Source: Candidatus Micrarchaeota archaeon (GTDB taxonomy: Archaea; Micrarchaeota; Micrarchaeia; Micrarchaeales; Micrarchaeaceae). Taken from it: a DNA stretch of 64,000 bases. The stretch is from the NCBI GenBank assembly GCA_021785805.1, contig JAJYEJ010000001.1, positions 1,940 through 65,939 on the forward strand, given 5' to 3'. The notes beneath the pieces were generated by a model. That model did not search any database. It was not told where the DNA came from and saw nothing but the letters and a program-made list of their open reading frames with translations. Made by a program: the position numbers and the translations under genes. This document shows, piece by piece, positions 1-64,000 of this stretch (positions are counted from its first letter, which is position 1; each line of letters starts with the position of its first letter).

Positions 1-169
1 ACCTCTGCGCGTAATCGCTTATCCTCTTCGCATCCTGGCTCTCTCCTGGTTTCATCACGGTCAGGACGCTCTCCGGGAGGGTCTCGACCTGCAATACTCC
101 GACGTCGTGAAGCGCGGATATCGCCTCCTCCGCGTATCTCTTGTTGACTATTATCCTTATCCTTGACAT
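1..169 (-). CDS. atpI: A1Ao ATP synthase subunit I, N-terminal end only (gene continues beyond window start)
   Basis: Own translation: minus-strand ATG at 167-169 opens MSRIRIIVNKRYAEEAISALHDVGVLQVETLPE..., open to position 1. It resembles the cytoplasmic N-terminus of archaeal subunit I and sits at the end of the ATPase gene string. Too short for the ORF track. Confidence 0.5.
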   Translation of the reverse strand, partial: MSRIRIIVNKRYAEEAISALHDVGVLQVETLPESVLTVMKPGESQDAKRISDYAQR

Positions 170-191
170 CTTTGCGGCTTGCAGTATCAAT

Positions 192-677
192 CTAAACACC
201 AAACTTTTCCGACAGCGCTTTCTTCAGCATCTTGACGGCTGTCGCCTTGTCTACGCTCTTTAGCGCGGATGCCTTATCCCTTGCGCTCTCTATTATCTCT
301 TCCCTCTTCTCCGCTGCCTGTTTCTCGGCCTTGCCGACTATGTCGTAGTAGTCCTTGTCGGACTCCTCCCTGGACTTCTCTTCGGTTATGCTTGCATCCG
401 CCTTCGCCTTAGCCACCTTTGCCGTAGCTTCTATCTGCGCGTTAGCTATCCTTTTCGCCGATTCAGCTTCAGCCTCCTTTATCGCGATAAGCGTCTGGAG
501 GTCGCCATCGCCATGGTGGTTGGTAGCCTGCTTGTGTTCAGCGTGTTCGCGTCCCGTGTGCTCTGCCTTATGCTGCACATGCTGCGGCTCGCCGGCTTCC
601 TTCGCTGCAGGCTGCTCGGCCGCCTTCCCTTCTTTCTGGGTCTTTCCCTTGCCATCCTTTCCATCTTTCGAGGACAT
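192..677 (-). CDS. atpH: ATP synthase subunit H-like peripheral stalk protein with a His/Lys-rich N-terminal extension
   Basis: The C-terminal ~100 aa is an Ala/Glu/Lys-rich coiled coil (LIAIKEAEAESAKRIANAQIEA...) typical of archaeal subunit H. It lies between atpD and atpI. The N-terminus is low complexity and His-rich (EPQHVQHKAEHTGREHAEHKQATNHH). Confidence 0.45.
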   Translation of the reverse strand: MSSKDGKDGKGKTQKEGKAAEQPAAKEAGEPQHVQHKAEHTGREHAEHKQATNHHGDGDLQTLIAIKEAEAESAKRIANAQIEATAKVAKAKADASITEEKSREESDKDYYDIVGKAEKQAAEKREEIIESARDKASALKSVDKATAVKMLKKALSEKFGV

Positions 678-686
678 ACCATCAAC

Positions 687-872
687 TCATAACTTGTCGT
701 ATAAATGCAACATTATCACGAATGCGGCTACCATTATGGCTATCCGAGCCATGAATAGCGTGATCTGAAGCCTTTTCAGCTTCATCATGCCGATAGCCCC
801 TTCCGGCGTTACCCGTATGGGCTTAGGCACCTTTGGCACCCCGTTATACACCTTTGCTGTTGGCATTTTCAT
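687..872 (-). CDS. small hydrophobic ORF inside the ATPase operon (possible single-pass membrane peptide)
   Basis: 61-aa ORF ending 10 nt before the atpH start and overlapping the atpD 3' end. It has one clear hydrophobic helix (ITLFMARIAIMVAAFVIMLHL). An internal start at 788 is possible. No recognisable family. Confidence 0.25.
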   Translation of the reverse strand: MKMPTAKVYNGVPKVPKPIRVTPEGAIGMMKLKRLQITLFMARIAIMVAAFVIMLHLYDKL

Positions 873-1494
873 TCATCTTTCTCTTTATGAACTTGAGAGA
901 TACGGTCTGGTCCCTTTCCATGTCCTCCAGCCTCTGCTTTATGTACTGGACCTTGACGTACATGCCCGGTATGACAACGTTCTCTATGGCGTTGGCCCTC
1001 CTGTTCAGCTTCTCTATCTCGTATAGCAGCTTTCTCAGGGAGCTCTCCTTCTCCGCAACCTCTATCAGCATCTTGAACAGCGTACCGTAGCTCCTCCTGG
1101 AGTCGTCCACGGCTGTTGGTATCGATATCAGCTCATATGCTAGGCTCGACGGAAGCGTTCTTTCCGCTATGTTGACGTTCGGAATCCTGACGCCCATTAC
1201 GTTCTTGGCCTCTACGCTGGCCAACACCGGTATCTGCTCGGCAGCTATCCTCTCGAGGGAGATTCGGCCTGCCCGCGCTTCTGCGAGCTTCTCGCTGTCC
1301 ATCGCCCTTAATACGGTGTTCTTCAATCCGGCCCTCATCATCTGTATCTGCCTTGCGAGGTCGAAGAACTCCAGGACCAGGCTTGCACGCTTCATCTTCA
1401 ATAGGTCGAGCCCTTTCTTCGCTACCTTTATCCTGCTTTTGGTCCGTATGAGCTCTATCCTTGTTGTCTTAATGTTGGATTGTGCCATTCGCAT
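844..1494 (-). CDS. atpD: A-type ATP synthase subunit D
   Basis: 216 aa. The N-terminus [29 protein letters not shown] is characteristic of V/A-ATPase subunit D. It follows atpB with a short overlap. Confidence 0.85.
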
Positions 1495-2872
1495 CCCATT
1501 TTCCGTACTTGGCTATGTGTTCGTCCTTCACCCTCTTCGCCTCGGTCTTGTCGAGCATGCTGAAGAGTTCCCAGCCTATGTCGAGCGTTTCGGCTATGTC
1601 CCTGTCCTCGTAATAGTCCTGGTTGACGAACTTCGCTTCGAAAGAGTCGGCGAAATGGAGCTGGCGCTTGTCTGAAGCGCTGAGCGCCTCTTCACCCACT
1701 ATCTCTATGAGGCTCCTGAGCTCCTTGCCGGTCGCGTATGACGAGAAGAGCTGGTTGGACACGCCCTTGTGATCCTCCCTTGTCCTTCCTGGACCTATAC
1801 CCTTGTCCATGAGCCTGGAAAGCGAAAGCAGCACGTCCACATTCGGGTATATGCCCCGCCTGTGGAGCTCCCTGCTCAGCACAACCTGCCCTTCGGTTAT
1901 GTAACCAGTAAGGTCAGGTATCGGGTGGGTTATATCGTCTCCGGGCATGGTGAGTATTGGTATCTGCGTTATCGATCCCTTCCTGTTGTGGATCTTTCCT
2001 GCCCTCTCGTATATGGTTGAAAGGTCGGTGTACATGTATCCGGGGTAGCCTCTCCTTCCTGGTACCTCCTCCCTTGCTGCGGATATCTCCCTGAGTGCCT
2101 CGCAGTAGTTGGTCATGTCGGTCATTATCACAAGGACGTGCATGTTCTCCTCGTATGCGAGGTGCTCTGCTGTCGTGAGCGCAAGCCTTGGCAGTATTAT
2201 CCTTTCCATCGATGGCTCTGATGACAGGTTCAGGAACAGCACCGATCTGTCAAGGGCACCGGTCTCCTCGAACTCCTTCCTGAAGAAGTTAACCTCTTCG
2301 CTGTTGATTCCTATTCCTGCGAATACCACAGAGAACCCTTCTGACGAAGTCAGTATCTTGGCTTGACGCGCTATCTGTGCCGCTACCCTGTTGTGCGGCA
2401 GCCCTGAGCCTGAGAATATAGGCAGCTTCTGCCCCCTTACCAGCGTGTTCATGCCGTCTATCGTTGATATCCCGGTCTGGATGAACTCCGATGGCTCTTC
2501 CCTCGAGTATGGGTTTATCGCGCTTCCGGTTATGTCTATGCGGTCACCGCTGTGTATCGGTGTTCCGCCGTCTCTGGGCCTTCCCATCCCGTCGAATACT
2601 CTTCCAAGCATGTCTGTGCTCACCGCGAGCCTCGCGGTCTCTCCGGTGAATCTCACCTTCGTGTTCTCCAGGTCGACACCTCTGGTCTCCCCGAATGACT
2701 GGACGATCGCCATCCCGTCTCTGCTGTCGAGCACCTGACCTATTATCTGCCTACCATCATCAAGGTTGACGCTGGCCATCTCCCCGTATGCAGCGTCCTT
2801 TACCCCCTGGACGAAGAGCAAAACGCTTGTCGTTTGGTTCACTGTCTTGTAATATACATCGCTCATGCTCAT
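1469..2872 (-). CDS. atpB: A-type ATP synthase subunit B
   Basis: Strong A/V-ATPase B-subunit signature ([25 protein letters not shown]). I prefer the start at ATG 2872, which has GGTGA 5 nt upstream. The ORF-track start at 2902 would overlap atpA. Confidence 0.95.
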
Positions 2873-2882
2873 GTTTTCACCA

Positions 2883-4637
2883 TCACTTCGCTTGCACCAC
2901 AATCATGTCAAGATCGTTAATCGCCTTCGATGTGTCCTTGAAGTAGGAATCCATCTGGTCCTCCTTGACATACTTCATCCTGGCTATCTTCTGCTTGGCA
3001 TCAGTCTTAAGGAGCTGCTCCACGAGGACCCCTCTCCCTACCGCAGCCTTTTCCTTTTCGTAGAGGTTCATTATCGACTTCATCATCAGGTATTGCTTCC
3101 TCATCGATGTGAACGTGTCGACCTCATCGTAAGCGTTCTGCTGCAGGTAGTCCTCCCGTATGACCTTCGCTATGTCGAGCGTCATCTTCTCCTCTTCCGG
3201 AAGCGCGTCGTACCCTACAAGCTGCACGATCTCGTTAATCTCCGCCTCTTTCTGCAGTACGCTCATGGACTTCTGGTACATCTCTGTCCACTCCTTGTTG
3301 ACCTTCTGGATGTACCAGTTCTTCAGCTCATCTATGTATAGTGAATAGCTGTTCAGCCAGTTAATCGATGGGAAGTGCCTCCTGTTCGCAAGCGATGCGT
3401 CGAGTGCCCAGAACACCCTTGTTACCCTGAGCGTGTTCTGCGACACCGGCTCCGAAGTGTCTCCGCCCGGGGGCGACACCGCACCTATCGCAGTTATGGA
3501 TCCGGTCTCGTCGTTGAGCACGGTGACCCTTCCTGCACGTTCATAGAACTCGGCGACCTTCCTTCCCAGGTAAGCCGGATATCCCTCCTCGCCAGGCATC
3601 TCCTCGAGCCTTCCTGATATCTCCCTCAGGGCTTCTGCCCATCTTGAGGTGCTGTCCGCCATGAGCGCGACGTTGTATCCCATGTCCCTGTAGTATTCCG
3701 CCAGTGTAATGCCGGTGTAGATGCTTGCTTCTCTTGCAGCCACTGGCATGTTCGATGTGTTGGCTATCAGTATGGTCCTATCCATAAGCGGCTTTCCAGT
3801 CTTGGGGTCCTTTAGCTGCGGGAACTCCGTAAGAATGTCTGTCATCTCGTTCCCCCGTTCCCCGCAACCGACATACACCACAATCTCCGTATCGCTCCAC
3901 TTTGCCAGCTGGTGCTGTATTACGGTTTTGCCTGACCCGAATGGTCCTGGCACTGCGGCCGTTCCCCCCTTTGCTACCGGGAACAGCGTGTCCACTACCC
4001 TCTGCCCGGTTATGAGCGGTATCTCCGGAGGCAGCTTAGCCTTTACCGGTCTTGGTATCCTCACAGGCCACTTCTGTGAAAGCTTGAGCTCTTTCTTCTT
4101 TCCATCATCGCCCTTGACATAACCTATCACATCTTCGATAGTGAACTCCCCTCCGTCGAGCCTGTCCAGCGTTCCGCTGATCCCGAACGGGACCAGGACC
4201 TTGTGCTTTATCAGGCTTGTCTCCTGTATCTCGCCCAGTATGTCCCCTGGCTTGACCTTCGCACCCTTCTTCGCCGTAGGAATGAAGTCCCATTTCTTCT
4301 TCGTATCGACAGGCTCTACGTTGACCCCCCTCGCTATGAAGTCCCCGCTTATCGCCTTGATCTTGTCAAGCGGTCTCTGTATCCCATCGTATATTGAGCC
4401 TATGAGGCCAGGCCCCAGGACTACCGAGAGTTGGGAGCCGGTGTTCTCCACCGGCTCGCCCGGCCTTATGCCTGTCGTATCCTCGTAGACCTGTATTATC
4501 GCTTTGCCGGAATCAAGCCTTATTATCTCACCTACAAGGCCCTCATTGCCCACCTTGACCACGTCGTACATCTGTGCGTTCTCAAGGTCAACCGCAACTA
4601 CCACTGGACCTGATACTCTTTGTATTCTTCCGCTCAT
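2883..4637 (-). CDS. atpA: A-type ATP synthase catalytic subunit A
   Basis: 584 aa with Walker A GPFGSGKT and the typical GERGNEM and [10 protein letters not shown] motifs. The length indicates no intein. Confidence 0.95.
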
Positions 4638-4975
4638 TTAGCTGCACCCTTTGTTCCTAGTTTGCTTATATCAACTCCGAGGACCCTCTTCGCAAGCGCC
4701 TCAACGGATTCGCGGTCTGCCTCCTCCCCAGGAAGTGGTATGAACACCACCAATGGGCTGATGGAGGTTTCCGCTACCCTCAGCGTATTTGTGTCCATGT
4801 GGGACTTAAGCCCCTCGGATACGATTATGAGATTGTATGATTTGACACCTATGAGCTGCGTGAACATGTTGACTGCCTCCCTGCCCTCAGTGAGGAAGAC
4901 GTCCTTTATGCCGATTAGCTTGAAGCCCAGCACAAGTGACCTCTCACCTATGACGGCGATCTTTTCGAATTTCAT
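4634..4975 (-). CDS. atpF: A-type ATP synthase subunit F
   Basis: 113 aa beginning [19 protein letters not shown], typical of subunit F. Its stop overlaps the atpA start by 4 nt. Confidence 0.8.
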
Positions 4976-4995
4976 CTTTCCACTCTTCCTTCCCT

Positions 4996-6054
4996 CTATT
5001 TCTCTATGTACTTCAGTATCCTGAGCCTGTCGGTCCGCTCATCGCTTATCTTGTAGTACTTGCCAAGCCATATCGTCCTGAGCTCATCCCTTTCCATCTC
5101 GGACCTCAGCACGAAAGAGAATATGAACTCCAGCGACATGACTATGCTTTCGAAGAGCTTCAGGTATTTCCTGTAGACCTCCCTCCTGAGCGCAGTGTCG
5201 AAGTACGACGCGAACTGGTCCTCCTTGTAGGCCTCGAACGCGTCGTCAATCCTGTACGGTATGTAGTTCTTCAGCGCATATATCTCCTTCGACGCCATTT
5301 CATTGAGCTTCTGCTCTGACAGCGTTCCCCCTTTGATAAGGTACGGGGAGACGTTAGTTACCTTCTCCCCTATAGCCTTAATCACGGTCATTATGTTCTT
5401 GATATCGATCGTCTCCTTTATGTATGAGAGAAGCAGGGCTTCGCTCCCGTTGGAGAACTTGAAGGTGTTTATCATATTATTATAATAGTACACGTCGAGC
5501 GCGGTTATCATGCCGGATATGTCATTGGTCTTCTTGTAGTCCTCGATGTGCTTGAGCATTATTGTGCCATAGCCATATTTGACAAGCAGGGAAACCACTC
5601 CGTCGACATCCTTCTGCGATATCATGTTTATGTACTCGCTCCTGCTCAGAACTCCGCTGAATGTCCCGACAGGTATGTTGCGCTCCACCATCAGGAAAGC
5701 TTCCGTGTGCTCGATGTCGTAGCCAAGCACTTTCGATGACAGTATCGTCTTTATGTTCTCTATGTCCCACTTGCTCAGGTAGGATGAGATGAACTGCTTC
5801 GCGGAGTTCGGAAGTGCGAACATCGCGCTCCTTATCATGCGCATCATGTGGGCGTTTATCACGACCTCCATCAGGTCGGGGATTCTGTAAAGGCTTGAGA
5901 ACGCGTCGATCTCCTTCCTGTAGCTCGTTGAGCTCAGCGACTTTAGGAACTCGTCGTCGCTCTTCTGCTGCAGCTCATCCATGAACGATGTGCTCAGGAA
6001 CTCGGGACGTAGCACTTTTAGTCTTCCATAAGTGCCAGTGTAGCCCGCATCCAT
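4996..6054 (-). CDS. atpC: A-type ATP synthase subunit C
   Basis: 352-aa helical protein at the conserved position between atpE and atpF. Size and repeat-like helical composition fit subunit C (the V-ATPase d homologue). Confidence 0.75.
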   Translation of the reverse strand: MDAGYTGTYGRLKVLRPEFLSTSFMDELQQKSDDEFLKSLSSTSYRKEIDAFSSLYRIPDLMEVVINAHMMRMIRSAMFALPNSAKQFISSYLSKWDIENIKTILSSKVLGYDIEHTEAFLMVERNIPVGTFSGVLSRSEYINMISQKDVDGVVSLLVKYGYGTIMLKHIEDYKKTNDISGMITALDVYYYNNMINTFKFSNGSEALLLSYIKETIDIKNIMTVIKAIGEKVTNVSPYLIKGGTLSEQKLNEMASKEIYALKNYIPYRIDDAFEAYKEDQFASYFDTALRREVYRKYLKLFESIVMSLEFIFSFVLRSEMERDELRTIWLGKYYKISDERTDRLRILKYIEK

Positions 6055-6056
6055 CT

Positions 6057-6638
6057 TTATCCCTTTTGAATCATCTTTAGTATCTGCACCGCTATGTCTT
6101 CCTTCACCATGGAGAAGAGGTTCTCCAGCGTGTAGTCTATTGAGAGCCTGCCGTCTTTAGAGACCGCCTTAAGCCCCCCGGAGAATTCCTCCTTTGACTC
6201 CTTTGGGTCTATACCCTTGGCTACCTTCAGCTTCGGAAGATCGCGCTTCTGCAGGTACAGCATGCAGTCGCTGCCAAGCTCATCGTAAGCGGCTTTGGCG
6301 AGCTTGTTCAGGAGACCGGGATAGTCTGCCCCTTTGGCATAGTCATTGAGCGACTCACGCACCTCGTCGAGCGTGCTGTTGATGGTGCTCTCGAGAGCCT
6401 CGCCGTATATCCTTCTTGCTTCTATGTTTGCTCTAGAAAGCTCCCTGGCGAGCAGCCTTGAGGAGTCTCCCTGTGCCTTCTGCTCCATGTGCCTGTTGTA
6501 AGCCTCCGCGCGCTTCTGCGCTTCCTCCGTCTCGCGCTTGGCGTTATTCTCGGCTTCCACGGCTATCTGGGACATCTTAGCCTTGGTGTCCCGCTCGATG
6601 TTAGCCAATATCTCTTCAAGTCCCATGCGAATCTGCAC
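6057..6638 (-). CDS. atpE: A-type ATP synthase subunit E
   Basis: 193 aa with a charged coiled-coil N-terminus (ILANIERDTKAKMSQIAVEAENNAKRETEEAQKRAE) and a globular C-terminus. Its position fits subunit E. Confidence 0.8.
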   Translation of the reverse strand: MQIRMGLEEILANIERDTKAKMSQIAVEAENNAKRETEEAQKRAEAYNRHMEQKAQGDSSRLLARELSRANIEARRIYGEALESTINSTLDEVRESLNDYAKGADYPGLLNKLAKAAYDELGSDCMLYLQKRDLPKLKVAKGIDPKESKEEFSGGLKAVSKDGRLSIDYTLENLFSMVKEDIAVQILKMIQKG

Positions 6639-6651
6639 CCGCTTTGGAGGC

Positions 6652-6876
6652 TTACAGTATCTGCAACAGCAGTATGAGCCCGAGAACGAATCCGACTATC
6701 CACAACGTTTCAGGGATGACGAAGAAGAACAGCACCTGCCCGAACTTCTCCGGCTTTTCGCCGATTATTCCCATTCCTGCAGCGCCTATTCCGCTCTGCG
6801 CTATTCCGGTACCTATAAGACCGCCTGCGATCGACAATGCAGCCGCGACCGCAAAGAGAGGATCTGTGCTTGCCAT
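6652..6876 (-). CDS. atpK: A-type ATP synthase proteolipid subunit K (c-subunit, two helices)
   Basis: 74 aa forming a Gly/Ala-rich helical hairpin, with the carboxylate in IPETL. It is the first gene of the operon. Confidence 0.85.
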   Translation of the reverse strand: MASTDPLFAVAAALSIAGGLIGTGIAQSGIGAAGMGIIGEKPEKFGQVLFFFVIPETLWIVGFVLGLILLLQIL

Positions 6877-7100
6877 TATTTCACCATTTTGAACATTATT
6901 CGCTTGACGGACTCCCGAGTCAGCCGTCGATTTTCAGAAGGTATCAGCCTTCATCAGGCCGATGCAGATATATTCTAACACTTACATTTATAAACTTAAT
7001 GCATTTTATCTGGCAATGCATATGGATGAGCCCTGAGAAGTACGTTCATCTGTCAATAGCGCTTAAACGGGTGACGTATTTCCTCTCGATTGGAGGAGGT

Positions 7101-7110
7101 GATTAAATAT
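7101..7110 (+). promoter_or_regulatory. TATA-like box (gattaaatat) about 25 nt upstream of the structured RNA candidate
   Basis: The same attaaatat core recurs at 7272-7280 in front of the next gene. The spacing would place a transcription start near 7132-7136. Confidence 0.3.
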
Positions 7111-7131
7111 CCCTATGCCACATCATATAGA

Positions 7132-7192
7132 GTTGGGCATACGTTCTTTTAGGGTTTCACGCCCTTCCGCAATGCCCAACGAACCGGAAGGG
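7132..7192 (+). ncRNA. candidate structured RNA: two interleaved perfect stems (pseudoknot or mutually exclusive hairpins)
   Basis: gttgggcat (7132-7140) pairs with atgcccaac (7172-7180). cccttccg (7162-7169) pairs with cggaaggg (7185-7192). The order is A-B-A'-B'. It lies in a 425-nt non-coding gap and resembles no RNA family I recognise. Confidence 0.3.
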
Positions 7193-7270
7193 GTGCCACG
7201 CTAGGCTAATCCTGCCCTTTGATGAAGAGTGCCGTCAGCCTGCCGTGTAGATGCCGAATGGTACAGAAGC

Positions 7271-7280
7271 TATTAAATAT
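7271..7280 (+). promoter_or_regulatory. TATA box for the HicB-like gene (leaderless arrangement)
   Basis: tattaaatat is centred about 27 nt upstream of ATG 7303. Confidence 0.4.
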
Positions 7281-7302
7281 GGGAGCCGTGCAATATATTA
7301 CG

Positions 7303-7569
7303 ATGGCGACCTATCGGGTGTTGATAGGAGAAGGGAAAGGAGAATACGAGGGCAACTATGTTGCGGTAGCTGAGCTGCCTACAGGAGGCTGTCTTGTGGC
7401 TGTCGCGCCTACCAGGAAAGAGGCGTACAAGCGCATAAAGATAGGGTTAGACTACTACAGGCACAAGATGGAGTACACCGGCTTCCAAGTGGATGAGGAT
7501 GGAGGAGAATTTGAGGCTCCACAACTCGGAATGGTTCCTATCGGGGAAGAGCCGCAGCTGAACAACTGA
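7303..7569 (+). CDS. HicB-like / UPF0150-fold small protein (possible antitoxin-like)
   Basis: MATYRVLIGEGKGEYEGNYVAVAELPTGGCLVAVAPTRKEAYKRIKIGLDYY follows the YxV...G.Y.A...LPGC...T.eEA pattern of HicB N-domains. I prefer ATG 7303 over the track start at 7219 because of the TATA spacing. No HicA partner is seen. Confidence 0.4.
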   Translation: MATYRVLIGEGKGEYEGNYVAVAELPTGGCLVAVAPTRKEAYKRIKIGLDYYRHKMEYTGFQVDEDGGEFEAPQLGMVPIGEEPQLNN

Positions 7570-7671
7570 TTGCCTACACAGTAGAGAACCGACCTTGCAG
7601 CGGTATTTGTAATTTTGCAAAGCATTTACAAAGTCTTAAAGAGATTGCGGTGAAAGATTCTCTGTGATTCT

Positions 7672-9132
7672 ATGGCAAGTCAGAAGAAACCTAATCTTAA
7701 GGGGGACGCTAGCCAACAGGGTGCAGGCGAGTCCATACCCATGTCGGATCCTAAACCAATGCCAAGCCAGGGCAATAATACCTCGGCTCCGGTGGCTAGG
7801 GCACAGGGTTCAGGCATCATGAAATACGCGTTAATAGGTATAGTCGCCATAGTGATAATAGCAGTAGTGGCTTTGCTGCTGTCAGGGAGCAATGGCGCAC
7901 CCAGCCAGCTCACCGGCGCCCTTTCGCAGAAGACATTGAACGCTACCGCGCTGGGCAAAGTGATAGCGCAGAAGGTCAACTCGACACCCGAATTCACCGT
8001 GAATTACTCCGGCTCTGCCATAATCAACGTCACAACCACCCTCGCCGGATCAGAAAGCATGACCATACCTGTGGTATACAAGTTCCAGAAATACTACAAT
8101 GATTCAAGGACCGATATATCCTTGCAGGGTGTCCCATTCGTCGGGTCCATGGCGATATCATCATTACATATCAATGGCAAGAACTACACATGCGAACAGG
8201 GAGGATTTGGAAGCCTCGGAGGAAGCACAGGAGGCGGCATAACGTGCATGTCCCAGGCACAGCAGCCATCCCCGCTGTTAAATGAGACGGCATTAGACAA
8301 TGGGCTCAACATGACGATAAATAACACCGCACAATCTACCTTCAGCGGACAGGCATGCACGGAAGCGAGAGGGGTTATAAGGTACACTGAACCTCAGCTC
8401 GTATCAGGGTTCTCTCAGACAGGGCAGCAGTCGCCAAGCCTGAATGGCACCTTCTCAGCATGCTTCTCGAACAAGTACTTCGTGCCCCTCACTCTGGATG
8501 TGCAGTTTACCGGAAAGAACTACACCGTGAAGTTCCACCTGAATGAGACGGCGATAAGCGCCACATCGTCAAAGAGCTACGTTACGGTGCTGCCGGCCCC
8601 GGTTGAGAACACGAGCTACATAACAGGAAGCACTAACATCAACGTGAGCGGCAATGGGAGTGGCAACTATGGCGGCAACGGAAGCGGGAATTACGGCGGA
8701 AATGGGAACCTCATTGGCCCAAGCTGTTTGGCTAACGTCGGCTTCTTATGCAGTGGTCCGATAATGATGACCAACGGGACATTCGATGCGATAATAGGCC
8801 AGAATACTGGACAGACCATGCAGTATGTAGAGATGGCTTGCGCCGAATCGACCACTTCACAGCCACATGGGACTCCATACGAGAGCCTGGACCTCAACGG
8901 AACAGCTTGGAGCGTAGGGATATACAACACGGACTTAGTCTCTGGTTCAGATGTATTCCTCAAAAACCTCCAATGCGTCGATTCTTATGGCAATCCGATA
9001 AGGAGCTTAGCTGTTGGCACAGAGGTGACTGGAGCTTTATGGATGCGCGTAGCAGCAAACTACACCGACGCAGAGACAAACAACTGGAACTCGCCGCAGG
9101 AGGTAGGCGTCTTTAACGTGAAGGTAAGCTAA
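7672..9132 (+). CDS. membrane-anchored extracellular protein, heavily N-glycosylation-sequon-rich
   Basis: It has an N-terminal charged region, then one TM helix (YALIGIVAIVIIAVVALLL). I count about 20 N-x-S/T sequons. There is an internal tandem GNGSGNYGG repeat and a Cys-containing C-terminal domain. Confidence 0.7.
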   Translation: MASQKKPNLKGDASQQGAGESIPMSDPKPMPSQGNNTSAPVARAQGSGIMKYALIGIVAIVIIAVVALLLSGSNGAPSQLTGALSQKTLNATALGKVIAQKVNSTPEFTVNYSGSAIINVTTTLAGSESMTIPVVYKFQKYYNDSRTDISLQGVPFVGSMAISSLHINGKNYTCEQGGFGSLGGSTGGGITCMSQAQQPSPLLNETALDNGLNMTINNTAQSTFSGQACTEARGVIRYTEPQLVSGFSQTGQQSPSLNGTFSACFSNKYFVPLTLDVQFTGKNYTVKFHLNETAISATSSKSYVTVLPAPVENTSYITGSTNINVSGNGSGNYGGNGSGNYGGNGNLIGPSCLANVGFLCSGPIMMTNGTFDAIIGQNTGQTMQYVEMACAESTTSQPHGTPYESLDLNGTAWSVGIYNTDLVSGSDVFLKNLQCVDSYGNPIRSLAVGTEVTGALWMRVAANYTDAETNNWNSPQEVGVFNVKVS

Positions 9133-9140
9133 GCCGCCAA

Positions 9141-9176
9141 TCCTCCTTTTCCTTTTCTTCATTTCTTCATTTTTTT
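9141..9176 (+). terminator. T-rich tract after the surface-protein gene
   Basis: tcctccttttccttttcttcatttcttcattttttt lies directly after the stop at 9132. Archaeal terminators are oligo-T runs. A GC palindrome (gcagcgc/gcgctgc) follows. Confidence 0.5.
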
Positions 9177-9230
9177 ACAACACGCAGCGCTGGCGCTGCG
9201 CGGTTTGATATACGATCGCATAAACAGCGA

Positions 9231-9806
9231 TTACGCTATGGTGGACATCTGCTTTCTATTTTTGAGCCCGAAGTGTCGCACTATCTCTTCGGCTACCTCC
9301 TTTGGGCCCTTCTCGGTGTTGTCTACCTTTAAGCTTCCTGTTATCGGAGGTTCTTTCGGCTCATTTCTTGAGCTTAGGTGCTCGATGAGCTGCCCATGCG
9401 TGGTTATCTTCCCGAACCCTTTCCTTGAATCCATGTCCACCCTCCTCAACAGTTCCGCCTGCCTGGCAGTGAGGTAGACAAAACATACCCTTCCCCCATA
9501 ACCTTCGGCCATCTTGACTACGCCATCGACAAGCTGGAGAGCCTCCTTTGTGTATCCCTTGACGAAAGCTGATGTGAATATGAAGTCTACGCCCCCTCTG
9601 ACCAGCGCTTCGATCACGTCCATTCTGACTTTCATCGACAGGGCGCTGTATTGGTCCGTGCCCCTGGCGAAGAACTTCAGCGCAAGGTCGTCGGAGATAT
9701 GGTTGTGGAATACCACATACCCGGTAAGCTTTTCCAGCTCCATTGCCACGGTAAGCTTTCCTGCTGCCGGTGGTCCGTATATGAAGACAAGGTCCATTTT
9801 AGGCAC
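9231..9806 (-). CDS. P-loop NTPase / small-molecule kinase-like protein
   Basis: Walker A GPPAAGKLT at the N-terminus. The ~190 aa size and layout fit the AAA_33 / shikimate-kinase-like fold. Its start overlaps the stop of the upstream HD-PPAT gene by 8 nt. Confidence 0.6.
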   Translation of the reverse strand: MPKMDLVFIYGPPAAGKLTVAMELEKLTGYVVFHNHISDDLALKFFARGTDQYSALSMKVRMDVIEALVRGGVDFIFTSAFVKGYTKEALQLVDGVVKMAEGYGGRVCFVYLTARQAELLRRVDMDSRKGFGKITTHGQLIEHLSSRNEPKEPPITGSLKVDNTEKGPKEVAEEIVRHFGLKNRKQMSTIA

Positions 9807-10980
9807 CGCTCTTCCTGGTCTCCTCTTTCCTCAAAAGAGCTTCGTAGACGCCCTGCGGGACCAGCTTCTGTACAACGCTCTGCCACCCTTCGAGCTTCAG
9901 CATGCTCTTGACGAAGCTTGAGCTCACTATCTCAAGTTCAGGAGGTGGCGAAAGCGACATGTGGACAAGCCTGTCCTCTTCCTTGGTGGCCTTGTCTTCT
10001 ATGTACATGCTTGTTGCCAACACTATCCTTCGTTCCTCTAGCGAATCGGACTGGTCTCTGGTGCCCCTAAGGAGGTATCTTGCGCCGACGGACTTTGCGA
10101 AGTCTGCGGTGAACCTGTTGCCAAGCCCCACTACAGTCACGTTAGGCATGTCCTTCGTGAGCTCCTTTAGCATTGCTATCCTTTCCTCTTCCGAGAACAT
10201 AGGCGTCTTCGAGGAATTCTGCGCTACCGCGATTATCAGCTTCGTGAATATCCTTGCACCCTTCCTTGCGACCCATGCGTGCCCTATGGTAGGCGGATCG
10301 AAACTGCCGGCGTATACCGCAACGGTCTCCGCCGCATTAGCCCTCAGCTCGGCGACGGTGCGCTTTATATTCGACTTCGCCTTCTCCTCATACCTGTCGG
10401 AGAAGAACTGCGTCCTGAAGAGCTGCTTTCTTTCGCCGAACTCGGCAAGGACATTGGCTCTTTCAGCATTGAACGGCTTTCTAGGCACCCACCAGAACTC
10501 GGCTGCGATTTCCCTATCGTACTTGTCGAATATGTCTGGTGGCTGCCCGAGTATGGACAGGTCTATGTCCAGCATGTATTTTGTATCGTTGTCGTCCACC
10601 GGGGCGTTGCGGTGCTTTGTCGCAAGAATTAACTCCCTTACCCTTTCGGCGAAGTCCCTGCTCAATCCGGCACCCATTGCCATCTCCACTGCGAGTTCGG
10701 CGCTCTTCTGCTCGTTCTCCTGACTCCTTGTATCGTAAACCACGTCATGGAACCATAATGCGAATTCGACAGCGAGTGGGTTCTCGAGCTTGTCCCTTAC
10801 AAGATCAAGGTTCTTGAGGCACTCCCCTACATGCGTCATGTTGTGATACGCCCTTCCGGTAGAGTAGGCGTTGTATATAGCCTGGAAAACCGGTATCGGG
10901 TCGCCTTCTGCGGAAATCCCTTTCCACAGTGACATCCACCTCCCCTTTAGGGTGACACTATGCTGGTGTTGTGCTTCCAT
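9799..10980 (-). CDS. coaD: fusion protein: N-terminal HD-superfamily domain plus C-terminal bacterial-type phosphopantetheine adenylyltransferase
   Basis: The N-terminal half has YHNMTHVGECL...FHDVVYD (HD phosphohydrolase-like). The C-terminal half has VAVYAGSFDPPTIGH...LLRGTRDQSDSLEE...VSSSFVKS, the GSFDPxTxGH / RG.R / ISSS signature of bacterial CoaD. Confidence 0.75.
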   Translation of the reverse strand: MEAQHQHSVTLKGRWMSLWKGISAEGDPIPVFQAIYNAYSTGRAYHNMTHVGECLKNLDLVRDKLENPLAVEFALWFHDVVYDTRSQENEQKSAELAVEMAMGAGLSRDFAERVRELILATKHRNAPVDDNDTKYMLDIDLSILGQPPDIFDKYDREIAAEFWWVPRKPFNAERANVLAEFGERKQLFRTQFFSDRYEEKAKSNIKRTVAELRANAAETVAVYAGSFDPPTIGHAWVARKGARIFTKLIIAVAQNSSKTPMFSEEERIAMLKELTKDMPNVTVVGLGNRFTADFAKSVGARYLLRGTRDQSDSLEERRIVLATSMYIEDKATKEEDRLVHMSLSPPPELEIVSSSFVKSMLKLEGWQSVVQKLVPQGVYEALLRKEETRKSGA

Positions 10981-11107
10981 ATTCTAGGATGTCCTGGACA
11001 TAATATTTAGCCATTTCGGAAATGCCCAGGATACCGATTGGTTTTGACTTCTTGTGAGATGCGTATCGGCCCGGCCTTTAGGTCGTTTTTTGTGCTGAGA
11101 TGGTGTA

Positions 11108-12589
11108 TCAACCCTTGGCCACGCCCAACGGGACCAGCCTGGCTACCGCCTTCGAGATGTTCGCGCCTTCTACGCTTGCGACCACATCGTCTATGTTCTT
11201 GTACGCCCATTCCGCTTCCTCGCTGATCAGGCTGCGGCTGCGCACCCTTATCGCTATGTTCTTCCTCTCCATCTCATCGATTGTCTTCTTGGCCGGAATT
11301 TCCCTTATGGCCTGATGCCTCGACATTAACCTTCCTGCGCCGTGGCATGATGAGCCGAACGTCTCAAGCATGCTGCCCTCCCTCCCGGCAAGGACGTAGC
11401 TCGCTGTGCCCATGCTCCCGGGGATAAGGACTGGCTGTCCTACGTCCCTGTATGCTCTCGGTATTTCCTTTCTCCCGGGTGCAAACGCCCTTGTCGCGCC
11501 CTTCCTGTGGACATATACCCTCATGCGCTTGCCATTGACGTTGTGCTCCTCTAGCTTCGCTATGTTGTGGGACAGGTCATACAGTATCCGCATACCGAGC
11601 TTATCCGCGCTGCTCTCCAGGGCTTCCTCGAAGCTCTTTCTTATGAAGTGCGTCATTATCTGCCTGTTCGCAAACGCGAAGTTCACCGCTGCTTTCATCG
11701 CCCCTAGATAGTTGTCGGCCTCTTTTGACCCGACGAACGCATAGCCCAGTTCCGGATCCGGAAACTTTATACTGTTCCTCTTCTCGTAGCCTACAAGCTC
11801 CCTTAGGTAGTCGCTGCATACCTGGTGGCCGTATCCCCTTGAGCCGCTGTGCAGCATTATGACGACCTGTCCTTCGAACATGCCGTATGCCTTAGCCATT
11901 TTCTCGTCAAGTATCTTCTCCACGCTCTGGACTTCGGCAAAATGGTTCCCTGCGCCAAGTGTGCCGAGTTGAGGCTTGCCTCTCTGCTTCGCAAGCTGGC
12001 TCACCTTGCTCGTGTCCGCTCCTTCCATGCCGCCATTCTCCTCTATGAACTCCGTGTCATCCTTGAATCCGTATCCCTTTTCTACAGCGTATGATGCGCC
12101 TTCTGAAGCCACCTTATCCATGTCCTTCTCGGTGAATCCGAGGTTCAGCTTGCTGCCTACCCCGCTAGGGACGTTCTTGAACATCGCATCCATCACCTTC
12201 GAGATGCTCGGGGCCAGCTCCTTCACGGAGAGGTTGGTCTTTATCAGCCTGATGCCGCAATTTATGTCGAAACCCACCGCACCTGGGGAGATTATGCCGT
12301 TATCCGCGTCGAAAGCGGCGACTCCCCCTATTGGGAAGCCATACCCTTCATGTCCATCAGGCATGACAAGCATGTTCTCCACTATGGATGGCATCGTAGC
12401 TGCGTTGGCTGCCTGACCCAGGGTCCTGTCCCTTTGCATGAGCTCGGCTACCTTGCTGTTCGCATATATGCGCACAGGCACCTTCATGCCCTTTTCCGGA
12501 TCAGCCTTAATCTCCCATTTGAATTCCGTAAGCCTGTCCATCTTTCTCTCTCCCGGCATAGCATCAGCTTCTGGACGTATCTGTATCAT
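11108..12589 (-). CDS. rtcB: RNA-splicing ligase RtcB
   Basis: Motifs GHEGYGFPIGG, DINCGIRL, GAGNHF, HSGSRGYGHQ, GSMGTASYV and SSCHGAGR are all present. No intein. The true start may be an internal Met (12541 or 12559). Confidence 0.95.
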   Translation of the reverse strand: MIQIRPEADAMPGERKMDRLTEFKWEIKADPEKGMKVPVRIYANSKVAELMQRDRTLGQAANAATMPSIVENMLVMPDGHEGYGFPIGGVAAFDADNGIISPGAVGFDINCGIRLIKTNLSVKELAPSISKVMDAMFKNVPSGVGSKLNLGFTEKDMDKVASEGASYAVEKGYGFKDDTEFIEENGGMEGADTSKVSQLAKQRGKPQLGTLGAGNHFAEVQSVEKILDEKMAKAYGMFEGQVVIMLHSGSRGYGHQVCSDYLRELVGYEKRNSIKFPDPELGYAFVGSKEADNYLGAMKAAVNFAFANRQIMTHFIRKSFEEALESSADKLGMRILYDLSHNIAKLEEHNVNGKRMRVYVHRKGATRAFAPGRKEIPRAYRDVGQPVLIPGSMGTASYVLAGREGSMLETFGSSCHGAGRLMSRHQAIREIPAKKTIDEMERKNIAIRVRSRSLISEEAEWAYKNIDDVVASVEGANISKAVARLVPLGVAKG

Positions 12590-12620
12590 CTTTACGATCT
12601 TTATCGTATGTGGTAGACAA

Positions 12621-12632
12621 ACCTATTTATGC
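12621..12632 (+). promoter_or_regulatory. TATA box for the thioredoxin gene
   Basis: acctatttatgc is centred about 24 nt upstream of ATG 12651. Confidence 0.4.
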
Positions 12633-12650
12633 TTGACAGGTCAAAAAACA

Positions 12651-12992
12651 ATGCAAATAGGTGTGATGATGGCTGTAATCGATGTGACCGAAGCTACATT
12701 TGAAGCAGAAGTTTTGAAATCAAACATGCCCGTAATCGTAGATATATGGGCAACATGGTGCGGCCCATGCAGGATGTATTCCCCCATAGTAGACGAGGTA
12801 TCGAAGGAGTACGACGGCAAGATAAAGTTCGTCAAGATCGATGCTGATGAGAATAACAGCCTCGCAGCGAAGTACAATGTGATGAGCATACCTACAACCA
12901 TGCTCTTCATGGGCGGGAAGGTGAAGGCGATAAGCGTAGGGGCCGTTCCCAAGGAAACCCTAAAGAAGTGGATAGAGAAGAACCTACACTGA
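12651..12992 (+). CDS. trxA: thioredoxin
   Basis: WCGPC active site and a typical ~110-aa thioredoxin layout. The track ORF (from 12438) extends into the rtcB start region. ATG 12651 fits the TATA spacing. Confidence 0.9.
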   Translation: MQIGVMMAVIDVTEATFEAEVLKSNMPVIVDIWATWCGPCRMYSPIVDEVSKEYDGKIKFVKIDADENNSLAAKYNVMSIPTTMLFMGGKVKAISVGAVPKETLKKWIEKNLH

Positions 12993-13107
12993 CGGCGGGT
13001 CAGGCTTACCTGTCCAGAAACCTTATATATTTCTTCTTCATTTCATTATCAGATGAAGTGAGAGTGATGGCTAGCCAACACAATCATACTGCGCGAATAG
13101 CAGGCAG

Positions 13108-13380
13108 TTGCGTGTCTCTGGATCGCAGAGTAGGGGCTTGAGGCTGGTCTTGCTCAGGGCGCTTAACGAAAACCAGATCCTTATCCTGTCGAGCGTCAAC
13201 GGCATGCGGAACATAACCTCACTACTAGCAGATGTAGCTGGGGAGTCGGGGGTTCCGATATCTACCCTGAAACTTAATGCAAAAATCCTCAAGGAACTCG
13301 GGCTCATAGACTTCAACGGTGCGCCGGCGACGGTTACGGAGCTCGGAAGGCTCATCATAAACATACTAGGTGAGAGGTGA
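13108..13380 (+). CDS. small winged-helix DNA-binding protein
   Basis: 90 aa. LRLVLLRALNENQILILSSVNGMRNITSLLADVAGESGVPISTLKLNAKILKELGLI looks like an ArsR/MarR-type wHTH. The start is a TTG and uncertain. Confidence 0.5.
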   Translation: MRVSGSQSRGLRLVLLRALNENQILILSSVNGMRNITSLLADVAGESGVPISTLKLNAKILKELGLIDFNGAPATVTELGRLIINILGER

Positions 13381-13682
13381 TGGGGATGAGTACTGATGCT
13401 TGCCTGTTTGAGGATGCCGTCAGGAGGAACGACCTTTCCGGCACCATGCGGCTTATGGGGTCCACAAGCCAGGAAACCCTAGACTGGTATTTAAATAGAT
13501 TCGTTTATAGTAATAATCGAAGCTTCGTGCTTGAATTGCTTAGGGGAGGCGCCAATCCGAATGCGATGGACTTCTGGAATGGTGAAACCGCTATTGAGAA
13601 GGCAAGGAGGCTCGGTTATCCTGACATCGAAAGGCTTCTCCGCAGTTATATAAGAAGAGGTATGAAAGAAAAGAGGCGATGA
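13380..13682 (+). CDS. small ankyrin-repeat-like protein
   Basis: LELLRGGANPNAMDFWNGETAIEKARRLGYPDIERLL matches the ankyrin consensus (GA.pN..d..G.TaL..A...G...iv.lL). The ATG overlaps the upstream stop (TGATG). Confidence 0.5.
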   Translation: MGMSTDACLFEDAVRRNDLSGTMRLMGSTSQETLDWYLNRFVYSNNRSFVLELLRGGANPNAMDFWNGETAIEKARRLGYPDIERLLRSYIRRGMKEKRR

Positions 13683-13683
13683 T

Positions 13684-14964
13684 ATGGCAAACATCCCATT
13701 CCCAAGGGGAGTAAGAGACCTTATGCCGAACGAGGCTCTGTTCAGGAACGAGCTTCTTGGCAAGGCGGAGGCCATATTCCAGAGATTCGGCTTCCTCGCG
13801 ATAGACACCCCGACCTTTGAATCCCTGAAGATCCTGAAAGCGAAGGGGGCGATAGGCGAAGATGTAAAGCTGCTCTATGAAACTAACGAGGATCTTGGCT
13901 TAAGATACGATTTCACCGTGTCACTTGCACGTTATGTGAGCATGCACCAGGACCTGCCGCTCCCATTCAGGCGATACGCCATAGGCAAGAGCTGGAGGAG
14001 GGAGGAGCCGCAGCGACTTAGGTACAGGGAGTTCACGCAGGCCGATGTAGACATCGTCGGAGGCAGGGGACCGGCAGCTGATGCAGAGGTCATAGCCGTC
14101 CCTTCTATAATCCTTGAGGAGATAGGCCTGGATTATACTGTCTTGATAAATAATAGGAAAATAGTCGAACAGATGCTTTCGTCCTTCGGGATCCCGAAGG
14201 ACAGGTCTATCGCCGTTATGCGAGCCGTGGACAAGCTTGAAAAAATAGGCGAAGACGGAGTGACAAAGCTCCTTGTGGAAGCCGGCATCGATAAGGATGT
14301 GATAAGGAGGATCATGGACTTCATTGCGCTCAAGGGATCGAATGATGACAAACTCGCGTACGTCTCAGCCATACTCAAGGAGGGAGATGGCAATACGGCG
14401 ATAGGAGAGCTAAAGCAGACATTACAGCTTCTCGCAGCTTACGGGCTCAAGGGAACCATGATGGTTGACTTCTCGCTGATGAGGGGATTCGATTATTATA
14501 CGGACATAGTGATGGAGGTCAAGGCGAACACCAAGAAGACACGGTCGTCCATAGGGGGTGGTGGAAGGTATGACAAGCTCATATCCTTATACGGAGGCAA
14601 GGACCTGCCTGCCGTTGGCATGAGCCTCGGCATAGACCGGATACTCGATCTCCTGGACTTCTCGTCTTCCACGAAGTACACGTACGCGAAGGCGTTCGTG
14701 ATAAACGTGAAGGACAAGAATTACGCTTATGCGCTCAAGGTGGCGAACTTCCTCAGAGCGAATGGCATCTCTATCGACATAAATGTCGCCACCCGAAACA
14801 TTTCCAATCAGTTGTCGTATGCGAACTCCCTCAAGATAGGCTATGCGATAATAGTTGGCGACGAGGAGGAGAGGAGCAACAAGGTGAAGCTCAGGAACCT
14901 CGTGGACGGACAGGAGACCATGCTGCCTCTGAGCGAGGCATTAGCAAAGCTTAAAGGCACATGA
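13684..14964 (+). CDS. hisS: histidyl-tRNA synthetase
   Basis: Class II motifs are present: RGVRDLMP, FRRYAIGKSWRREEPQRLRYREFTQADVDIVG and GGGRYD. A C-terminal anticodon-binding domain follows. Confidence 0.92.
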   Translation: MANIPFPRGVRDLMPNEALFRNELLGKAEAIFQRFGFLAIDTPTFESLKILKAKGAIGEDVKLLYETNEDLGLRYDFTVSLARYVSMHQDLPLPFRRYAIGKSWRREEPQRLRYREFTQADVDIVGGRGPAADAEVIAVPSIILEEIGLDYTVLINNRKIVEQMLSSFGIPKDRSIAVMRAVDKLEKIGEDGVTKLLVEAGIDKDVIRRIMDFIALKGSNDDKLAYVSAILKEGDGNTAIGELKQTLQLLAAYGLKGTMMVDFSLMRGFDYYTDIVMEVKANTKKTRSSIGGGGRYDKLISLYGGKDLPAVGMSLGIDRILDLLDFSSSTKYTYAKAFVINVKDKNYAYALKVANFLRANGISIDINVATRNISNQLSYANSLKIGYAIIVGDEEERSNKVKLRNLVDGQETMLPLSEALAKLKGT

Positions 14965-15010
14965 ACAGTATAGTATATCGGTAAATAAGATTTATTTGAG
15001 TTGAGTGTAC

Positions 15011-15526
15011 ATGGCTAAGTCGCAAGTCGATGCAGTGACCGATGAAAAGATCGCAAAGGGAGGGGTGCTCATTAAGTTCTACTTTGACATGCAGCATAAG
15101 GATAAGGACAAGCTGCAGCCGCTCATGGTGGAGCTGATAAACGAGAGGCTGATGAAGGAGATAGGTGTAGTATACGCGTTCGGGGCGATAGAAGAGGAGA
15201 TAGAGTTCAAGGGAGTCTATTCGACAAGCGCTGTCGTCACCATACTGTTCGAGAACTTCTTCGCCGCAGTTGCAGTGGCATTGAACTATTCTCCAGCTGG
15301 GCTTGAGATAATAAAGCCGACCAAGGAGATGCATTTCAGGACAGGTGAGCTCCAGAGCCTGCTGATGAGCCTGTCCCAGAGGGCGGCCGACTACTCCAGA
15401 TACGTGCTTGAAAAGGTCCTAAGTCCAGAGGAGCTGGAGGAGATGAACAGGTCGATGGAAAACAGGGAAAGGGTAGGAAGGGCGCTATTGGACAAGTCAA
15501 AACAGGAAGAAGGGAAGAAGGACTAA
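15011..15526 (+). CDS. hypothetical protein with an acidic/Lys-rich C-terminus
   Basis: Coding-like 171-aa ORF with ATG at 15011 (the track uses GTG 15005). No family recognised. Confidence 0.5.
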   Translation: MAKSQVDAVTDEKIAKGGVLIKFYFDMQHKDKDKLQPLMVELINERLMKEIGVVYAFGAIEEEIEFKGVYSTSAVVTILFENFFAAVAVALNYSPAGLEIIKPTKEMHFRTGELQSLLMSLSQRAADYSRYVLEKVLSPEELEEMNRSMENRERVGRALLDKSKQEEGKKD

Positions 15527-15619
15527 CGCTTTTGATTTGCTCATTACCAGCCCAATAGTCAGCTTGGCACTACTTATGCGGTTGGATCGGTTGGTTTGTC
15601 AGCACCGTTAATTTGAGCT

Positions 15620-16147
15620 CTATCTGGGCATGCGACCCGTCATGCATACTTTGATTATGTGGTCGTACCTCAGAGAGTCGCGCACCGCCTTTCTTATCGG
15701 AATCCGTTTGTTCTCGAACATCGCCAGGACCTGCCTGTTTCCGATACCTGACCTCGTCATGTGTTCCTTGCGCGTCATATACTCCAACACACGCTTCTTA
15801 GGCCGTTGCGAATCACGATTGACATATGCGGCTGCGAACAGGAATGCCGCGCCTTCGAAAAATTCCCCGATCCGTTCGGTGGCTTTTTTACCCAATGGTC
15901 TCCTGAGCCTTTTCCAGAAAAGCATATCCTGGGTATAATGCAGGAACTCGTGCGCCACCATCTCGCCGATTCCGAGATTCTCAGGATTGTAACCCGGGTT
16001 TATGAATATCGTGTCGTATGAGTACCATGCCGCGTCATTCTCTCCAGAGGATTTCTTTATACCAGGCATGCTCATCTTTATCCCTGTAAGCTTCTGGAAA
16101 AAGGCATAGACGCTAGAAAGTTCGTCGTGAAGCTTATTTCGGGCCAT
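15620..16147 (-). CDS. putative zinc metallopeptidase-like protein (HExxH)
   Basis: GEMVAHEFLHYTQD contains an HExxH motif. The ORF-track start at 16192 overlaps the cysS 3' end by 59 nt. An internal Met at 16147 reduces the overlap to 14 nt. Confidence 0.4.
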   Translation of the reverse strand: MARNKLHDELSSVYAFFQKLTGIKMSMPGIKKSSGENDAAWYSYDTIFINPGYNPENLGIGEMVAHEFLHYTQDMLFWKRLRRPLGKKATERIGEFFEGAAFLFAAAYVNRDSQRPKKRVLEYMTRKEHMTRSGIGNRQVLAMFENKRIPIRKAVRDSLRYDHIIKVCMTGRMPR

Positions 16148-17585
16148 AGTTGTCAACCTTGTACCACACAGGTCCATAACTCGTGTCTTCAAGCACTATC
16201 TCGTATTCTTTCTTCAGCTGCGCCCTAAGGGCATCTGCCTGGTCAAAATTCTTTGCCTTTCTTAGCGCCTCCCTCTTCCTCATCAGAGCCTCAGCTTCGG
16301 CAGGCAGCCTCTCTTTGTACGTGTTCTCTTGCAGTATCCCGAATATCCCAGCCATCTGGAGTGCGGCATCTATCGCATCCTTCTTGGCCTTCTCCCCTAT
16401 TTGGGTGTGTGCCTCTGCGAAACTGCGGAGTTTGCTTATGAAGTCGACCAGCCCGGTAAGCGCAAGTGAGGTGTTGAAGTCGTTGTTCATGGCTTCCGTG
16501 AATTCCGTTATGGATGTCCTAGAGGACTCTTCTATTGCCTTATCGTCGCTTGTCGGATTCCTGGTCTCACCCATATTATAGAATATGCTGAACGACGAGT
16601 ACAGGTACCTTAACTTCTTCAACGCCTCAGACATCGTCGACTCCTTATAGTTGACGTCTTTCCTGTAGTGCGTTGCCGCATAGAACAGTCGCAACGCTTC
16701 TGGCGGGTACTTTTCCAATGCTTCGCGTATCGTGACGAAGTTCTTTAGGCTCTTGCTCATCTTGGCGTCATTTACGTTGAAAACCCCGCAGTGCAGCCAA
16801 TACCTGACGAACGGCGCTTTCCCGAATGCCGCTTCAGCCTGGGCGATCTCATTGGTATGATGAGGGAATATGAGTTCTGACGCTCCTCCGTGGATGTCGT
16901 AGGTTGGGCCGAATATCTTCCAGGTCATGGCTGTATCCTCTATGTGCCAACCTGGCCTTCCAGAGAGCTTGACTTCCTTACCGTCCACCTTAAGCGTTAT
17001 CCCCCACTGCGGTTCGCCGGGCTTGGCAGCCTTCCATAGTGCAAAGTCGTAAGCGTTCCTCTTCCCTTCCTTCGGCTCTATCCTGTGCCTCTCGAGCTCT
17101 GATAGCTTCATCCTGGAAAGTTTGGTGTAATCCTCGAACTTAGATACGTCATAGTAGACGTCGCCGTCAATCGTATAGGCGTAACCCTTGTCCATCAACA
17201 TCTGGATTTGCTCCTGCATCTCCTTTATGTAGTCCATGGACCTAGGATATTCATCTACATCCTGTTTGACTCCGAGTTTCGTCATGTCCTCAAGCAGGCG
17301 TTTTTCGTATTCCCGGGCAAGCGCGGTAGCGTCCATACCCTGCTCGTTCGCCCTCTTGATTATCTTATCATCTATGTCCGTGATGTTCTGTACGTAACGC
17401 ACCTTGTAACCAATATGGCGCAGCCACCTCACTATAAAATCGAAGTCGATATACGCCTTTGCGTGCCCTAAATGCGCATCGTCGTATACCGTAGAGCCGC
17501 AGACGAACATGTTTACGGTGTTGTCACTCATCGGTTTGAACTCCTCCTTCTTACGGGTAAGGGTGTTGTATACGATAAGCGCCAT
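16134..17585 (-). CDS. cysS: cysteinyl-tRNA synthetase
   Basis: Class I motifs HLGHA and KMSKS are present. The N-terminus LIVYNTLTRKKEEF is typical of CysRS. Confidence 0.95.
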   Translation of the reverse strand: MALIVYNTLTRKKEEFKPMSDNTVNMFVCGSTVYDDAHLGHAKAYIDFDFIVRWLRHIGYKVRYVQNITDIDDKIIKRANEQGMDATALAREYEKRLLEDMTKLGVKQDVDEYPRSMDYIKEMQEQIQMLMDKGYAYTIDGDVYYDVSKFEDYTKLSRMKLSELERHRIEPKEGKRNAYDFALWKAAKPGEPQWGITLKVDGKEVKLSGRPGWHIEDTAMTWKIFGPTYDIHGGASELIFPHHTNEIAQAEAAFGKAPFVRYWLHCGVFNVNDAKMSKSLKNFVTIREALEKYPPEALRLFYAATHYRKDVNYKESTMSEALKKLRYLYSSFSIFYNMGETRNPTSDDKAIEESSRTSITEFTEAMNNDFNTSLALTGLVDFISKLRSFAEAHTQIGEKAKKDAIDAALQMAGIFGILQENTYKERLPAEAEALMRKREALRKAKNFDQADALRAQLKKEYEIVLEDTSYGPVWYKVDNYGPK

Positions 17586-18017
17586 TGGACCACAGCTATT
17601 GCATTTAGCTAATGCATCTCTCTTTTAAAAGGATTCTGTCTGAAGTAATTGCTAAACCGCTCATTTCCTATCCCTGTGGTTTCTGTGGCGTATCTTTTAT
17701 TCCGTCCAACACAGATGGTGCCTCTTTGATATGTTTCACAAGTCCCTAATCCGTCGCTATGTTTTTAACATTGTCGCAGGGAACACCGTACGGTAACTTC
17801 TCACCCCAACGTGGCATTATCCCGGATACCATCCTTTTCATGAAGTTGATGATTTCCTCGTATTTTAAGAAAGCTACCCATCCCGCAAGCAGGGCGTTTG
17901 CACCAAGCGATATCGGTGAACCCTCTTTCGGATTTAGTCTTTGTGAGAACCTTTTGTCACATTGCAGTGGCAAACCTTACCTGCACACTTGCTTTTTATA
18001 TCTTGGTTTGGTTAGTC

Positions 18018-19013
18018 ATGAATGAGGGTCCTAGCATGGAGACTATAATAGAGGCAAAATGCCTCACCAAGAAGTTCAGGACAAAGCACAAGGCAGCAGG
18101 GCTTCTGGGAAGCATGAAATCGGTAATCAGGCCAGAGATGAAGGAACACATAGCCGTAGATAACATATCGTTCAGTGTCCAGAGAGGAGAGGTTGTCGGC
18201 TTCCTCGGCCCGAACGGAGCAGGAAAGAGCACCACGATAAAGATGCTTATAGGGATACTGTTCCCGGATGGAGGCGAGGTCTCGGTACTGGGGATGAAGC
18301 CCTGGAAGCGGAGGCAGCAGCTCGCATTCAAGCTTGGTGCGGTCTTCGGCCAGAAGCCGCAGCTATGGTATCACCTGCCCGCAATCGATACCTTCAATCT
18401 TATGTCCAAGATATACGAAATCGAGCCTAGTCGGTATAGGAGGAGGCTGGACTACCTGGTGGACCTGTTCGACATAGACTATCTTGATGTCCCAGTAAGG
18501 AGGCTGTCTCTCGGGCAACGAATGAGGGCGGAGGTAGTGGCATCTCTGCTTCACGAGCCTGAGATACTGCTGCTTGACGAACCGACCATCGGTCTTGACA
18601 TAATAGCGAAGCAGAAAATGCGCGACCTAATAAAGAGGCTCAACAAGGATGAGAAGGTCACCGTGTTCCTTACATCGCACGACATGGACGATGTTGAAAA
18701 ACTATGCAAACGCATAATGGTAATAAACGATGGTAAGATAGTGTTCAACGGAACCATAGACTCGCTTCGCAATGGCTACTTACTGAGCAAGGAGATTGAC
18801 GTAAAGTTCAGCAGTGCGCCCAAGAGGTTCTCATTCCCGGGGGCGAAAGTCACAAAGCGAGGAAGCTATAGCCTTTCCATACAGTTGCAGCAAGGCAAGG
18901 GCAAGATAAGCGAACTGATAGACTACCTGACAGATAACTTCGAGGTGCTCGATGTTAACATCTCCGACCCTTCGGTAGAGGACATAGTGGCGAAGATATA
19001 CAGGGGAAGATGA
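18018..19013 (+). CDS. ABC transporter ATP-binding protein (ABC-2 type)
   Basis: Walker A GPNGAGKST, signature LSLGQRMR and Walker B LLLDEPT are present. I prefer the start at ATG 18018 or 18036 over 17898. Confidence 0.9.
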   Translation: MNEGPSMETIIEAKCLTKKFRTKHKAAGLLGSMKSVIRPEMKEHIAVDNISFSVQRGEVVGFLGPNGAGKSTTIKMLIGILFPDGGEVSVLGMKPWKRRQQLAFKLGAVFGQKPQLWYHLPAIDTFNLMSKIYEIEPSRYRRRLDYLVDLFDIDYLDVPVRRLSLGQRMRAEVVASLLHEPEILLLDEPTIGLDIIAKQKMRDLIKRLNKDEKVTVFLTSHDMDDVEKLCKRIMVINDGKIVFNGTIDSLRNGYLLSKEIDVKFSSAPKRFSFPGAKVTKRGSYSLSIQLQQGKGKISELIDYLTDNFEVLDVNISDPSVEDIVAKIYRGR

Positions 19014-19031
19014 CACTGTTATGGTGATGCG

Positions 19032-19829
19032 ATGTCGCTTGCAAAGTATTATGAGATTACCAAGGTCGAAGTGCTCAATACGCTTGCGTATCCGTACAAC
19101 CTCTTCGGCAGGGGGCTCTTCATAGCCCTTATCATTTTCATATTCTTCAACCTATGGAGCGTCATTTACAGGGAAGGAGGCAGCGGCATACTGGGCTTCT
19201 CGCTAGTTACACTGATATGGTATCTGGCCATGTCTGAATCAGCAGCAAACGGAAGCATGAGCACGGATTTGGTGCGGAAGATATCGGAGGGTATACAGAC
19301 TGGAGACATAGCTTACACACTCAACAGGCCATACAACTTCATGATATACCAATTCGCCTACTCGATGGGGACGAACACACTGGTCACTGTGGTGGTTTTT
19401 GCATTCACAGGAATTGCATCGTACCTGCTTGTAGGCCCGTTACAGATAAATATGATTGCGGTCCCGTTTGTGATTATATCTATAGTTCTCGCTTTAGTGC
19501 TCGGATTCCTGATGAACTTCGCAATAGGAATCCTGGCATTCTGGTTCGAGGAGGTGAGGTCGGTAAGGTGGATAAACGAGAAGTTCATATTTGTGCTCGG
19601 GGGCATGCTCGTCCCGATAAACTTATTTCCCGGGGTGCTCAGGCAGATAGCCTTGCTACTGCCTTTCAGCTACATGTCCTATGCTCCGGCTTATCTCATG
19701 GTTAACTTCAGCCTTCCGTTCTTCATACAGAGCGTGCTGATGCAGCTGATGTGGATAGCGGTATACGCTGTTGTTGCTTATGGGATGTACAGGAAAGGGA
19801 TCAAGAGGGTGTCTACGAATGGGGGCTAG
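19032..19829 (+). CDS. ABC-2 family transporter permease
   Basis: 265-aa polytopic membrane protein immediately downstream of the ATPase. Confidence 0.75.
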   Translation: MSLAKYYEITKVEVLNTLAYPYNLFGRGLFIALIIFIFFNLWSVIYREGGSGILGFSLVTLIWYLAMSESAANGSMSTDLVRKISEGIQTGDIAYTLNRPYNFMIYQFAYSMGTNTLVTVVVFAFTGIASYLLVGPLQINMIAVPFVIISIVLALVLGFLMNFAIGILAFWFEEVRSVRWINEKFIFVLGGMLVPINLFPGVLRQIALLLPFSYMSYAPAYLMVNFSLPFFIQSVLMQLMWIAVYAVVAYGMYRKGIKRVSTNGG

Positions 19830-20613
19830 AGGGCTATTGAACTTTATCATGGCGTACTTCAAGCTTAACCTGCAGTCTGCGATGGAGTACCGTTTCAACT
19901 TCATCATATTGGCGTTTGGCATGTTCATAAATGATGTTGCCTGGATCGTCTTCTGGTGGATAATCTTCGCTAAGTTCAACACCATAAACGGATGGAACTT
20001 CGGCAACCTGCTCGCCATGTACTCTATCGTAACCATAGGGTTTGGAGCTGCGACATTCTTTGTAGGCAACTGGCAGCGCATCGCGGAGAACGTGATAAAA
20101 GGTAGGCTTGACTACTATATGGTGCTGCCAAAGCCGTTACTCATACATATGTTGATCAGCAGAAGCGACTTCTCAGGTATGGGAGACCTGCTCTTCGGCA
20201 TAGTGGTTGGGGCTTTCGCCTTCCTGGCAGGAGCTGTGTCTTCTGTCCCATTCTTCATACTGCTCACTGCGATGTCTACGCTCATACTGATAAGCTTTGG
20301 TATAATCATAGGATCGCTTTCGTTCTACTTCGGCGGCACTGGGGAATTTCAGGAGACAGCGCTCGGAAGTGTGATAGCGCTCTCTACTTATCCGTTCTCT
20401 GTCTTCGGTGGCTTCATTAGAATTATTCTGCTCACAGCAATACCCGTGGGTTTCATTACGGGAATTCCCGTGTTGCTGCTCCAGCAGTACAACGCTGCTT
20501 ATATGGGCTATATGATAGTGGCGACTCTGGCATCCGTGACGGTTGCATCACTTATGTTCTACGCTGGACTGAAACGCTATGAATCCGGGAACCTGATAAA
20601 CGCGCAGATATAG
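19819..20613 (+). CDS. ABC-2 family transporter permease (second subunit)
   Basis: Polytopic membrane protein. ATG 19819 overlaps the stop of the previous permease by 11 nt. The three-gene layout (ATPase plus two related permeases) is typical of uncharacterised ABC-2 systems. Confidence 0.75.
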   Translation: MGARGLLNFIMAYFKLNLQSAMEYRFNFIILAFGMFINDVAWIVFWWIIFAKFNTINGWNFGNLLAMYSIVTIGFGAATFFVGNWQRIAENVIKGRLDYYMVLPKPLLIHMLISRSDFSGMGDLLFGIVVGAFAFLAGAVSSVPFFILLTAMSTLILISFGIIIGSLSFYFGGTGEFQETALGSVIALSTYPFSVFGGFIRIILLTAIPVGFITGIPVLLLQQYNAAYMGYMIVATLASVTVASLMFYAGLKRYESGNLINAQI

Positions 20614-20674
20614 CGGGTAGTGGAACTTCTGTCGACATGGCAAACCTTTTTAACCTTGAAAGCGAATATCTAGC

Positions 20675-20730
20675 GTGATGATAATGCACTACGCCGAGCT
20701 TAACGCTGTGACGAAGATCTTGAGTGCTGA
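20675..20730 (+). ncRNA. candidate C/D-box sRNA (2'-O-methylation guide)
   Basis: The layout is C box GTGATGA (20675-81), a 12-nt guide, D' CCGA (20694-97), a 10-nt spacer, C' GTGACGA (20708-14), a 12-nt guide, then D box CTGA (20727-30). A TATA-like tttttaacc lies about 25 nt upstream. No obvious terminal stem. Confidence 0.4.
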
Positions 20731-20753
20731 TATACCAATGGAAAGGTAATCCG

Positions 20754-20963
20754 ATGAGGATTTCTTCGAAAATAGTAAAGAAAGCGATGCGTAGGCGCTC
20801 GGATGTAGCGATAAGCGAGAAGGCCGCCGCAGCGATAGCCAAGATCCTTGAGGAGAAGGCGAACTCCATAGCGATTTATGCTGTGAAACGCGCCAAGAAG
20901 AACGGCAGGAACACGGTCACCAAGGAGGATGTGGATAACTATAGATTGAAATTCGGCGGTTAG
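20754..20963 (+). CDS. archaeal histone (single histone fold)
   Basis: AISEKAAAAIAKILEEKANSIAIYAVKRAKKNGRNTVTKEDVDNYRLKF aligns with the HMf-type [45 protein letters not shown]. I prefer the start at ATG 20754. Confidence 0.8.
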   Translation: MRISSKIVKKAMRRRSDVAISEKAAAAIAKILEEKANSIAIYAVKRAKKNGRNTVTKEDVDNYRLKFGG

Positions 20964-21536
20964 ATGTCGACAGGCAACCAAGTAAGCGCCACAGCCACAT
21001 GCACGATAGCGAAGGGACCAGGAGGCAGGATGAAACTGCACCATTATGATGACAAGGGTGGCAGGACAGTGCTATGGGAACCGATAAATGGAGCCGTAAT
21101 CGAGACGATATTCGATCTTGAGGGTGGTATATTGGTGCAGTCGCTCCTTAAGATAGAGGGCACTGGGATAGTGGAGAGGATTGGCTCTTACATGGAGAAC
21201 GCAGGTCTGAAGGAGCCCAAGGAGGCTGATTTCTCCGATGTGAAGCTCGACAAGAAGTGCCCGAAGTGTGGCAGCGCCGCGCTTGAAAGGAAGGCAGGCA
21301 AAGTCACTGACTACAATGAGGTGCCGGTCATGCCGATATATGACTGTGCGTCGTGCCAGTGGAGAAGTTACTACCTGACGGACACCTATCTGACATACCT
21401 TGTGCACAACCATAAGGAGCTTTTTGACAATGAGGAATCGACAATGCTGGCTGTAAACGAGGCGCAGTTCGTTAAAGACCTGAAAGAGTACATAATAAGA
21501 ATATTTGCATCCAAACGGATATTGTGTGTAAAGTGA
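20964..21536 (+). CDS. hypothetical zinc-ribbon protein
   Basis: It has CPKCGS...CASCQW (two CxxC pairs). The start abuts the histone stop (TAGATG). An alternative start is 21030. Confidence 0.5.
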   Translation: MSTGNQVSATATCTIAKGPGGRMKLHHYDDKGGRTVLWEPINGAVIETIFDLEGGILVQSLLKIEGTGIVERIGSYMENAGLKEPKEADFSDVKLDKKCPKCGSAALERKAGKVTDYNEVPVMPIYDCASCQWRSYYLTDTYLTYLVHNHKELFDNEESTMLAVNEAQFVKDLKEYIIRIFASKRILCVK

Positions 21537-21562
21537 TTTATACATAGGCGAAAGGTGTTTTC

Positions 21563-21805
21563 ATGGCAATATTGGTATCAGAGCTGTATGGGAAGCAGAT
21601 AATAACGAATACTGGACAGAGGATTGGGATGGTAGAGGACGTCATACTTGATTTCGAAGGCGGGACTGTGGCGAACCTTTTGCTCAAGAAGATTGAGGAG
21701 CTCACCCGCGCACAGAATACAGGAGCGCTGCTCAGCAAGAACAGCGTGAAGTACGATAGGGTAAAGAGCGTATCCGAGACTATAATCGTAGGATCCGGAA
21801 AATAA
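21563..21805 (+). CDS. PRC-barrel domain protein
   Basis: 80 aa. SELYGKQIITNTGQRIGMVEDVILDFEGGTVANLLL matches the PRC-barrel pattern. Confidence 0.7.
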   Translation: MAILVSELYGKQIITNTGQRIGMVEDVILDFEGGTVANLLLKKIEELTRAQNTGALLSKNSVKYDRVKSVSETIIVGSGK

Positions 21806-21816
21806 GCGCTTCCCTC

Positions 21817-21823
21817 TTTTTTT
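21817..21823 (+). terminator. oligo-T terminator after the PRC-barrel gene
   Basis: A T7 run lies 12 nt after the stop codon. Confidence 0.45.
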
Positions 21824-21952
21824 ACTCGAATAGGCACTCTGGAGCATAGGTGTACTTGTATTTCCCAGGTGTAAGGAGCACTCCGTATACCGAGCGGGGC
21901 TCGGATGCCAAGGTCACCAGTCTGCCAATTAAGTCTAAGCGCTGACAGTCAG

Positions 21953-22084
21953 TCAGCCAGTAGGCACTTCCTTAGACAGGTTCGGCCTTTGCTTTGTCAG
22001 CACCCTACTGCCGCAGTAGTTGCACCTGACGAAACCCTCTAACATCTTGAGCCTTTTTCCGCATTTCATGCATATGTACGCCAT
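21953..22084 (-). CDS. rpoP: DNA-directed RNA polymerase subunit P (Rpo12)
   Basis: Own translation: MAYICMKCGKRLKMLEGFVRCNYCGSRVLTKQRPNLSKEVPTG, 43 aa with a CxxC...CxxC zinc ribbon. It sits at the conserved superoperon position near L37ae. Below the ORF-track length cut-off. Confidence 0.85.
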   Translation of the reverse strand: MAYICMKCGKRLKMLEGFVRCNYCGSRVLTKQRPNLSKEVPTG

Positions 22085-22101
22085 GATAGCACCTTTTCCT
22101 T

Positions 22102-22467
22102 CTACTTGCCCATCCTCGTCTCCTTCAGCCACTTCACGAAGTCCGTGTGCAACGAGGACCTGCTCGTGTTTATCACACGAATCTTCGCCTTGCCATTCAG
22201 ATGTTCATCGTTCAGTTCAAGCACAGGCTCGTAAGTGTCCAATTTCACATAGTGCACCTCAGCCCAGTGGATTATGCCGTTGAGATAGTCTTTCGTTATG
22301 TCCTTCGTCATCGGCATCGATGAGAAGCTGAACAGTATGCCATTACACCAGTACAGCGGTATGGTACCGGCTGGCATCACCCGTTCCCTGAGAAGGTCAT
22401 CCATATTCACATCCAGGCATTCGTGCACTATGAGTTCTCTTGTCGGGGAGAATATTACATCGGTCAT
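22102..22467 (-). CDS. hypothetical protein embedded in the exosome superoperon
   Basis: 121-aa ORF tightly packed between rpl37ae and rpoP. No family recognised. It does not look like Pop5 or Brix. Confidence 0.55.
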   Translation of the reverse strand: MTDVIFSPTRELIVHECLDVNMDDLLRERVMPAGTIPLYWCNGILFSFSSMPMTKDITKDYLNGIIHWAEVHYVKLDTYEPVLELNDEHLNGKAKIRVINTSRSSLHTDFVKWLKETRMGK

Positions 22468-22487
22468 TCTTTCACCATTACCTTGAC

Positions 22488-22748
22488 TTATTGACGCTTT
22501 GGCTTCCTTGTCATGTCTTCTATGAGCCTCTTCGCTACCTCACCTTCAGGTGTGCTCAACGTGAAGGCGCCTCCCGCATACGTGGCGTTGCAGTGCCTGC
22601 ATTGCCAGATACTGGTGCTTATTCTTTTCACGGCCATCTTGCCGCATGCTTCGCATCGGTATCTAGACTGCTTCTTCTTTTTGACCGCGTTGTATCTCTT
22701 CCTTATGCTTGCGCCGTATCTTATGCTAGCGTTAACCATACATAGCAC
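22488..22748 (-). CDS. rpl37ae: ribosomal protein L37Ae (eL43)
   Basis: RYGASIRKRY followed by the zinc ribbon CEACGK...CRHCN. Confidence 0.92.
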   Translation of the reverse strand: MLCMVNASIRYGASIRKRYNAVKKKKQSRYRCEACGKMAVKRISTSIWQCRHCNATYAGGAFTLSTPEGEVAKRLIEDMTRKPKRQ

Positions 22749-22749
22749 C

Positions 22750-23538
22750 TTATTGCTCGCTTACCTGACTCACATATTTGTTTAGTTCGTTGAACTTCTC
22801 GGTAGATATACCGACAAGCTCGTCGATCTCATGCATGGACAGGTTGCCTCCGATGCCTTTCTGCATCGCCCTCACCAGCTTCCCGTCATTTGTGATGGTG
22901 AGTCTCGTGTCTGCGGTGTTCTCCTCATGGATGTCCATGTCGAGTACCAAGGCATTGCCTATCTTTCCGAATGTGGTTGACAGTGCCACATTGTCTATCT
23001 TTAACTTATCTTTCCTCTCACTATATATTGCTTTGCCATTCTCCTCCTTAGGCACCTTCGTGGTCTTTAGCGCACACATAGCAGCCAATGCGCTAGCATC
23101 GAATAGGTTCCCATCGTAGTTCAGCACATATAGATCGATGAACACTGTCCATGCCTTCTCTGCGTCTATCGAAAGGCTGCTCAGGTCTATGGCTTTTGCA
23201 GCCCTTATTCCCCTGTCGACCACCCTTGCGAGCTCTATAGACTCCGGGCTTGGAGGCCCGGTCTCGAACTCGGCGTGTGCCAATGGGAGAAGCTCTGCAG
23301 AGACCATCAGGTTACCTTGGTCAGGGGTATCCTCCATGGGCTCTTCGACCTGCATCTTGATTCCGACAAGCACACGTGTGGATCCGAGATCGACCTGCGC
23401 CGAACCTTCCGCATTCTCCACAAATCCCGCCTTTACGCTTACAGGTCTGAAATCAAACATTCCTCTTGAGTCTTCCCTGGAGCCTTTTGCAAGAAGCTCC
23501 CTGATGTATGCGCTCTTCAATGAATCTATTGCGTCCAT
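22750..23538 (-). CDS. rrp42: exosome complex component Rrp42 (RNase PH-like)
   Basis: RNase PH fold protein with REDSRGMFDFRPVSVKAGF. ATG 23538 lies directly after the rrp41 stop. The longer track ORF (to 23646) overlaps rrp41. Confidence 0.88.
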   Translation of the reverse strand: MDAIDSLKSAYIRELLAKGSREDSRGMFDFRPVSVKAGFVENAEGSAQVDLGSTRVLVGIKMQVEEPMEDTPDQGNLMVSAELLPLAHAEFETGPPSPESIELARVVDRGIRAAKAIDLSSLSIDAEKAWTVFIDLYVLNYDGNLFDASALAAMCALKTTKVPKEENGKAIYSERKDKLKIDNVALSTTFGKIGNALVLDMDIHEENTADTRLTITNDGKLVRAMQKGIGGNLSMHEIDELVGISTEKFNELNKYVSQVSEQ

Positions 23539-23539
23539 A

Positions 23540-24286
23540 TTAAACACCGTTGTATTTCTCCTCTGCATTTTTGTAGGTCTCCTTAAGTGCAGCCTTCTGT
23601 ATCTCGGATATTGCCTTGCCTGATTCTTTCGCCATCTCCATGGCACGCTTGACCTCCTCTCTCGTCATCTCGCCATCCATTTGCAGCAAGAGTACGTTGT
23701 TGTTCCTTGGGGATATTGCCATTGGCATATCGCTGTCGGAGTAGTTGTCCTCTATCATGTTCATGTCCAATACGAGTTCCGTGCCTATCTTTCCGACCGA
23801 TACGGCATATATTATGTCCTTCATGTGTATCCCCGCGTTAGCCAGAGCCACTGCAGCTGCAGTTATGCCGGCAGCCCTCGTGCCACCGTCGCCCTGCAAG
23901 ACCTCTATAAATACGTCTATCTCGCTGCCGGGGTATTCTGTTAGCAGCACCGTGTCCTCGAATGCTTCCCTTGTGACCTTGGATATCTCCGTGGCCCTTC
24001 TGTTCGGACCTGACCTGCCATGTCCCTCCAGTGAGGAGAATGGCGCCATTGCGTACCTGCACTTTATTATCGCCCTTGATGCCTCCGTCATGTGCTTTGG
24101 AAGCACCTCCTTAGGTCCGTATACTGCGGCGAGTATCTTGTTGTTGCCCCACTCCAGGTAGGCTGAGCCGTCTGCGTTCTTCAGAACCGCCGACTCTATC
24201 TTGAGCGGTCTTAGTTCGTTGAAACCTCTTCCGTCAAGCCTCTTGCCTTTTACTATGAGCTCGGGTTTATTGGCTTTTGATCCCAT
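23540..24286 (-). CDS. rrp41: exosome complex exonuclease Rrp41 (RNase PH)
   Basis: RLDGRGFNELRPLKIE and the GDGGTRAAGITAA motifs of RNase PH. Confidence 0.92.
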   Translation of the reverse strand: MGSKANKPELIVKGKRLDGRGFNELRPLKIESAVLKNADGSAYLEWGNNKILAAVYGPKEVLPKHMTEASRAIIKCRYAMAPFSSLEGHGRSGPNRRATEISKVTREAFEDTVLLTEYPGSEIDVFIEVLQGDGGTRAAGITAAAVALANAGIHMKDIIYAVSVGKIGTELVLDMNMIEDNYSDSDMPMAISPRNNNVLLLQMDGEMTREEVKRAMEMAKESGKAISEIQKAALKETYKNAEEKYNGV

Positions 24287-24314
24287 TGCATCACTTTTTC
24301 TACATTATTCTACA

Positions 24315-24992
24315 TTACATTTCTCGATTTATTCCTCGATTATGGTCAGCTGCAGCTGGAGCAGGGCTCTTCCGCCTCGCGCTGCCCTCTTCAAGCATCT
24401 TCTTTATCCTCTCGGTGAGCCCGCTGGTGTGTGCCTCATTCTCTATCTTCCTTATCGCGAGCGTCGCAAGCGCGATATCGCCTCCCCGCATCCACACCAT
24501 GCCGTTCTTACCCACTATTATGTATGTGCCGGTAAGGTCAGCTATCTGCCTTATCATTGTGTCGTTCCTTCCGACTATCCTCGGCACCTTTATGGGTTTT
24601 ATCGATATGAACGTGCCACCGTTCAGCACCTTCGGGTAAGCAAGTATTATCGTGTTCGAGTCCTCTATGTCCTTGACCCTTGCTTCTATCATGTCCCCTT
24701 CCTTCATCGGCTCCATTCTCCCTTCGAACCTGTCCATGCTTCCGATAAGTATGGCCCTTCCGAAGTACGACAGGTCTACTATGTACACCTTGCCCTTCGA
24801 CTCGGTGACTATGCCTATGACGGTGTCACCTATCCTTGGTCGCCATGACCCCTCCAATGGGACCAGTACGCCCTTTTCCTTTTCCAGTATTCCAAGTATC
24901 TTAGAATAGGTCTTGCCATTTTCTACGAACGCGTTCTCCATCCTTATGGGCTTATCGTATATCATATCGCCCGGAACGACTATATCTTTCAT
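24315..24992 (-). CDS. rrp4: exosome complex RNA-binding subunit Rrp4 (S1 plus KH)
   Basis: N-terminal VVPGD, an S1 domain (PRIGDTVIGIVTE) and a KH domain (VPRIVGRNDTMIRQI). Confidence 0.9.
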   Translation of the reverse strand: MKDIVVPGDMIYDKPIRMENAFVENGKTYSKILGILEKEKGVLVPLEGSWRPRIGDTVIGIVTESKGKVYIVDLSYFGRAILIGSMDRFEGRMEPMKEGDMIEARVKDIEDSNTIILAYPKVLNGGTFISIKPIKVPRIVGRNDTMIRQIADLTGTYIIVGKNGMVWMRGGDIALATLAIRKIENEAHTSGLTERIKKMLEEGSARRKSPAPAAADHNRGINREM

Positions 24993-25049
24993 TCTATCAC
25001 TTCACTTTTTCAACGTAATTGATTGATTGCTGCTGTTTATCCTTTTACT

Positions 25050-25730
25050 TTACATTATCTTGATTATCACTCTTCCCTGAGTGGCCTTGTTTATCTTGTC
25101 GAAGAATTCGCTCTGCATTCCAGCTGGGAATTCCAGGGACGCTTGCAGGCTCCCGTTCGAAAGCCATTCCTCCGATTTCAATCCGTACTGTTTAAGTATG
25201 CCGTAACACCTGTTTGCCATATCGGCAGGTATAGTCGCTTGTATCTTCGCTGTTGTGAATTTCAACGGGAGTATTGGCGACAGCTTCTTCACTATCTGCT
25301 CTATCTGCTCGTTGACATTCTTGAATGGATCTATGGACGCCTTTGCCTCCCTCATGGCGTTTTCTATCCTGAGCGGAGGGTTTGGCGCGTTGGTCCTAGG
25401 GTCAATAGAGTTCCTTGCGATTATATCTATGATCTGCTTCCTTTTCTCCTCGACCATCTTCGCTCTTTGCTCGGTGGTTATCGGGACATCTCCTTTCTTG
25501 AGTATCGTATCGGCTATCTTCTCTATCTCAAGCGTTCCGAACGCCTTCTTTAGCTTGTCCTCGCTCTGGCGCTCCCCTTTCCTTGCGTCCTTGAATACCT
25601 CTTCAGTCTCCAGGACAGAAAGGACGTCGTTTCGCTTGCCTGTGACGTATTCGTATGCACGATCCGCGTCGACAAGTATCTCGAATTCGTCTCCCGTGTG
25701 GCTGTATTTTACTATGACCTGTTTTGACAT
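25050..25730 (-). CDS. SBDS-family ribosome maturation protein
   Basis: [24 protein letters not shown] is the SBDS N-domain signature. It sits at the conserved position between psmA and rrp4. Start at ATG 25730. Confidence 0.88.
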
Positions 25731-25753
25731 CTGATCACGAGTACTGCACTGAA

Positions 25754-26449
25754 TCAAAGGTACTCTCCTATCATCTCAGGGGTGAACATGACATATCCGT
25801 CCTTCTTGGTTATCCTGGCTATGTCTATGCTTGATGCCGTTAGCTTTCCTTCAGCTACCTTCTTCACCACGCTGATTCCAAGCTTTACCGCTTCGTCCAT
25901 GCTCATGTCATCCTTGTACTCCTTGACAAGTATCTCCTCCGCTGTTTTCTTTCCAGATCCTATTGCGTCCGCTTTATATCCCAGGAACGACGCACCGGCG
26001 TCGATTTCGAAGAGCTGTGGCTCCCTGCCATATCCGGCTACGAGAAGCGATATTGCGTATGGCCTTACGCCGCCGTACTGTGTCGCTATCTGCATCTCAT
26101 CGGCTATCTCTCTCGAGATGGTCTCGATGGATTCCGTTTCGTCGTATATCATCCTGTGCGACTGTGTCCTGTGCCGCATTATGTTTATTATGTGAAGACC
26201 GTCAGATACCAGGCCGCTGTATGTGGCACCGACGAACGAGTCTACTCTGAATATCTTCTGTACCGTGCTAGGTATGGCCAACGGCTCCGATATGTTCTTA
26301 TGGGCGAGAAGGACGACACCGCCATCTGCGACTAGCCCTACGGATGTGGCTCCCTTTCGCACAGCCTCCCTTGCGTAGTCCACCTGGAACAGCCTCCCGT
26401 CAGGGCTGAACATCACTCCCCTATCGTACGCTTGTATATTTGGGTACAT
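25754..26449 (-). CDS. psmA: proteasome subunit alpha
   Basis: [23 protein letters not shown] is the alpha-subunit N-terminal signature. Confidence 0.95.
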
Positions 26450-26485
26450 ACCTATTCACCGATTCAACATGATGGCTTGATGCGC

Positions 26486-27061
26486 TTATGCGGCGTTTGC
26501 CAGTTCCAGCTTCCTTACCTCCACCTTGTTCAGATCAGCTATGTGCTTTATCTTCGTGGTGAGGTCTGCCTGGAACTTGCCCTCTATTATTGCGCTTATG
26601 GCGGCATTTGCCTCATTTTCCTTGAAATATAATCTCGTGAAGTCCTCTGCTTCCTTTCTTATTCCTACGATCTTGGTGTGTGCGGTCCTTCCCCTTGTGA
26701 CCACTATCACCTTTACGACCGCTCTTATGCCGTCCTTCGACGCCACAGGCACCACTACCGAGGATACGCTCCTGTACTTCCTTACGAACGATCTTATGTA
26801 GCTCGGCACCTGCTCTATGCCGATGAGCTTCGTCTTGGCGGATTCGCCATTGACTTCGGTTATCTTCAATACGGCATTCGTATAGGCATGGGATGGGTTG
26901 TGCGTCAGCGAGTCGAGGCTGACCACGACGTTCCTCCCTATCGCCGCTTTTTCATCGTTAGCCGGCATCTCCCCTATGATCGCCTCATTGAATATGCGAG
27001 GCGCCAGGATGGAGAACCATCTCTTCAGCTTCCATTTGTCAATTCCTTTCTGTACTGCCAT
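26486..27061 (-). CDS. rps3ae: ribosomal protein S3Ae (eS1)
   Basis: KWKLKRWFSILAPRIFNEAIIGE is typical of the S3Ae N-terminus. Confidence 0.9.
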   Translation of the reverse strand: MAVQKGIDKWKLKRWFSILAPRIFNEAIIGEMPANDEKAAIGRNVVVSLDSLTHNPSHAYTNAVLKITEVNGESAKTKLIGIEQVPSYIRSFVRKYRSVSSVVVPVASKDGIRAVVKVIVVTRGRTAHTKIVGIRKEAEDFTRLYFKENEANAAISAIIEGKFQADLTTKIKHIADLNKVEVRKLELANAA

Positions 27062-27097
27062 GGTTTCACTCTTGCTTTAGTATAATCACATTGTTGG

Positions 27098-27568
27098 TCA
27101 CTGCTTGCCCTTTATCAACAGGGCTGCAGTCTCTGGGTCGTATCTCCATGATTGCGGAAGAACGCCCTCCCTCATGTAGTACTTGGCCAGCCTCCATATC
27201 TTGGACTCTATGCGGCGCAGGCGTATGGTGTTATAGGTATCCTTATTGTTCTTGCCGAGATGTATCCTCATCTTTACCGCTGTTTTCATCAGGTCCAGGA
27301 TATCTGAAGGCATGCTCCCCTCGAGACCTTTCTGCTTAAGGAACTCGGAAAGCCTTATCCCAAGGTACTGCCTAATGTATGGGACGTTGTGTTCCCTCTT
27401 CATCCTTTCGCCTATTAGGGCCGGACTCATGCCCTGCTTAGCATAACCTGTTATCAGCTCCTCGATCTGCTCCTTCGTAACGGTAGCGGTGCTAGGTATC
27501 GTGCCTATCTCCACTACAGGCTTCCTCGATTTTGATTTCCCGTGCTTCTTCGTATGCATTCTTGCCAT
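27098..27568 (-). CDS. rps15: ribosomal protein S15 (uS15 / S13e type)
   Basis: MARMHTKKHGKSKSRKP start and C-terminal RIESKIWRLAKYY. Start at ATG 27568 rather than 27631. Confidence 0.9.
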   Translation of the reverse strand: MARMHTKKHGKSKSRKPVVEIGTIPSTATVTKEQIEELITGYAKQGMSPALIGERMKREHNVPYIRQYLGIRLSEFLKQKGLEGSMPSDILDLMKTAVKMRIHLGKNNKDTYNTIRLRRIESKIWRLAKYYMREGVLPQSWRYDPETAALLIKGKQ

Positions 27569-27668
27569 TATAACACTCTGTTGATGATTTCCGTCAAATG
27601 TCAGGTTAATGATCATTCTTGATGCCAACATTCACGTAGTTGGACCAGGAGAACAAAGCACATGTGCC

Positions 27669-30107
27669 TCATGCCTTTATGTTGACAGAGAAGTCCTTCG
27701 CTTCCTTCACCTCTATCGCAGACGATTTACATATCTGCCTTATTTCGTCCTTCGCCGATAGGGTTACAGTATAGTATTCTTTAGGAACATTTATATTAAT
27801 TGATGTTATCTGCGCGTTGAGTGCGAGCTTGGCCTGCGACTTCAGTTTCCTGACCTCCGCTATCACCACGTTGAGGAAAGTGCCTGCACTCTCGAAGTCT
27901 ACGTCCACGATAGCACTCTTGAACACCATGCCGTTTATCACGTAGCTGGATTTCGTAGCCTTCTCCGTGAAAGCTGGAAACTCCTCCTCGAAGATGCTCT
28001 TCTTGCTGAATGCCGAGTTTATCTCCTCGCAAAGGAATGGCGCGACCGGAGCCAACAGCCTGAGAGATGTGAGCAGCACATGCTTGAGCGTGAAGAGCGC
28101 GGCCTCCTTGCTCCGCTCCATGTCCTTCTCCTCTGAATATACCCTGTGCTTTACGTTCTCTATGTAATAGTCGGCGAACTCGTGCCAGTAGAATGATATC
28201 GCCTTGGACATCGCGTCGTAGAGCACGAACCTGTCGTATGCCTCTCCAACCTCCCTTATGGTCTCGTTTAGCCTGTTGAGTATCCATACGTCGAACACCG
28301 CCAGGTCGCCATGAGGCTCCTCTTTAGGCACCTTGCCCTTCGACAGGGCAGTGTTGACGAAGTTAGCCGTATTGAACAGCTTCGTCAGGAAGCTCTTCGC
28401 ATAGTCCATCTCGGCATATGAGAACGGGCGATCCTTGCCTATTGCGCCGCTGAGCGCAACCCAGAGCCTTATCGCGTCTGCAGGGTACTTGGTTATAAGC
28501 TCGGCAGGGTATACGCCGTTGCCCATGCTCTTGTGCATCTCCTTGCCATCCGTGCCAAGCACCATCCCATGGGCAAGAATCTTCTCCCATGGTTTGTCAC
28601 CGGTAAGCGCCATTGTCCTGTAGATAGTGTAGAATGCCCATGTCCTTATTATGTCAGTTCCCTGTATCCTCATGGCGCTCGGGAATGCGCGTTCGAACAA
28701 CTTTTTATCATCCGGCCATCCGGCTATGACCATCGAGGTTATCGATGTGTCTATCCAACCGTCAAGCGTTTCTTTCGTTCCGACAATCTGCCCACCGCAC
28801 TTCGGGCACTCGCTAATATATGGCTTCTTTGATGTCGGGTCTAGAGGAAGGTCCTCCTTCTTCGGAGGCACTATGTGGCTGCACTTCTCGCAATACCAGA
28901 ACGGCATCGGCGTCCCGAATACCCTGTTGCGCGTTATCGCCCAATCCCACTCTATGAAGTTAGCCCAGTCCTCCAACCTCTGTCTGGTGTGCTCAGGTAT
29001 CCACCCTACAGCCTTTGCGGTCTCCTTGATCCGCTCTGCGCTGTCCTTTATCTTCAGGAACCACTGAGAGTTCGATATCAGTTCGATCGGAGTCTGGCAG
29101 CGGTCATGGACCTTTACGATGTGCTTTATGTTCTCCTTCTTCACCAGAGCTCCGGCGCCGGTCAGTGCGCCGATTATCGCCTCTCTGGCCTTCTTCACAT
29201 GAGTCCCGTCGAACTTGCCGGCGTTTGTCAGCAGCCCGTTGATGTTCATGGCGGGCACTAGCTTGAGCTTATGCTTGTAGTACATATTGATATCGCGCTT
29301 ATCTCCGAACGTGCATACCATCTCCGCTCCTGTGCCGAACTCTATATCGACAGCCTCATCCCCTATGATCATGACCTCGTTCCCGAAGACAGGCACCTCT
29401 ATGCTGCTCCCTATGAGCTTCGAGTACCTCTTGTCAGACGGGTTCACTGCCACGGCAACGGCGGCATGCATAAGCTCCGGCCTTGTAGTCGCTATCGTCA
29501 GGCTCTTCTGGTCTTTGTCCTTTAGCCTGAAATTAACGTAATATAGGACAGTCTCCTTCTCCCTCTCCTCTGCCTGTTCCCTGGATATCGCACTGGAGCA
29601 ATAGACGCACCATTCTATCGGGTGCTCCGCCCTATACAGCATGCCCTTCTCGTACATCATAAGCACAGACAGTTGCACCTTCCTTACATATTCCTTGTCC
29701 GTTGTCCTATACTCCAGGCTCTCGTCGAATGAAGCGCCTAGCTTTAACATCCATTCTTTCATGTCGTTCTTGTTAGTTTCCGATACCTCAACGCACTTGT
29801 TGTAGAACTCCTCCCTGCTGAGCTTCTTGCCGTATTTCTTCTCGGTCTCTATCTCCGTAGGGAAGCCGTGCTCGTCCCAACCCACAGGGTATAACACGTT
29901 GAATCCCCTGGCCCGCTTGTACCTTGCAATTGTGTCTACGTAGCATGTCCAGAATGCATGACCCATATGAAGACCGCCGGTAGTATTAGGCGGTGGCGTA
30001 TCGATCACGAATAGGGCCCTCTTGTCATCCTTCCTGTCGAATGCATGGAGCTTGCGCTGCTTCCATAAGTCTCTCCACTTTCCAGGGTTTTCGCTGTACA
30101 TAAACAC
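27669..30107 (-). CDS. valS: valyl-tRNA synthetase
   Basis: Class Ia motifs PPPNTTGGLHMGHA and KMHKSMGN, with a CP1 editing-domain-sized insert. The 812-aa length is in the archaeal ValRS range. Confidence 0.85.
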   Translation of the reverse strand: MFMYSENPGKWRDLWKQRKLHAFDRKDDKRALFVIDTPPPNTTGGLHMGHAFWTCYVDTIARYKRARGFNVLYPVGWDEHGFPTEIETEKKYGKKLSREEFYNKCVEVSETNKNDMKEWMLKLGASFDESLEYRTTDKEYVRKVQLSVLMMYEKGMLYRAEHPIEWCVYCSSAISREQAEEREKETVLYYVNFRLKDKDQKSLTIATTRPELMHAAVAVAVNPSDKRYSKLIGSSIEVPVFGNEVMIIGDEAVDIEFGTGAEMVCTFGDKRDINMYYKHKLKLVPAMNINGLLTNAGKFDGTHVKKAREAIIGALTGAGALVKKENIKHIVKVHDRCQTPIELISNSQWFLKIKDSAERIKETAKAVGWIPEHTRQRLEDWANFIEWDWAITRNRVFGTPMPFWYCEKCSHIVPPKKEDLPLDPTSKKPYISECPKCGGQIVGTKETLDGWIDTSITSMVIAGWPDDKKLFERAFPSAMRIQGTDIIRTWAFYTIYRTMALTGDKPWEKILAHGMVLGTDGKEMHKSMGNGVYPAELITKYPADAIRLWVALSGAIGKDRPFSYAEMDYAKSFLTKLFNTANFVNTALSKGKVPKEEPHGDLAVFDVWILNRLNETIREVGEAYDRFVLYDAMSKAISFYWHEFADYYIENVKHRVYSEEKDMERSKEAALFTLKHVLLTSLRLLAPVAPFLCEEINSAFSKKSIFEEEFPAFTEKATKSSYVINGMVFKSAIVDVDFESAGTFLNVVIAEVRKLKSQAKLALNAQITSININVPKEYYTVTLSAKDEIRQICKSSAIEVKEAKDFSVNIKA

Positions 30108-30202
30108 ACATCGCCCCTAGGCGTGCGCTCAAGTATGGCACTAGAAGAATAATAAAAAGATTCAAATTGGCTAAGCCAGCGCCATAGCTAAAGGTTAGCT
30201 AT

Positions 30203-30514
30203 TCAATTTATTATCTCCCCGAGAGCGAATCTTGCCTTCACTTCGGTTATTCGCACCTTGATGGTGTCTCCGGCACGTGCGCCCTTTACGAAGATGACAA
30301 AACCATCCTTCTTGGCTATGCCATCACCCTTGGAGCCTGCTGCCTCGACCTTTACCTCCACCTCATCGCCCACTTTCACAGGCTTCGGAAGGAAATAGTT
30401 TGGCTTTATATGCATGCCCCCTCTTCTGCCACCTTGCCTTTCACCGTGGCCTTCACCTTCCTCTTCTGAGCCCTCAGCTCTTCCTTCCATCTCTCCTTGT
30501 TCTTCGTCAGACAT
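30203..30514 (-). CDS. TRAM-domain RNA-binding protein with an acidic/Gly-rich N-terminal tail
   Basis: PVKVGDEVEVKVEAAGSKGDGIAKKDGFVIFVKGARAGDTIKVRITEV is a TRAM domain. An alternative start is ATG 30412. Confidence 0.75.
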   Translation of the reverse strand: MSDEEQGEMEGRAEGSEEEGEGHGERQGGRRGGMHIKPNYFLPKPVKVGDEVEVKVEAAGSKGDGIAKKDGFVIFVKGARAGDTIKVRITEVKARFALGEIIN

Positions 30515-30669
30515 TCAAATCCCTGCTCCTACGTAGAATCAGGCTGCAAGCCTTTTACTCCGTATTTGTTAGTATAAGACTAATCCATATTTATAATACT
30601 TTCTATGGCTAACGTCGGTCGTTCTCCGTCTGGCGCGCTACCATGACGGTGTTCTGACTGTCGCTATCG

Positions 30670-31584
30670 CTATTGGTCCTGCCCGTACCTTCTTGCAGCG
30701 ATGCCATGCCAGAATGTCGTATGTTTTAACAATTTTCTGACATGCCTACCCATAAGCGGACGCTTGCTGAAGCCCTTTGACAGCTCGTCCACCTTCCCGA
30801 TGGCGCCTTCGGTGAGATTGAATGTGGCTGCGCCCGCGTTTTCCGCCATGTGCTTTGCGGAGCTGGCTTTCGGTATGGCCACCACAGGCTTCTTCGATAT
30901 GAGCCAGTTGAGAGCCACCTGTGTCCCTGTCTTCCCATGAGGCTCGCCGATCGCGTCAAGTCCCGATAGAAGAGCCGCATTCCTTCTTTCATAGAGCTGC
31001 CCTTCCCCAAGCGGGCTATATGCTATCAGCGTTATATTGTTCCTCTTACAGTAATCGACAAGCCCGTCCTCTTCATGTTCCCTCATCAGTATGCTGTATT
31101 CTACCTGATTTGAAACTACTTCGCCGTGATTCAGTGCAGCCTGTGCATCCTCAAGCTCCTTAGCGGAGAAATTGCTTACCCCTATGTGGCGTATCTTTCC
31201 CTCTTTCTGGAGATGCTCGAGAGCTGACATCGTATCTTCGATGGGGACGGTGTAATTCGGATAATGCAGTTGGTATAGCCATATCTGCTTTATGCCAAGC
31301 CGTTTCAGGCTGCCGTTGCAAGCATCTATCAAATCCTGATAATGGAAGTGATTGGGCCATACCTTCGACGCCACGTGTATGTCATCCCGGCCGATTCTGT
31401 CCAGGACCTTTCCGACTATGCCCTCGGTGCCGTATATCTCTGCCGTATCGATTAGGTTTATACCGTTGTCGACACCCGAACAGACGATTTCGTGAGCAGC
31501 CTTTTCGTTCAAGTCCAGCTGCCATGTCCCTATTCCGATCGCAGATATGCGTTCCTTTGTCCTTCCAAGATATTTGTATTCCAC
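30670..31584 (-). CDS. aldo/keto reductase
   Basis: The start YKYLGRTKERISAIGIGTWQL, then IDTAEIYG and an (alpha/beta)8-sized 304 aa. Confidence 0.85.
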   Translation of the reverse strand: MEYKYLGRTKERISAIGIGTWQLDLNEKAAHEIVCSGVDNGINLIDTAEIYGTEGIVGKVLDRIGRDDIHVASKVWPNHFHYQDLIDACNGSLKRLGIKQIWLYQLHYPNYTVPIEDTMSALEHLQKEGKIRHIGVSNFSAKELEDAQAALNHGEVVSNQVEYSILMREHEEDGLVDYCKRNNITLIAYSPLGEGQLYERRNAALLSGLDAIGEPHGKTGTQVALNWLISKKPVVAIPKASSAKHMAENAGAATFNLTEGAIGKVDELSKGFSKRPLMGRHVRKLLKHTTFWHGIAARRYGQDQ

Positions 31585-31618
31585 GGTAAAATCCCGTCTG
31601 GCTTATCCGCTTTATTGC

Positions 31619-32128
31619 CTACCTTATCTTCTCGAGGTGTATACCCTTCTCGTTCGGCAGTATCTTGTATTGCGCATTCTCGAAGTGCAGGGCAAGCTCC
31701 CTGCCCTCATAGAAGACATGGAGGAATACGGAAACGGCTGCGGATGTGCAATGAGGCTGCGTGGTTATGCTTACGTTGAAGTCGGCAAGCTGGTGCACCT
31801 TCTTCATTGGCTCCATCATCGTAACTATGACTAGCAGGTTCTTGTAGGTCTTGAGCGTGTACAACACCTTGTTGAGAGGGACGCCATAGCGCGTAAGATG
31901 TATCTTGGTGTAATTCTTCTTCGAGTAGACGTATTCCTCCCAATTAGTCGTGAACGATACGATGAATGTTCCACCCCATTTCTTGCTTATGCGCTCGAAC
32001 TGCTTTATCAGCTTCTCGCTCTTCTTGCCGGTGAATGTTATCTCTGACGCGCCGAATGCCCTAGCTGCCATGCAGAGGTCCTCACGCGTCTCAGGTGTGG
32101 CGTTACCTATGGCCAATACGCTTATCAT
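31619..32128 (-). CDS. trm56: tRNA (cytidine56-2'-O)-methyltransferase
   Basis: KIHLTRYGV, LADFNVSITTQPHCTSAAVSVFL and KWGGTF align with archaeal Trm56 ([36 protein letters not shown]). The N-terminal RLGHR region is divergent. Confidence 0.7.
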   Translation of the reverse strand: MISVLAIGNATPETREDLCMAARAFGASEITFTGKKSEKLIKQFERISKKWGGTFIVSFTTNWEEYVYSKKNYTKIHLTRYGVPLNKVLYTLKTYKNLLVIVTMMEPMKKVHQLADFNVSITTQPHCTSAAVSVFLHVFYEGRELALHFENAQYKILPNEKGIHLEKIR

Positions 32129-32182
32129 CCGTCATTCACCCACGTTTACAAATGACAGGCAAGCTTAATAAACCTCTTATCT

Positions 32183-34663
32183 TTATACGGCGTTGCCATC
32201 GGTCAGGATGCCTGAGCCTCCAGGATGAGCGTCTGGCATACCGGGAAAGTCCGGAGACAGCTGCACGGTCTTTGCATCCACAAGCTTTGCCCCGGGGTCT
32301 ATGCGCATGAGCCTTACCCCGGATGCAGCCCTTCCGGTCTTCCTTATATCGGATACCGGGAACTGTATCGATAAGCCTTTGGAATTTATTAGTATTATCG
32401 CTTCGTTATCGCTTACCTTTAGGGCCTTGACCACATAGCCTGTCTTGTCCTTTACCTTCATGTTGATTACACCCTTGCCTCCCCTCCCTTGAAGCCTATA
32501 CCTGTTGAGCTCCGTTATCTTCCCGAACCCTTTCTCGGATACGGAAGCGATAAGGTCGTTGGCAGAGGCGGTTATCACATTGACCACATCATCGTCCTGC
32601 GCCAGTTTTATCCCGCGCACGCCGTAAGCTGCCCTTCCCATCTCCCTGACGTCGCTCTCCTCGAAGCGGAGCGCCTTGCCCTTTCTTGACACTATGAGGA
32701 GGTTCGACCTTCCGTTTGATATGCAGATGTCCGCAAGGGAGTCTCCCTGATCGAGCGGCATGGCAAGGATGCCACTGGTCCTGGGCCTTGAGAATCTCTC
32801 CGCCTTCACCCTCTTGACTGTACCCCTCTTCGTAATGAAAGTCAGGTAGCTATCCTGGAACACCTTTGTGTTTATGATCTTTTCCACTACCTCGCCCTCA
32901 GATAACTTGACAAGGTTGACCGCAGCTTTGCCATGGCTGTACCTTGTCTCTTCTGGGACGCGATACGCTTTGAGCCAATAAGCCCTTCCCCTGTTGGTCA
33001 CGATGAGCAGGAAGTCCTTTGTCCTGCATGAGAGTATCTGCTTTACGAAATCCCCCTCTCTGAGTTCTATGGCGATTATGCCTTTGCCACCCCTGCTCTG
33101 TGCACGGTAGGACTTGGTCGGCAGCCTCTTCATATAGTTGTTTTTCGTAAGTATGATCGTCGTCTCATCGTCGCTTATGAGATCCTCTTGCTCCAGCTCC
33201 TCCCCTTCATTATGCTCTATGGATGTGCGCCTGTCCCTACCATACTTCGCGCTGATGTCGCTGGTCTCCTCCTCTATTATCCGATAGACCTTCTCCTCGC
33301 TGGACAGTATGCCTTTGTAGGTCTCGATTCTGGAGGCGAGGTCTGTCTTCTCGGTCGCGAGGGATGTGCTTTCTAATGCGGTAAGCTTGCTGAGCTTCAT
33401 GTCTAGTATGGCATTAGCCTGCTTTTCAGATAAGCTGAAGTTCGACATTAGTGATGCCCTTGCCTCCTTCATGTCGGAGCTTTTCCTGATTGTCGCTACG
33501 ACCCTGTCTATGTCCCCTATCGCCACAAGAAGGCCTTCTACTATGTGCAGCCTGTCCGAGGCGACGTCCAGGTCGTACTTGGTCCTGTTCCTTATGACCT
33601 CTATGCGATGGTCTACGAAGGTCTTGATGAACTGCTTGATGTTGAATGTTATAAGCGAGTTCTTGATCACAGCTATGTTCATCACTGGCATTGATGTCTG
33701 AAGCTGTGTATGCTTGTATAGCGTGTTCGTTATCAGGTCCGGGCTCGCATCCTTCTTCAGGTCGATGGCTATGCGTATCCCTTCCTTGCTGCTCTCGTCC
33801 CTCAGGTCGCTGATCCCCAGGAGCTGCTTATCTTTCACGAGCTCCGCTATCTTCTGGACGAGTGTCGCCTTGTTCACCATGAATGGTATCTCCTTTATCA
33901 CTATAGTCGTGCCTTTCTTTCCGGTCTCTATTTCGACCTTGCCCCGGGTTATGCACGAACCTCTTCCGTTTAGATAGGAGGCGGCGAGCATGCTGTTGTG
34001 GAACACGATTCCCCCGGTTGGGAAATCAGGTCCCTTGACATGTTGCATGAGTTCTTGTGGAGTTATCTCTTTGTTCTTTATGTAAGCGATTATTGCGCTG
34101 CACACCTCACGCAGGTTGTGCGGCAGTATGTTGGTTGCGACGCCCACCGCTATCCCTGATGCCCCATTCACCATGAGATTAGGCACCTTCGATGGAAGCA
34201 CAAGAGGCTCCTCCTCAGTGTTGTCGAAGTTTGGCGCGAACTGGACAGCCTTTTTATCAAGGTCTTCAAGCATCTCCTCAGCGAGCTTGTTTAGCTTGAC
34301 TTCGGTGTAACGCTGGGCAGCCGGTGGATCTCCGTCGATTGAGCCCATATTGCCTTGGCCCTGCACAAGCGTGTGATTCATTGAGAAATCCTGTGCCATC
34401 CTGACAAGGGTCTCATAAGCGGCTATGTCGCCATGCGGGTGGAACCTTCCTATCACGGTACCTACGACCCTTGCGCTCTTTATCGTCGGTTTGTCGTGGG
34501 TGTTGCCTAGCTGCTGCATGGCATATAGTGTTCTCCTCTGCGCAGGCTTGAGCCCGTCTCTTGCATCTGGGAGCGCCCTGCCTACGATTACGCTCATCGC
34601 GTAGTCTATGTAGGAACTCTGCATCTCCCTTTCTATCTGTGATTCAACTATCTCTTCCGTCAT
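32183..34663 (-). CDS. gyrA: DNA gyrase subunit A
   Basis: AMSVIVGRALPDARDGLKPAQRR and the active-site AAQRYTE, plus C-terminal beta-pinwheel repeats. Confidence 0.97.
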   Translation of the reverse strand: MTEEIVESQIEREMQSSYIDYAMSVIVGRALPDARDGLKPAQRRTLYAMQQLGNTHDKPTIKSARVVGTVIGRFHPHGDIAAYETLVRMAQDFSMNHTLVQGQGNMGSIDGDPPAAQRYTEVKLNKLAEEMLEDLDKKAVQFAPNFDNTEEEPLVLPSKVPNLMVNGASGIAVGVATNILPHNLREVCSAIIAYIKNKEITPQELMQHVKGPDFPTGGIVFHNSMLAASYLNGRGSCITRGKVEIETGKKGTTIVIKEIPFMVNKATLVQKIAELVKDKQLLGISDLRDESSKEGIRIAIDLKKDASPDLITNTLYKHTQLQTSMPVMNIAVIKNSLITFNIKQFIKTFVDHRIEVIRNRTKYDLDVASDRLHIVEGLLVAIGDIDRVVATIRKSSDMKEARASLMSNFSLSEKQANAILDMKLSKLTALESTSLATEKTDLASRIETYKGILSSEEKVYRIIEEETSDISAKYGRDRRTSIEHNEGEELEQEDLISDDETTIILTKNNYMKRLPTKSYRAQSRGGKGIIAIELREGDFVKQILSCRTKDFLLIVTNRGRAYWLKAYRVPEETRYSHGKAAVNLVKLSEGEVVEKIINTKVFQDSYLTFITKRGTVKRVKAERFSRPRTSGILAMPLDQGDSLADICISNGRSNLLIVSRKGKALRFEESDVREMGRAAYGVRGIKLAQDDDVVNVITASANDLIASVSEKGFGKITELNRYRLQGRGGKGVINMKVKDKTGYVVKALKVSDNEAIILINSKGLSIQFPVSDIRKTGRAASGVRLMRIDPGAKLVDAKTVQLSPDFPGMPDAHPGGSGILTDGNAV

Positions 34664-34670
34664 GTCAAAC

Positions 34671-35201
34671 TCACAACTCTTTGTACATCAGGTAATCCGG
34701 GTAGTATTTGCCGTTTCTTCTCAGCCTGCGCGGTATGGTGCCTGCTATCTTAAAGCCAAACCTGTCAAGCAGCCTCTTCGATGGGACGTTGCTTGTCATT
34801 ACATATGTTTGTATCAGCGTGAACTTCTTCTTGCTTCGATCCATGACGTCCTTCATAAGGGCCTTGCCTATCCCAATTCCCCTGTAGTCCTTGCGCACCG
34901 TCATGTCCAGTTCCCCCACATGCCCCACCTCAGAGCCGGGCCAATTGCACTTCACATTGCACATCCCAACCACCTCCCCATCGGCTTCCGCTACAGAAGC
35001 TATTGGATTCCCCTTCTCCAGGTCCCTGAACCACCATATCTCCGTTTGCAGCAATTCCCCTTCTGTAGGTTTCTTCTTGGCCAATGCCTCTCCGAGAAGC
35101 GGGGTGCGCTTCTCTCCATAAAGGGAGCGGTATAGCCTTGCAATGCTGAGGATATCGTCTATCCCCATCTGGCGTATCCTATATCCCTGTTTGCGCTGCA
35201 T
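34671..35201 (-). CDS. GNAT-family N-acetyltransferase
   Basis: RGIGIGKALM acetyl-CoA binding motif, 176 aa. It is inserted between gyrB and gyrA. Confidence 0.8.
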   Translation of the reverse strand: MQRKQGYRIRQMGIDDILSIARLYRSLYGEKRTPLLGEALAKKKPTEGELLQTEIWWFRDLEKGNPIASVAEADGEVVGMCNVKCNWPGSEVGHVGELDMTVRKDYRGIGIGKALMKDVMDRSKKKFTLIQTYVMTSNVPSKRLLDRFGFKIAGTIPRRLRRNGKYYPDYLMYKEL

Positions 35202-35205
35202 TGAA

Positions 35206-37131
35206 TCACACGTCGAGGAACTTCACTTCAGTGGAGTGCTCCTCAAGGAAGCGCCTCCTCTGTTCCACATCAAGTCCCATTAGTATCGTGAACATCGTGT
35301 TGGCCATCTCAGTATCGCCGATTGTTATCTTCTTAAGGACCCTGTGCTTTGGATCCATGGTTGTTTCCCATAGCTGGTCAGGATTCATCTCTCCGAGACC
35401 CTTGTACCTCTGCACCGTCGCTTTACCATCGTATGCTTTCATAATCTCGTTTAGCTGAGCATCGGAGTAGGCATACTTTGTCTCCCTGCCCTTCGTCACC
35501 TTGTAGAGCGGAGGTTGCCCTATGTAGATATTGCCTTTTTCTATGAGCGGTCGCAGGTACCTGTAGAAAAACGTGAGCAGAAGGGTTCTTATGTGGCTTC
35601 CATCTACGTCCGCATCGGTAAGCAGTATTATTCTTTTGTACCTTAGCCCTTCAGCATTGAACGATTCCTTTATGCCAGCGCCGAAAGCCGTTACCATCGT
35701 ATGAAGCTCCGCATTCCCGAATATCTTCTCCTCTGTTGCCTTCTCCACGTTTAGTATCTTGCCTTTGAGAGGCAGTATTGCCTGGGTGAACCTGTCACGC
35801 GCCTGCTTGCTCGATCCAGCTGCACTTTCCCCCTCCACTATGAATATCTCGGACTTCTCTGGATCGCTCTCCGTGCAGTCTGCAAGTTTTCCCGGAAGCA
35901 CCGCGCCCTCGAACATGCTCTTCTTCCTTGCAAGCTCCCTGGCCCTACGGGCCGATTCCCTAGCATCGGCGGCAGCCATGACCTTTGCTATTATCTTTGC
36001 AACCTCTGCTGGGGTCTCTTCAAAGTACTTCGATAGTTCGTTGTAGGTGGTGTTCTCCACTACCGTCTTTATCGAAGGGTTGCCAAGCTTCTCCTTTGTC
36101 TGTCCCTCGAATTCAGGGTTCTGCATCATTATAGAGATTATCACCACAAGACCCTCTCGTGTGTCCTCGCCTTCCACATTTGTGCCGTTATCCTTCCCGT
36201 TCCTTTTGTTCTTCTGCATGTAGTTTGTTATTGCCCTCGTCAATGCGCTGTGGAATCCGGTGACATGAGTGCCTCCTTCGGTGGTCTTTATATTGTTGAC
36301 AAATGAAAGCAGCTCCTCGCTGTATGAATTCACATACTGCGCAGCTATCTCCACTCTTACCGTGTCGGTCTGCTTCTTTATCACGATCGGCTTTGTGACC
36401 TCTTCCTTCCCGTTTTTCAGGTAGTTTATGAAATCAGGCATGCCGCTCTTTGAGAAGTACTCCTTAACCTTGTGCTCGCCGTCACGCTCGTCTATCAGGG
36501 TTATGTTTATGCCGGGGTTAAGGAACGACAGATCTCTGAGCCGCTCGGTAAGCTCTATAGTATCGAAGCTCCTTGCCGAAAATATTTCTATATCAGGCTT
36601 GAACTTTATGGTCGTACCGGATTCGTTCTCCGGAGCTGTACCTATGGCCTCGAGCTCCGATGTGACGGCGCCTCTGCTGAACCTCTGCCTATGCACCTTC
36701 CCGTCCCTTTTCACGGTCACTTCGGTGTACTCAGATAAGGAGTTCACCACGGTAAGACCGACCCCATGGAGTCCGCCCGATACCTTGTACGCCTTGTTCT
36801 CGAACTTCCCTCCCGAATGCAACGAGGTCATTATAACTTCGAGAGCGGGCTTTCCCACCTTTGGTATTATATCGACAGGTATGCCTCTGCCGTTATCGTT
36901 GACCTCGGCGACATCTGAGTTGTCCTCCTTGCTGAGCCTTATCACGATCTTGTCTGCGAAGCCGGCAGTTGCTTCGTCTATGGCGTTGTCAAGCACTTCA
37001 TAGAGCAGGTGAAGGAAGCCCCCGCTGCCTGTAGAGCCTATGTACATAGCTGGCCTTTTTCGAACTCCCTGTGGTCCGGAAAGCACCACTATGTCCTTTG
37101 CACTATACTCATTACCCTGCATCAAAACCAT
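35206..37131 (-). CDS. gyrB: DNA gyrase subunit B
   Basis: GHKL ATPase motifs (LYEVLDNAIDE, GLHGVG), Toprim EGESAAGS and PLKGKILNVEKA. Confidence 0.97.
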   Translation of the reverse strand: MVLMQGNEYSAKDIVVLSGPQGVRKRPAMYIGSTGSGGFLHLLYEVLDNAIDEATAGFADKIVIRLSKEDNSDVAEVNDNGRGIPVDIIPKVGKPALEVIMTSLHSGGKFENKAYKVSGGLHGVGLTVVNSLSEYTEVTVKRDGKVHRQRFSRGAVTSELEAIGTAPENESGTTIKFKPDIEIFSARSFDTIELTERLRDLSFLNPGINITLIDERDGEHKVKEYFSKSGMPDFINYLKNGKEEVTKPIVIKKQTDTVRVEIAAQYVNSYSEELLSFVNNIKTTEGGTHVTGFHSALTRAITNYMQKNKRNGKDNGTNVEGEDTREGLVVIISIMMQNPEFEGQTKEKLGNPSIKTVVENTTYNELSKYFEETPAEVAKIIAKVMAAADARESARRARELARKKSMFEGAVLPGKLADCTESDPEKSEIFIVEGESAAGSSKQARDRFTQAILPLKGKILNVEKATEEKIFGNAELHTMVTAFGAGIKESFNAEGLRYKRIILLTDADVDGSHIRTLLLTFFYRYLRPLIEKGNIYIGQPPLYKVTKGRETKYAYSDAQLNEIMKAYDGKATVQRYKGLGEMNPDQLWETTMDPKHRVLKKITIGDTEMANTMFTILMGLDVEQRRRFLEEHSTEVKFLDV

Positions 37132-37338
37132 CGACGGTAAAACGGTTCAAAACTCGCCTTATAATTACTCTGCTTTTCAGCTTTAAAACCCTTTCGGTAC
37201 ATGGTAGTTTTGGATATGGCAGGTGCCGTAAAAATACCGTGGGCTCTGCGCTTAGAAGAGCGCGAGTAGGCTATAAGCATAGACTTAACCTTATGTACCA
37301 CCTTATGTACCAACCGGAGAACGAGCGTGTGCATGAAA

Positions 37339-37413
37339 CGGGTCTGGAGGGATTTGAACCCTCGACCTACTGGTTAAGAGCCAGCCGCTCTGACCATGCT
37401 GAGCTACAGACCC
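37339..37413 (-). tRNA. tRNA-Lys (anticodon CUU)
   Basis: Hand-folded cloverleaf: acceptor GGGTCTG/CAGACCC, D arm GCTC..GAGC, anticodon stem GCTGG/CCAGT with loop CTCTTAA, T arm GAGGG-TTCAAAT-CCCTC. Confidence 0.9.
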
Positions 37414-37468
37414 ACACAGCACTATGCTTGCACATTAACATTTATTAAGTTTCTGAGACTTCGGTAAT

Positions 37469-38587
37469 TTAGAGAAACTCCTTGATTGCGTTAATCGCCT
37501 TCTCTGTGTTCTGCCTTCCACATGCCACAAGCAGCCGTCTTCTGCTCCCTATCATCCCTTCCAAGGTGGTTACCAGAGGCGAAAGCTCATAGAGCGTGCC
37601 TACCTTCGACCCGTCTTTCGCGACCACTTGCAGGTCATGGCCGCTGGGCTTGAACTCTATCATCCTTGCGATGAAGTCCTCCCTGCCTAGGCCTGCCTTT
37701 GAGAGCTTCCCTGCAACTTCCTCCATCTTGACGTCCTTTCCGATACCCGTATAGCATACCTTCTTGAAAAGTTTCCTTGAGACGATGTCAGATACCAGCG
37801 ATGCCGGTTTTCCTCCCCCACTGATGATTGCGCCTAACATCTGCTCGTCATTAAATGATTTCAATGCATCAGCCGGCACCCTTTTCTCTTCTATCGCTAT
37901 GTCGAGCGCATTCTCGTACATGCCACCAGCGATCAGTATCGTCTTGTGGTGGTATACCGAAGAGAACATGAAGTATCTTGCAAGGAGGAGGGTTTCCGCG
38001 CCAGTCAATCCGTCGCTGTACACGGCAAGCTTGCCGTTCGACAAAGTCAGCTTCAGCCGTATCCTTGGATAGTCTATTATGCCATAGGCGACCCCTGTGT
38101 AGTGTGCATCCCTGTTCAGGTAGTCTATCCTATCCGAGCCTATTACGCCGCTGACCAGAACTCCCTCGCCACGCCCTTTCATATATTCAATCATCTTCTG
38201 GTGTGACAATGTGGATCCCTGGATTACATCCTTGAGCGACGTGCTCGAAAGCATCTGTATGCCAAGCTCCTCGTGAGTTGTCTTGAGATGCTTCTTCAGA
38301 AGGTCGTCAGACTGGTGTGAGAAGGCGCCGTGGCCGACATCGTGCAGAAGACCTACGCATATGAGCTCTTCATCGTTCTTTCCCAGAACGCTTTCGGACA
38401 GCTCCCTTGTTATCTGCATTGTGCCCAGTGAGTGCTCGAAACGAGTATGGTTCGCGCCCGGATACACAAGGTCCGCTAGACCAAGTTGCTTTACCCTTCT
38501 AAGCCGCTGGAAATTAAGGTCATCAAGTATGGCTTTCTCCGTATCGTCGATCCGTATATCTGAATGGACAGGGTCTCTTATGTTCAT
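37469..38587 (-). CDS. HD-domain phosphohydrolase (dNTP triphosphohydrolase-like)
   Basis: NHTRFEHSLGT and LLHDVGHGAFSH motifs. ATG 38587 overlaps the stop of the upstream VKOR gene (ATGA). Confidence 0.8.
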   Translation of the reverse strand: MNIRDPVHSDIRIDDTEKAILDDLNFQRLRRVKQLGLADLVYPGANHTRFEHSLGTMQITRELSESVLGKNDEELICVGLLHDVGHGAFSHQSDDLLKKHLKTTHEELGIQMLSSTSLKDVIQGSTLSHQKMIEYMKGRGEGVLVSGVIGSDRIDYLNRDAHYTGVAYGIIDYPRIRLKLTLSNGKLAVYSDGLTGAETLLLARYFMFSSVYHHKTILIAGGMYENALDIAIEEKRVPADALKSFNDEQMLGAIISGGGKPASLVSDIVSRKLFKKVCYTGIGKDVKMEEVAGKLSKAGLGREDFIARMIEFKPSGHDLQVVAKDGSKVGTLYELSPLVTTLEGMIGSRRRLLVACGRQNTEKAINAIKEFL

Positions 38588-39045
38588 TTGTGCACCTTGC
38601 CCGACGGTTTTATCACGAAGTATGTCATTGCTAGGATTACGATGATTAGTATGTCTGCGCTTGAGCACCATATACATATGGCATCAAGCAGAGTGAACGC
38701 GGTAAGCGAGTATGCCACCCCTACTATCCCGGCAAGAGACCATAAGAACTTTATGTTGTCATTCCGGTGGATAAGCGCGAAAGGTGCAACGATGAACCAG
38801 ATTAGCAACAGCACAGCTGTGGGCACACCGTAGAACGAGGAATAGACGCTGGTCAATACAGTGGAGCAGTTCACGATCCCGCTAGTAGGGCACACCAATA
38901 TGCTGTTGTTGTAGTGTTCTATGGTCAGGTATATCGAAATAACCACGCCGAGAGCAGCTAAGATATAGAACGCTGTTTTTTTGCTTTTCATTTTAGATGC
39001 TGCCTTTGTGTTTTTTCTTCTTGATGTTGTTTTTTTATGTCTCAT
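38584..39045 (-). CDS. vitamin K epoxide reductase (VKOR) family membrane protein
   Basis: Four hydrophobic helices. The loop Cys pair is C-x7-C (VCPTSGIVNC), followed by S...YGVPTA. A CxxC (CIWC) sits in the last helix. Confidence 0.8.
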   Translation of the reverse strand: MRHKKTTSRRKNTKAASKMKSKKTAFYILAALGVVISIYLTIEHYNNSILVCPTSGIVNCSTVLTSVYSSFYGVPTAVLLLIWFIVAPFALIHRNDNIKFLWSLAGIVGVAYSLTAFTLLDAICIWCSSADILIIVILAMTYFVIKPSGKVHK

Positions 39046-39078
39046 CTTCTATACCTCGTTCTATTCTTTTTCGTCCAT

Positions 39079-40419
39079 TCATCTCTTTCGCTTTGGTTTC
39101 TTGATAACATTTCCGGCGAACCTCTTTATCGCCTCGTCGAAGGCGCTGCCCCTTGGGACAAGATCGTAGTAGACCTGCGCTATCGGCTTGTTCGCGTTTA
39201 TCAGGTGCCTTATGTTGGTGGGCGTCGCCGATATCACAGTATCGCAATCAGCCCTATTTATCGTCATTTCCAGATCTTTTATCTGTTTTGGGCTGTAACC
39301 CATGGCAGGCAATTCCTTCTCGAGCTTGGTGTACTTTTCAAAGGTTTCTTTTATAGTGCCAGTGGCATACGGTTTAGCATCTATTATCTCGCCTGCGCCG
39401 TACTGTCTCGCGGCGACCGTGCCGGCGCCATACTGAAGGCCGCCATGTGTTATGGATGGGCCATCCTCCACAACCAATACCCTCTTTCCCGCTATGAGCT
39501 TAGGGTTGTCGGCTCTCACCACGGAATCCGCCAGTACCACCTTGGCCTTGCCGTTTATCCTTTGAAGATTATCGGTAACCCTTGTTATCTGCTCGGATGA
39601 CGCCGAATTCACCTTGTTTATCAGTATTATGTCGGCCATCCTCGCCACAGTCTCCCCAGGGTAATATGTAAGTTCATTTCCAGCCCTGAGCGGGTCCGCT
39701 ACCGTTATCATTAGATCGGGTTTTATGAAAGGGGCATCGTTGTTTCCGCCATCCCATATTATTATGTCGGCTTCCTTTTCAGCCTGGTCCAGTATCTCCT
39801 GGTAGTCCACGCCTGCGTACACTACCGTGCCGTTCCTTATCAACGGCTCGTACTCCTCCCTTTCTTCTATGGTGGTCTTGTACCTGTCCAGGTCCTTAAG
39901 GGTCTTGAAGCGCTCGGCTATCTGCTCATTGAGTATCCCATAAGGCATAGGGTGCCTTATCGCCACAGCGGTTATGCCCATCTTGGCAAGCATGCTGCTT
40001 ATGTAACGCGTAGTCTGGCTCTTTCCTGACCCTGTCCTTACTGCGCACACGGCCACCACAGGCTTCTTCGATTTTATCATCGTATGGTCTGGAGAGACCA
40101 ACCAGAAGTCGGCCCCAGTCGCATTGACCAGGCTCGCCTTTTCCATTACCTCGTCATAGCTCAAGTCGCTGTACGACATGACGCATGCATCAGCCTTCAG
40201 GCTCTTTATCAGGCGTGGCAGCTCGCTCTCGTCGTATATCTTGATTCCTTTCGGATAAAATGGCCCGCTGAGCTCCTTTGGATAACTCCGCCCGGATATG
40301 TACGGGATCTGAGCCGCCGTAAACGCAACAACGTTGTAATCCTTGCTGTTCCTGAAAAGAACGTTGAAGTTGTGGAAATCCCTTCCCGCTGCCCCGATTA
40401 TTATAATTCGTTTCTGCAT
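39079..40419 (-). CDS. COG2403-type predicted GTPase / cyclic 2,3-diphosphoglycerate synthetase-like protein
   Basis: The N-terminus IIIIGAAGRDFHNFNV, then AVRTGSGKSQTT, RHPMPYG and EEREEYEP are as I recall for this archaeal family. Confidence 0.6.
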   Translation of the reverse strand: MQKRIIIIGAAGRDFHNFNVLFRNSKDYNVVAFTAAQIPYISGRSYPKELSGPFYPKGIKIYDESELPRLIKSLKADACVMSYSDLSYDEVMEKASLVNATGADFWLVSPDHTMIKSKKPVVAVCAVRTGSGKSQTTRYISSMLAKMGITAVAIRHPMPYGILNEQIAERFKTLKDLDRYKTTIEEREEYEPLIRNGTVVYAGVDYQEILDQAEKEADIIIWDGGNNDAPFIKPDLMITVADPLRAGNELTYYPGETVARMADIILINKVNSASSEQITRVTDNLQRINGKAKVVLADSVVRADNPKLIAGKRVLVVEDGPSITHGGLQYGAGTVAARQYGAGEIIDAKPYATGTIKETFEKYTKLEKELPAMGYSPKQIKDLEMTINRADCDTVISATPTNIRHLINANKPIAQVYYDLVPRGSAFDEAIKRFAGNVIKKPKRKR

Positions 40420-40450
40420 TTCCCCACCTTGAGTTTTATAACGAAGAAAA

Positions 40451-40460
40451 CATTATTAAG
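40451..40460 (+). promoter_or_regulatory. TATA box for the downstream hypothetical gene
   Basis: cattattaag is centred about 26 nt upstream of ATG 40481. Confidence 0.35.
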
Positions 40461-40480
40461 TGTTCCAGGCAATTGATATT

Positions 40481-41314
40481 ATGGCTGCAAGACCGGATAT
40501 TAACAGGTACCTAAATCTCCTAAAGACCGTCTCGAAAAGGTCCGCGATGATGTGCATATTCTGCGGAAATGATAATACGGCATACGTGGATCCTTGGATC
40601 TGCGCATTCTGCGAAAGCACAGTATACAATGCTATCGCATCGGCAGCTGCGAAAGATAAGACGTTGATGAAGAGTATAGAATCGATAAACGGCTACGTGG
40701 AGAACGGCGAGTATAAACCTGCTGCCGACCTATATGCCACGATCGTGGAGAAGAACGGCAATCCGCAGTATCTTTATGCGGCTGCGCTGCTGGACATAGC
40801 GCACTCCAACGACGAAGTGGCGAGGATAAGGTACGATAGGCATGGCTTCATGGAGGAGAACGCCGAGCACAGGATAGAAGCCAGTAGGCTAATGTCGAAT
40901 GCGAAGCTCTTATTCAACAGGGCAATATTCAGGATCAAGGGCTTAGCAGGGACTGCACAGATAACGCCGGATATGGCATTCACCGCCTTCATGAGTTCGA
41001 TAAAATCAGGAAATCTTAGGGCGGCCAAGACTTACATGGAATACCTGACGGCAGTACATCAGCTGAACGATTATGCGAATATGGTGATGAGTGCCGAGCT
41101 AGGCAGGTTCGATGACTTATATCGCTATGCGGATAAGCTGCTTGATAAGAATGTGTTCATGGCAGGGGCGTTATACTACGTAGCTTGGGGCATGTTCAAG
41201 CAGAAGCGGTACCGCGAGTCTGAAAGGATACTTAATGCCTTGTCCCAGGTCGTAAGGAGCAAGAGTGTAGCGGCGCTGCTCAAGGATATAGATGACACGA
41301 AGAAGATCGATTGA
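40481..41314 (+). CDS. hypothetical protein with an N-terminal zinc ribbon and a helical-repeat (TPR-like) body
   Basis: CIFCGN...CAFCES double CxxC, then a helical region. I prefer ATG 40481 over the GTG at 40460. Confidence 0.5.
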   Translation: MAARPDINRYLNLLKTVSKRSAMMCIFCGNDNTAYVDPWICAFCESTVYNAIASAAAKDKTLMKSIESINGYVENGEYKPAADLYATIVEKNGNPQYLYAAALLDIAHSNDEVARIRYDRHGFMEENAEHRIEASRLMSNAKLLFNRAIFRIKGLAGTAQITPDMAFTAFMSSIKSGNLRAAKTYMEYLTAVHQLNDYANMVMSAELGRFDDLYRYADKLLDKNVFMAGALYYVAWGMFKQKRYRESERILNALSQVVRSKSVAALLKDIDDTKKID

Positions 41315-41471
41315 TTACCCGTTTGTGCACAATTGGATTTTCGACTATGCACTGCGTCCGGGGAATGGACTTCCCGTCCTGCATTAGAATAAGCAGAAAG
41401 CCCCCTTGGTCAAATAACCTACCGTTAGTGATTGAAGCCGCAACCCCGAGCTTAATGCACCTTGACTCCGT

Positions 41472-43214
41472 TTATTTCGATATGAAGATGAACTCCATCC
41501 TCTCCTCGTTGTCAAGTATGCAGTAGCCGAACCTCTCAAACTGGACTATGTCGTGCTCCTTCAGGTTCTTGGCGTAGTTCTCCACGAACCCTCGTACGGT
41601 CTCGAGGCTGTCCTCCATGTATTCTCCCTTCTCATCGAAGAGCTCCTTTGGCACCAATACGGTGCATGGGATGTAGTTCCTGTCTGAGACCCACTGCACT
41701 ATCTTCCCCTCCTTTGAGATGGTGTTCCTCGTCGCCGTCATCTGATAGTCCCCCCGGTCCAGTATCTTCACGTCCATCAGGTCCTTCAACCTTATCGTCT
41801 CTCCATCCGCTACCATGTCGGCATCCTCTTCCGATATGTAGAATTCGCTGTTGGTGGTGTATTCCCTCACGCCCATCTCCTTGCTCGGATGCAGCTTGAG
41901 CTTGACGGTGATGTCGACCGAGTCCCCGACGATAATCTTGATCGGGTCCTTTACAAAGAAGAGATGCTTCGCCATAGGGTCTATTATCTTCCTGTTCTCT
42001 GCGAAAAGCATGTCTATCGGCACTACGCTTTCGGATCGGCTGAGCCCGAATCTTAGGACGAATGCCCTTATTGCCTCCGGTTGGATCCCCCTCCTCTGCA
42101 TCGCCATGACCGTAAGCAGCCGAGGGTCATCCCATTTGCTTAGTACGCCGTCTTTCATGAGCTTTCTGATCTCCCTCTTGTGCGCAGTCATGCCTCCTTT
42201 TATCTGGAGCATGGCCATATAATGGAGCCTTGGCACTTTCAGGCCAAGGTACTTGAGAACAAGTTTGTAGCTCTCATCGAATATCTCGTACTCCTTCCCT
42301 CTCGCGACATCCGTTACCCCGTTGTAGTTGTCAATAAGCGGCGTGTTGATGTGGTATGTGGGCCACACCGTGTACTTGCTGCCTTGCCTGTAGTGCGGCG
42401 TCTTCTTTATCCTGAATATCGTCGGGTCGCGCAGTGTCGTGTCTGGTGAGGTCATATCTCCCTTCAGCCTCACGATGGCCTGCCCCTCCTCGAATTTTCC
42501 GACTAGCATATCGCTGAACAGCGAGAGATTCTCCTCGGATTTCTGACCCCTGTGCTGGCATTCGATCTTGTCGAACCTGTTCTTCTTTATCTGGTCCGGA
42601 CTGCACATGCAGATGTATGCATGGTCCTGCGATATCAGCGTCTTGCACACCTCGTATTCCTTTTCTATGTAGTCGCTCGCATAGTACTCCTTTGCGAACT
42701 TTACCCCTAGCCATGCCGTGTCCCTCTTTATCCCATCTACATACTCCTGTTTGCTTTTCTCAGGGTTGGTATCGTCGAAATACAGGAATATCTTGCCCTT
42801 GTAGAGCCTCGCCATCTCGTCGCTTATCAGGCACTGCTTCGCATTGCCCAATGTCATGTAGCCGCCAGGCTCGGGAGGATATCTCGTGAATACGTTGCCT
42901 TCCTGCGCCCCGGCTATCGTTATTTTAGCTACGGCGGTGCTTTCCGCTATCTCTTTCTCCCTCGCCTTAAATTCGCTTTCGAATGGAGCATATTCCTTGG
43001 CTAGCTCCTCCTTGTCCATGGAGTTGACCTCGGTTATTACGCTGGATACCATCGCCTTGAGCTCGTTTATTGGTGTGCCCTTAGCAAGCGGCACCACCTT
43101 GCCCAGCACGCTGCCTAGCTCGGCCTTGCCGTAATCAATGGCGTTCTTTAGCGCAAATTTTCTTGCAGATTCGAGAACGGCTTTATCATCAACCATCGTA
43201 CTCAACCCTTTCAT
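41472..43214 (-). CDS. gltX: glutamyl-tRNA synthetase (archaeal/eukaryotic GlxRS type)
   Basis: TRYPPEPGGYMTLGNAK...FDDTNPE and SKWDDPRLLTVMAMQRRG match the GlxRS core. The N-terminal ALKNAIDYGKA domain is typical of archaeal GluRS. Confidence 0.85.
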   Translation of the reverse strand: MKGLSTMVDDKAVLESARKFALKNAIDYGKAELGSVLGKVVPLAKGTPINELKAMVSSVITEVNSMDKEELAKEYAPFESEFKAREKEIAESTAVAKITIAGAQEGNVFTRYPPEPGGYMTLGNAKQCLISDEMARLYKGKIFLYFDDTNPEKSKQEYVDGIKRDTAWLGVKFAKEYYASDYIEKEYEVCKTLISQDHAYICMCSPDQIKKNRFDKIECQHRGQKSEENLSLFSDMLVGKFEEGQAIVRLKGDMTSPDTTLRDPTIFRIKKTPHYRQGSKYTVWPTYHINTPLIDNYNGVTDVARGKEYEIFDESYKLVLKYLGLKVPRLHYMAMLQIKGGMTAHKREIRKLMKDGVLSKWDDPRLLTVMAMQRRGIQPEAIRAFVLRFGLSRSESVVPIDMLFAENRKIIDPMAKHLFFVKDPIKIIVGDSVDITVKLKLHPSKEMGVREYTTNSEFYISEEDADMVADGETIRLKDLMDVKILDRGDYQMTATRNTISKEGKIVQWVSDRNYIPCTVLVPKELFDEKGEYMEDSLETVRGFVENYAKNLKEHDIVQFERFGYCILDNEERMEFIFISK

Positions 43215-43819
43215 CCTTCGTATATGACAGTAAGCGGGCCTATGACGTTGCCTGTTTGGGTAACGGTTCCTTGTATCTTGACTGGGACCAGTGCGCCGCG
43301 CGGCTGAAGCGGCTCTATTGACACAGGGTAATTACCGGACTGGAGCAGTACTGGCACGGGCTGTGAATAATAGTACATGGTAATCTGCGCCGGCAGGGCA
43401 ACCATGGTGCTGGCCTTTACTGTGGCTACAGAGTTTCCCAGCATGGCGTCAAGCCTGGACTGGAATGCATATGCAGTCATGTTGACCAGATAAGCGCTGA
43501 ATGTCACGTTGTTAATGGATGCATAATTACCTATCGTACCATTTGCCTGCAAAGCGATTATAACATTGGCCACATCCGAGTAGTATGTGGAGTTCGACGA
43601 GTTGACCGTCACCTGCACGTTCTGTGACCATCCGTTGACCGTTGCGTTGGCCTGTCCTACCATGAAGTAGGACGGCCCAGACACCGTAGATGTCGACGAT
43701 GACGGTGGAGAACCGAAGTTTCCGAATGCTGCCGCAGAGCTTATGAACATTATAGCTACCAGTATACTCCCTATGAACAACAATTTCTTCCTTCTAGAAT
43801 CGTCTGCCAATTCAAACAC
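43211..43819 (-). CDS. secreted or membrane-anchored sequon-rich protein
   Basis: Signal-anchor KKLLFIGSILVAIMFISSAAAF and multiple N-x-S/T sites. Its stop overlaps the gltX start (ATGA). Confidence 0.6.
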   Translation of the reverse strand: MFELADDSRRKKLLFIGSILVAIMFISSAAAFGNFGSPPSSSTSTVSGPSYFMVGQANATVNGWSQNVQVTVNSSNSTYYSDVANVIIALQANGTIGNYASINNVTFSAYLVNMTAYAFQSRLDAMLGNSVATVKASTMVALPAQITMYYYSQPVPVLLQSGNYPVSIEPLQPRGALVPVKIQGTVTQTGNVIGPLTVIYEG

Positions 43820-43942
43820 CGAAAAGCCTGCTTAAGGCAAGTAGATTTCGTATTGGTATATTCGCTTGAAAGGCTTTTATATGTAGTGTGGTTAATTAAA
43901 TTCGCTTTTGCTTGATGGCAATGCATCTAATGGGTAATCTAT

Positions 43943-44665
43943 ATGACTTTCAAAGATGGAGACTTTCTAGAAGTAGAATACAGCGTATGGGATGCGACAG
44001 ACAACTCTCTGGTCGCGACTACAGACGAGAAAAAGGCGAAGGAGGGAAACATATACAACGAGAAAGCGCGTTATGGACCCTCGCTTATGGTACTTGGCGC
44101 CCCAGGCATAGTGAAGGGGCTTGACAAGGAGCTCAGAGCCATGAACGAGAGCGACACCAGGAAGTTCACGCTCAAGCCCGCAGAGGCGTTCGGAGATAGG
44201 TCTGAAGACCTGATAAGGGTAATGCCATTATCTGATTTCAAGGCAAGGGACATGAACCCGTATCCGGGCATGCGCGTAACGCTCGACGACGTCACGGCAA
44301 CGGTGAAGAGCGTAAACTCAGGGAGGGTAGTGGTCGACGCAAACCATCCGCTCGCAGGGAGGGATGTCATATACGAGGTAAGGATAGTGAAGTGCCTGAG
44401 GACGGACAAGGAGAAGATAGAAGGGCTTGCAAGCGATTATGGGGCCGCAACCACAGCCGTGAAAGTGGACAATAAGTCAGTTGAGCTTACTTATGACGGA
44501 AAGGTGAAGAAGGATGCCGATTACTTCATAAATAAGACAAGCCTTGTCGCAGCGGTCTTCAGCTACATGAAGAACTTCGAGAAGGTGGAGGTAAAGGAGG
44601 AGTATTCAAGGACTGAGATCGAGAAGCAGGAAGAGGAACATGACCATGGCGATGATCGGGTATAA
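43943..44665 (+). CDS. FKBP-type peptidyl-prolyl isomerase (long archaeal type with IF insert)
   Basis: GDFLEVEYSVW..., LGAPGIVKGLDKEL and DANHPLAGRDVIYEVRIV motifs. Confidence 0.85.
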   Translation: MTFKDGDFLEVEYSVWDATDNSLVATTDEKKAKEGNIYNEKARYGPSLMVLGAPGIVKGLDKELRAMNESDTRKFTLKPAEAFGDRSEDLIRVMPLSDFKARDMNPYPGMRVTLDDVTATVKSVNSGRVVVDANHPLAGRDVIYEVRIVKCLRTDKEKIEGLASDYGAATTAVKVDNKSVELTYDGKVKKDADYFINKTSLVAAVFSYMKNFEKVEVKEEYSRTEIEKQEEEHDHGDDRV

Positions 44666-44667
44666 TC

Positions 44668-45042
44668 ATGGACAATGAAAACAGCGGCAAGCTCATGGTG
44701 GTCACAACCAACTACGTCCCCGGATACAGGATAACGAAGGTAATCGGTGCAACGTTCGGCGTAGTAGTCAGGAGCAGAGGAATCGGGGGCAATATCCTCG
44801 CAAGCTTAAAGTCGATAGTCGGCGGAGAGATAGGGGCTTACACAAAGATGCTGTCCGATGCGAGGGAGCATGCGATGCAGAGGCTTGAGGAAAATGCGAA
44901 GGCGCAGGGAGCTAACGCTGTAGTCAGCATGAGCTTCGACTCTTCGGAAATCGCACAGGCGATGAATGAGATAGTGGCTTATGGCACAGCCGTCGTGGTT
45001 GAGGAGGATCCGAAAGCTGCAGACGCTGTTTCGCTTCGCTGA
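44668..45042 (+). CDS. YbjQ/UPF0145 family protein
   Basis: VTTNYVPGYRITKVIGATFGVVVRSRGIGGNILASLKSIVGGEI and GANAVVSMSFD. Confidence 0.8.
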   Translation: MDNENSGKLMVVTTNYVPGYRITKVIGATFGVVVRSRGIGGNILASLKSIVGGEIGAYTKMLSDAREHAMQRLEENAKAQGANAVVSMSFDSSEIAQAMNEIVAYGTAVVVEEDPKAADAVSLR

Positions 45043-45052
45043 GTTCTCTTGA

Positions 45053-46168
45053 TTAGGAGTTTGCTTTCTTTCTCAGGAAGAATCTCTTTATTATCAAGGA
45101 TGGGCTGTCCATATCCCCGTATTTTCCCAGAAAACGCTCTGCACCCATCATCTTCGAGAGCCTGACCATCCACTCCATCTCCCTCTCGCCCAAGTATGAG
45201 TAATATGAATGTACAAGCCTGTGCAGGCCGAGATCGAGGCCATACCTCTTCCTCCACAGCTTCTCATACACCTCCAGGGACTTGTCCTGTGTCATATGTT
45301 CACGGATGACCCTGGCTGCGATATGCGCGCATGCTATCCCGAATATTATGCCTCCGCCTGTTGTGGCTTTGACCTGACCGGCCGCATCACCCACGAGCAT
45401 CACGTTCCCTTTCACTGTAACTGCCCTCTGGCTCACTGGAATCATGCTTGCGTATCCTGCGGTCTTCCTAGCGTTTCCTATTATCGGAGAGAGCATGTCC
45501 GAAGCGATGAACTGCTCGAACGCCTTGGTGCTCGTCTTCTTGGCTCTCCCGCTTACCCCTATGCCTACCTCTACCTTGGTGCCTGAATAAGGCACGTACC
45601 ACCCGAAGAACCTGTTGGCAATCTTGTTCGAGAAATATAGTCCGACCATGTGTGTGTCTTCCACTGCGGCTCCCGAGTACTCGGCTTTGTAGGTCAGGAT
45701 GTGCTCTTTTATCGGAGGGAATCCTATTGCGCTCGCCACGGTAGACACCGCCCCATCCGCACCTATGACGACACTGTTCTCATCGGAGCTGAACCTTCTG
45801 ACGGTCTCCCTGTCGACGCGCCTGCCCAGCTCGATCTCGGCTCCGGCCGCTCTCGCCTCCTCCGCACAGATATCGGCGAGCTTTCCCCTGTCCAGGACGT
45901 ATGCCTTGGTCGCAGGGGACTTTATGCGCATAGACTCCTTCCCGGCACGCAGCGTTGCTCCGTCAAGGGTGTTTACAATGGCGCCGTGGTAGTTTATGCC
46001 GGTCCTTGAAAGCCCGTCTTTTGAGAATATGCCTGACGCCTTCGCGGTGTTGTCCGAAACCTTCTTTTTCGAATCGTATACGACCGTGTCTACCCCATGC
46101 TTGGCTAACACCTTCGCAAGCGAAAGGCCGATAACTCCCGCACCTATTATGATGGCTTTCTTCTGCAT
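45053..46168 (-). CDS. geranylgeranyl reductase family flavoprotein
   Basis: FAD fingerprint AIIIGAGVIGLSLA and GDAAGQVKATTGGGI. I prefer the internal start ATG 46168 (or 46183), because the 46243 start would run into the divergent promoter. Confidence 0.8.
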   Translation of the reverse strand: MQKKAIIIGAGVIGLSLAKVLAKHGVDTVVYDSKKKVSDNTAKASGIFSKDGLSRTGINYHGAIVNTLDGATLRAGKESMRIKSPATKAYVLDRGKLADICAEEARAAGAEIELGRRVDRETVRRFSSDENSVVIGADGAVSTVASAIGFPPIKEHILTYKAEYSGAAVEDTHMVGLYFSNKIANRFFGWYVPYSGTKVEVGIGVSGRAKKTSTKAFEQFIASDMLSPIIGNARKTAGYASMIPVSQRAVTVKGNVMLVGDAAGQVKATTGGGIIFGIACAHIAARVIREHMTQDKSLEVYEKLWRKRYGLDLGLHRLVHSYYSYLGEREMEWMVRLSKMMGAERFLGKYGDMDSPSLIIKRFFLRKKANS

Positions 46169-46258
46169 ATCATCCACGAACATGCCATTTGGGCCAATCC
46201 CGAGACGGGTGCCCCATGTATTTTGATTTATAAACCTTTCCATTTAAATATTAAGTGT

Positions 46259-46666
46259 TTGGTCGGTGATAAGACGAGTGCGAAAAATGGAAATCCAGCA
46301 AAAACCCCGAAATCTTCGAAATCCCCAAAACCTTCGAACACGGCGTGGGACGGCGGCGATATACCTGTTCCATCAATAAAGATACAAAATATAGTCGTAA
46401 GCGCAGATTTGCATGCGGTTATAGACCTATATGCGCTTTCTAAGGAGGTCAAGGCTGTCGATTATGAGCCAGAGCAGTTCCCGGGAGCGATATTCAAGAT
46501 CGCCGAACCAAAAGCGGTAATCATACTTTTCAAGAACGGAAAGATGATCTGCACAGGAACAAACACCGAGGCGAATATCAGACGTGTCCTCGACTATGCT
46601 GCAAAGGTAATCTCGAAGTACGTGATAGAGGTCACACCAGTACAGGCTTCGCCGCCGAAGAAGTAA
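46259..46666 (+). CDS. single-repeat TATA-box-binding-protein-domain protein with a Lys/Pro/Ser-rich N-terminal tail
   Basis: IKIQNIVVSADLHAVIDLYALSKEVKAVDYEPEQFPGAIFKIAEPKAVIILFKNGKMICTGTNTEANIRRV is one complete TBP repeat. There is only one copy. No in-frame ATG exists, so the start is TTG 46259 or 46223. TATA-like tttataaa and atttaaatatt lie just upstream. Confidence 0.65.
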   Translation: MVGDKTSAKNGNPAKTPKSSKSPKPSNTAWDGGDIPVPSIKIQNIVVSADLHAVIDLYALSKEVKAVDYEPEQFPGAIFKIAEPKAVIILFKNGKMICTGTNTEANIRRVLDYAAKVISKYVIEVTPVQASPPKK

Positions 46667-46670
46667 TCGC

Positions 46671-47822
46671 TTATTTCTCGTATTCTTCCCTTATCTTTAC
46701 AGTCTTAGCCAGCTTCTTGTCGAATACCCTGAAGAAGTTCGCCCATGAGTATTTTTTCCTTACGGTGGCTATCCCCTTCTTTCCCATCTCCTTCGCGATT
46801 GATGGGTGCTCGGCGACATACTGCATCTTCTCGGCCATCTCCTCCTCGCTGTTTACCAGAAATCCTGTCTCTCCGTTATCGACCGTCTCCTTCGGCCCTC
46901 CCTCATTGACCGCTATTATAGGCTTCCTGCTGGACATCGCTTCCATAGGTATTAGCCCATAATCCTCGTTGATTGGGGTATACAGTATCGCAGTGGCCCT
47001 TGCCATCAGGTCCCTGTACCTGTCCTCTTCATAGTCGGTTATTATCTGCACGTCTCCGGTCTTCTTCGCGGCGTCGACCACCTTGAGGTAGTAGTTGTAG
47101 TAGAACCTGTCTTTTGAAAGTGCGCCCCCCAGCACCAGTTTGTATCCTTTCTTTTTCTTCTTGAACCTCTTGAACGCCTCTATAGCGTAGAGCTGCCTCT
47201 TGTTCGGGGAGAATCTTGACGGATAGAAGAAGTACTTGTCATTTCCATCGTTCCTGTATGTCTCGTATTCGATGCCCCCGTTTAGGACCTCAGCATCTTC
47301 CCTTCCGAAGTACTTCACAATCCTTGACCTGGTGTTTTCGCTGTTCGCGAGTATGACCTCGGCCTTCTTCGCCATCCTTTGGTCTATGAACCTCACTGCA
47401 CCGGCACCAGCTATGTAGACCGGCTTCTGATAGCCCTTCTTCAATGAGAGCCGGTACCGGTACATGTCCCATACCTCCCTCAATGGAGTGTGGCAGTACC
47501 AGAGCACTCCAGGGTTCTTGTTCCTTATCCAATGGCTTGGGGCTATATGCGCATTTATCACATCGTAGTCCTCCGTGATCTTGAACCCGTAGAATGAAAG
47601 CCCGTAGTTCAGCCCCTGAGCCGCCCTCCCATAAGGCAGGAGCCGGAACGCCTTGTTCTTCCCTATCACTTCCACATCAAGGTCCTTGAATTCGGGGAAT
47701 GTGCCTTCTGCGTCGTATTCCGCGGTGTATATCGGAGTATCGTAATGCTGGGCGATCTTGAGAAGCACACGCTCAGCCCCTCCTTTCAGGGTAAGGTTCG
47801 CCTGAGTCATGACTACCTTCAT
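46671..47822 (-). CDS. glycosyltransferase, GT4 (group 1) family
   Basis: EDYGLIPMEAMSSRKPIIAVNEGGPKETV is the E-x7-E region. 383 aa. Confidence 0.85.
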   Translation of the reverse strand: MKVVMTQANLTLKGGAERVLLKIAQHYDTPIYTAEYDAEGTFPEFKDLDVEVIGKNKAFRLLPYGRAAQGLNYGLSFYGFKITEDYDVINAHIAPSHWIRNKNPGVLWYCHTPLREVWDMYRYRLSLKKGYQKPVYIAGAGAVRFIDQRMAKKAEVILANSENTRSRIVKYFGREDAEVLNGGIEYETYRNDGNDKYFFYPSRFSPNKRQLYAIEAFKRFKKKKKGYKLVLGGALSKDRFYYNYYLKVVDAAKKTGDVQIITDYEEDRYRDLMARATAILYTPINEDYGLIPMEAMSSRKPIIAVNEGGPKETVDNGETGFLVNSEEEMAEKMQYVAEHPSIAKEMGKKGIATVRKKYSWANFFRVFDKKLAKTVKIREEYEK

Positions 47823-47851
47823 CGCACCACGGATACTCTTGTTGCGCTATT

Positions 47852-47860
47852 ATTATATAA
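47852..47860 (+). promoter_or_regulatory. TATA box for srp54
   Basis: attatataa lies about 34 nt upstream of ATG 47890. Confidence 0.4.
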
Positions 47861-47889
47861 CTTTAAGTAACGATAATAGTATCCCGACG

Positions 47890-49218
47890 ATGGGATACTC
47901 ATTAGGAAGGAAGACTGATGGCATGGACCTGGGAGAGGGGCTAAGGAAGGCCCTGGCAACGCTCACACGTTCTACGATAATAGATGCGAAGACGATAAGA
48001 GAGTTCAACAAGGAACTGCAGAAGACCCTTATCAGCGCTGACGTAGAGGTAGAGTTGGTGCTGAGATTTACCAGGGTCATAGAAGAGAAAGCGCTTAAGA
48101 GCAAACCTCCCGCAGGTCTCGCCCCTACCGACTACATAACGAACATCGTGTACGATGAGCTCGTAAGGCTGATGGGCCAGAGCTATGTACCGAAGCTGCA
48201 GAAAGGAAGGGTCCTCCTTATGGGTCTCTACGGCTCGGGAAAGACCACCACCGCAGCCAAGCTCGCCAAGTTCTATCAGGATAGAGGCATGAGCGCAGGT
48301 GTCATCTGCTGCGACGTCTCCAGGCCGGCTGCGTATGCGCAGCTTGAGACCCTGGCGAAGCAGGCCAATGTGGGATTCTTCGGGATAGATGGAGAGAGGG
48401 ATCCCGTCAAGATAGTCAAGAAGGGGCTTGCCGCGCTTAAGGATAAGAATGTTGTGATCTGCGACACTAGCGGAAGGAGCGCCCTGGATGATGCGCTCAT
48501 AGAGGAATTGAAGAGGGTAGCGGACGCATTCGAGCCGGAGGAAAGGATTCTCGTGATAAGCGCAGACATAGGGCAGGTGGCAGGGAGGCAGGCGAAAGCG
48601 TTTGACGAAGCGGTGAAGATATCGGGGGTAGTGGTAACGAAGATGGATGGCTCGGGCAGGGGAGGCGGGGCGTTGAGCGCGACTAACGCGGCAAACGCCA
48701 AGGTCATGTTCATAGGGATGGGAGAGAAGCTAGCTAATATAGAGCCATACGATTCTGAGAAGTTCATAGGCGGGCTGCTTGGCATGCCTGACATAGCGTC
48801 CTTGGTGTCCCATGTCCAGAACGCGATAAAGGAGGCCAACATCAAGCCAGAGGAGATGGAGCTTGACGACCTGAGTTACGACTCATTCTATACGCAGCTC
48901 AAGGCGATGGGCAGCATGGGCCCCCTCAAGAACATATTCGGCATGATGGGCATGCCAGACGCGCCGAAGGAGGTGATGGAGCAGAGCGAGGACAAGCTGA
49001 GGAAGTATAAGGTAATCATCGCATCGATGACAAGGGATGAGAGGAAGAACGGAAGGCTCCTCCATGAGCCTGGGAGGATAGGCAGGATAGCGAAGGGTGC
49101 CGGAGTGTCGGAGAGGGATGTCCACGCGTTGGTATCCGATTTCAACAAGATGAAAAAGATGTTCGACTCGATGAAGAACGACAGGAACTTCAAGAAGAGG
49201 TTTGCTAAGTTCATGTGA
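47890..49218 (+). CDS. srp54: signal recognition particle protein SRP54
   Basis: GLYGSGKTTT, DTSGR and a Met-rich M domain. The start is ATG 47890 (or 47923); the track start 47809 overlaps the divergent gene. Confidence 0.93.
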   Translation: MGYSLGRKTDGMDLGEGLRKALATLTRSTIIDAKTIREFNKELQKTLISADVEVELVLRFTRVIEEKALKSKPPAGLAPTDYITNIVYDELVRLMGQSYVPKLQKGRVLLMGLYGSGKTTTAAKLAKFYQDRGMSAGVICCDVSRPAAYAQLETLAKQANVGFFGIDGERDPVKIVKKGLAALKDKNVVICDTSGRSALDDALIEELKRVADAFEPEERILVISADIGQVAGRQAKAFDEAVKISGVVVTKMDGSGRGGGALSATNAANAKVMFIGMGEKLANIEPYDSEKFIGGLLGMPDIASLVSHVQNAIKEANIKPEEMELDDLSYDSFYTQLKAMGSMGPLKNIFGMMGMPDAPKEVMEQSEDKLRKYKVIIASMTRDERKNGRLLHEPGRIGRIAKGAGVSERDVHALVSDFNKMKKMFDSMKNDRNFKKRFAKFM

Positions 49219-49236
49219 TTGACAGGGTGGCGCAAC

Positions 49237-50340
49237 ATGGTACAGGACAAGGATACTCTTGAGAAAAAGATACAGGATCTCGAGGAGGAGTATTCTAAGA
49301 CGAAGGACAACAAGAAGACCAATTACCACATAGGAAGGATCCGCTTCAAGATCGCACAGGCGAAACACGACCTGGTGATTGCAAGCAAGAAGATCCACGG
49401 GGAGGGCTTCTTCGTCAAGAAGACTGGCGATGCCACAGTGGCTCTGGTCGGCTTCCCTAGCGCTGGCAAGTCCTCGATTATAAACGTGATAGCCAATACA
49501 AGCTCCAAGACCGCGCAGTATGCCTTCACCACCACCAAGATAATTCCCGGAACGATGGTCCACAAGGATTCCCACATACAGGTGTTCGACATGCCCGGGT
49601 TGATAGAGGATGCGCACCTCGGGAAGGGAGGAGGAAGGATGGTGATAAGCGCCGCTAAGGTAGCTGACCTGATAGTTTTCGTCATAGACATAAACCAGAC
49701 ACAGCAGTTTGAAAAGCTCATGAAGGAATTGAACTCCCTTGAGATACACATAAACAAGAAGAGACCTTACATACAGATTAACGAGCAGACCACAGGAGGG
49801 ATAAGGGTGGAGGTCAACAAGTCAGGCCTTCCGGAAGATGACATAAAGGAGATACTCATGGGGCTCGGGATGCATAATGTCATAATCTCCATATGGGGAT
49901 TGGTGGACGAGGATGAATTCATATCGATAGTGTCGGGAAGGGCGATCTACATGAAGGCCATAATGGCGCTCAACAAGATAGATATGAGCAAGGACTACCA
50001 CAAGATAGCGGCAGAGCTTTCGAAGAGGTACAGCATAGAGGTAGTGCCCATAAGCGCCACTAACAGGACAAACACCGACTACCTCAAGGATAGGATATAC
50101 GACAACCTCGGGATAATAACCGTTTACCTGAAGCATAAGCTTGAAGAGGAAAGGATGCCTATGGTGCTCGGCAAAGGAGCTACGGTCATCGATGCAGCGA
50201 AGAAATTCCATGCACATATAGTGGACGAGCTCAACTGTGCGTCGATCACCGGACCAAGCGCGAAGTTCCCCAATCAGAGAGTTGGGGTGGCTCACGTGCT
50301 GAAGGCGGGGGACGTCATCACATTCATAAGAAACAGATGA
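49237..50340 (+). CDS. DRG/Obg-family GTP-binding protein with a C-terminal TGS domain
   Basis: GFPSAGKSS, DMPGLIE and NKID motifs, with a C-terminal TGS-like GDVITFI. Start at ATG 49237. Confidence 0.85.
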   Translation: MVQDKDTLEKKIQDLEEEYSKTKDNKKTNYHIGRIRFKIAQAKHDLVIASKKIHGEGFFVKKTGDATVALVGFPSAGKSSIINVIANTSSKTAQYAFTTTKIIPGTMVHKDSHIQVFDMPGLIEDAHLGKGGGRMVISAAKVADLIVFVIDINQTQQFEKLMKELNSLEIHINKKRPYIQINEQTTGGIRVEVNKSGLPEDDIKEILMGLGMHNVIISIWGLVDEDEFISIVSGRAIYMKAIMALNKIDMSKDYHKIAAELSKRYSIEVVPISATNRTNTDYLKDRIYDNLGIITVYLKHKLEEERMPMVLGKGATVIDAAKKFHAHIVDELNCASITGPSAKFPNQRVGVAHVLKAGDVITFIRNR

Positions 50341-50375
50341 CCATTTTCCTGGAGTGGCTGCCCGAGCAACCCGAT

Positions 50376-51572
50376 TCACACGAATAGCCCGGCGAACACC
50401 TTTGCATCGTCAACCATGTCCTTTATCCTCAGGAACTCGTTGGGCTGGTGGGCTATATCTTCACCTGTGAACCACACCACGGAATCGAACCCTTTCCTCC
50501 TGAAGAACGCGGCACATGTGCCTCCGCCTATCCCTATAGGGATGGCGTCTATCCCCCTCTGGGACTTAAGCACACCCTTTAGGAGTACGACCACCTCTGA
50601 ATTCTCGCTTGTGGGTTTCGTCGCCTCTTCTTTCTGTATCTGCTCGAATTGTATCTGCACTGGAGAGAACTCCGGGCTCTTCGCTACGGCTTCTATGTCA
50701 TTCATCACGTCGTCGATCCTGTAGTCCGGAAGTATCCTACAATCTAGATACGACACCTCCTTCCCGGGCACTATGTTGGTGCTGTCTATGTTCTTCTCGT
50801 GCTTGGTCATCTCGAATGTCGACTTCGGGGTGTTGAACATGCCATTAGACTTAGTGTACTTGCTGTGCAGCAGCTCGTCCACCTTGTTCAGGAACCTTAT
50901 GGAGTACCTATATGCGTTGACACCCATATCCGGCGTGCTGGCGTGCACCTGTCGCCCATTGAACGTTATCTTCAGCCAGAGTGAGCTCTTCTCGGCGACC
51001 TCTATCGCCTTCCCGTCAGCCGTGCTCGAGTCCGGAACGAAGAACATGTCCTCTTTCCCGAAGATGTTCTCCCCTAGGAGTTTCTGTATCCCGTACTTGC
51101 TGCCCAGCTCTTCATCGGCCACGAATACGAGCCCGAAGTTGTACTTCATGTTTGATCGCGACTCCTTGAGCGCCTTCAACGCATACATGCTTGAGACCAA
51201 TGGCTGCCCGTCGTCGATCGTGCCTCTCCCGTAGATCATACCATCGGTTATCGTCGCCTTGAACGGGTCGGTCTTCCATAGGCTTAGGTCTCCTTCCGAT
51301 ACCGTGTCCATATGCGAGACCACCCATATTGTGCGATCTTTGTCCCCGAATTTGACTACAAGGTTTGGCCTTCCCACGCCATGCTCATCCTTGTAATCGT
51401 ATCTATCGGTCTTGAATCCCCACGACTCCAGGATTGATTGCAGGAAATCTGCCCTTTTCCCCTCCCCCTCTCCGCCGCTTGCGGGCGATATCGCCTTTAT
51501 CGCTATCATCTTCGATATGGTGTCTACCATGCCCTGCTCATATGAACCAATAAGCTCGTTTAGTTCTACCAT
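50376..51572 (-). CDS. M20-family metallopeptidase (ArgE/DapE-like)
   Basis: SHMDTV, VADEELGS and a dimerisation-domain-sized insert. Start at ATG 51572. Confidence 0.8.
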   Translation of the reverse strand: MVELNELIGSYEQGMVDTISKMIAIKAISPASGGEGEGKRADFLQSILESWGFKTDRYDYKDEHGVGRPNLVVKFGDKDRTIWVVSHMDTVSEGDLSLWKTDPFKATITDGMIYGRGTIDDGQPLVSSMYALKALKESRSNMKYNFGLVFVADEELGSKYGIQKLLGENIFGKEDMFFVPDSSTADGKAIEVAEKSSLWLKITFNGRQVHASTPDMGVNAYRYSIRFLNKVDELLHSKYTKSNGMFNTPKSTFEMTKHEKNIDSTNIVPGKEVSYLDCRILPDYRIDDVMNDIEAVAKSPEFSPVQIQFEQIQKEEATKPTSENSEVVVLLKGVLKSQRGIDAIPIGIGGGTCAAFFRRKGFDSVVWFTGEDIAHQPNEFLRIKDMVDDAKVFAGLFV

Positions 51573-51747
51573 GCTGACACCCACCAGATATGAGTATTCT
51601 ATCCTAAACGTATAATAAGTTGGTGTGCGACTCCGTCATATTCTTATCCGACAAGCCCGGATGCGGACCGTGAATTACAGTGTTCCGGATTTATGGAATA
51701 ATGTTAAATAACCTTGGTGATATTCTTTTCTTGCGACCGGTGATAGC

Positions 51748-52221
51748 ATGTCGATAAAGTATTGGGAGTATGAAGATGCACCGATGAAGGACAAGCTGAA
51801 GAAGGTAAATGTCAAGGATGTCGCCAGCATATTCTTCGATAACGAGACCGAGGCTTACAGATTCTCCGTGCTGCTGCTTGAGGTTAAGAAGAAAGGCGCG
51901 CTAAGGCTGAAGGAGGTGCCGAAGATGATACCCATAGCCACTGCAAAGCGTTACCTTGATTATGGTGTTGAGATAGGACTGTTGAAACATGAGAACAGCG
52001 CATATGCGCTTACCGATAGGTTCTCCAGGCCTTTCAGGAATATTGCCACATACATAAAGGCGTGGATGGACAGCCAGGCCGAGGAGGAGCTTAACACGCA
52101 GTTCATAAGCGCAAAAACCGACAAACAGATAAAGCGCGGGGGCAGGGTAAAGACCGATTCTGAGGATACGGTTAAGGAGGCAGCCCCAGCCGCAGAGACG
52201 GAGGAAGCGATCAACCCATAG
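51748..52221 (+). CDS. hypothetical protein, possible winged-helix
   Basis: 157-aa coding-like ORF. IATAKRYLDYGVEIGLLKHENSAYALT resembles a wHTH recognition helix and wing. No family recognised. Confidence 0.45.
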   Translation: MSIKYWEYEDAPMKDKLKKVNVKDVASIFFDNETEAYRFSVLLLEVKKKGALRLKEVPKMIPIATAKRYLDYGVEIGLLKHENSAYALTDRFSRPFRNIATYIKAWMDSQAEEELNTQFISAKTDKQIKRGGRVKTDSEDTVKEAAPAAETEEAINP

Positions 52222-52227
52222 TGAGGA

Positions 52228-53109
52228 CTACACGAATGTGGAGAGCGGAACGGTCTTTTCCGGGTCCGGCTTGATACGGCTTACATGGTAGTCGCTGCCT
52301 ACTGCGAGCTTGCCATCTTCACTTAACACTATGCCTGAATGGCTGAGCAAGTTAGTCTTTTCCTTGCCCTGCCTTATCCATCCTCGCGCCAGTTCCCCCA
52401 GCAGCCTCTTCCCGTGCGATGTAGTGGAGAATAGGAGCTGCGACGTGTCCTTCATCGAAAGGGACATTATCAGGGAGGATCCGACATCCACGAACATATA
52501 GTCCAGAAGCCGCGCCAGGGAGCGCAATGCCTCCTCTTCTCTAATGCCAAAGGTCCGCATGGCTTCCGTTACCAATGATGCCTGGTGCCTTCCGGAGCCA
52601 TTCAGCAATATCAGTATGCCTATATCAGTGGCGCCTATGCATTCGCCATCAGGCTCCGCATCGACATTCGCCACAGCAGTGGATGCAAACAGGGTGTCCG
52701 TTATCTCTGCGATCTGACCTGCAAGGACCTTGCTTATGTTCGCCAGTGCCTTTTCCCTATCGTCGGTCGCCTTGTCGTTGCGAAGCAGCCAGTCCAGCGC
52801 CTTCCTGTTTTTAGCGGTAAGCGTAAATGCGGTGACAGGCACAGGTTCCTGCGCGCCAGACGTAGACGGTATGCTTAAGTCCACAGTGCCTACCCTCTCT
52901 GCGCTCCTGAGTTCGGTCAACACGCTCTTTGGCAGATCATAACTGGTATCGCTGTCAAGCCAATCCACCCACAGGTTGGTTAATGCACCCATATAGTGCA
53001 GGGTGAGAAGCGCCTTCGCCGCCTGTGGGTCGCGTTTTACTATGCTGTCATCCCTTAGACTGCCTCTCCTCTTTTTGCCTACGTTGGATATCCCTCTGGT
53101 AACCGACAT
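52228..53109 (-). CDS. hypothetical protein
   Basis: Long ORF with protein-like composition. ATG at 53109 (the track uses GTG 53136). No recognisable motif. Confidence 0.45.
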   Translation of the reverse strand: MSVTRGISNVGKKRRGSLRDDSIVKRDPQAAKALLTLHYMGALTNLWVDWLDSDTSYDLPKSVLTELRSAERVGTVDLSIPSTSGAQEPVPVTAFTLTAKNRKALDWLLRNDKATDDREKALANISKVLAGQIAEITDTLFASTAVANVDAEPDGECIGATDIGILILLNGSGRHQASLVTEAMRTFGIREEEALRSLARLLDYMFVDVGSSLIMSLSMKDTSQLLFSTTSHGKRLLGELARGWIRQGKEKTNLLSHSGIVLSEDGKLAVGSDYHVSRIKPDPEKTVPLSTFV

Positions 53110-53357
53110 TTGATGCCTCTCTGGATTAAACAGCACAATGCATCAGAAACACCTAATATTTATTATTTATGAACGGCGGTCCGCATATGGATGGAGGAGG
53201 GGATGCGCAGCGAATGGAAGCAGAGGAGGCTTTCGAGGGTATTTAAAGCTTGCCACGCCGTTTAAGCAAAACGGCATCTATAATAATCTGCTTCTGAAGC
53301 GGAACAACCGCATGCGCCTTTTTATTGCCACATTGTTATAGTCCTATGGTGATACCC

Positions 53358-53534
53358 ATGGCAAAGAGTTTCGCATGCAAAGACATAGGGATGTCTTGTG
53401 GCTTCAAGGCAAGGGCTGAAAGCGAGAAAGAATTAATGATGAAGATAGCAGACCATGCCAAGAAAGCGCATAAGATGGAGCAGATCGACGACGCGACGAT
53501 GTCGAAAGTCAAGGCCGCGATAAAGGAGGCCTAG
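53358..53534 (+). CDS. DUF1059-family small protein
   Basis: MAKSFACKDIGMSCGFKARAESEKELMMKIADHAKKAH matches the DUF1059 pattern (F.C.d.G..C.f...a....E....v..H....H). Confidence 0.7.
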   Translation: MAKSFACKDIGMSCGFKARAESEKELMMKIADHAKKAHKMEQIDDATMSKVKAAIKEA

Positions 53535-53538
53535 CTGA

Positions 53539-53570
53539 TTTTTCTTTCTTTTTCCCTTTTATCCCATTTT
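53539..53570 (+). terminator. T-rich terminator region
   Basis: tttttctttctttttccctttt follows directly after the stop at 53534. Confidence 0.45.
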
Positions 53571-53574
53571 ACCA

Positions 53575-54507
53575 TTATTGCGTGCCGGCCGGTTGTGGAT
53601 TATGGTCATGGTTGTGGCTGTTTGATGGAGCCGCAAGCATCTCCTCTATATCAGGCATCCTCCTGTACTTGATCCTGCGGTAGGCATTCATTATCCTGGA
53701 CTTTATCTTTCCTATAAGCGAGGTGCTGACTATCTCGTACCTTACGAATATCAGGTTCTGCAATCGTTTGAGGTCATTCGCCCAATCCAGCAGTTTCTCT
53801 CCGCTATGAAGAAGCCTTCTTTTTGCGGTCGCCTGGACCGTCGCTCTCTTGATGTTGTTTTTCTCTTCAAGAAGGCCCGGAAGCGAGAACCCGAAAGATG
53901 CAAGTGTCACAATCGGTATCACCTTTGACGCCAGGTTAAGCGTACTTGACGGAATGACCGACAGGCCCTCGAGAGAGATATCGACGAACTCCGATGCCAT
54001 GCCGGCGGTCAATATCGTAAAGCTCAACAGGGACTTCGCCCTGCTTGCGGAGATTTCGGCGAGCACCTCGTTGGTCAGGAGCTGGTCCTTTGCCACCTTA
54101 TGGAACGCGGCGAACTGGTCATTGTCTGCTTCGAGCTCCTTCCTTCTCCTGTCTATGTAGCTACTGTACTTCGCCTTGTCCGCAGGGGAAAGATCCGACA
54201 ATGACACCTCGTCTTCTATGGCATCAAGGACTGCAAGCTCTTTCTCCACCCCCAATTTACGGTATATCCTCAACACACCGTATCTGCCTACCCTGTCCTC
54301 TTGATCCCTGAGGTCGCCCCTTAGGCCTATCTGTGAGGAGCGTGCAACACCGGATATCCTGGCGGTATCAGCCTTCACCGCGCCAACGGTCTTCCAGAAT
54401 TCCGATTCGAAAGCCTCTGGACCTAGCCTGTCCGGATTAGGCATGACGAGCTCTCTGTTACCCACCACGACCGTAGTTACTTTCTCCCTTCTCCTAGCCA
54501 CATACAT
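53575..54507 (-). CDS. hypothetical protein with a central hydrophobic region and a His-rich C-terminal tail
   Basis: 310-aa ORF. It has hydrophobic segments (LLSFTILTAGMA, VIPIVTLASFGFSLPGLL) and the tail SNSHNHDHNPQP. No family recognised. Confidence 0.45.
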   Translation of the reverse strand: MYVARRREKVTTVVVGNRELVMPNPDRLGPEAFESEFWKTVGAVKADTARISGVARSSQIGLRGDLRDQEDRVGRYGVLRIYRKLGVEKELAVLDAIEDEVSLSDLSPADKAKYSSYIDRRRKELEADNDQFAAFHKVAKDQLLTNEVLAEISASRAKSLLSFTILTAGMASEFVDISLEGLSVIPSSTLNLASKVIPIVTLASFGFSLPGLLEEKNNIKRATVQATAKRRLLHSGEKLLDWANDLKRLQNLIFVRYEIVSTSLIGKIKSRIMNAYRRIKYRRMPDIEEMLAAPSNSHNHDHNPQPAGTQ

Positions 54508-54547
54508 AAGTATCGTAATCGATGGTATATGTCCTGATATTTAAGCG

Positions 54548-54883
54548 TTGTTTTACGACTTCGTCTGCCTTTCTAAACTAGACTGTTCTGGCGAAACCCT
54601 TGGGACATTGCCGCACGAGGCCGACAGGTTCGCCACTATTGTGGAAGACGAGCCGATAGGGAAGGCGCTTTTCAATGAGAGCCAGCTTGAGGCTACGCTT
54701 GCCGCGCTTGTCGCAGAGGTAGTGGAGATGAAGTCTCTAACCAATATGGACCTGGCCCAGATGAACTGGACGCCTTATGAGCAGATGACGCAGGTGGTGG
54801 AGCTGCCGGACGTCGAATCTCGCGTATATGCAAGAGCCGTTAAGGAGACCCGGTCTGCACATGGGCTCGGCATCTGCACATAG
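54548..54883 (+). CDS. hypothetical protein
   Basis: 111-aa acidic ORF ending 37 nt before attL. Weak support. Confidence 0.3.
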   Translation: MFYDFVCLSKLDCSGETLGTLPHEADRFATIVEDEPIGKALFNESQLEATLAALVAEVVEMKSLTNMDLAQMNWTPYEQMTQVVELPDVESRVYARAVKETRSAHGLGICT

Positions 54884-54919
54884 AAAGGAACAGTAATGAT
54901 TGGCTTTCCCATAAGCACA

Positions 54920-54954
54920 AGGCGGGCCCGGCGGGATTTGAACCCGCGACCTAC
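54920..54954. repeat. attL: orphan copy of the tRNA-Arg 3' segment
   Basis: aggcgggcccggcgggatttgaacccgcgacctac is identical to 59910-59944. No tRNA 5' half is adjacent. Confidence 0.9.
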
Positions 54955-55005
54955 TGAAGCACTAGAATTTACGCCGTAAATTCCCAAACTAGTAAAATCC
55001 TGCAT
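54920..55005 (-). pseudogene. Int(N): N-terminal fragment of the partitioned integrase
   Basis: The minus-strand ATG at 55005 (an alternative start is 55038) reads MQDFTSLGIYGVNSSAS, then VGRGFKSRRARL across attL, in the same frame used at attR. Beyond att the track ORF (54775-55038) runs on into chromosomal sequence. Confidence 0.65.
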
Positions 55006-55066
55006 TTTACGCACCCTCAATCGAACCCGACATTCCAAGCAGAATATGAAAACTGAACCTTAAATA

Positions 55067-55798
55067 TCAAGCGGGTTCAGTTTTGGTGGCCTGCTTCGTC
55101 TCATTTTGGTTTTTGAATTGTTGCCTGGCTTCTTTTGGAACTTTTGGCCAGTGGAGTTTTTCTAAAATGTGGCTCGCTTTCGCTTTAAAAATCGGATTCA
55201 AGTCAAAGTCTTGTTTTGTCGCCAAAATTCCTAGCGTCGTGCAGAAGAATACAACGATATTTGCCCCATGTTCTTTTAATAGGTCAAATACTACCTGCGT
55301 AGTGGCCCCACTAGTCGTTGCATTGTCAAAAACAAGAATATTTTTGCCTGTGAGCTCTCTAGTAACGTCTAAAGAGTCTTTAATGTTTAGAATCCTCTCT
55401 TCCTTTGTTTTAATCCCATGCTGCGCCGCTGTAGTCCGTATGCGTTTTATTGTGTTCGTATCTACAGGCACATGAGTTTTTTCGCCAAATGTTGTAGCGA
55501 GCGAAATCATATTTTGATTGATTGTGTCCTTTTCATGTTTCGGTATCACACAGATAAGGTCAAAACTTATGTCATCTTTGAATCGTTCAACATAGAGGTT
55601 ATAAAAACGATTTAAAAAATAGTCTGAATCATTTCCGTATTTGTAGAAGTACACCGCTCTTTTGGTGAAAGGATCATCTACTGTACTCTTTGGCACATGG
55701 TGCCCAAGTCCAAAAACAGGAACAACTTTGTTGCAGTGCTTACATTTTTGGCCTCTGTAGTACGAGTATTCGTATCCGGGTTCTATCTTGTTCATCAT
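55067..55798 (-). CDS. ComF-like phosphoribosyltransferase-fold protein with an N-terminal Cys/His cluster
   Basis: PRTase loop ILVFDNATTSGATT. The preceding RIRTTAAQHGIKTKEERILNIKDSLDV fits the ComF pattern (R....Q..l....R..N....F.v). The N-terminus has CKHCNK...GLGHH. Confidence 0.65.
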   Translation of the reverse strand: MMNKIEPGYEYSYYRGQKCKHCNKVVPVFGLGHHVPKSTVDDPFTKRAVYFYKYGNDSDYFLNRFYNLYVERFKDDISFDLICVIPKHEKDTINQNMISLATTFGEKTHVPVDTNTIKRIRTTAAQHGIKTKEERILNIKDSLDVTRELTGKNILVFDNATTSGATTQVVFDLLKEHGANIVVFFCTTLGILATKQDFDLNPIFKAKASHILEKLHWPKVPKEARQQFKNQNETKQATKTEPA

Positions 55799-55894
55799 CC
55801 CTACCTACTATACATCTTTTTTGGTCGCCCATCATCCTCGCCTATCGCCTTCTACTTAATGCTTAGGGGAACAAGTATTTAAAGATTTCCTTCT

Positions 55895-55925
55895 ACAATA
55901 TATTGTGTTTTATGCAATATATTGC
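55895..55925. promoter_or_regulatory. two 12-bp perfect palindromes in the divergent comF-like/dprA intergenic region
   Basis: acaatatattgt (55895-55906) and gcaatatattgc (55914-55925), 19 bp centre to centre. A tatttaaag TATA-like box lies at 55876-55884. Confidence 0.5.
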
Positions 55926-55964
55926 ATTCATGTGTTTAGGTGAATTTGGTGTTGGTGTTGGCTT

Positions 55965-56882
55965 GTGGGCGTAGCGTGGGAACTATCTGACGAAGAACTC
56001 GTTAAATGGCTTAAACTAACCGTTGTCAAAAGTGGCCTTGGCCCGGTTAGAATTCAGAAGCTTTTTACAACCTTTAAAAATCTAAGCGGCATTTACAACG
56101 CAACAAGAGCAGAGTTACTTGATAGCAGGATAGTTAACGAAAAGATAGTTGACAGTTTCGAAAAGCTAAAATCTGCGAATGATAGTAATTTTTACCAGCT
56201 AATCGAAACGTGCCGTGAAAATAACTTTAAGGTTTTTACCTATATAAATAAAGATTATCCGGAAAAGCTCAAAAATATCCCATCGCCGCCGCTGACCTTA
56301 TATCTTTCAGGCGACGAAAAAATAATCAGCAGTTTCCCATCAATTGGGATAGTAGGGACGCGTGAACCATCCAAACAGGCAAGAGATTTGGCCTACAGCT
56401 ATAGCAAATCGCTCAGTGATCGTAATATAACCGTAATTAGTGGAGGAGCAATAGGGATTGATACTGCTGCGCATTTTGGTGTTTTAGACTCTAAATATAA
56501 GAAAACAATATGTATTCTAGCATCTGGATTTTTACAGCCTTATCCGCCAGAAAACAAAGAACTTTTTAAAAATATAGTTGAAGCGGGGGGATTACTTATA
56601 AGTGAGAATTCACCAAATTTCCCTGGCACTAAAATATCATTAGTTCAAAGGAACAGAATAACTTCTGGTTTGGCTGACGCTATCTTCATAGTTGCTGCAA
56701 AGGGGACTGGAGGTGGGCTAGAGCAAGTCAAAATAGCAAGTAAACAGCGCAAACCAATCTTCTGCACAAAACTTAATCCTGACATAATACCGAATGAAGG
56801 AATAAAGATAGCCATAGAGCAATACAAAGCCATAGAAGTAGAAAATGTTGATCAGCTGGTAAACTACATACACTCTGACTGA
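55965..56882 (+). CDS. dprA: DNA processing protein DprA/Smf
   Basis: YPEKLKNIPSPPLTLYLSG, IGIVGTREPS, VISGGAIGIDTAAH, YPPENKELF, LLISE and LVQRNRITSGLADAIFIV follow the DprA Rossmann-domain consensus. GTG start with GGTG upstream. Confidence 0.85.
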   Translation: MGVAWELSDEELVKWLKLTVVKSGLGPVRIQKLFTTFKNLSGIYNATRAELLDSRIVNEKIVDSFEKLKSANDSNFYQLIETCRENNFKVFTYINKDYPEKLKNIPSPPLTLYLSGDEKIISSFPSIGIVGTREPSKQARDLAYSYSKSLSDRNITVISGGAIGIDTAAHFGVLDSKYKKTICILASGFLQPYPPENKELFKNIVEAGGLLISENSPNFPGTKISLVQRNRITSGLADAIFIVAAKGTGGGLEQVKIASKQRKPIFCTKLNPDIIPNEGIKIAIEQYKAIEVENVDQLVNYIHSD

Positions 56883-57118
56883 TGACTGCACAAAACCTCC
56901 GACGGAAGCCAAAAATGTCATATTTTTGTCGTCGAGGTTGTGCACACAAGGTAAACCACTGCGCAGCTGGCTGCACTGCACTTACTGCACTCAAACCTTG
57001 TTAGAAAAGCCGGTCTGACTGCAGTAAAACTCCGTCGAAGCCAAAAAATACCCGATTTTTGTCGACGGAGCACTGACAACAAGGGAAACGAATGCAGTTT
57101 CCGTGTGCAGTCAGTCAG
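56874..57118. repeat. duplicated ~75-nt hairpin modules, ACTGCA iterons and flanking inverted repeats (non-coding core of the element)
   Basis: Module A (56874-56951) and module B (57014-57085) align over their full length. Each contains a long hairpin (56894-56939; 57030-57070). ctgactgatgactgcaca (56875-56892) is inverted as tgtgcagtcagtcag (57104-57118). Confidence 0.7.
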
Positions 57119-57316
57119 TTCCTCGCCTGCTCCGCAGGCTCGTCCCGTCGCTTTTGCCCCGCCTGAAAGCGACCCAAGCTTCTTGATGAAACTTCTTTCC
57201 AAGAAATTTCCATGGGTGCCCTTAAACTGCTAGTTGGCTAGCTTAAACGAGCGTTGGCGAGAACGGAACCGCCCCTCACGTTGGTGAGGGCTGCGGTGGA
57301 GTAAAGGGCAGAGATT

Positions 57317-59071
57317 TTATGTTAAAATAGAGAGAAAAGCAGCAATTACGGTTCTTTTTCTTTCTGTTATGAATGTTGTAAAATCATCATTCAAAAGAGC
57401 ATCGAAGGCAGAAGACGATATAAGATGAGTCTCTAACCTATCACGCATTTGTCTTTCTGTGAGCCCAAATTCACGCATAATCTCATTAATGTATTGTGAT
57501 GGTTTCTTTGCTCGGATGTAATTTCTGTTTGTGTCAGCATCCAGCAGTGTCATATTAAGGATTGAATTGATTTGGTCATCAGATGCTCCGAACTCTCGCG
57601 CTCTGGACTCTGGGAAAATATGATGTGCATCTATTGTGTTAAATGTCGTTATTGTATTCTGCACAAAATCTCGACCGCCTTTTAAGGCTATTAGACATAG
57701 GATGCCTTTGTAGAGTGCATCGGATCCAGTAACTAATTGTTCTAAAGTAATCACGTTGGGATTCGCTAGATTCGCTTTAGCCTCTATAACAACTTGTGGG
57801 AGACTGCTGTTATCGGTAAACCATCTATTAACTGCGTTATAATCGATATATGTTTGTGTATCTGTTGAGCCTGCGTATGCATGTGTTATTATTGCCGACC
57901 AGTACCATTTTATAATCTTTTTGTTCATTTCAGCTCTTGCTCTTCCTTTTGCTTTGGAGAAAAGAGCCGCTAGTATCGGTAATGATTGCCTAAACGGAAC
58001 AAGATTTCTAGTTAGAACACCAAACCCGTCATTAACGCTACGGGTTTCTTTCAACATTTTGAGCATAGACTCAGTGTCTCCTACTGCTGCAGTCCAGTCA
58101 GTTTCAAATTTTCTTGAAGATAAATCAAGAAGTTCATCACTTTTAACGGGCTTGCCTCTTTTAAGAGCTAAAGTTTGAACAATGTACAATGGAAACCTAT
58201 CATTTCCTTCGCTAAATTCCTTTATCAGAGCATTGTTCCTAGCAGAAGTCTTCCATAATTCGCGAGGTTTTATATTATGTTTTATCATACGAGCGTTTAA
58301 CAAATCAAACGTCGTCAGATCAAGTCCCATAGTATTGAGTTTCTCAAATATTTTTGCAACATTACCTATGCTGATTTCGGAAGGTAGTTTTATTATGGGA
58401 ATTTCGAAATCTTTGAGCAGAAACTCAAGATGTTTCGAAACAGAATCAGAAAGCTTGTTTGCGTTTTCAGGAGTAGAATGTTCTACCGTCTTTAAAAATG
58501 CTTCGAAATCATAACACCATCGACTTACTGTTTCCAGTTCTTTGAGTGGGAATGTTCGTGTAGCAAATTGATTTTGTTTGTCATTAAGATTTTTTCTTGT
58601 TATCTCATCATCAGTATAAGAAACAACTAATTTTTCATCCTCTACCTTTGCTTTTCCATCGAGTTTTAACATTTCTTTAATGTCGATAAAGAACCTTATC
58701 GGTTTTTTCATGCCCCATAACGGTATGTTCGGAGCTTTTATAACATAATAAAGTGCCGATACTCTTTGCTGTCCATCTAAAATCAAATATCTTGGGTTTG
58801 TTGGCAATCGCGTTCCATATATTGGTCCGAAGGCCATATCAGTAGTTCTATCAATAGACCAGAATAACAAAGAACCAATATAGTAGCCTCGTAGCATTGA
58901 GACTAGAAGGTCAGTAACATTAGATCTTCGCCACTCAAATTCTCTTTGAAATTCAGGAATGCCCAAATCATCGTTTTCTATATAAGCCAGAATGTCTTTG
59001 ACTCTTTTTTTCTCGGGTTCTTCCAATCTCATTAATGTACTTGGTGTTATTCCTGGCATATAGACCGCCAC
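57317..59071 (-). CDS. DUF262/DUF1524 protein (GmrSD-like type IV restriction endonuclease family)
   Basis: The N-terminus has IPEFQREFEWR...ILDGQQRVSALYY (DUF262, ParB-like). The C-terminus has DAHHIFPES...LLDADTNR (DUF1524, His-Me finger). An alternative ATG start is 59059. Confidence 0.8.
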   Translation of the reverse strand: MAVYMPGITPSTLMRLEEPEKKRVKDILAYIENDDLGIPEFQREFEWRRSNVTDLLVSMLRGYYIGSLLFWSIDRTTDMAFGPIYGTRLPTNPRYLILDGQQRVSALYYVIKAPNIPLWGMKKPIRFFIDIKEMLKLDGKAKVEDEKLVVSYTDDEITRKNLNDKQNQFATRTFPLKELETVSRWCYDFEAFLKTVEHSTPENANKLSDSVSKHLEFLLKDFEIPIIKLPSEISIGNVAKIFEKLNTMGLDLTTFDLLNARMIKHNIKPRELWKTSARNNALIKEFSEGNDRFPLYIVQTLALKRGKPVKSDELLDLSSRKFETDWTAAVGDTESMLKMLKETRSVNDGFGVLTRNLVPFRQSLPILAALFSKAKGRARAEMNKKIIKWYWSAIITHAYAGSTDTQTYIDYNAVNRWFTDNSSLPQVVIEAKANLANPNVITLEQLVTGSDALYKGILCLIALKGGRDFVQNTITTFNTIDAHHIFPESRAREFGASDDQINSILNMTLLDADTNRNYIRAKKPSQYINEIMREFGLTERQMRDRLETHLISSSAFDALLNDDFTTFITERKRTVIAAFLSILT

Positions 59072-59095
59072 ATTTGGATAAAAATTGTGTTTTGG

Positions 59096-59909
59096 CTATT
59101 TATATGTTTCTCTAAAGTTGTTATTTGTGAATACAAATTCGATTGACCGATATAAATCCTCTTTGTCTTTAGCGATATATCGCATCGTAGTTTCCGGTTT
59201 GCAATGTCTCGCGAATCTACTCGTCAGAACTACATTACCATTCGTCGATTTAGCAAATTTAGTAACCGCATAGTGGCGCAGACTATGTGTCGTTAATCTA
59301 TGTAAAGCACGTTCTTTCTTATTCGGATAACTTTCTTCTGAATAGCCGTATATTGCATTGAGTCCAGCCTTCTGTACCGTTTCTCTGAATACCTTTCTAA
59401 CATAGTTCTGTTCTATGTACTGCTGTCTGTTGTGGTTATTGTCGTTCTCTTTGAAGAAGATATGTCCATCCGCTGCCTTTATCCCATCAGTATTCTTGTT
59501 GATAAACTCTATCGTATCTCTAAAGAGATCCACAGGTATCAACAAAGAATCCAATTTTCTTGACTTTTCGCTCATTATCGTCAGTTCCCTCTTCTCGAAG
59601 TCGATGTTGCTTACGTGCAACTTTGTGGCTTCTCCGATTCTGAGGCCCAGAAACGCCTGGAACTTGAAAAGAAGCCTGAACTTGTCGTTCTTCACGTTTC
59701 TGAGGAAATGCTGCAGCTCCATTTCCGTAAAACCCTTGTTTATGGTTCCATACTTTGTCTCTCTCGGCCTCCTGAACCTTCTTTCATAATTTTCTCTCAA
59801 GGTCTTTCTCAGCTGCTCAATCTGCCCTTTCGAGAACTGCCTGCTTGATGCGTCTACTTGCTCTAAAACCCTTCCGAAATCGAACCCGACATTCCCTCTC
59901 TTAAGCTTT
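59096..59909 (-). CDS. Int(C): catalytic portion of the SSV-type tyrosine integrase
   Basis: Catalytic residues lie in LRIGEA (R), HSLRH (HxxR), ARH and MRY (Tyr). The frame is open upstream of the track start (TTG 59800), through attR, to a stop at 59984-59986. Confidence 0.8.
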
Positions 59910-59944
59910 AGGCGGGCCCGGCGGGATTTGAACCCGCGACCTAC
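59910..59944. repeat. attR: att copy forming the 3' part of tRNA-Arg
   Basis: Identical to 54920-54954. Confidence 0.9.
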
Positions 59945-60025
59945 AGCTTTCTCCTTCTTTTGATTAAACCTTTTTCAAAAGTTCATTAGAAGGCTGCCGC
60001 TCTATCCAAGCTGAGCTACGAGCCC
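59911..60025 (-). tRNA. tRNA-Arg (anticodon UCU) with a 38-nt intron at the canonical 37/38 position
   Basis: Hand-folded: acceptor GGGCTCG/CGGGCCC, D arm GCTC..GAGC, anticodon stem GCAGC/GCTGT with loop CTTCTAA, T arm GCGGG-TTCAAAT-CCCGC. The intron segment AGAAGG pairs with CCTTCT around the anticodon, as expected for a bulge-helix-bulge substrate. Confidence 0.85.
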
Positions 60026-60051
60026 ATATGCATGACAGTATATTCATTGGC

Positions 60052-60063
60052 AATATATTTATT
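60052..60063 (-). promoter_or_regulatory. TATA box for tRNA-Arg
   Basis: Minus-strand aataaatatatt is centred about 33 nt upstream of the tRNA 5' end. Confidence 0.35.
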
Positions 60064-60340
60064 ATGCGGTGTCTGCCACTCTGGGCTTCGCACAAACATA
60101 TTTATTGATAGCCGATTCTAATACCTTCAACTGTACAGTGATAGAGTGGCAAATTATTCTTTTTAGGTCTTCATACAGAGGGCCAAACCAGAGGCCATAG
60201 ACTGGCAGAACTTCATAAATTCCGTGTTCCAGTTCGACATGGACTTTTCGCTTGAGATAGAGTTCGGTTCCGAGGTGAGCTTCCATCTCAACTCGAGAAA
60301 GGACCTTTCGCCACTTGCAACGAAGATCCTTCCTTTCGTG

Positions 60341-60670
60341 TTAAGGGCTGAGGATAGGAGCCCATGAATTGCTCACTGCGGAGAATATCGCTATGTGCCC
60401 CTTCTTCGTACTCTGATAGTAAGCGACAGTCGCAAGGACTACCAAGAAGCCGGTTATCAGGCCGAGTATCCAGTCGTATGCCGATATTGGCGCTGGCTTG
60501 TACAGAAACGCGAAGAACACCACTGCTATCATCACAAGTGCGAGTATCCTTGTGAGCATGACGGTCTCAAGGCTGCCTATCTTCCTCGATGTAAGCGGAC
60601 CCCAGTATGATGTCAAGCCCCAGGCTAGCATGGATATTATGCCGTATATCAGGGCAGATGCGAAAGGCAT
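60341..60670 (-). CDS. single EamA-domain (DMT superfamily) membrane protein, possibly truncated
   Basis: 109 aa with four hydrophobic helices of EamA type. Full-length DMT transporters carry two such domains. Confidence 0.45.
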   Translation of the reverse strand: MPFASALIYGIISMLAWGLTSYWGPLTSRKIGSLETVMLTRILALVMIAVVFFAFLYKPAPISAYDWILGLITGFLVVLATVAYYQSTKKGHIAIFSAVSNSWAPILSP

Positions 60671-60708
60671 GAGCCTATTTATAGGCGAATATTATTAAGT
60701 TGGTGTCC

Positions 60709-61542
60709 TCATGTCCTGATGAAGCCTATCCCTGCGCCGGATTGGGGTTTGCGGACGTTAATCTTAAAGAAGCGCTTCGTGTTCATAGTAAGGACCTCCG
60801 CTGCCCGCTCCACGCTTATCATCTTTGCTTCGGCTATCATGTGGACCGATAGCTCCACGCTCTTCGGCGTAGGCCCTACCGCAGGGCTGTCGCTCTCCAC
60901 CATAAGGTTGTCTATTGATACCTCCTTCATGATGCGGGACCGCTTGCTGGAGGTTATCGGAGGTATCGATATCATGTAGCCGAGCCTCTCGGCCTCCTTT
61001 GCCTGCTGCACATTGCCCTCGAAGAAGTGGAGGTGGACCTTCTGTGCGTCTTTTGCCTTTAGCGTTTCCATTACGTCGTCAAGCGAATCTCTCGAATGGA
61101 CGCTGACCGGCAGCTTCAGCTCTGTCGCAAGATCGATGAACCTTTCGAATACAGTCCTCTGCTTTGCCACCAGATTGAAGTCTTTCGCATGGAGATAGTC
61201 CAGGCCTATCTCCCCTATGGATACCACCCTCGACCTGTTGTCCCTTATGAGCTTGATGTTATTCTCTATCTCGCTGTCGAGGTCATCATCAGGGGTCTGC
61301 ACCGCATTCTGCGGATCCATGCCGAGCGCAGGGAATATGTGCTTTCCGTCGCTTATCTCCAGCGTGCGCTTGTTGGTAGGAAAGCTCACCCCATTCGACA
61401 CCATGGTCATTATGCCGTGCGCTATCGCATCCTGTATTAGAGACTGGTCCTTTATCGCATCGAGATGGCAGTGTGCGTCAGCCATCTCATATAGCTGCTT
61501 GACATCCTTGACCGCTTTCCCCTCTACGATTTTTGTTGGCAT
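60709..61542 (-). CDS. TatD-family metal-dependent hydrolase
   Basis: ADAHCHLD, IGEIGLDY, VSVHSRDS and HLHFFEG motifs. An alternative start is ATG 61485. Confidence 0.85.
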   Translation of the reverse strand: MPTKIVEGKAVKDVKQLYEMADAHCHLDAIKDQSLIQDAIAHGIMTMVSNGVSFPTNKRTLEISDGKHIFPALGMDPQNAVQTPDDDLDSEIENNIKLIRDNRSRVVSIGEIGLDYLHAKDFNLVAKQRTVFERFIDLATELKLPVSVHSRDSLDDVMETLKAKDAQKVHLHFFEGNVQQAKEAERLGYMISIPPITSSKRSRIMKEVSIDNLMVESDSPAVGPTPKSVELSVHMIAEAKMISVERAAEVLTMNTKRFFKINVRKPQSGAGIGFIRT

Positions 61543-61641
61543 GCTATCATTCGTGGAAAACCTGGTTTATATACCTTTCCGAGCCATACCATATTACAAG
61601 ATGCAGATTACTAGGTCTGCTTGTTCTGATATGGTGATGGG

Positions 61642-62661
61642 ATGCCAAAGAAGAGTTCAGATACGTATGGGTCAATGTTGAAGATGAACATGCTTTCTAT
61701 GCTGCTCAATATAATATTGGCCATAGCGGTGGTGGTTCTCGTGCTCGAGATACCGCATATAGGGACAACAGCAGGGAGCGGCTTGGTCAGCAGTCCAAGC
61801 CATAATTCGTCTGTGAACAACACCGGAACAAGCCAGTATTCCGGCACAACGGCGAACATAGACCAGCCATTGAACGCCACGGAACTCGCCGTGATAAACA
61901 ATGCACCGCTGAATTATTATGAGACTGCCGGCGAAATGCTGCTTAATGGAACCCTGACAAACCAGGTGGTCCTCGAACCGCCAAGCAAGGTCTCCCACTT
62001 CTCCCCATATCTGTTTGATGGAAAACCGTCGGTGATCTACGTTGGCGCGCTCTCGTGCATATTCTGCGGAGAGAACAGGTGGGCCATGGCGCTGGCGCTA
62101 GGCAAGTTCGGAACGTTCAACAACCTTTACAAAGGGTATAGCAGCTTTGGCGATGGTGATATACCTACGCTATACTTTAGCGCCTACAACTATACCACAC
62201 CAAGCGGTGCAGCATTCGGGAATAGCTACAACAGCAGCCTGATAAACCTGTTCACTGCGGACTATGAGTCCCCCGTTACGGCTGGTTTTGAGTTCCCGAG
62301 CACCGGCATACCATACTTCGTACAACATGCGCCTAACGCGACATACCGCTCAGCCATGGAGTTTATGAATAGCACGAATGAATTCAGCGGTACGCCTTTC
62401 TCGTACTGGGGCAATTCCATAGTGAATGGAGCTGATGCGGTAATCTTCGGAAATACGTCGCAAGGCGCAACGCTCCCGATAGCAGGCATGACTCATGCAC
62501 AGATATTGCAGCAGTTCAGGAGCTTCAATGACCAGTTCGCCTGGTCCGAATATGCCGCGGCCGATGTATACATAGCGTATACCTGCCCTTCTGTGAACAA
62601 CACCGCACAGGTGTGCTCTCTTCCGGCAATACAGACGCTTGAGAGCAGGCTCGGGGTGTAG
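61642..62661 (+). CDS. DUF929-like extracytoplasmic thioredoxin-fold protein, membrane-anchored and sequon-rich
   Basis: N-terminal TM anchor, then VIYVGALSCIFCGENRWAM (CxxC followed by ERW-like), as in DUF929 proteins of acidophilic archaea. Many N-x-S/T sites. Confidence 0.55.
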   Translation: MPKKSSDTYGSMLKMNMLSMLLNIILAIAVVVLVLEIPHIGTTAGSGLVSSPSHNSSVNNTGTSQYSGTTANIDQPLNATELAVINNAPLNYYETAGEMLLNGTLTNQVVLEPPSKVSHFSPYLFDGKPSVIYVGALSCIFCGENRWAMALALGKFGTFNNLYKGYSSFGDGDIPTLYFSAYNYTTPSGAAFGNSYNSSLINLFTADYESPVTAGFEFPSTGIPYFVQHAPNATYRSAMEFMNSTNEFSGTPFSYWGNSIVNGADAVIFGNTSQGATLPIAGMTHAQILQQFRSFNDQFAWSEYAAADVYIAYTCPSVNNTAQVCSLPAIQTLESRLGV

Positions 62662-62767
62662 TCGTTTCCGTCCGCGCGGCAGAGAGGCTGTGGCCATACG
62701 CTAACATGATTAGCCAAGAAACTTTCCAGGCAGCTGGTAGATCAACGAACCAATAACACGTGATGAC

Positions 62768-63583
62768 ATGGTTGAGGAAAAGCGAGAGGAGAAAGGGCCT
62801 GGTCCTGAGCTGCCAAAAGGAGCGCACCCGTCTTTTCTAAACACTATCAAGCAGAAGGAGCGCATCAGGGAAAAACTCTCTAAGATAAGACACAAGATAG
62901 GGGTCTACAGCGCTAAGGGAGGTGTTGGAAAGACCACCACCGCTGTCAATATCGCATTCACCCTTAGCAGGAAGGGCTTCAGAGTAGGGCTTCTCGATGC
63001 GGACATCGACTGCCCGAACGTCACGATGTTCCTCGGGATGGAAGACGCGAAGATGGAGCCAGTCATGCCGCTGCAACCGCTCACCAAGGAAGGCGTGAAG
63101 GTAGCATCCACGGCCATGCTAGTGGATGAGATAAAGAGACCTATAATCTGGAGAGGGCCGCTAGTGGCGAAGATGATAGGGGATTTCCTTGAGAACACGG
63201 AATGGGGAGAGCTCGATTATCTCATCGTGGACCTGCCGCCCGGGACCAGCGACTCTCCATTGTCGATAATGCAGCTCCTGAAGCTCGATGGGTTCGTCAT
63301 CGTGACGACTCCGCAACGCATAGCGTGCATCAACTCCATAAGGTCTGGCATGATGGCGAAGAGGCTCGGGGTATCGATCCTTGGCATAGTGGAAAACATG
63401 TCGGACAGGAAGGCAAGCAGAAACACCGAGGAAGTGGCAAAGAGCTTGGAAACGGAGCTCATCGGGGTGGTGCCCATGCAGCAGCGTCTTGCGACCCTCG
63501 CCGATGAGGGTAAGGTACCGGTCCTTTCCGAAGATGAGTTTTACGCAGTATACGGAAAAATCGTAGACAGGCTGCCGCGCTGA
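62768..63583 (+). CDS. Mrp/NBP35-family ATP-binding Fe-S cluster carrier
   Basis: Deviant Walker A SAKGGVGKTT, then DADIDCPN and DLPPGTSD. Confidence 0.88.
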   Translation: MVEEKREEKGPGPELPKGAHPSFLNTIKQKERIREKLSKIRHKIGVYSAKGGVGKTTTAVNIAFTLSRKGFRVGLLDADIDCPNVTMFLGMEDAKMEPVMPLQPLTKEGVKVASTAMLVDEIKRPIIWRGPLVAKMIGDFLENTEWGELDYLIVDLPPGTSDSPLSIMQLLKLDGFVIVTTPQRIACINSIRSGMMAKRLGVSILGIVENMSDRKASRNTEEVAKSLETELIGVVPMQQRLATLADEGKVPVLSEDEFYAVYGKIVDRLPR

Positions 63584-63627
63584 TGCGAGCCTTACGAGAG
63601 GAACCCTCTCTGGAGCCCGAGGTAAGG

Positions 63628-63635
63628 TATAAATA
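63628..63635 (+). promoter_or_regulatory. candidate rRNA operon TATA box
   Basis: tataaata lies about 200 nt upstream of the 16S 5' end, leaving room for a processing leader. Confidence 0.3.
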
Positions 63636-63831
63636 CATTTGCTATTAAAACTTCATTACCTATTCTTATGTTTCCATGGCGTAAAACGCCTTGGGCGAAC
63701 AATGAAGGAGGAGGTTCATTGCTGCTTGGCAATGGATACATGAAAATTCCTGTTTGGGATTGGATGTAGTCTTGAGAAGTGTTATAAGGAACCGCAACGA
63801 TTGTCTTTAATAAGCGGCAATCCAGCCATCG

Positions 63832-64000
63832 ACTCCAGTCGATGCTGCTGGAGGACACTGCTATCAGATTTCGACAGCCATGCAAGTCAGCTCAACGGCT
63901 TCGTTGGGCGGCGTACGGCTCAGTAACACGTAGTCAATCTACCGTAGAGAGGCGGATAACCTCGGGAAACTGAGGCTAATACACCATAAGCTAGAGCATC
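63832..64000 (+). rRNA. 16S rRNA, 5' end (partial, continues beyond window)
   Basis: actccagtcgatgctgctggaggacactgctatcag...agccatgcaagtc...ggctcagtaacacgt...ggataacctcgggaaactgaggctaatac aligns with the conserved archaeal 16S 5' domain. Confidence 0.9.

What the first reader, a model, noticed from the sequence alone, without database searches (positions are those of the whole stretch)
46223..46666. Half-size TBP: a single TATA-binding-protein repeat preceded by a basic Lys/Pro/Ser tail
Seen:
- Residues from about 51 to 135 of the ORF (IKIQNIVVSADL...DYEPEQFPGAIFKIAEPKAVIILFKNGKMICTGTNTEANIRRV...) form one complete TBP repeat. It is closest to the second repeat of canonical archaeal TBPs.
- The N-terminus is a low-complexity tail (KTSAKNGNPAKTPKSSKSPKPSNTAWDG).
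- The ORF ends about 10 aa after the repeat.
- The divergent upstream gene starts less than 100 bp away, so a frameshifted first repeat has no room.
- There is no in-frame ATG. The start would be TTG at 46259 or 46223.

Established: functional TBPs are pseudo-dimeric, with two repeats forming the saddle.

Inference: there are three possibilities.
- A homodimerising mono-domain TBP, the hypothesised ancestral state.
- A TBP-domain paralogue with another nucleic-acid role.
- A decaying fragment.
Basis: partly seen in the sequence, partly recalled or inferred. Interest (0 to 1): 0.7.

Follow-up and report, generated by a model that had tools for sequence, protein, structure and literature searches.

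The report
One-lobe TATA-binding protein of Micrarchaeota
This is a real, strongly conserved gene for half of a TATA-binding protein, found across a whole group of tiny archaea (Micrarchaeota); it most likely pairs with itself to do the job of the normal two-lobed factor, so the long-assumed "ancestral homodimer" form of this core transcription factor can be tested directly.

Summary
The ORF encodes exactly one TBP lobe (Pfam PF00352, E=5e-24), flanked by a basic, poorly modelled N tail and a 12-aa C tail. Neighbouring genes on both sides leave no room for a second lobe, and none exists in any frame of the 64-kb window.

It is not a fragment. About 117 of the best 120 database relatives are also one-lobe proteins. 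Twenty-seven independent loci show the same architecture, and group A shares synteny. Against orthologues, pN is 0.06-0.14 with synonymous sites saturated (dN/dS about 0.04-0.06 or less).

The DNA-kinking Phe pair and the TFB-binding Glu-x-Glu are invariant.

One-lobe proteins and both lobes of the unusually symmetric two-lobe TBPs of sister lineages (Anstonellales, Iainarchaeota) form one clade (NJ bootstrap 91-96%). That clade sits outside the canonical N-lobe and C-lobe groups, so lobe number changed within it. The direction of change is unresolved.

Best reading: a homodimeric general TBP. Dimerisation, and the absence of a canonical TBP elsewhere in the genome, were not tested.

The start is probably not TTG. 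It is more likely a conserved ACG at 46274, three bases after a GGTGAT Shine-Dalgarno.

I found no description of this family in the searchable literature.

The parts
46274..46666 (+). Probable coding sequence of the one-lobe TBP (130 aa plus TAA stop), counted from the conserved ACG initiation codon
   Evidence: ORF and frame. Start assigned by homology. Pfam TBP hit. Family alignment.
46274..46276 (+). ACG, the likely non-canonical start codon
   Evidence: The homologous codon, 3 nt after the SD, is ACG in 12 of 27 loci, ATG in 12 and TTG in 3. In L001, L003 and L085 an in-frame stop lies immediately before the ACG. L001, L008 and L016 and L081 and L082 have no canonical start upstream of the core.
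46265..46270 (+). GGTGAT Shine-Dalgarno-like element
   Evidence: A perfect GGTGAT lies 3 nt before the ACG. The same [G]GTGAT + 3-4 nt + ATG layout precedes many other genes in this window: 30 of 71 ORFs have an SD-like element, against a 4.7% background. ACG-start orthologues have the better SD matches, mean 5.4/6 against 4.2/6 for ATG-start ones.
46227..46254 (.). Two palindromic TATA-like elements (TTTATAAA 46227-46234; TTTAAATATTAA 46243-46254) in the divergent promoter region, overlapping the annotated start of the upstream gene
   Evidence: Read from the sequence. Similar A/T elements sit at matching positions in orthologues. Assigning them to the TBP promoter is inference: if the TATA centre lies about 26 nt before the transcription start, the 5' UTR would be roughly 17 nt and contain the SD.
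46274..46375 (+). N-terminal Lys/Pro/Ser-rich basic tail (34 aa, net charge +3), predicted disordered
   Evidence: pLDDT 53-70 for residues 1-30. Across 27 loci the tails are 4-71 aa, mostly net positive (+1 to +7, up to +23), and only the first residues, (M/T)-[SPA]-A-K, are conserved.
46376..46627 (+). The single TBP lobe (84 aa: strand S1 to helix H2)
   Evidence: There are 36 invariant columns among 41 family members, including N, the two Phe, E-P-E and the FKNGK.ICTG motif.
46628..46663 (+). Short C-terminal tail (12 aa, EVTPVQASPPKK)
   Evidence: Its length (0-27 aa) and sequence vary in the family.
45053..46243 (-). Divergent FAD-dependent, geranylgeranyl-reductase-like gene. It sets the upstream boundary and is a syntenic neighbour.
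   Evidence: Pfam FAD_binding_3 / GGR_cat. Conserved next to the half-TBP in L001-L003, L007, L008, L011 and L081-L086.
46671..47822 (-). Convergent GT4 glycosyltransferase gene. It sets the downstream boundary, 5 nt after the TBP stop.
   Evidence: Pfam Glycos_transf_1. Synteny.
47809..49218 (+). SRP54 gene, a syntenic marker used as the yardstick for conservation
   Evidence: Pfam SRP54 domains. It is 65-73% identical to orthologues, against 71-87% for the TBP core.

Best explanation
The gene encodes the general transcription factor TBP of this organism in a one-lobe form. The organism is a member of Micrarchaeota, probably Micrarchaeales/Micrarchaeaceae.

**Proposed mechanism:**
1. Two copies associate through the same surfaces that hold the N and C lobes together in ordinary TBP. 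This gives a perfectly symmetric saddle.
2. The saddle inserts four Phe (two per subunit) into a TATA box.
3. Each stirrup offers the Glu-x-Glu patch that binds TFB.
4. Promoter direction would then be set by TFB and the BRE, not by TBP.
5. The variable basic tails probably add unspecific DNA affinity.

**Shown:** the one-lobe architecture, strong purifying selection, invariant functional residues, and membership of a clade whose two-lobe members are made of the same lobe type.

**Inferred:** homodimerisation, TATA and TFB binding, and that this is the only TBP in the genome.

**Translation:** it probably starts at a conserved weak ACG codon behind a strong Shine-Dalgarno. This suggests the amount of protein is held down or regulated.

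**Evolution:** most likely a secondary return to one lobe, for instance by recombination between two similar lobes. Re-duplication of a one-lobe gene in the sister lineages is the alternative.
For: **Architecture**
- Single PF00352 lobe.
- No second lobe in any frame of the window.
- No second lobe within +-10 kb in the 21 one-lobe GTDB loci.
- 117 of the best 120 relatives are one-lobe proteins of 90-174 aa.

**Selection**
- pN 0.06-0.14 against pS 0.70-0.87.
- Core 71-87% identical, while neighbouring GGR, GT and SRP54 are 41-73%.
- 36 invariant columns among 41 sequences.

**Functional residues**
- Both kinking Phe align with those of solved TBPs (QF and LF).
- The E-P-E motif corresponds to C.L3.2/C.L3.4, the TFB/TFIIB-contacting glutamates described in PMC7221094. 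It is invariant.

**Fold**
- pLDDT 87; 1.1-1.3 A to one lobe of TBP structures.

**Orthology with general TBPs**
- Two-lobe TBPs of Anstonellales and Iainarchaeota have N and C lobes 56-74% identical to each other, against 33-54% elsewhere. Both lobes carry the signature EYEPEQFPGAI...LFKNGK.IC.
- All one-lobe proteins plus both lobes of these proteins form one clade: 91% of 200 and 96% of 500 NJ bootstraps.
- Their N lobes do not score as canonical N lobes.

**One gene per genome**
- No assembly, locus-tag prefix or contig length recurs among one-lobe hits, or between one-lobe and two-lobe hits.
Against: - No whole genome could be scanned, so a canonical TBP elsewhere is not excluded.
- Dimerisation was not modelled, because no multimer tool was available.
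- The first monomer model, built on a shallow alignment, was poor (pLDDT 57). That says nothing either way.
- No expression data were found.
- Known one-lobe TBP-domain proteins (Halobacterium TbpA, the Thermococcales proteins) coexist with a normal TBP and are not the general factor (PMC3597702).
- A weak ACG start could also fit a low-abundance accessory protein.
Confidence: 0.65

Rival explanations
1. Accessory one-lobe paralogue. The genome also has a normal two-lobe TBP elsewhere. This protein would then be a regulator: a competitor for TATA boxes or TFB, a partner that caps a TBP lobe, or a binder of other nucleic acids. That is the situation reported for Halobacterium TbpA and the Thermococcales single-TBP-domain proteins.
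For: - Precedent in PMC3597702.
- Only 64 kb of this genome was visible.
- The GTDB scan was truncated.
- A weak ACG start would fit a low-copy factor.
Against: - No co-occurring TBP was seen in any of 27 loci or among named hits.
- Conservation is higher than for SRP54.
- All DNA-binding and TFB-binding residues are invariant.
- The nearest relatives are the only TBPs seen from their sister lineages in these searches, and they are built from the same lobe type. The one-lobe gene therefore looks like the orthologue of the general factor, not a side branch.
- Annotation pipelines already count it as the TBP (JGI names).
Confidence: 0.2
2. Split TBP. The protein heterodimerises with a second, different one-lobe protein encoded elsewhere in the genome. 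That would restore an asymmetric N/C pair.
For: - Split genes are known in other DPANN archaea (background knowledge).
- Two sequence groups of one-lobe proteins exist. Group A leans towards the C lobe (+7 to +15 bits) and group B is neutral (-5 to +5 bits).
Against: - Groups A and B never come from the same assembly.
- Named hits never share a locus-tag prefix.
- No second lobe lies in the window or within 10 kb in any locus.
- The exhaustive phmmer search shows no further half-size family among its best 150 hits.
Confidence: 0.07
3. Primitive relic. The one-lobe gene descends directly from the pre-duplication ancestor of all TBPs and was never two-lobed.
For: - The lobe is intermediate between canonical N and C lobes.
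- Its clade lies outside both canonical groups in the NJ tree.
Against: - The clade is confined to Micrarchaeota and Iainarchaeota. Other DPANN (Woesearchaeota, Pacearchaeota), other archaea and eukaryotes share differentiated N and C lobes.
- An intermediate sequence is also what a homodimer that must serve both roles would converge on.
- An 84-column NJ tree cannot place the root.
Confidence: 0.07
4. Pseudogene, truncated fragment or assembly artefact.
For: - No ATG or GTG start codon.
- Half the length of a normal TBP.
Against: - dN/dS about 0.04-0.06 or less.
- 27 independent assemblies show the same architecture, and group A shares synteny.
- The flanking genes are intact.
- The start context is conserved.
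Confidence: 0.01

Closest known systems
Canonical archaeal TBP (two lobes; e.g. PDB 1mp9, 1pcz/1ais, 2z8u)
   Same: - Same lobe fold (rmsd 1.1-2.2 A).
- 37-50% identity per lobe.
- Same DNA-kinking Phe pair per lobe.
- Same Glu-x-Glu TFB patch as the C lobe.
   Different: - One lobe per polypeptide instead of two.
- The lobe is neither N-type nor C-type.
- Basic tails, where I recall acidic C-terminal tails in several characterised archaeal TBPs (not checked here).
- Probable ACG start.
Symmetric two-lobe TBPs of Anstonellales (Micrarchaeota) and Iainarchaeota/Diapherotrites (e.g. L020-L028, P0087, P0406)
   Same: - Same clade (91-96% bootstrap).
- Same signature EYEPEQFPGAI...LFKNGK.IC in every lobe.
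- About 50% identity to the window lobe.
   Different: They keep two covalently linked lobes that are 56-74% identical to each other. They act as natural 'fused dimers' of this lobe type.
Halobacterium TbpA (monopartite TBP)
   Same: A single lobe that clusters with genuine TBP lobes (PMC3597702).
   Different: As reported, TbpA is very similar to the full-length TBPs of the same species and is not essential. The present family is conserved across a whole lineage, sits at a fixed chromosomal locus among housekeeping genes, and no full-length partner was seen.
Thermococcales single-TBP-domain proteins (e.g. P. furiosus NP_578195; Brindefalk et al. 2013)
   Same: About 95-aa proteins consisting of one TBP-like domain.
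   Different: Those proteins are strongly diverged from TBP, form their own sequence cluster, and coexist with a normal TBP. The window protein scores 84 bits on the TBP Pfam model and keeps all TBP signature residues.

Membership tests
TBP (Pfam PF00352; general transcription factor) | TBP lobe sequence and fold | tested here: met
   PF00352 E=5e-24 over the full profile. PDB phmmer E=7.6e-36. AF2 model at 1.1-1.3 A to TBP lobes.
TBP (Pfam PF00352; general transcription factor) | Two tandem lobes in one polypeptide forming the saddle | tested here: not met
   Only one lobe. The flanking genes leave no room, and no second lobe exists in six frames of the window or of 21 related loci.
TBP (Pfam PF00352; general transcription factor) | Pair of DNA-kinking Phe per lobe and central Asn/Val/Thr DNA contacts | tested here: met
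   F69 and F86 (130-aa numbering), N39 and V41 are invariant and align with the corresponding residues of solved TBPs. Their roles are taken from PMC7221094 and established TBP structural work.
TBP (Pfam PF00352; general transcription factor) | C-lobe Glu-x-Glu (C.L3.2/C.L3.4) that contacts TFB/TFIIB | tested here: met
   Y-E65-P-E67-Q-F is invariant in the family. The definition of the signature comes from PMC7221094.
TBP (Pfam PF00352; general transcription factor) | Binds TATA boxes, recruits TFB and RNAP, and is the essential and only such factor | not testable with these tools
   Needs biochemistry and whole-genome scans. TATA-like elements are mildly enriched 25-60 nt upstream of ORFs in the window, so the organism probably uses TATA promoters.
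Halobacterial TbpA-type truncated paralogue | Near-identical to a full-length TBP in the same genome; dispensable | tested here: inconclusive
   No full-length TBP was seen in the window, the loci or the named hits, but no complete genome was scanned. Strong lineage-wide conservation argues against dispensability.
Thermococcales monopartite TBP-domain proteins (Brindefalk group) | Highly diverged from TBP, forming a separate sequence cluster | tested here: not met
   The window protein is 37-50% identical to genuine TBP lobes and passes the TBP Pfam threshold by 60 bits.
RNase HIII / DNA-glycosylase TBP-like N-domains | TBP-like domain fused to a catalytic domain | tested here: not met
   The protein consists of the lobe plus short low-complexity tails only.

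The most novel reading that the evidence does not exclude
A whole archaeal lineage (Micrarchaeales and relatives) initiates all transcription with a homodimer of a one-lobe TBP. That would be a living version, most likely by reversion, of the pre-duplication state postulated for TBP. Within Micrarchaeota and Iainarchaeota the gene has switched between one-lobe and two-lobe forms more than once. In addition, the gene is translated from a conserved ACG codon, which would be a rare case of a maintained non-canonical start in archaea.
Probability: 0.5. Interest if true: 0.85.

Novelty: new variant of a known kind. Interest (0 to 1): 0.78.

Why it matters
TBP is the textbook case of a protein that arose by internal duplication of a homodimerising unit, but that unit has remained hypothetical. 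A 2026 paper still draws a 'monopartite prototype' by analogy with RNase HIII (PMC12917281).

**What this gives experimentally.** A natural one-lobe TBP that keeps every DNA-contact and TFB-contact residue is a direct system for three questions:
- Does a symmetric saddle bind and bend TATA DNA?
- Can TFB/BRE alone set promoter direction?
- What did lobe asymmetry add?

**A built-in comparison.** The sister lineages, with nearly identical N and C lobes, provide natural fused and unfused versions of the same lobe.

**Practical consequences.**
- Gene callers mis-start or mislabel this gene. Many entries are called 'hypothetical protein' or begin inside strand S1.
- Genome surveys that count 'TBP present' miss the difference.
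- The conserved ACG start is a further test case for start-codon selection in archaea.

Tried and rejected
1. **First AlphaFold run.** The alignment held only close relatives and gave pLDDT 57, with S1/H1 below 50. This was uninformative, and a more diverse alignment fixed it. I do not read the poor first model as evidence that the lobe needs a partner.
2. **Expression evidence.** I searched the supplementary tables of the Ca. Micrarchaeum harzensis co-culture paper for TATA, TBP, PF00352 and K03120 and found nothing. The files are stored truncated.
3. **Co-occurrence of a canonical TBP.** I compared assemblies, locus-tag prefixes and contig lengths across and found no overlap. The lists are truncated (best 80 or 120), so this is weak evidence.
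4. **Number and direction of one-lobe/two-lobe transitions.** Lineage-specific N+C clusters appear in the NJ tree but have only 16-58% bootstrap support. This is unresolved.
5. **In-frame stop test for the ACG-to-core segments**. It is circular as I built it, so I do not use it. The argument rests on positional conservation, stops immediately upstream, and the lack of alternative starts.
6. **Sigma-70 promoter scanner.** Not used, because it does not apply to archaea. My own TATA hexamer count is based on small numbers.
7. **Ten literature searches.** None found a paper describing this family. The nearest statements are general: single-lobe versions exist in archaea.

Full report
**1. What is in the sequence**

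ORF 46223..46666 (+) is real. It contains one complete TBP lobe and nothing else recognisable. Pfam PF00352 matches once: E=5e-24, residues 52-133, profile positions 2-85 of 85. Against PDB sequences the best match is Sulfolobus TBP 1mp9 (E=7.6e-36), and the single query lobe aligns to both lobes of every TBP.

With a diverse alignment AlphaFold gives a confident model: mean pLDDT 87, core above 96, N-terminal 30 residues 53-70. Foldseek then returns 44 TBP chains as the top 44 hits, each superposing one lobe at 1.1-1.3 A over about 80-83 residues.

The gene is boxed in on both sides. A divergent FAD/geranylgeranyl-reductase-like gene reaches 46243, and a convergent GT4 glycosyltransferase ends at 46671. 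A six-frame HMM scan of the whole 64-kb window finds no other TBP lobe. The window is archaeal: it holds the 5' end of an archaeal SSU rRNA at 63832-64000 and housekeeping genes nearby (GluRS, FKBP, SRP54, DRG-type GTPase).

**2. It is a conserved family, not a fragment**

- **Relatives.** Of the best 120 database relatives, 117 are one-lobe proteins of 90-174 aa. Where named, they come from Micrarchaeota, Micrarchaeia or Micrarchaeaceae MAGs; some are labelled Marsarchaeota.
- **Conservation.** In an alignment of 41 members the 84-aa core has 36 invariant columns, while both tails vary freely.
- **Independent genomes.** A scan of one genome per GTDB species gave 21 loci with a single lobe. 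None had a second lobe within 10 kb in any frame.
- **Sequence groups.** The window belongs to group A (L001-L011). The other groups are group B (L012-L017), an Iainarchaeota-like pair (L019, L024), and L018 and L052.
- **Synteny.** Group A shares the order reductase(-) | TBP(+) | glycosyltransferase(-) | SRP54(+). This also holds on a 0.94-Mb and a 1.21-Mb contig.
- **Relative conservation.** The TBP core is 71-87% identical between these genomes, against 65-73% for SRP54 and 41-66% for the other two neighbours.
- **Selection.** Nei-Gojobori counts against eleven orthologues give pN 0.06-0.14 with pS 0.70-0.87, which is saturated. dN/dS is therefore about 0.04-0.06 or lower.

The pseudogene, fragment and assembly-error readings are refuted.

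**3. Functional residues**

- The two Phe that kink the TATA box in each TBP lobe are invariant. They are F69 and F86 in the numbering of the 130-aa protein that starts at the ACG (section 6).
- The central S1 residues N39 and V41 are also invariant.
- The stirrup reads Y-E65-P-E67-Q-F. These glutamates correspond to C.L3.2 and C.L3.4, which Ravarani et al. identify as the C-lobe-specific contacts to TFB/TFIIB (PMC7221094). They are invariant here.
- Canonical N lobes lack this motif, for example EYRPKQFPG and NFNREQFPG.

A dimer of this protein would therefore carry four kinking Phe and two TFB patches.

**4. Relation to other TBPs**

Other Micrarchaeota (Anstonellales and relatives; L020-L027, P0406 and others) and Iainarchaeota/Diapherotrites (L028, P0087 and others) have ordinary-length two-lobe TBPs. 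Their lobes are unusual in three ways:

- **Symmetry.** N and C lobes are 56-74% identical to each other, against 33-54% in the other archaea sampled. Both lobes carry the signature of the one-lobe family, EYEPEQFPGAI...LFKNGK.IC.
- **Tree position.** In neighbour-joining trees of 136 lobes (84 columns), all one-lobe proteins plus both lobes of these proteins form one clade (91% of 200 bootstraps). With a reduced outgroup set support is 96% of 500. Within it, the clade's N lobes and C lobes are never separately monophyletic (0%), and the one-lobe proteins are not monophyletic either.
- **Lobe type.** For each lobe I took its score against the canonical C-lobe HMM minus its score against the canonical N-lobe HMM.

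| Lobe set | C-lobe minus N-lobe score (bits) |
|---|---|
| Canonical C lobes | about +33 |
| Canonical N lobes | about -32 |
| Clade N lobes | +4 to +13 |
| Clade C lobes | +4 to +18 |
| One-lobe proteins | -5 to +15 |
| Window protein | +12.5 |

(All.)

In this DPANN sub-clade the N/C differentiation shared by other archaea and eukaryotes is therefore absent. Either a one-lobe ancestor was re-duplicated in some lineages, or the lobes were homogenised and one was later lost, which is easy by recombination between similar repeats. Synonymous differences between N and C lobes are high (pS 0.5-0.7), so these events are old. Bootstrap support inside the clade is too weak to count them or give their direction. 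Other DPANN have canonical lobes (Woesearchaeota, Pacearchaeota), so a secondary origin of the one-lobe state is more parsimonious than a primordial relic.

**5. Mechanism proposed**

Two subunits form a symmetric saddle. It binds the TATA box and presents identical TFB-binding stirrups, and orientation is left to TFB and the BRE. Archaeal TBP is already the more symmetric kind, and the two-lobe relatives with up to 74% identical lobes show that near-identical copies of this lobe make a working TBP.

The very high conservation fits a subunit that must satisfy the constraints of both positions at once. The basic tails contain S/T-P-K-like motifs, and L019 has a +23 tail of KKAVKKKPAA repeats. 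They probably add unspecific DNA affinity; this is inference.

Not shown:
- dimerisation;
- DNA or TFB binding;
- expression;
- that no canonical TBP exists elsewhere in the genome.

On the last point the evidence is indirect. No assembly, locus-tag prefix or contig length is shared between one-lobe and two-lobe hits, or among one-lobe hits. All those lists are truncated.

**6. Start codon**

The frame has no ATG or GTG; TTG occurs at 46223 and 46259. Orthologue comparison shows a fixed layout, [G/T]GTGAT + 3 nt + start.

- **Codon at the start position.** It is ACG in 12 of 27 loci (the window at 46274, L001-L003, L007, L008, L011, L016, L081, L082, L084, L085). It is ATG in 12 loci and TTG in 3.
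- **Frame boundary.** In L001, L003 and L085 an in-frame stop lies directly before the ACG.
- **No alternative.** L001, L008, L016, L081 and L082 have no canonical start before the core.
- **Conservation onset.** Amino-acid conservation, (M/T)-[SPA]-A-K, begins at this codon.
- **SD layout.** GGTGAT + 3-4 nt + ATG is the usual arrangement of other genes in this window: 30 of 71 ORFs, against a 4.7% background.
- **Compensation.** ACG-start genes have the best SD matches, 5.4/6 against 4.2/6.
- **TTG 46259.** It is not conserved at the homologous position in orthologues.

I therefore place the start at ACG 46274, giving 130 aa, with about 0.8 confidence. C-to-U editing of the ACG is a formal alternative.

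Gene callers cope badly with this. Some annotated family members begin inside strand S1, at a Val GTG or an Ile ATA codon.

**7. What is known**

- Brindefalk et al. 2013 describe two kinds of monopartite TBP-domain protein. Halobacterium TbpA is close to the full-length TBPs of the same species and is not essential. The Thermococcales proteins are strongly diverged and coexist with TBP.
- Ravarani et al. [quoted passage not shown]
- A 2026 paper still treats the monopartite TBP as a hypothetical prototype.
- DPANN surveys simply score TBP as present.

Ten searches found no description of a conserved one-lobe TBP in Micrarchaeota, of the symmetric two-lobe TBPs of their relatives, or of the ACG start. 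The library does not cover most subscription journals.

**8. Verdict**

The protein is a member of the TBP family by sequence, fold and signature residues. It fails the defining two-lobe architecture, so it is a new variant of a known kind.

| Reading | Probability |
|---|---|
| Homodimeric general TBP | 0.65 |
| Accessory paralogue | 0.2 |
| Split heterodimer | 0.07 |
| Primordial relic (a rival only on origin) | 0.07 |
| Fragment | 0.01 |

Interest is high, because this makes the ancestral-homodimer idea for TBP directly testable and comes with a natural comparison set.

Noticed in passing
window 46265-46276; L001, L002, L003, L007, L008, L011, L016, L081, L082, L084, L085: The codon at the Shine-Dalgarno + 3 nt position of the half-TBP gene is a conserved ACG in 12 of 27 lineages (ATG in 12, TTG in 3). 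Several of these have an in-frame stop just upstream and no canonical start available. This points to a maintained non-canonical initiation codon, compensated by a strong SD.
   Followed up: yes
L020-L028, L031, L040, L073; proteins P0084, P0087, P0406: The two-lobe TBPs of Anstonellales (Micrarchaeota) and Iainarchaeota have N and C lobes 56-74% identical to each other, and both lobes carry the TFB-binding E-x-E. The N lobes do not resemble canonical N lobes. This suggests re-duplication or homogenisation.
   Followed up: yes
L019 about 9830-10040 (N tail of its one-lobe TBP); P0377, P0260: Some clade members carry long Lys-rich, histone-H1-like tails, for example three KKAVKKKPAA repeats with net charge +23.
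   Followed up: no
P0126 (389 aa, ENA contig of 2.4 kb): SRP54 is fused in frame to the half-TBP, with sequence identical to the window's two genes. This is almost certainly a chimeric misassembly that skipped the glycosyltransferase gene.
   Followed up: partly
L032 9935-10637: A two-lobe TBP of a Micrarchaeota MAG has its C lobe split over two reading frames. This is either a frameshift from sequencing error or a gene in decay.
   Followed up: no
L080 9965-10549 (+) and 15250-15831 (-): Two near-identical two-lobe TBP genes lie in inverted orientation 5 kb apart in a Euryarchaeota MAG.
   Followed up: no
P0258 (272 aa), P0264 (702 aa): P0258 is a Methanobrevibacter-like TBP with three lobes (N-N-C). 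P0264 is a 702-aa protein with four divergent TBP lobes followed by a long unrelated C-terminal region. Either may be real or a gene-model artefact.
   Followed up: no
P0263 (127 aa): This one-lobe TBP has a first half that is group-A-like and a second half that is group-B-like. It is either an intermediate lineage or a recombinant.
   Followed up: no
L011 (JAVYSI010000001.1, labelled Methanothrix sp.); P0018 (labelled Baltobacteraceae bacterium): L011 carries the Micrarchaeota-type half-TBP together with its synteny. P0018 is a clear family member by sequence. Both sit under unrelated taxon labels, which suggests mis-binned contigs.
   Followed up: no
window 59913-60025 (-): Rfam finds a tRNA match spanning 113 nt that ARAGORN does not report. 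It is probably an intron-containing archaeal tRNA.
   Followed up: no
window 56000-60000: G+C drops to 0.39-0.41 against about 0.50 elsewhere, just upstream of the rRNA operon start. This may be a foreign island.
   Followed up: no
window 46227-46254: Two perfectly palindromic TATA-like elements (TTTATAAA, ATTTAAAT) sit in or next to the first codons of the divergent reductase gene (start 46243). That gene's GxGxxG motif begins only at about residue 33, so its true start may lie downstream at M21 or M27.
   Followed up: partly

Follow-up and report, generated by a model that had tools for sequence, protein, structure and literature searches.

Among the closest described counterparts of the element reported here are the fuselloviruses SSV1 and SSV2 and the integrative satellite pSSVi of the Sulfolobales. 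In their type I, or 'suicidal', integration, attP lies inside the ORF of a tyrosine recombinase, the 3' part of a tRNA gene is the target, and the integrase gene is split into Int(N) and Int(C) while the tRNA gene is restored. Elements of the pT26-2/pTN3/TKV type in Thermococcales, Archaeoglobales and Methanosarcinales (PMC7253208, PMC8371274) have many related split integrases per lineage, target many different tRNAs and are thought to need a complete integrase in trans for re-excision; their integrase families have been assigned to PF16795, with a single origin (review PMC8371274). The cryptic integrated elements of Thaumarchaeota consist of an integrase, which is their sole conserved gene, flanking att sites and a cargo of restriction-modification and accessory genes, with no virus or conjugation hallmark genes, and one of them, NitEve-E3, carries a split SSV1-like integrase (Krupovic et al. 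2019, PMC6563490). Bacterial tycheposons, integrase-only 'minimal hitcher' genomic islands and P4-like defence hotspots likewise combine one tyrosine integrase and a tRNA target with interchangeable defence or adaptation genes and form hotspots at the population level, but their integrase genes are intact after integration.

The locus studied here lies in a 64-kb window (the whole stretch of DNA that was analysed) from a Micrarchaeota archaeon (DPANN), and, apart from the PF16795 assignment, the SSV1-like integrase and the intact bacterial integrase genes, it resembles each of these systems in the traits just listed. The host is a tiny acid-mine archaeon. We consider it probable, at roughly 85%, that the locus is a 4,990-bp cryptic element, site-specifically integrated in the 3' part of a tRNA-Arg(TCT) gene, with its own integrase split and an exchangeable defence cargo. 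The backbone that it has in common with its relatives would comprise the integrase, an RNA-like module and the Int(N) end carrying GTTCRRW boxes, all the rest being exchangeable. Unlike SSV1, SSV2 and pSSVi, it carries this conserved RNA-like module, has no viral genes and belongs to a mesophilic or acidophilic DPANN archaeon; unlike the pT26-2/pTN3/TKV-type elements, it and its relatives are much smaller (3-9 kb) and devoid of plasmid core genes.

The integrated element and its contents

The 35-mers at 54920-54954 (attL) and 59910-59944 (attR), AGGCGGGCCCGGCGGGATTTGAACCCGCGACCTAC, are exactly alike, as the first-pass annotation had noticed, with a spacing of 4,990 nt; by our own arithmetic, chance would produce about 1e-12 such repeats in a sequence of 64 kb. 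The right copy extends between the 3' anticodon-stem strand and a point 3 nt beyond the discriminator of the integration target, an intact minus-strand tRNA-Arg(TCT) gene (59913-60025) whose intron measures about 40 nt, and makes up the 3' part of this functional tRNA. The gene was placed by Rfam (RF00005, 55.9 bits); it was not called by ARAGORN in default mode, and with the intron option that program called the same gene in two other occupied loci, L009 and L011. At attL, a tRNA-Arg 3' fragment, neither ARAGORN nor Rfam found an adjoining tRNA 5' half or called a tRNA, and the tRNA-like fragment gave only a sub-threshold tmRNA-like match in Rfam (19.5 bits); there is no second tRNA to which the left repeat could belong. 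The interior is AT-richer than its surroundings, with a GC content of 0.34-0.41 (0.40 overall) vs 0.50-0.55 in the flanks (0.51). All of this agrees with the first description of the two ends.

No rep, capsid, conjugation, packaging or transfer genes were found in the element, and the domain search confirmed the earlier impression for the first three. The same annotation had called the cargo unusual, a judgment that did not hold: a ShosA/ShosT pair and a GmrSD-like nuclease are ordinary for a small island, and the cargo appears to be devoted to defence. The putative type IV restriction-like gene (57317-59071, minus strand) combines, like GmrSD type IV restriction enzymes, a DUF262 N-terminal domain (PF03235, 6.6e-31) with a His-Me C-terminal nuclease domain, here DUF1524-like (PF07510 weak, GmrSD_C under the Pfam cut-off) and with a DAHHIFP His-Me-type motif in the translation; it also matches PADLOC HEC-05 over its full length (4.2e-23). 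A ShosA-like DprA-family protein (55965-56882, plus strand; PADLOC ShosA 4.9e-56, nearly full length) would act as antitoxin to a ShosT-like phosphoribosyltransferase (PRTase), the putative toxin (55067-55798, minus strand), which was initially named ComF-like. The PRTase is matched by PADLOC ShosT (2e-10, confined to the PRTase core) and PsyrT (2.9e-13), and weakly by Pfam Pribosyltran. A DprA-like protein adjoining a PRTase is also found in ShosTA, and the identification of the cargo rests partly on the papers describing that system (PMC11961720, PMC12961424). Nevertheless, the two genes are divergently oriented here, and the present context, for them and for the GmrSD-like gene, is archaeal.

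Alternatively, the pair could be true competence genes which aid DNA uptake by the DPANN cell, a reading that we find unlikely. The DprA-like protein does match PF02481 (1.8e-54) and comes close to the TIGR00732 cut-off, and its partner PRTase has GntX and ComF as its best names in NCBIfam. Yet both proteins stay under the NCBIfam cut-offs (172 vs 191 bits for TIGR00732, 33 vs 233 bits for ComF), ShosA is matched nearly full length and its partner by both ShosT and PsyrT, the adjacent pair sits on a mobile element beside another defence gene, and sister elements carry restriction-modification and abortive-infection cargo.

The minus strand also bears a conserved structured non-coding module (56883-57311, core 57118-57311), in which two hairpin-plus-TTTT units downstream of the core reach 56883. 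It matched no Rfam family. Its covariance model has matches in 34 of 87 loci and the module is present in 18 of 24 complete elements; in the alignment 94.9% of cells pair and double changes occur at 13 of the 15 pairs, and the DNA-fold z-score is -6.3. At the nucleotide level, it shares 86-87% identity with its counterparts in elements that have integrases of just ~58% identity. This covarying RNA-like module is new, previously undescribed and common to a family of such elements, and it might conceivably have a role in maintaining the excised circle, for instance as an origin, primer or regulator. It would represent a second conserved backbone part, which the thaumarchaeal elements lack, and we know of no equivalent conserved RNA module in tRNA-targeting bacterial cargo islands.

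Elements of 3-9 kb that lack rep and capsid genes and have a conserved non-coding module and a defence cargo could also be virus satellites or defective proviruses, with the RNA and hairpin module recognised as a packaging signal by a helper virus. In these same traits they resemble satellites such as pSSVi/pSSVx and P4. Although compatible with the main reading, such a nature is doubtful: the RNA motifs had no match in IMG/VR viral contigs, tblastn of the integrase found no archaeal virus, and a 2026 survey reported 0 proviruses in 1,356 Micrarchaeota genomes (PMC13573593).

Empty sites and other occupants of the tRNA-Arg gene

The exact empty site is present in two independent assemblies (L001 and L004), where 708 of 711 nt are identical to the prediction, a positive outcome of a test proposed in the first-pass annotation, and the flanks are ~99.6% identical between the coexisting empty and occupied alleles. 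The independent assemblies L010 and L011 carry the same element. L009 and L003 contain two other cargo variants at the same tRNA-Arg site, which makes three cargo versions in all; what they have in common with the present element is limited to int, the left end and the RNA module. Because of these empty sites and cargo variants, we consider the element to be a real and recently mobile 4,990-bp insertion, in support of the small integrated element suggested by the first-pass annotation. The search for a circular junction, which had also been suggested, was negative. Since neither such a junction nor an episomal contig occurs in any assembly examined, the excised form, with a predicted attP junction ...CTCTCTTAAGCTTT + att + TGAAGCACTAGAA..., is deduced from the empty site alone. 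In several contigs the breaks fall inside att.

The lack of a circular form in the assemblies and the inactivation of the integrase gene by integration would be expected from an ancient, fixed and immobile island with decaying integrase fragments. Nevertheless, such a fossil is improbable, as empty and occupied alleles coexist with nearly identical flanks, one site has several cargo versions, the att copies are still identical and Int(C) is intact, with a dN/dS of 0.044 for int against L009.

The split integrase gene and its family

The minus-strand frame of Int(C), the tyrosine recombinase body (59096-59909; PF00589, 1.3e-13), stays open from att and across attR, and the first in-frame ATG, GTG or TTG on the right side is the TTG at 59800, which is codon 66 of the reconstituted integrase. 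At the opposite end, Int(N) (54955-55005, minus strand) consists of an ATG at 55005 followed by 17 codons, MQDFTSLGIYGVNSSAS, that enter att in frame, with a Shine-Dalgarno-like GAGGGTG (55012-55018, minus strand) 6 nt upstream. Joining 54955 to 59909 via a single att gives an uninterrupted tyrosine recombinase ORF of 299 aa in which att corresponds to codons 18-29. The partition of int by integration and the ORF of about 300 aa rebuilt on joining the ends, both proposed at the outset, are thus borne out, Int(N) being short and Int(C) long. Conservation of the Int(N) peptide is poor, and the corresponding segment of the sister element L009, MDHFTELGIYGVNSSAS, stays in frame. The catalytic residues R119, K144, H237, R240, H264 and Y273 are invariant columns in the integrase alignment, where the N-termini of homologues are weakly conserved. 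According to structure prediction, the fold begins near residue 40 and residues 1-37 are disordered, which suggests that the split takes away expression signals and not a domain.

This split-gene design is general across the family. The 24 related elements measure 3-9 kb, and their att pairs lie in no fewer than 11 tRNA species. Joining the ends restores an in-frame ATG in 20 of the 24, vs 3/24 in each of two frame-shift controls and 4/24 for the host side, and most members have an (R)GGTG motif at a distance of 5-9 nt ahead of the predicted Int(N) ATG. A same-strand tRNA is found directly upstream of the integrase body in 57 of 76 genomic loci. A classical pNOB8-type integrase that remains intact on integration, with att just upstream of the gene and an in-frame Int(N) by coincidence, would suit an Int(N) of just 17 codons and a disordered, weakly conserved N-terminus, but it is very improbable, since a start at codon 66 would lose the conserved first helix and part of the second, ATGs are restored far more often than in the frame controls and follow Shine-Dalgarno-like motifs, and the frame is kept in the diverged Int(N) of L009.

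The first-pass annotation had taken the partition as the hallmark of SSV-type integrases, which stands for the gene architecture and fails for the protein family. In the profile search that it had proposed, neither PF16795 nor PF07935 matched the reconstituted integrase, whereas the SSV1 Int control does match, and only PF00589 is matched by the integrase family; hhalign against SSV1 Int gave a probability of 0.3%, and the nearest relatives in profile and fold are Xer-like, more precisely XerA-like, recombinases. The integrase is not an SSV-family protein despite its SSV-type split gene: it has no detectable sequence relationship to the integrases of SSV1, SSV2 and pSSVi, and the annotated integration site of SSV1 lies at about codons 64-78, whereas the present Int(N) is a piece of disordered tail. 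The XerA-like affinity also separates the family from the pT26-2/pTN3/TKV-type integrases. The thaumarchaeal elements belong to another phylum and have another integrase family, and the split, a single case there, is the rule here.

Under the preferred reading of a site-specifically integrated cryptic element, the gene of the tyrosine integrase would itself contain attP, which reproduces the tRNA 3' end over 35 nt. Recombination at the tRNA gene would rebuild the latter intact. The left end would keep, as Int(N), the ATG and 17 codons together with the promoter and ribosome-binding site, and the right end would keep, as Int(C), the whole folded enzyme deprived of a start codon, so that integration would switch the integrase off. 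Re-excision would probably depend on a related element providing a complete integrase in trans; genomes commonly hold several such elements, and 17 of 57 have 2-3 copies among the best 80 loci.

Boxes around attP

A second new feature of these elements is a set of T-loop-like GTTCRRW boxes whose positions around attP are fixed. They occur in 19 of 21 elements, where 0.03 would be expected per search window, and they may be extra integrase-binding or operator sites in attP. Two of them lie in an 18-nt minus-strand direct repeat, a length reached by 0 of 50 interior controls. The first copy, GGAATGTCGGGTTCGATT (55019-55036), holds, 21 nt ahead of the ATG, a GTTCGAT box (55020-55026); the second (59878-59895) holds a GTTCGAT box 24 nt past att and encodes a conserved G-N-V-G-F-D segment. 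The box at ~24 nt overlaps the G-F-D codons and its conservation could be protein-driven. Finally, an 11-bp minus-strand hairpin that overlaps the PRTase stop codon (55049-55084) was read from the sequence. Its 3' arm has a GTTCAGT box (55052-55058) at position -53 relative to the Int(N) ATG, and its loop has a TATA-like ATATTTAA. A box is present at -51 to -55 in 13 of 21 elements, and L009 and L003 both conserve the left end (54955-55086).

The tRNA-Arg insertion and its occupied and empty alleles

The 35-nt segments at 54920-54954 (attL) and 59910-59944 (attR) are identical and spaced by 4,990 nt. attR belongs to an intron-containing tRNA on the minus strand (59913-60025; anticodon TCT; 55.9 bits with Rfam), which ARAGORN does not call in its default mode. 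It covers the stretch of this tRNA from the 3' strand of the anticodon stem to 3 nt beyond the discriminator; no tRNA 5' half is found alongside attL. On the minus strand, no stop codon interrupts the recombinase frame across attR, where the TTG at 59800 is the first ATG, GTG or TTG on that side; at the left end, 17 codons run from an ATG at 55005 in the matching frame of attL. Joining both ends across a single att restores an ORF of 299 aa. The GC content of the interior is 0.34-0.41 versus 0.50-0.55 outside. The first-pass annotation had correctly described the identical repeats, the location of the right copy in an intron-containing minus-strand tRNA-Arg, the lack of a tRNA 5' half beside the left copy, the open frame with its ATG (for an ORF of about 300 aa) and the AT-richer interior.

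This is the arrangement of a type I integration: attP lies within the integrase ORF, which is split into Int(N) and Int(C) upon integration, and the insertion falls in a tRNA gene whose 3' part is directly repeated and which is restored. The integrase gene does not stay intact after integration as in type II (pNOB8-type) elements, since in the integrated state the frame offers no start codon from the upstream stop down to codon 66. With an integrase, att flanks and no hallmark genes of viruses, conjugation or transposons in Pfam, PADLOC and NCBIfam searches of all ORFs, the insertion is a cryptic integrated element in the sense of PMC6563490.

Nine contigs were recovered by an exact-sequence look-up of the 111-aa protein encoded in the left flank. 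Two of them, L001 (ENA ERZ27237319) and L004 (GCA_021827825.1), carry the empty site proposed as a check in the annotation: they match the prediction at 708 of 711 positions and present the left flank, one att, the tRNA 5' half and the EamA and TatD genes, in that order. Two independent assemblies (L010 and L011) have the same occupied site, with 99.8-100% identity to the window. Another contig, L009, shares flanks and att with the window, but its two att copies, spaced by 6,229 nt, enclose a related integrase (87% nucleotide identity) together with a wholly different cargo of HATPase_c_3 and AAA_16 proteins, and L003 continues from the left end of the window into a third type of cargo. Four more contigs terminate within att or at its border, as a heterogeneous population would produce. 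The element is thus a real and recently mobile insertion. Its host is a Micrarchaeota archaeon, with an SRP54 79% identical to that of named Micrarchaeales.

Several minor features were observed around these sites. Outside the att core, the 13 nt on the host side of attL (54907-54919) and on the element side of attR (59897-59909) match at 8 of 13 positions (TCnCnTAAGC...), which may reflect integrase recognition beyond the tRNA end, or chance. In the integrated state, the Int(N) frame continues through attL for 47 more codons into host DNA (54775-55038, minus strand); if translated, it would yield a junk fusion peptide, encoded antisense to the 3' end of the gene for the 111-aa host protein. 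L009 also contains, about 250 nt ahead of its distal att, a sequence resembling tRNA-Leu(TAA) (L009:5996-6080), which could be either a tRNA carried as cargo or what is left of the att of another element. An archaeal 16S rRNA gene is represented by its 5' end at the edge of the window (63832-64000, plus strand), about 4 kb from the element. A second element at the tRNA-Lys (37338-37414) was rejected, given that this tRNA is not repeated and there is no dip in GC; a weak integrase-like tblastn match at 37565-37684 (plus strand; E=0.065) lies on the wrong side and strand for such an element and is judged to be due to chance, as neither an att repeat nor a GC dip accompanies it.

Integrases outside the SSV protein family

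The reconstituted integrase has the R-K-H-x-x-R-H-Y catalytic domain of the tyrosine recombinase superfamily (PF00589, 1.3e-13), and residues R119, K144, H237, R240, H264 and Y273 are invariant in alignment A1. The annotation had regarded the partition of the gene as the hallmark of SSV-type integrases, which holds for the gene architecture but not for the protein family, as an HMM search found no PF16795 match. Members of the SSV/pTN3/pT26-2 integrase family carry PF16795, and those of SSV also the N-terminal domain PF07935. Neither model matches the window integrase even at E<=10, nor any of 26 family members at E<=1; PF00589 is the sole match of the window protein and 25 relatives, and the SSV1 Int control matches both (PF16795, 1.5e-61; PF07935, 2.6e-34). 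The hhalign comparison of the family profile with SSV1 Int gives a probability of 0.3%. The closest sequences in the PDB are archaeal XerA entries, and the best structural matches from Foldseek are XerA, a Staphylococcus aureus integrase, IntI4, XerH and the Tn1549 integrase, without any SSV1 Int entry among the top 50. The top NCBIfam model is also archaeal XerA, with a score far under its cut-off, and tblastn against phage and archaeal-virus genomes only produced weak matches to integrases of bacterial phages. Membership in the SSV family is therefore rejected by the Pfam, hhalign, PDB sequence, fold and tblastn searches (the latter against phage and archaeal-virus records). To judge from its sequence, the integrase works in the SSV-type manner yet stands outside the SSV protein family.

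The protein database contains 590 homologues of the reconstituted protein, and the family matches 237 stretches in GTDB genomes. Almost all of these stretches come from Micrarchaeota MAGs, many of them from acid-mine sediments. Translated strings of the tRNA T-arm (GFKSR, GFESR, GSNP, VRIP), in differing frames, occur in the predicted N-termini of the homologues. Of the best 80 loci, 23 have a direct repeat with one copy upstream of the integrase body and the other 3-9 kb downstream, and 57 of the 76 loci with sufficient upstream sequence have a tRNA on the same strand immediately upstream of this body; these tRNAs cover at least 24 isoacceptors. When the distal end is joined to the proximal att in the 24 elements with att pairs (the window and L009 included), an in-frame ATG upstream of att is regained in 20, compared to 3 of 24 after deletion of either 1 or 2 nt at the junction and 4 of 24 on the host side. 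Most of the restored ATGs are preceded at 5-9 nt by a Shine-Dalgarno-like (R)GGTG, which in the window is GAGGGTG at 55012-55018. These comparisons indicate that the split gene is a trait of the family and no coincidence and, together with the empty sites, they support the small integrated element with a partitioned int put forward in the annotation. The distal end of L076 (L076:15382-15497) has a pair of att-like copies spaced by 90 nt, and the reconstituted N-terminus repeats the peptide SSNLSGP, which suggests a tandem duplication of att.

Strong purifying selection acts on the integrase (dN/dS 0.044 and dS 1.31 between the window and L009). In the AlphaFold model, residues 1-37 are disordered and the fold starts near residue 40; the split thus takes the promoter, the ribosome-binding site and the start codon away from the gene, rather than a protein domain. 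A product started at the TTG (codon 66) would miss all of the first conserved helix and a portion of the second.

In a review from 2021 on the tyrosine recombinases of archaea, every "suicidal" integrase (SSV, pTN3, pT26-2) is placed in PF16795, with a single origin; the same review calls self-splitting integrases an archaeal speciality and links them to (hyper)thermophiles (PMC8371274). The exceptions in the literature are five proteins from Methanosarcinales (PMC7253208) and one thaumarchaeal element (PMC6563490). The present family shares its gene architecture with SSV, pTN3 and pT26-2, but its integrase is Xer-like and unrelated in sequence to their PF16795 proteins: type I "suicidal" integration is thus carried out in DPANN archaea by an unrelated integrase family. 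A large family with identical architecture bears on the origin of self-splitting integrases and, given its unrelated sequence and 237 GTDB matches, it is indicative of convergence or of a far broader distribution. No description of this integrase or element family was found within the searchable literature.

Defence cargo and a shared RNA-like module

The DprA ORF of the window element (55965-56882, plus strand) matches PADLOC ShosA over nearly its full length (4.9e-56), and the divergently oriented "ComF-like" phosphoribosyltransferase (PRTase; 55067-55798, minus strand) matches ShosT (2e-10) and PsyrT. Both proteins score below the NCBIfam cut-offs of their competence counterparts (172 vs 191.15 for DprA, TIGR00732; 33.3 vs 233.55 for ComF, TIGR00201). 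ShosTA is a characterised defence system composed of a PRTase toxin and a DprA-like antitoxin (PMC11961720, PMC12961424), and the adjacency of both genes that defines it is found here, 166 nt apart and divergent, so that the pair is a putative ShosTA-like defence toxin-antitoxin. The 584-aa ORF (57317-59071, minus strand) has a clear GmrSD DUF262 N-terminal domain (6.6e-31); its C-terminal DUF1524 His-Me domain is weak (18.2 bits, under the cut-off of 23), with a visible DAHHIFP motif. The predicted cargo of the window element is therefore defence.

The other 23 elements encode 86 cargo ORFs with no gene in common. They are rich in type II/IIG restriction-modification, AIPR, AAA_15, HNH and T5orf172 nucleases, and regulators, and also include a P-type ATPase and a cation-efflux protein. 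No cargo gene or rep gene is shared among the 24 elements, whose sole common gene is the integrase, and most of them are AT-richer than their flanks.

A second conserved part of these elements lies in the 430 nt at 56883-57311 (minus strand), apparently intergenic in the window. They are 86-87% identical to segments of L009 (4108-4500), L042 (10100-10772) and L040 (1496-2009), although the integrases of L042 and L040 are only about 58% identical in protein to that of the window; the module is thus better conserved than the integrase itself. Its first ~100 nt are identical in five elements. Diverged copies were found by profile search (L078:9992-10194, among others), and with a covariance model the module was detected at 34 of 87 loci, always within the element; among the 24 complete elements, 18 have it. 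In the covariance-model alignment, 94.9% of cells pair, 13 of 15 pairs have changes on both sides and covariation scores 0.472, with slid controls reaching no more than 0.099; an independent RNAalifold run recovers compensatory changes in 16 of 17 pairs. Since the alignment was fitted to the model, these figures are biased towards the structure. One helix position pairs as U-G in 17 sequences and as U-A in 11, and T-runs follow the downstream hairpins on one strand only, both of which favour an RNA read from the minus strand of the window. The module is followed by 2-5 units made up of a hairpin plus TTTT. It usually lies either antisense just 3' of int or in sense 260-500 nt upstream of the distal att, the latter being just upstream of int in the circle. 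No Rfam family matches 56883-57311 at E<=1 or at gathering thresholds. The structured RNA-like module is thus a previously undescribed second part of the conserved backbone, and the elements are minimal defence-carrying units that share it.

Two other readings of the module were rejected. A 94-aa ORF inside it was dismissed as a gene, with an indel of ~34 nt at this place in L009 and conservation at the nucleotide level. A guide RNA for target choice is contradicted by RNA-attP matches of similar length for cognate and non-cognate pairs (means of 7.7 and 7.5 nt), and the RNA has no complementarity to the cognate att. Exact motifs of the module were absent from IMG/VR; in JGI metagenomes a first scan was empty and a second returned two contigs, one of them with the usual layout of tRNA, integrase and RNA. 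In one JGI contig, L098 (Ga0181527_1036858; 1070-1094 and 2160-2231), the module motif lies ~1 kb from a tRNA-Ala with no integrase detected between them, and this may be a decayed element.

The predicted circle and its attP

An exact 18-nt direct repeat on the minus strand (GGAATGTCGGGTTCGATT; 55019-55036 and 59878-59895) would flank att in the circular form. More generally, 19 of 21 elements have a GTTCRRW box in the 90 nt that precede the Int(N) ATG, placed at -51 to -55 in 13 of them, where chance would give 0.03 boxes per search window. This motif also constitutes the tRNA T-loop within att in 18 of the 21 elements and appears again 24-26 nt beyond att in about 9. In the window, the boxes are located at 55052-55058, 55020-55026 and 59879-59885, in addition to the T-loop inside att. 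They may represent extra integrase-binding or operator sites, in which case attP would have three T-loop-like boxes and attB one. For the downstream box, protein constraint is an alternative, since it overlaps the codons of a conserved G-F-D motif.

The circular form was searched in the contigs of the window Int(C), of its 90% cluster and of four long homologues. Neither the attP junction (CCGAAATCGAACCCGACATTCCCTCTCTTAAGCTTT-AGGCGGGCCCGGCGGGATTTGAACCCGCGACCTAC-TGAAGCACTAGAATTTACGCCG) nor a circular contig was found among these assembled contigs, which are all integrated forms or uninformative linear pieces. One candidate for a reconstituted integrase, P0127 (291 aa), was rejected because it reads through a tRNA. 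Two or three integrase copies occur in 17 of the 57 genomes represented among the best 80 loci, and excision would likely be carried out by the complete integrase of a related element. As the elements are devoid of any rep gene, we favour a role of the RNA-like module in the maintenance of the excised circle, where it would act as an origin, a primer or a regulator.

A broader reading, to which we would give about three chances in ten, is that this self-splitting lineage evolved separately, with a backbone made up of the integrase and a structured RNA for a circle without Rep, and with an attP intasome that mimics the tRNA through its three boxes. In that case, the circle would need the RNA and the hairpin array for its life cycle, for instance in RNA-primed replication by host enzymes or in the control of integrase expression or activity, and the tRNA-mimicking intasome would explain the easy retargeting among at least 24 tRNA isoacceptors. 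The module and the fixed T-loop-like boxes provide handles on attP architecture, integrase autoregulation and Rep-less maintenance. A 2026 survey reported no proviruses in 1,356 Micrarchaeota genomes (PMC13573593), which suggests that these 3-9 kb elements of integrase plus cargo are a mobilome missed by virus-finding pipelines. They show the movement of defence genes (restriction-modification, abortive infection, toxin-antitoxin) and metal-resistance genes between ultra-small symbionts.

Finally, in two ENA k141 contigs of 4.0-4.2 kb (L094 and L095), the integrase relative P0035 is not preceded by a full tRNA but only by a tRNA 3' fragment (GGTTCAAATCCCGTCATGCCCG) that overlaps its ATG, and by an inverted copy of this fragment, a context that could be episomal.

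Follow-up and report, generated by a model that had tools for sequence, protein, structure and literature searches.

Two divergently transcribed genes in the 64,000-nucleotide stretch of Candidatus Micrarchaeota DNA analyzed here (the window) raise the question of why an archaeal mobile element should carry a DprA-like protein next to a ComF-like phosphoribosyltransferase (PRTase). The preliminary description of this DNA had offered three roles for the pair: an ssDNA-loading module for the element's own establishment, a competence-like module, or a SLOG/DprA plus PRTase defence module beside a type IV restriction nuclease. Both reading frames, their divergent orientation and their motifs were recovered as described. 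The PRTase gene (55067–55798, minus strand), the presumed toxin gene, encodes a 243-aa protein of the short ComF/ShosT type, and the DprA-like or ShosA-like gene (55965–56882, plus strand), the presumed antitoxin gene, encodes a 305-aa protein; the 166-bp gap lies between them and they do not form an operon. Genes for an A-type ATPase, gyrase, TBP and GGR were observed as host genes.

The mobile element itself was borne out by a tyrosine integrase and was delimited exactly, at 4,990 bp, against an empty site of the same population. In the empty-site contig (L024), one 35-bp copy alone connects window positions 59910 and 54954, and the flanks are 99.8% identical. In the window, the left border attL (54920–54954, minus strand) is this 35-bp core, a displaced duplicate of the tRNA-Arg 3′ end (direct repeat D1), and the attR core (59910–59944) is the last 35 bp of the tRNA-Arg region. 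ARAGORN detected no tRNA at the island borders; Rfam then found an intact, intron-containing tRNA-Arg(UCU) at 59910–60025 on the minus strand (gene 59913–60025, 40-nt intron; Rfam tRNA, 55.9 bits). The integrase gene (59096–59800, minus strand; 234 aa) matched Pfam Phage_integrase at 52.5 bits and gave a partial XerA-type match. The element thus has what is expected of a tRNA-targeting element: a tyrosine integrase gene by the tRNA, the tRNA 3′ end repeated directly at both borders, and relatives in which the site is empty. Its left end, backbone segment C (54955–55086), is 95% identical to that of sister islands and contains an 18-nt repeat (55019–55036; second copy, 59878–59895) that may be an integrase arm site. 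Backbone segment B (56885–57312), a non-coding, hairpin-rich and conserved stretch, separates two cargo slots. It shares 72–77% identity with the sister islands L023 and L027, with indels and one compensatory stem change; it contained no conserved ORF and had no Rfam match, and its invariant motif had no exact match among JGI metagenome contigs or IMG/VR.

The PRTase/DprA-like pair occupies one of the two slots. The other (slot 1) holds a gene of the GmrSD family (DUF262/DUF1524; 57317–59071, minus strand; 584 aa), for which the earlier assignment to type IV restriction-like nucleases was confirmed by Pfam (GmrSD_N, 108 bits; GmrSD_C weak, 18 bits) and by a His-Me-type motif, DAHHIFP...N; in PADLOC it matched HEC-05 over its full length, and also PDC-M55C. 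In strains of the same population, the site is empty (L024 and L026) or occupied by sister islands, whose slots contain a type IIG REase-MTase (361 bits) or other cargo and whose integrase genes are 86–88% identical in DNA sequence to that of the window. The pair is absent from these sister elements, which have the same integrase backbone and the same att site, and this contradicts the proposal that it loads ssDNA for the element's own establishment.

The DprA-like protein contains the motifs GIVGTREPS, SGGAIGIDTAAH, YPPEN and QRNRITSGLA, and its identity held up against the Pfam profile DNA_processg_A (184.6 bits; cutoff, 29.6). It remained below the cutoffs of TIGR00732, the canonical DprA equivalog (172 bits; cutoff, 191.15), and of PRK10736 (121.6 bits; cutoff, 495), and bacterial DprAs with a winged-helix tail were at most 37% identical to it. 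In PADLOC it matched ShosA (PDLC03961) over nearly its full length, with 188.2 bits and an E-value of 4.9e-56, and PsyrA with 91.6 bits. ShosA (8zva/9vzo) was also its best sequence match in the PDB, and a profile of the archaeal clade scored 160 bits against ShosA and 145–148 bits against canonical DprAs. The AlphaFold (AF2) model (pLDDT 95.6) consists of a SAM domain (approximately residues 9–85), the DprA Rossmann fold and a C-terminal helix (residues 295–304). Foldseek placed ShosA 8zva at the top by E-value (4.6e-19), with TM scores of 0.80–0.87 for DprA. Overall, the model gave TM scores of 0.7–0.87 to DprA and ShosA structures but only about 0.4 to LOG-type hydrolases, so that a LOG-type identity, which would have spoken against the preliminary description, was rejected; a match to LDcluster4 was weak (29 bits) and confined to residues 126–174. 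In an alignment based on published ShosA residues (PMC12961424), the ssDNA-binding arginines were kept (R139 as R133, R234 as R229 and R261 as K256). The RecA-contact residues K200 and R206 were not, being replaced by P195 and F201. Archaea possess RadA instead of RecA and, since the host is an archaeon, the counterpart of this interface would be RadA.

The other protein, which contains ILVFDNATTSGATT, had been called a ComF-like PRTase with an N-terminal Cys/His cluster, a description that stood in part. Its best family matches were of the ComF type (GntX, 38 bits; TIGR00201 comF, 33.3 bits against a cutoff of 233.55), but both were far below the curated cutoffs. The cluster is present (C19, C22, H33 and H34), but in a 12-sequence family alignment C19 and H33 were nearly invariant and C22 and H34 were not, and this single CxxC plus H33/H34 is not the four-Cys zinc finger of ComFC. 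PADLOC reported PsyrT at 47 bits and, over half of the model, ShosT at 38.9 bits, the latter with an unspecific model that matched 86 of 86 diverse ComF-like PRTases, 81 of which were also matched by TIGR00201 comF. Because the ShosT, PsyrT and comF models match the same 81–86 of the 86 relatives, HMM names cannot separate ComF from ShosT. Sequence searches of the PDB, with the single protein and with a family profile, returned PRPP-loop matches only and did not find ComF, the profile giving just 16 bits to E. coli ShosT, over the PRPP loop; a comparison of structures was therefore needed. The protein comprises an N-terminal β-hairpin hood, a PRTase core and a conserved C-terminal DFDxNP...HWPK extension, and its AF2 model (pLDDT 79) contains a β-hairpin/helical hood and the PRTase core only. 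The top PDB matches of this model in Foldseek were ShosT structures (8zvd, 8zvb and 8zvc), ahead of ComF (7p0h) and salvage PRTases, although the TM score of 0.54 to ShosT equaled that to H. pylori ComF; the alignment spans 207 columns and covers, of the 412 residues of ShosT, the PRTase half. With both its profile and its Foldseek matches grouping it with ComF, ShosT and PsyrT, identity as a salvage PRTase was rejected.

The PRPP loop, ILVFDNATTSGAT, contains D158-N159 and reads FDNATTSGAT where the canonical sequence is DD(I/V)xTTGxT. Within the close family (hits ranked P0001–P0042), DN was found in 36 of the 37 members with a detected loop motif and NN in the remaining one (P0032), whereas more distant relatives have DD, except P0049, a partial fragment of the DN family. 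The flexible-loop residues R119, H127, R135 and N138 were invariant in the family alignment. The substitution in the PRPP loop hints at altered chemistry. Fusions to HhH DNA-binding and to pentapeptide domains occur among distant relatives, where apparent RadA/Mre11 fusions proved to be HhH modules only and were discarded. No member of the DN family was found among IMG/VR viral contigs.

In bacteria, comFC and dprA are usually unlinked, and adjacency of a PRTase gene with a dprA-like gene is the signature of ShosTA/PsyrTA. We found the two genes adjacent in about 20 distinct archaeal contexts, mostly from DPANN archaea, that is, at every locus with enough sequence; contigs L018–L020, which are 100% identical to the window, were not counted as independent. 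The adjacency holds for short PRTases of both the DN and the DD type, in Micrarchaeota, Marsarchaeota, Woesearchaeota and others, so that the pairing does recur, and all four possible arrangements of the genes occur. Most family members are chromosomal, with no integrase nearby. At one locus (L007) the pair adjoins a type I R-M system and Shedu, and at another (P0192) a methyltransferase and VapBC lie near it. By contrast, in several DPANN genomes it is flanked by housekeeping rather than defence genes (Lhr helicase, RNR, HisIE and PurD), Lhr helicase directly adjoining it at two loci. Among the genes neighboring the pair, none at any locus examined encoded the uptake proteins ComEC or ComFA.

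The control region of the DprA-like gene (55876–55924, plus strand) comprises a TATA-like box, TATTTAAAG (55876–55884), followed by two perfect copies of the 10-bp palindrome CAATATATTG at 55896–55905 and 55915–55924, separated by 9 nt. The palindrome occurs nowhere else in the window, in which 0.04 copies would be expected. A scan for σ70 promoters and intrinsic terminators was uninformative for an archaeon. In about 19 of 22 distinct loci, irrespective of how the two genes are arranged, the DprA-like gene is preceded by the same two-site architecture; a tandem dyad-symmetric element accompanies the module across phyla. In the window, the tandem palindrome may be an operator or else form a 10-bp hairpin. 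That such an element travels with the module is consistent with module-encoded autoregulation, as in toxin-antitoxin loci.

Taken together, these results indicate that the pair probably represents, in archaea, the ShosTA/PsyrTA class of two-gene anti-virus systems of the toxin-antitoxin type. Of the three roles proposed earlier, the defence module fitted best, but that proposal had not recognized a system that is already named and tested. From the analogy with E. coli ShosTA, we infer toxicity, its neutralization, a link to RadA, autoregulation and protection against viruses. The short ComF-like PRTase would bind PRPP with the conserved residues of its flexible loop and PRPP loop and perturb nucleotide or DNA metabolism, with damage to DNA or stress on replication as the outcome. 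Its DprA-like partner would bind ssDNA through the conserved Arg133/Arg229 patch and counter the damage indirectly, probably by recruiting archaeal RadA rather than RecA, without sequestering the toxin, which is the logic of a type IV system. A virus that shuts off host expression or floods the cell with ssDNA intermediates could free the toxin, and the infected cell would then be arrested or killed. Several observations count against a ShosTA assignment: the absence of the pyrophosphatase (PPase) domain and of the RecA contacts, the DN loop, the unspecific ShosT HMM, the equal TM score to ComF and the housekeeping surroundings in several DPANN genomes.

We also propose, tentatively and with considerable doubt about its parts taken together, that the archaeal modules of a short PRTase and a DprA-like protein constitute a lineage of their own within the ShosTA class, one that is independent of RecA. 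In such a lineage, the DprA-like protein would be at once an ssDNA sensor, a recruiter of RadA and a sequence-specific autoregulator acting on the tandem dyad, which would serve as an operator in dsDNA and possibly form a hairpin in ssDNA or RNA, and the DN-type PRTase would have an altered chemistry or an altered substrate. Since neutralization would be indirect, the genes would need linkage but not co-transcription, and this would explain all four arrangements.

It is unlikely, though deserving of attention, that the pair is instead a ComFC/DprA-type ssDNA-handling module, in which the PRTase-fold protein binds and hands over ssDNA and the DprA-like protein loads RadA. Its purpose would be to acquire, recombine or repair DNA, which DPANN archaea might for instance scavenge, and not to defend the cell. 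Such a role would suit the GntX and ComF matches of the PRTase, its equal structural closeness to H. pylori ComF and the concentration of relatives in DPANN archaea, often amid housekeeping genes and twice by Lhr helicase; moreover, bacterial ComFC and DprA interact physically (PMC9005727), and in ultra-small prokaryotes the presence of dprA and comEC has been interpreted in terms of competence (PMC9938205). However, the four-Cys zinc finger that defines ComFC and is needed for DNA internalization (PMC9005727) is absent, DN replaces DD, and TIGR00201 gives 33 bits where its cutoff is 233. As cargo the pair is optional: in the window it lies beside a restriction nuclease, but it is present or absent within one population and missing from sister strains and islets. 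Furthermore, in an archaeal transposon screen for transformation genes neither DprA nor ComF was implicated, and archaea have no identifiable ComEC (10.1101/2022.08.17.504363). Most of these observations also weaken the competence-like module proposed earlier.

Even less probably, the pair may act mainly as an addiction module, retaining the 5-kb islet by killing cells that lose it, with any anti-virus effect secondary. Its location on a small integrase element with excised or empty and alternative states in the population, its tight, toxin-antitoxin-like linkage and the operator-like palindrome would all agree with such a function, but most family members are not near an integrase, sister islets persist without the pair, and characterized relatives protect strongly against phage (PMC11961720; PMC9122126); stabilization and defence are, in any case, not mutually exclusive. 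We consider it very improbable that the two enzymes modify nucleotides or DNA without any toxin-antitoxin logic, or that they help the element to establish itself by protecting and loading ssDNA. For such roles, the SLOG membership of DprA, the weak LDcluster4 match, the DN loop and the HhH and pentapeptide fusions of distant relatives could be cited, but against them stand the TM scores to DprA/ShosA and LOG-type structures, the integration of same-backbone sister elements at the same site without the pair, and the absence of the family from IMG/VR viral contigs.

ShosTA and PsyrTA have been described repeatedly (Kimelman 2012; Rousset 2022, PMC9122126; Millman 2022, 10.1101/2022.05.11.491447; Pu 2025, PMC11961720; Yang 2026, PMC12961424), systems combining a PRTase with DprA guard E. 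coli against T7 and λ (PMC9122126; PMC11961720), and in HMM-based censuses ShosTA already ranks with the commonest defence systems of archaea (10.1101/2024.10.26.620412; PMC11291487). Because the class is named, tested and listed in archaeal censuses, the earlier statement that no such role had been described for archaeal elements was too strong. An archaeal ShosTA-like pair opens no new class of system. If confirmed, it would provide a compact, experimentally tractable archaeal ShosTA that has to function in the absence of both RecA and a pyrophosphatase domain on the toxin. Such a system would allow a test of what is indispensable in the bacterial mechanism and of the way in which a DprA-fold protein links the sensing of ssDNA to the recruitment of an archaeal recombinase. 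The exchange of cargo within the population at one tRNA-Arg site also illustrates cleanly, in nature, how a defence hotspot can reside on a minimal integrative element of archaea.

Among the closest known systems is ShosTA, the type IV toxin-antitoxin anti-phage system of E. coli APEC O1 and KTE181 (PDB 8ZVA–8ZVD and 9VZO). The archaeal locus resembles it in having adjacent genes for a PRTase-domain protein and a SAM plus DprA-fold protein, in that ShosT and ShosA are the best solved-structure matches of the two products, in the retained ssDNA-binding arginines and in its defence-island or mobile-element setting. It differs in that the archaeal toxin lacks the N-terminal PPase-like hydrolase domain of the two-domain ShosT, has almost no sequence similarity to the E. 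coli protein and carries DN where E. coli ShosT has DD (D331/D332), a D331A/D332A double mutant of which loses toxicity. The archaeal antitoxin has neither the K200/R206 contacts nor the long disordered C-tail, its host possesses RadA and not RecA, and the genes are divergent here and in any arrangement family-wide, with a tandem palindrome before the DprA-like gene. PsyrTA/RqlHI is matched by both proteins, the DprA-like protein through PsyrA and the PRTase through the C-terminus of the PsyrT model; only positions 553–679 of 689 are covered, and the RecQ-like helicase region of that helicase-PRTase toxin is absent. With ComFC and DprA of transformation, the pair shares a ComF-like PRTase clade, a hood β-hairpin that, like the one in H. 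pylori ComF, prolongs the PRTase sheet, and the fold and DNA-binding residues of DprA, whereas it lacks the zinc finger and the canonical DD loop, scores far below the equivalog cutoffs and consists of adjacent, mobile genes with no uptake genes nearby. Finally, the islet is comparable to the P2/P4 defence hotspots (Rousset 2022) and to tRNA-integrated defence islets, in which a conserved integrase backbone at a fixed site carries exchangeable defence cargo and, as in other mobile-element hotspots, closely related strains differ in cargo; it differs from these in its archaeal host, its very small size (5 kb), its two slots split by a conserved, hairpin-rich non-coding spacer and its intron-containing tRNA-Arg target.

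The two genes of the pair are divergent, with a gap of 166 bp between them, and are present exactly as the preliminary description had placed them: the PRTase gene (55067-55798, minus strand) encodes a presumed toxin of 243 aa and the DprA-like gene (55965-56882, plus strand) a presumed antitoxin of 305 aa. The DprA-like protein clearly belongs to the DprA family (Pfam DNA_processg_A, 184.6 bits), its score against TIGR00732 (172 bits) being slightly below the equivalog cutoff of 191. The PRTase possesses the PRPP loop of type I PRTases, and its best curated families are ComF-type (GntX, 38 bits; TIGR00201, 33 bits; both far under the cutoffs). In PADLOC, the DprA-like protein matched ShosA (PDLC03961) over almost its full length (188.2 bits, E = 4.9e-56), and the PRTase matched PsyrT (47 bits) and ShosT (38.9 bits). 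The observation of a DprA-like protein paired with a PRTase was confirmed. A GmrSD-family nuclease gene (57317-59071, minus strand) and a tyrosine integrase gene (59096-59800, minus strand) are neighbours of the pair, and a low-GC island (~0.39, compared with ~0.51 in the remaining window) spans all of these genes.

A word-indexed search with the window PRTase yielded 11 clusters and an exhaustive profile search yielded 27 representatives at E <= 1e-30, past which the profile merged into a large ComF-like PRTase clade. In a diverse sample of this clade (n = 86), the PADLOC ShosT model matched all 86 proteins, while PsyrT and TIGR00201 (comF) each matched 81. Since these models match nearly every member, they cannot tell ComF and ShosT apart, a distinction that must rest on gene context. 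The residue pair read in the PRPP loop, DN in the window PRTase, is a sharp marker. Of the ranked matches P0001-P0042, 37 gave a detected motif, DN in 36 and NN in one (P0032), and five short or partial sequences gave none; from rank P0043 on, the detected motifs were all DD, except in P0049, a partial DN-family fragment. The flexible-loop residues R119, H127, R135 and N138 are invariant across the close family, which argues for an active site that is functional rather than decayed. Some distant DD-type relatives (P0057, P0065, P0074, P0076, P0090 and P0101) are proteins of 600-1400 aa in which a C-terminal ComF-like PRTase domain, pentapeptide repeats and helix-hairpin-helix DNA-binding modules occur in varied combinations. 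Their apparent matches to RadA and Mre11 come from the helix-hairpin-helix module, and this identity was rejected.

The pairing recurs in other genomes without exception: in all DN-type PRTase loci with enough flanking sequence, a DprA-like gene was found within ~13-240 bp. The nearest relatives of the DprA-like protein form ~100 clusters (41-59% identity, ~310 aa each); those with a named source belong to Parvarchaeum, Marsarchaeota, Woesearchaeota, Anstonellales and Asgard. When sampling started from the DprA side, a short PRTase gene lay alongside in four of four contexts (Marsarchaeota, L033, L035 and the P0192 locus). The loop type was read in the first three: the Marsarchaeota partner was DN-type, and the partners at loci L033 and L035 were of a different, DD type (209-213 aa, ~24% identity to the window PRTase). 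All four gene arrangements were seen. Most often the toxin gene precedes the antitoxin gene; the reverse order, convergent pairs and divergent pairs (as in the window and in Marsarchaeota) also occur. Such strict linkage without fixed co-transcription fits what would be expected of indirect (type IV) neutralisation. Decayed copies of the module were observed in Anstonellales (L016:6001-7395), where the PRTase is split over two frames, and in Micrarchaeota (L015:4817-6155); in both, the DprA-like gene is without its first ~85-88 residues (SAM domain).

Elsewhere, the surroundings of the pair are mixed. Its neighbours are of a defence type in L007 (type I R-M and Shedu) and at the P0192 locus (a methyltransferase and VapBC). 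A rival explanation, namely that the pair is a ComFC/DprA-like module for ssDNA handling, is kept alive by its ComF-like traits and by the housekeeping genes that neighbour it in several DPANN genomes (Lhr helicase, RNR, HisIE, PurD). Against this rival, the window PRTase is missing the DD loop of ComFC and also the 4-Cys zinc finger that is the ComFC hallmark (PMC9005727), retaining only a partly conserved CxxC...HH, and the pair is accessory and mobile in the window. Furthermore, a screen of archaea for transformation made no mention of DprA or ComF and noted ComEC to be unidentifiable in archaea (10.1101/2022.08.17.504363). In two unrelated DPANN loci, an Lhr-type DNA repair helicase gene (L033:1-788 and L045:2768-5803) is within a few kb of the pair, which may be a coincidence or may reflect a functional tie to DNA repair.

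Downstream of a TATA-like box (55876-55884) in front of the DprA-like gene, the perfect palindrome CAATATATTG occurs twice, starting at 55896 and 55915 (55896-55924) with 9 nt in between; the 64-kb window has no further copy, and 0.04 would be expected. The Marsarchaeota pair has two copies of CATTATAATG with the same spacing, and the element can be described as a tandem 10-bp dyad-symmetric yAWTATAWTr with a spacer of 8-9 nt downstream of a TATA-like box, occurring in two sequence classes, CAATATATTG and CATTATAATG. When 22 distinct loci (230 kb) were scanned strictly, just 15 such tandem palindromes turned up in total; ten of them precede the start of the DprA-like gene by 10-55 nt (~0.2 expected), and two more sit in the pair's own promoter region. 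The element lies upstream of the DprA-like gene in the window, L001, L008, L011, L014, L031, L035, L038, L039, L043, L045 and L050; seven additional loci (L004, L007, L012, L013, L041, L049 and L052) have a degenerate second copy, and it is missing in only three of the 22, the decayed L015 and L016 and one overlapping operon. It is conserved across phyla and all gene arrangements. In toxin-then-antitoxin loci it lies inside the intergenic gap, indicating a separate promoter for the DprA-like gene. Because the element accompanies the module in different phyla and on the mobile islet, the factor that binds it is probably encoded by the module, which would amount to autoregulation of the TA kind. 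Alternatively, the sites may be multiple TATA boxes, or the two copies, which are able to pair, may form a 10-bp hairpin in ssDNA or in the leader RNA.

The islet is inserted in a tRNA-Arg(UCU) gene (59913-60025, minus strand) whose 40-nt intron lies at the canonical position 37/38; ARAGORN missed the gene and the Rfam tRNA model recovered it. The last 35 bp of this gene are duplicated at 54920-54954. In contigs of the same population, with flanks 99.8% identical, the site is empty and the 35-bp sequence occurs once, which sets the island at 4,990 bp. The state of the site (54920-59944) varies within a single population: L024 and L026 have it empty, L029 has the window's island, and L023, L030 and L027 have sister islands with the same integrase backbone and other cargo. 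The common backbone consists of the att core and integrase (86-88% identity), a spacer between the two cargo slots termed segment B (72-77%) and the left end (95%); DNA divergence is 12-14% between the integrases, as against <3% for the chromosomal flanks. In the window, the first slot is occupied by GmrSD and the second by the PRTase/DprA-like pair. The two slots are filled in L023 by a type IIG REase-MTase (PADLOC, 361 bits) and by 234-aa and 182-aa proteins (the latter a faint PIN), and in L027 by a 250-aa protein and by a DUF3800 protein; L030 has the same REase-MTase, 234-aa and 182-aa cargo as L023. Such differences at one site indicate that the pair is optional, exchangeable cargo of a defence-type hotspot. 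The suggestion that the element uses the pair for its own establishment fails, since sister islands with other cargo integrate without it.

Segment B (window 56885-57312; L023:10750-11138; L027:4405-4498) is conserved and non-coding, with no conserved ORF, with indels that include a 37-nt insert in the window, and with several hairpins, among them a repeated unit CGACGACAAAAAT...ATTTTTGGCTTCG.CGG and a stem with compensatory changes (CCCTCAC/GTGAGGG versus CTCCTGC/GCAGGAG). It had no match in Rfam, and an exact match to its invariant motif was absent from JGI metagenomes and IMG/VR. The segment may act as a structured RNA, or it may serve the element in recombination or regulation. Barely inside each island end is an 18-nt direct repeat, AATCGAACCCGACATTCC (55019-55036 and 59878-59895), in mirror order relative to the 35-bp att core and resembling a tRNA T-arm on the other strand; it may be an arm-type site of the integrase or a relic of an earlier integration. 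The host chromosome (window 1-54900 and 60030-64000; GC ~0.51) is archaeal, encoding A-type ATP synthase, archaeal GluRS, RtcB, SRP54, TBP, GGR and DNA gyrase A/B. The nearest relatives of the island proteins are in DPANN and Marsarchaeota lineages, a distribution that suggests inter-archaeal transfer.

The interpretation given in the preliminary description is partly supported, being right in its defence option and wrong in its claim of novelty: ShosTA has been reported in Asgard archaea and haloarchaea, and both the kind of system and its archaeal presence are known. In the literature searched we found no description of the short DN-type toxin lineage, of a toxin lacking the pyrophosphatase domain with an antitoxin lacking the RecA-contact residues, of linkage that is independent of gene arrangement, of the conserved tandem palindromes or of a two-slot tRNA-Arg islet whose cargo is swapped within a population. 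ShosTA and PsyrTA are two-gene systems, comprising a PRTase-domain toxin and a DprA-like antitoxin, that guard E. coli against phages (10.1101/2022.05.11.491447; PMC9122126). According to two papers dissecting E. coli ShosTA (PMC11961720; PMC12961424), ShosT (424 aa) carries a pyrophosphatase-like domain at its N-terminus and a PRTase at its C-terminus, perturbs purine metabolism, damages DNA and requires PRPP binding for toxicity, the D331A/D332A mutant being non-toxic; ShosA combines SAM and DprA folds, binds ssDNA via R139 and R234 and RecA via K200 and R206, and counters ShosT without binding it, a type IV logic. For the archaeal pair, the mechanism is inferred by homology with these systems: the PRTase would be toxic and the DprA-like protein would rescue the cell, with a putative dependence on RadA, putative autoregulation and a putative activity against viruses.

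Among solved structures searched by sequence, ShosA (8ZVA/9VZO) was the top match of the DprA-like protein (91.6 bits, versus <=80 for canonical DprAs), and a profile of its archaeal clade (64 sequences) likewise gave ShosA 160 bits versus 145-148. Its AlphaFold model (pLDDT 95.6) shows a SAM domain, a Rossmann fold and a C-terminal helix; with Foldseek, ShosA came first by E-value (4.6e-19), canonical DprAs reached TM 0.80-0.87 and LOG-type proteins just ~0.4. The top PDB neighbours of the PRTase model (pLDDT 79) were ShosT 8ZVD (E = 1.7e-7, TM 0.54), 8ZVB and 8ZVC, together with H. pylori ComF (7P0H; TM 0.54), PurF and salvage PRTases ranking below. In alignments, the ssDNA-binding arginines of ShosA correspond to R133 and R229, with K256 at the third position; its RecA-contact residues are replaced by P195 and F201 and its dimer residues L181/F182 by D175/S176. 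Sequence comparison barely recognises E. coli ShosT in the window PRTase (16 bits, PRPP loop alone), which, unlike ShosT, is short and has no pyrophosphatase domain.
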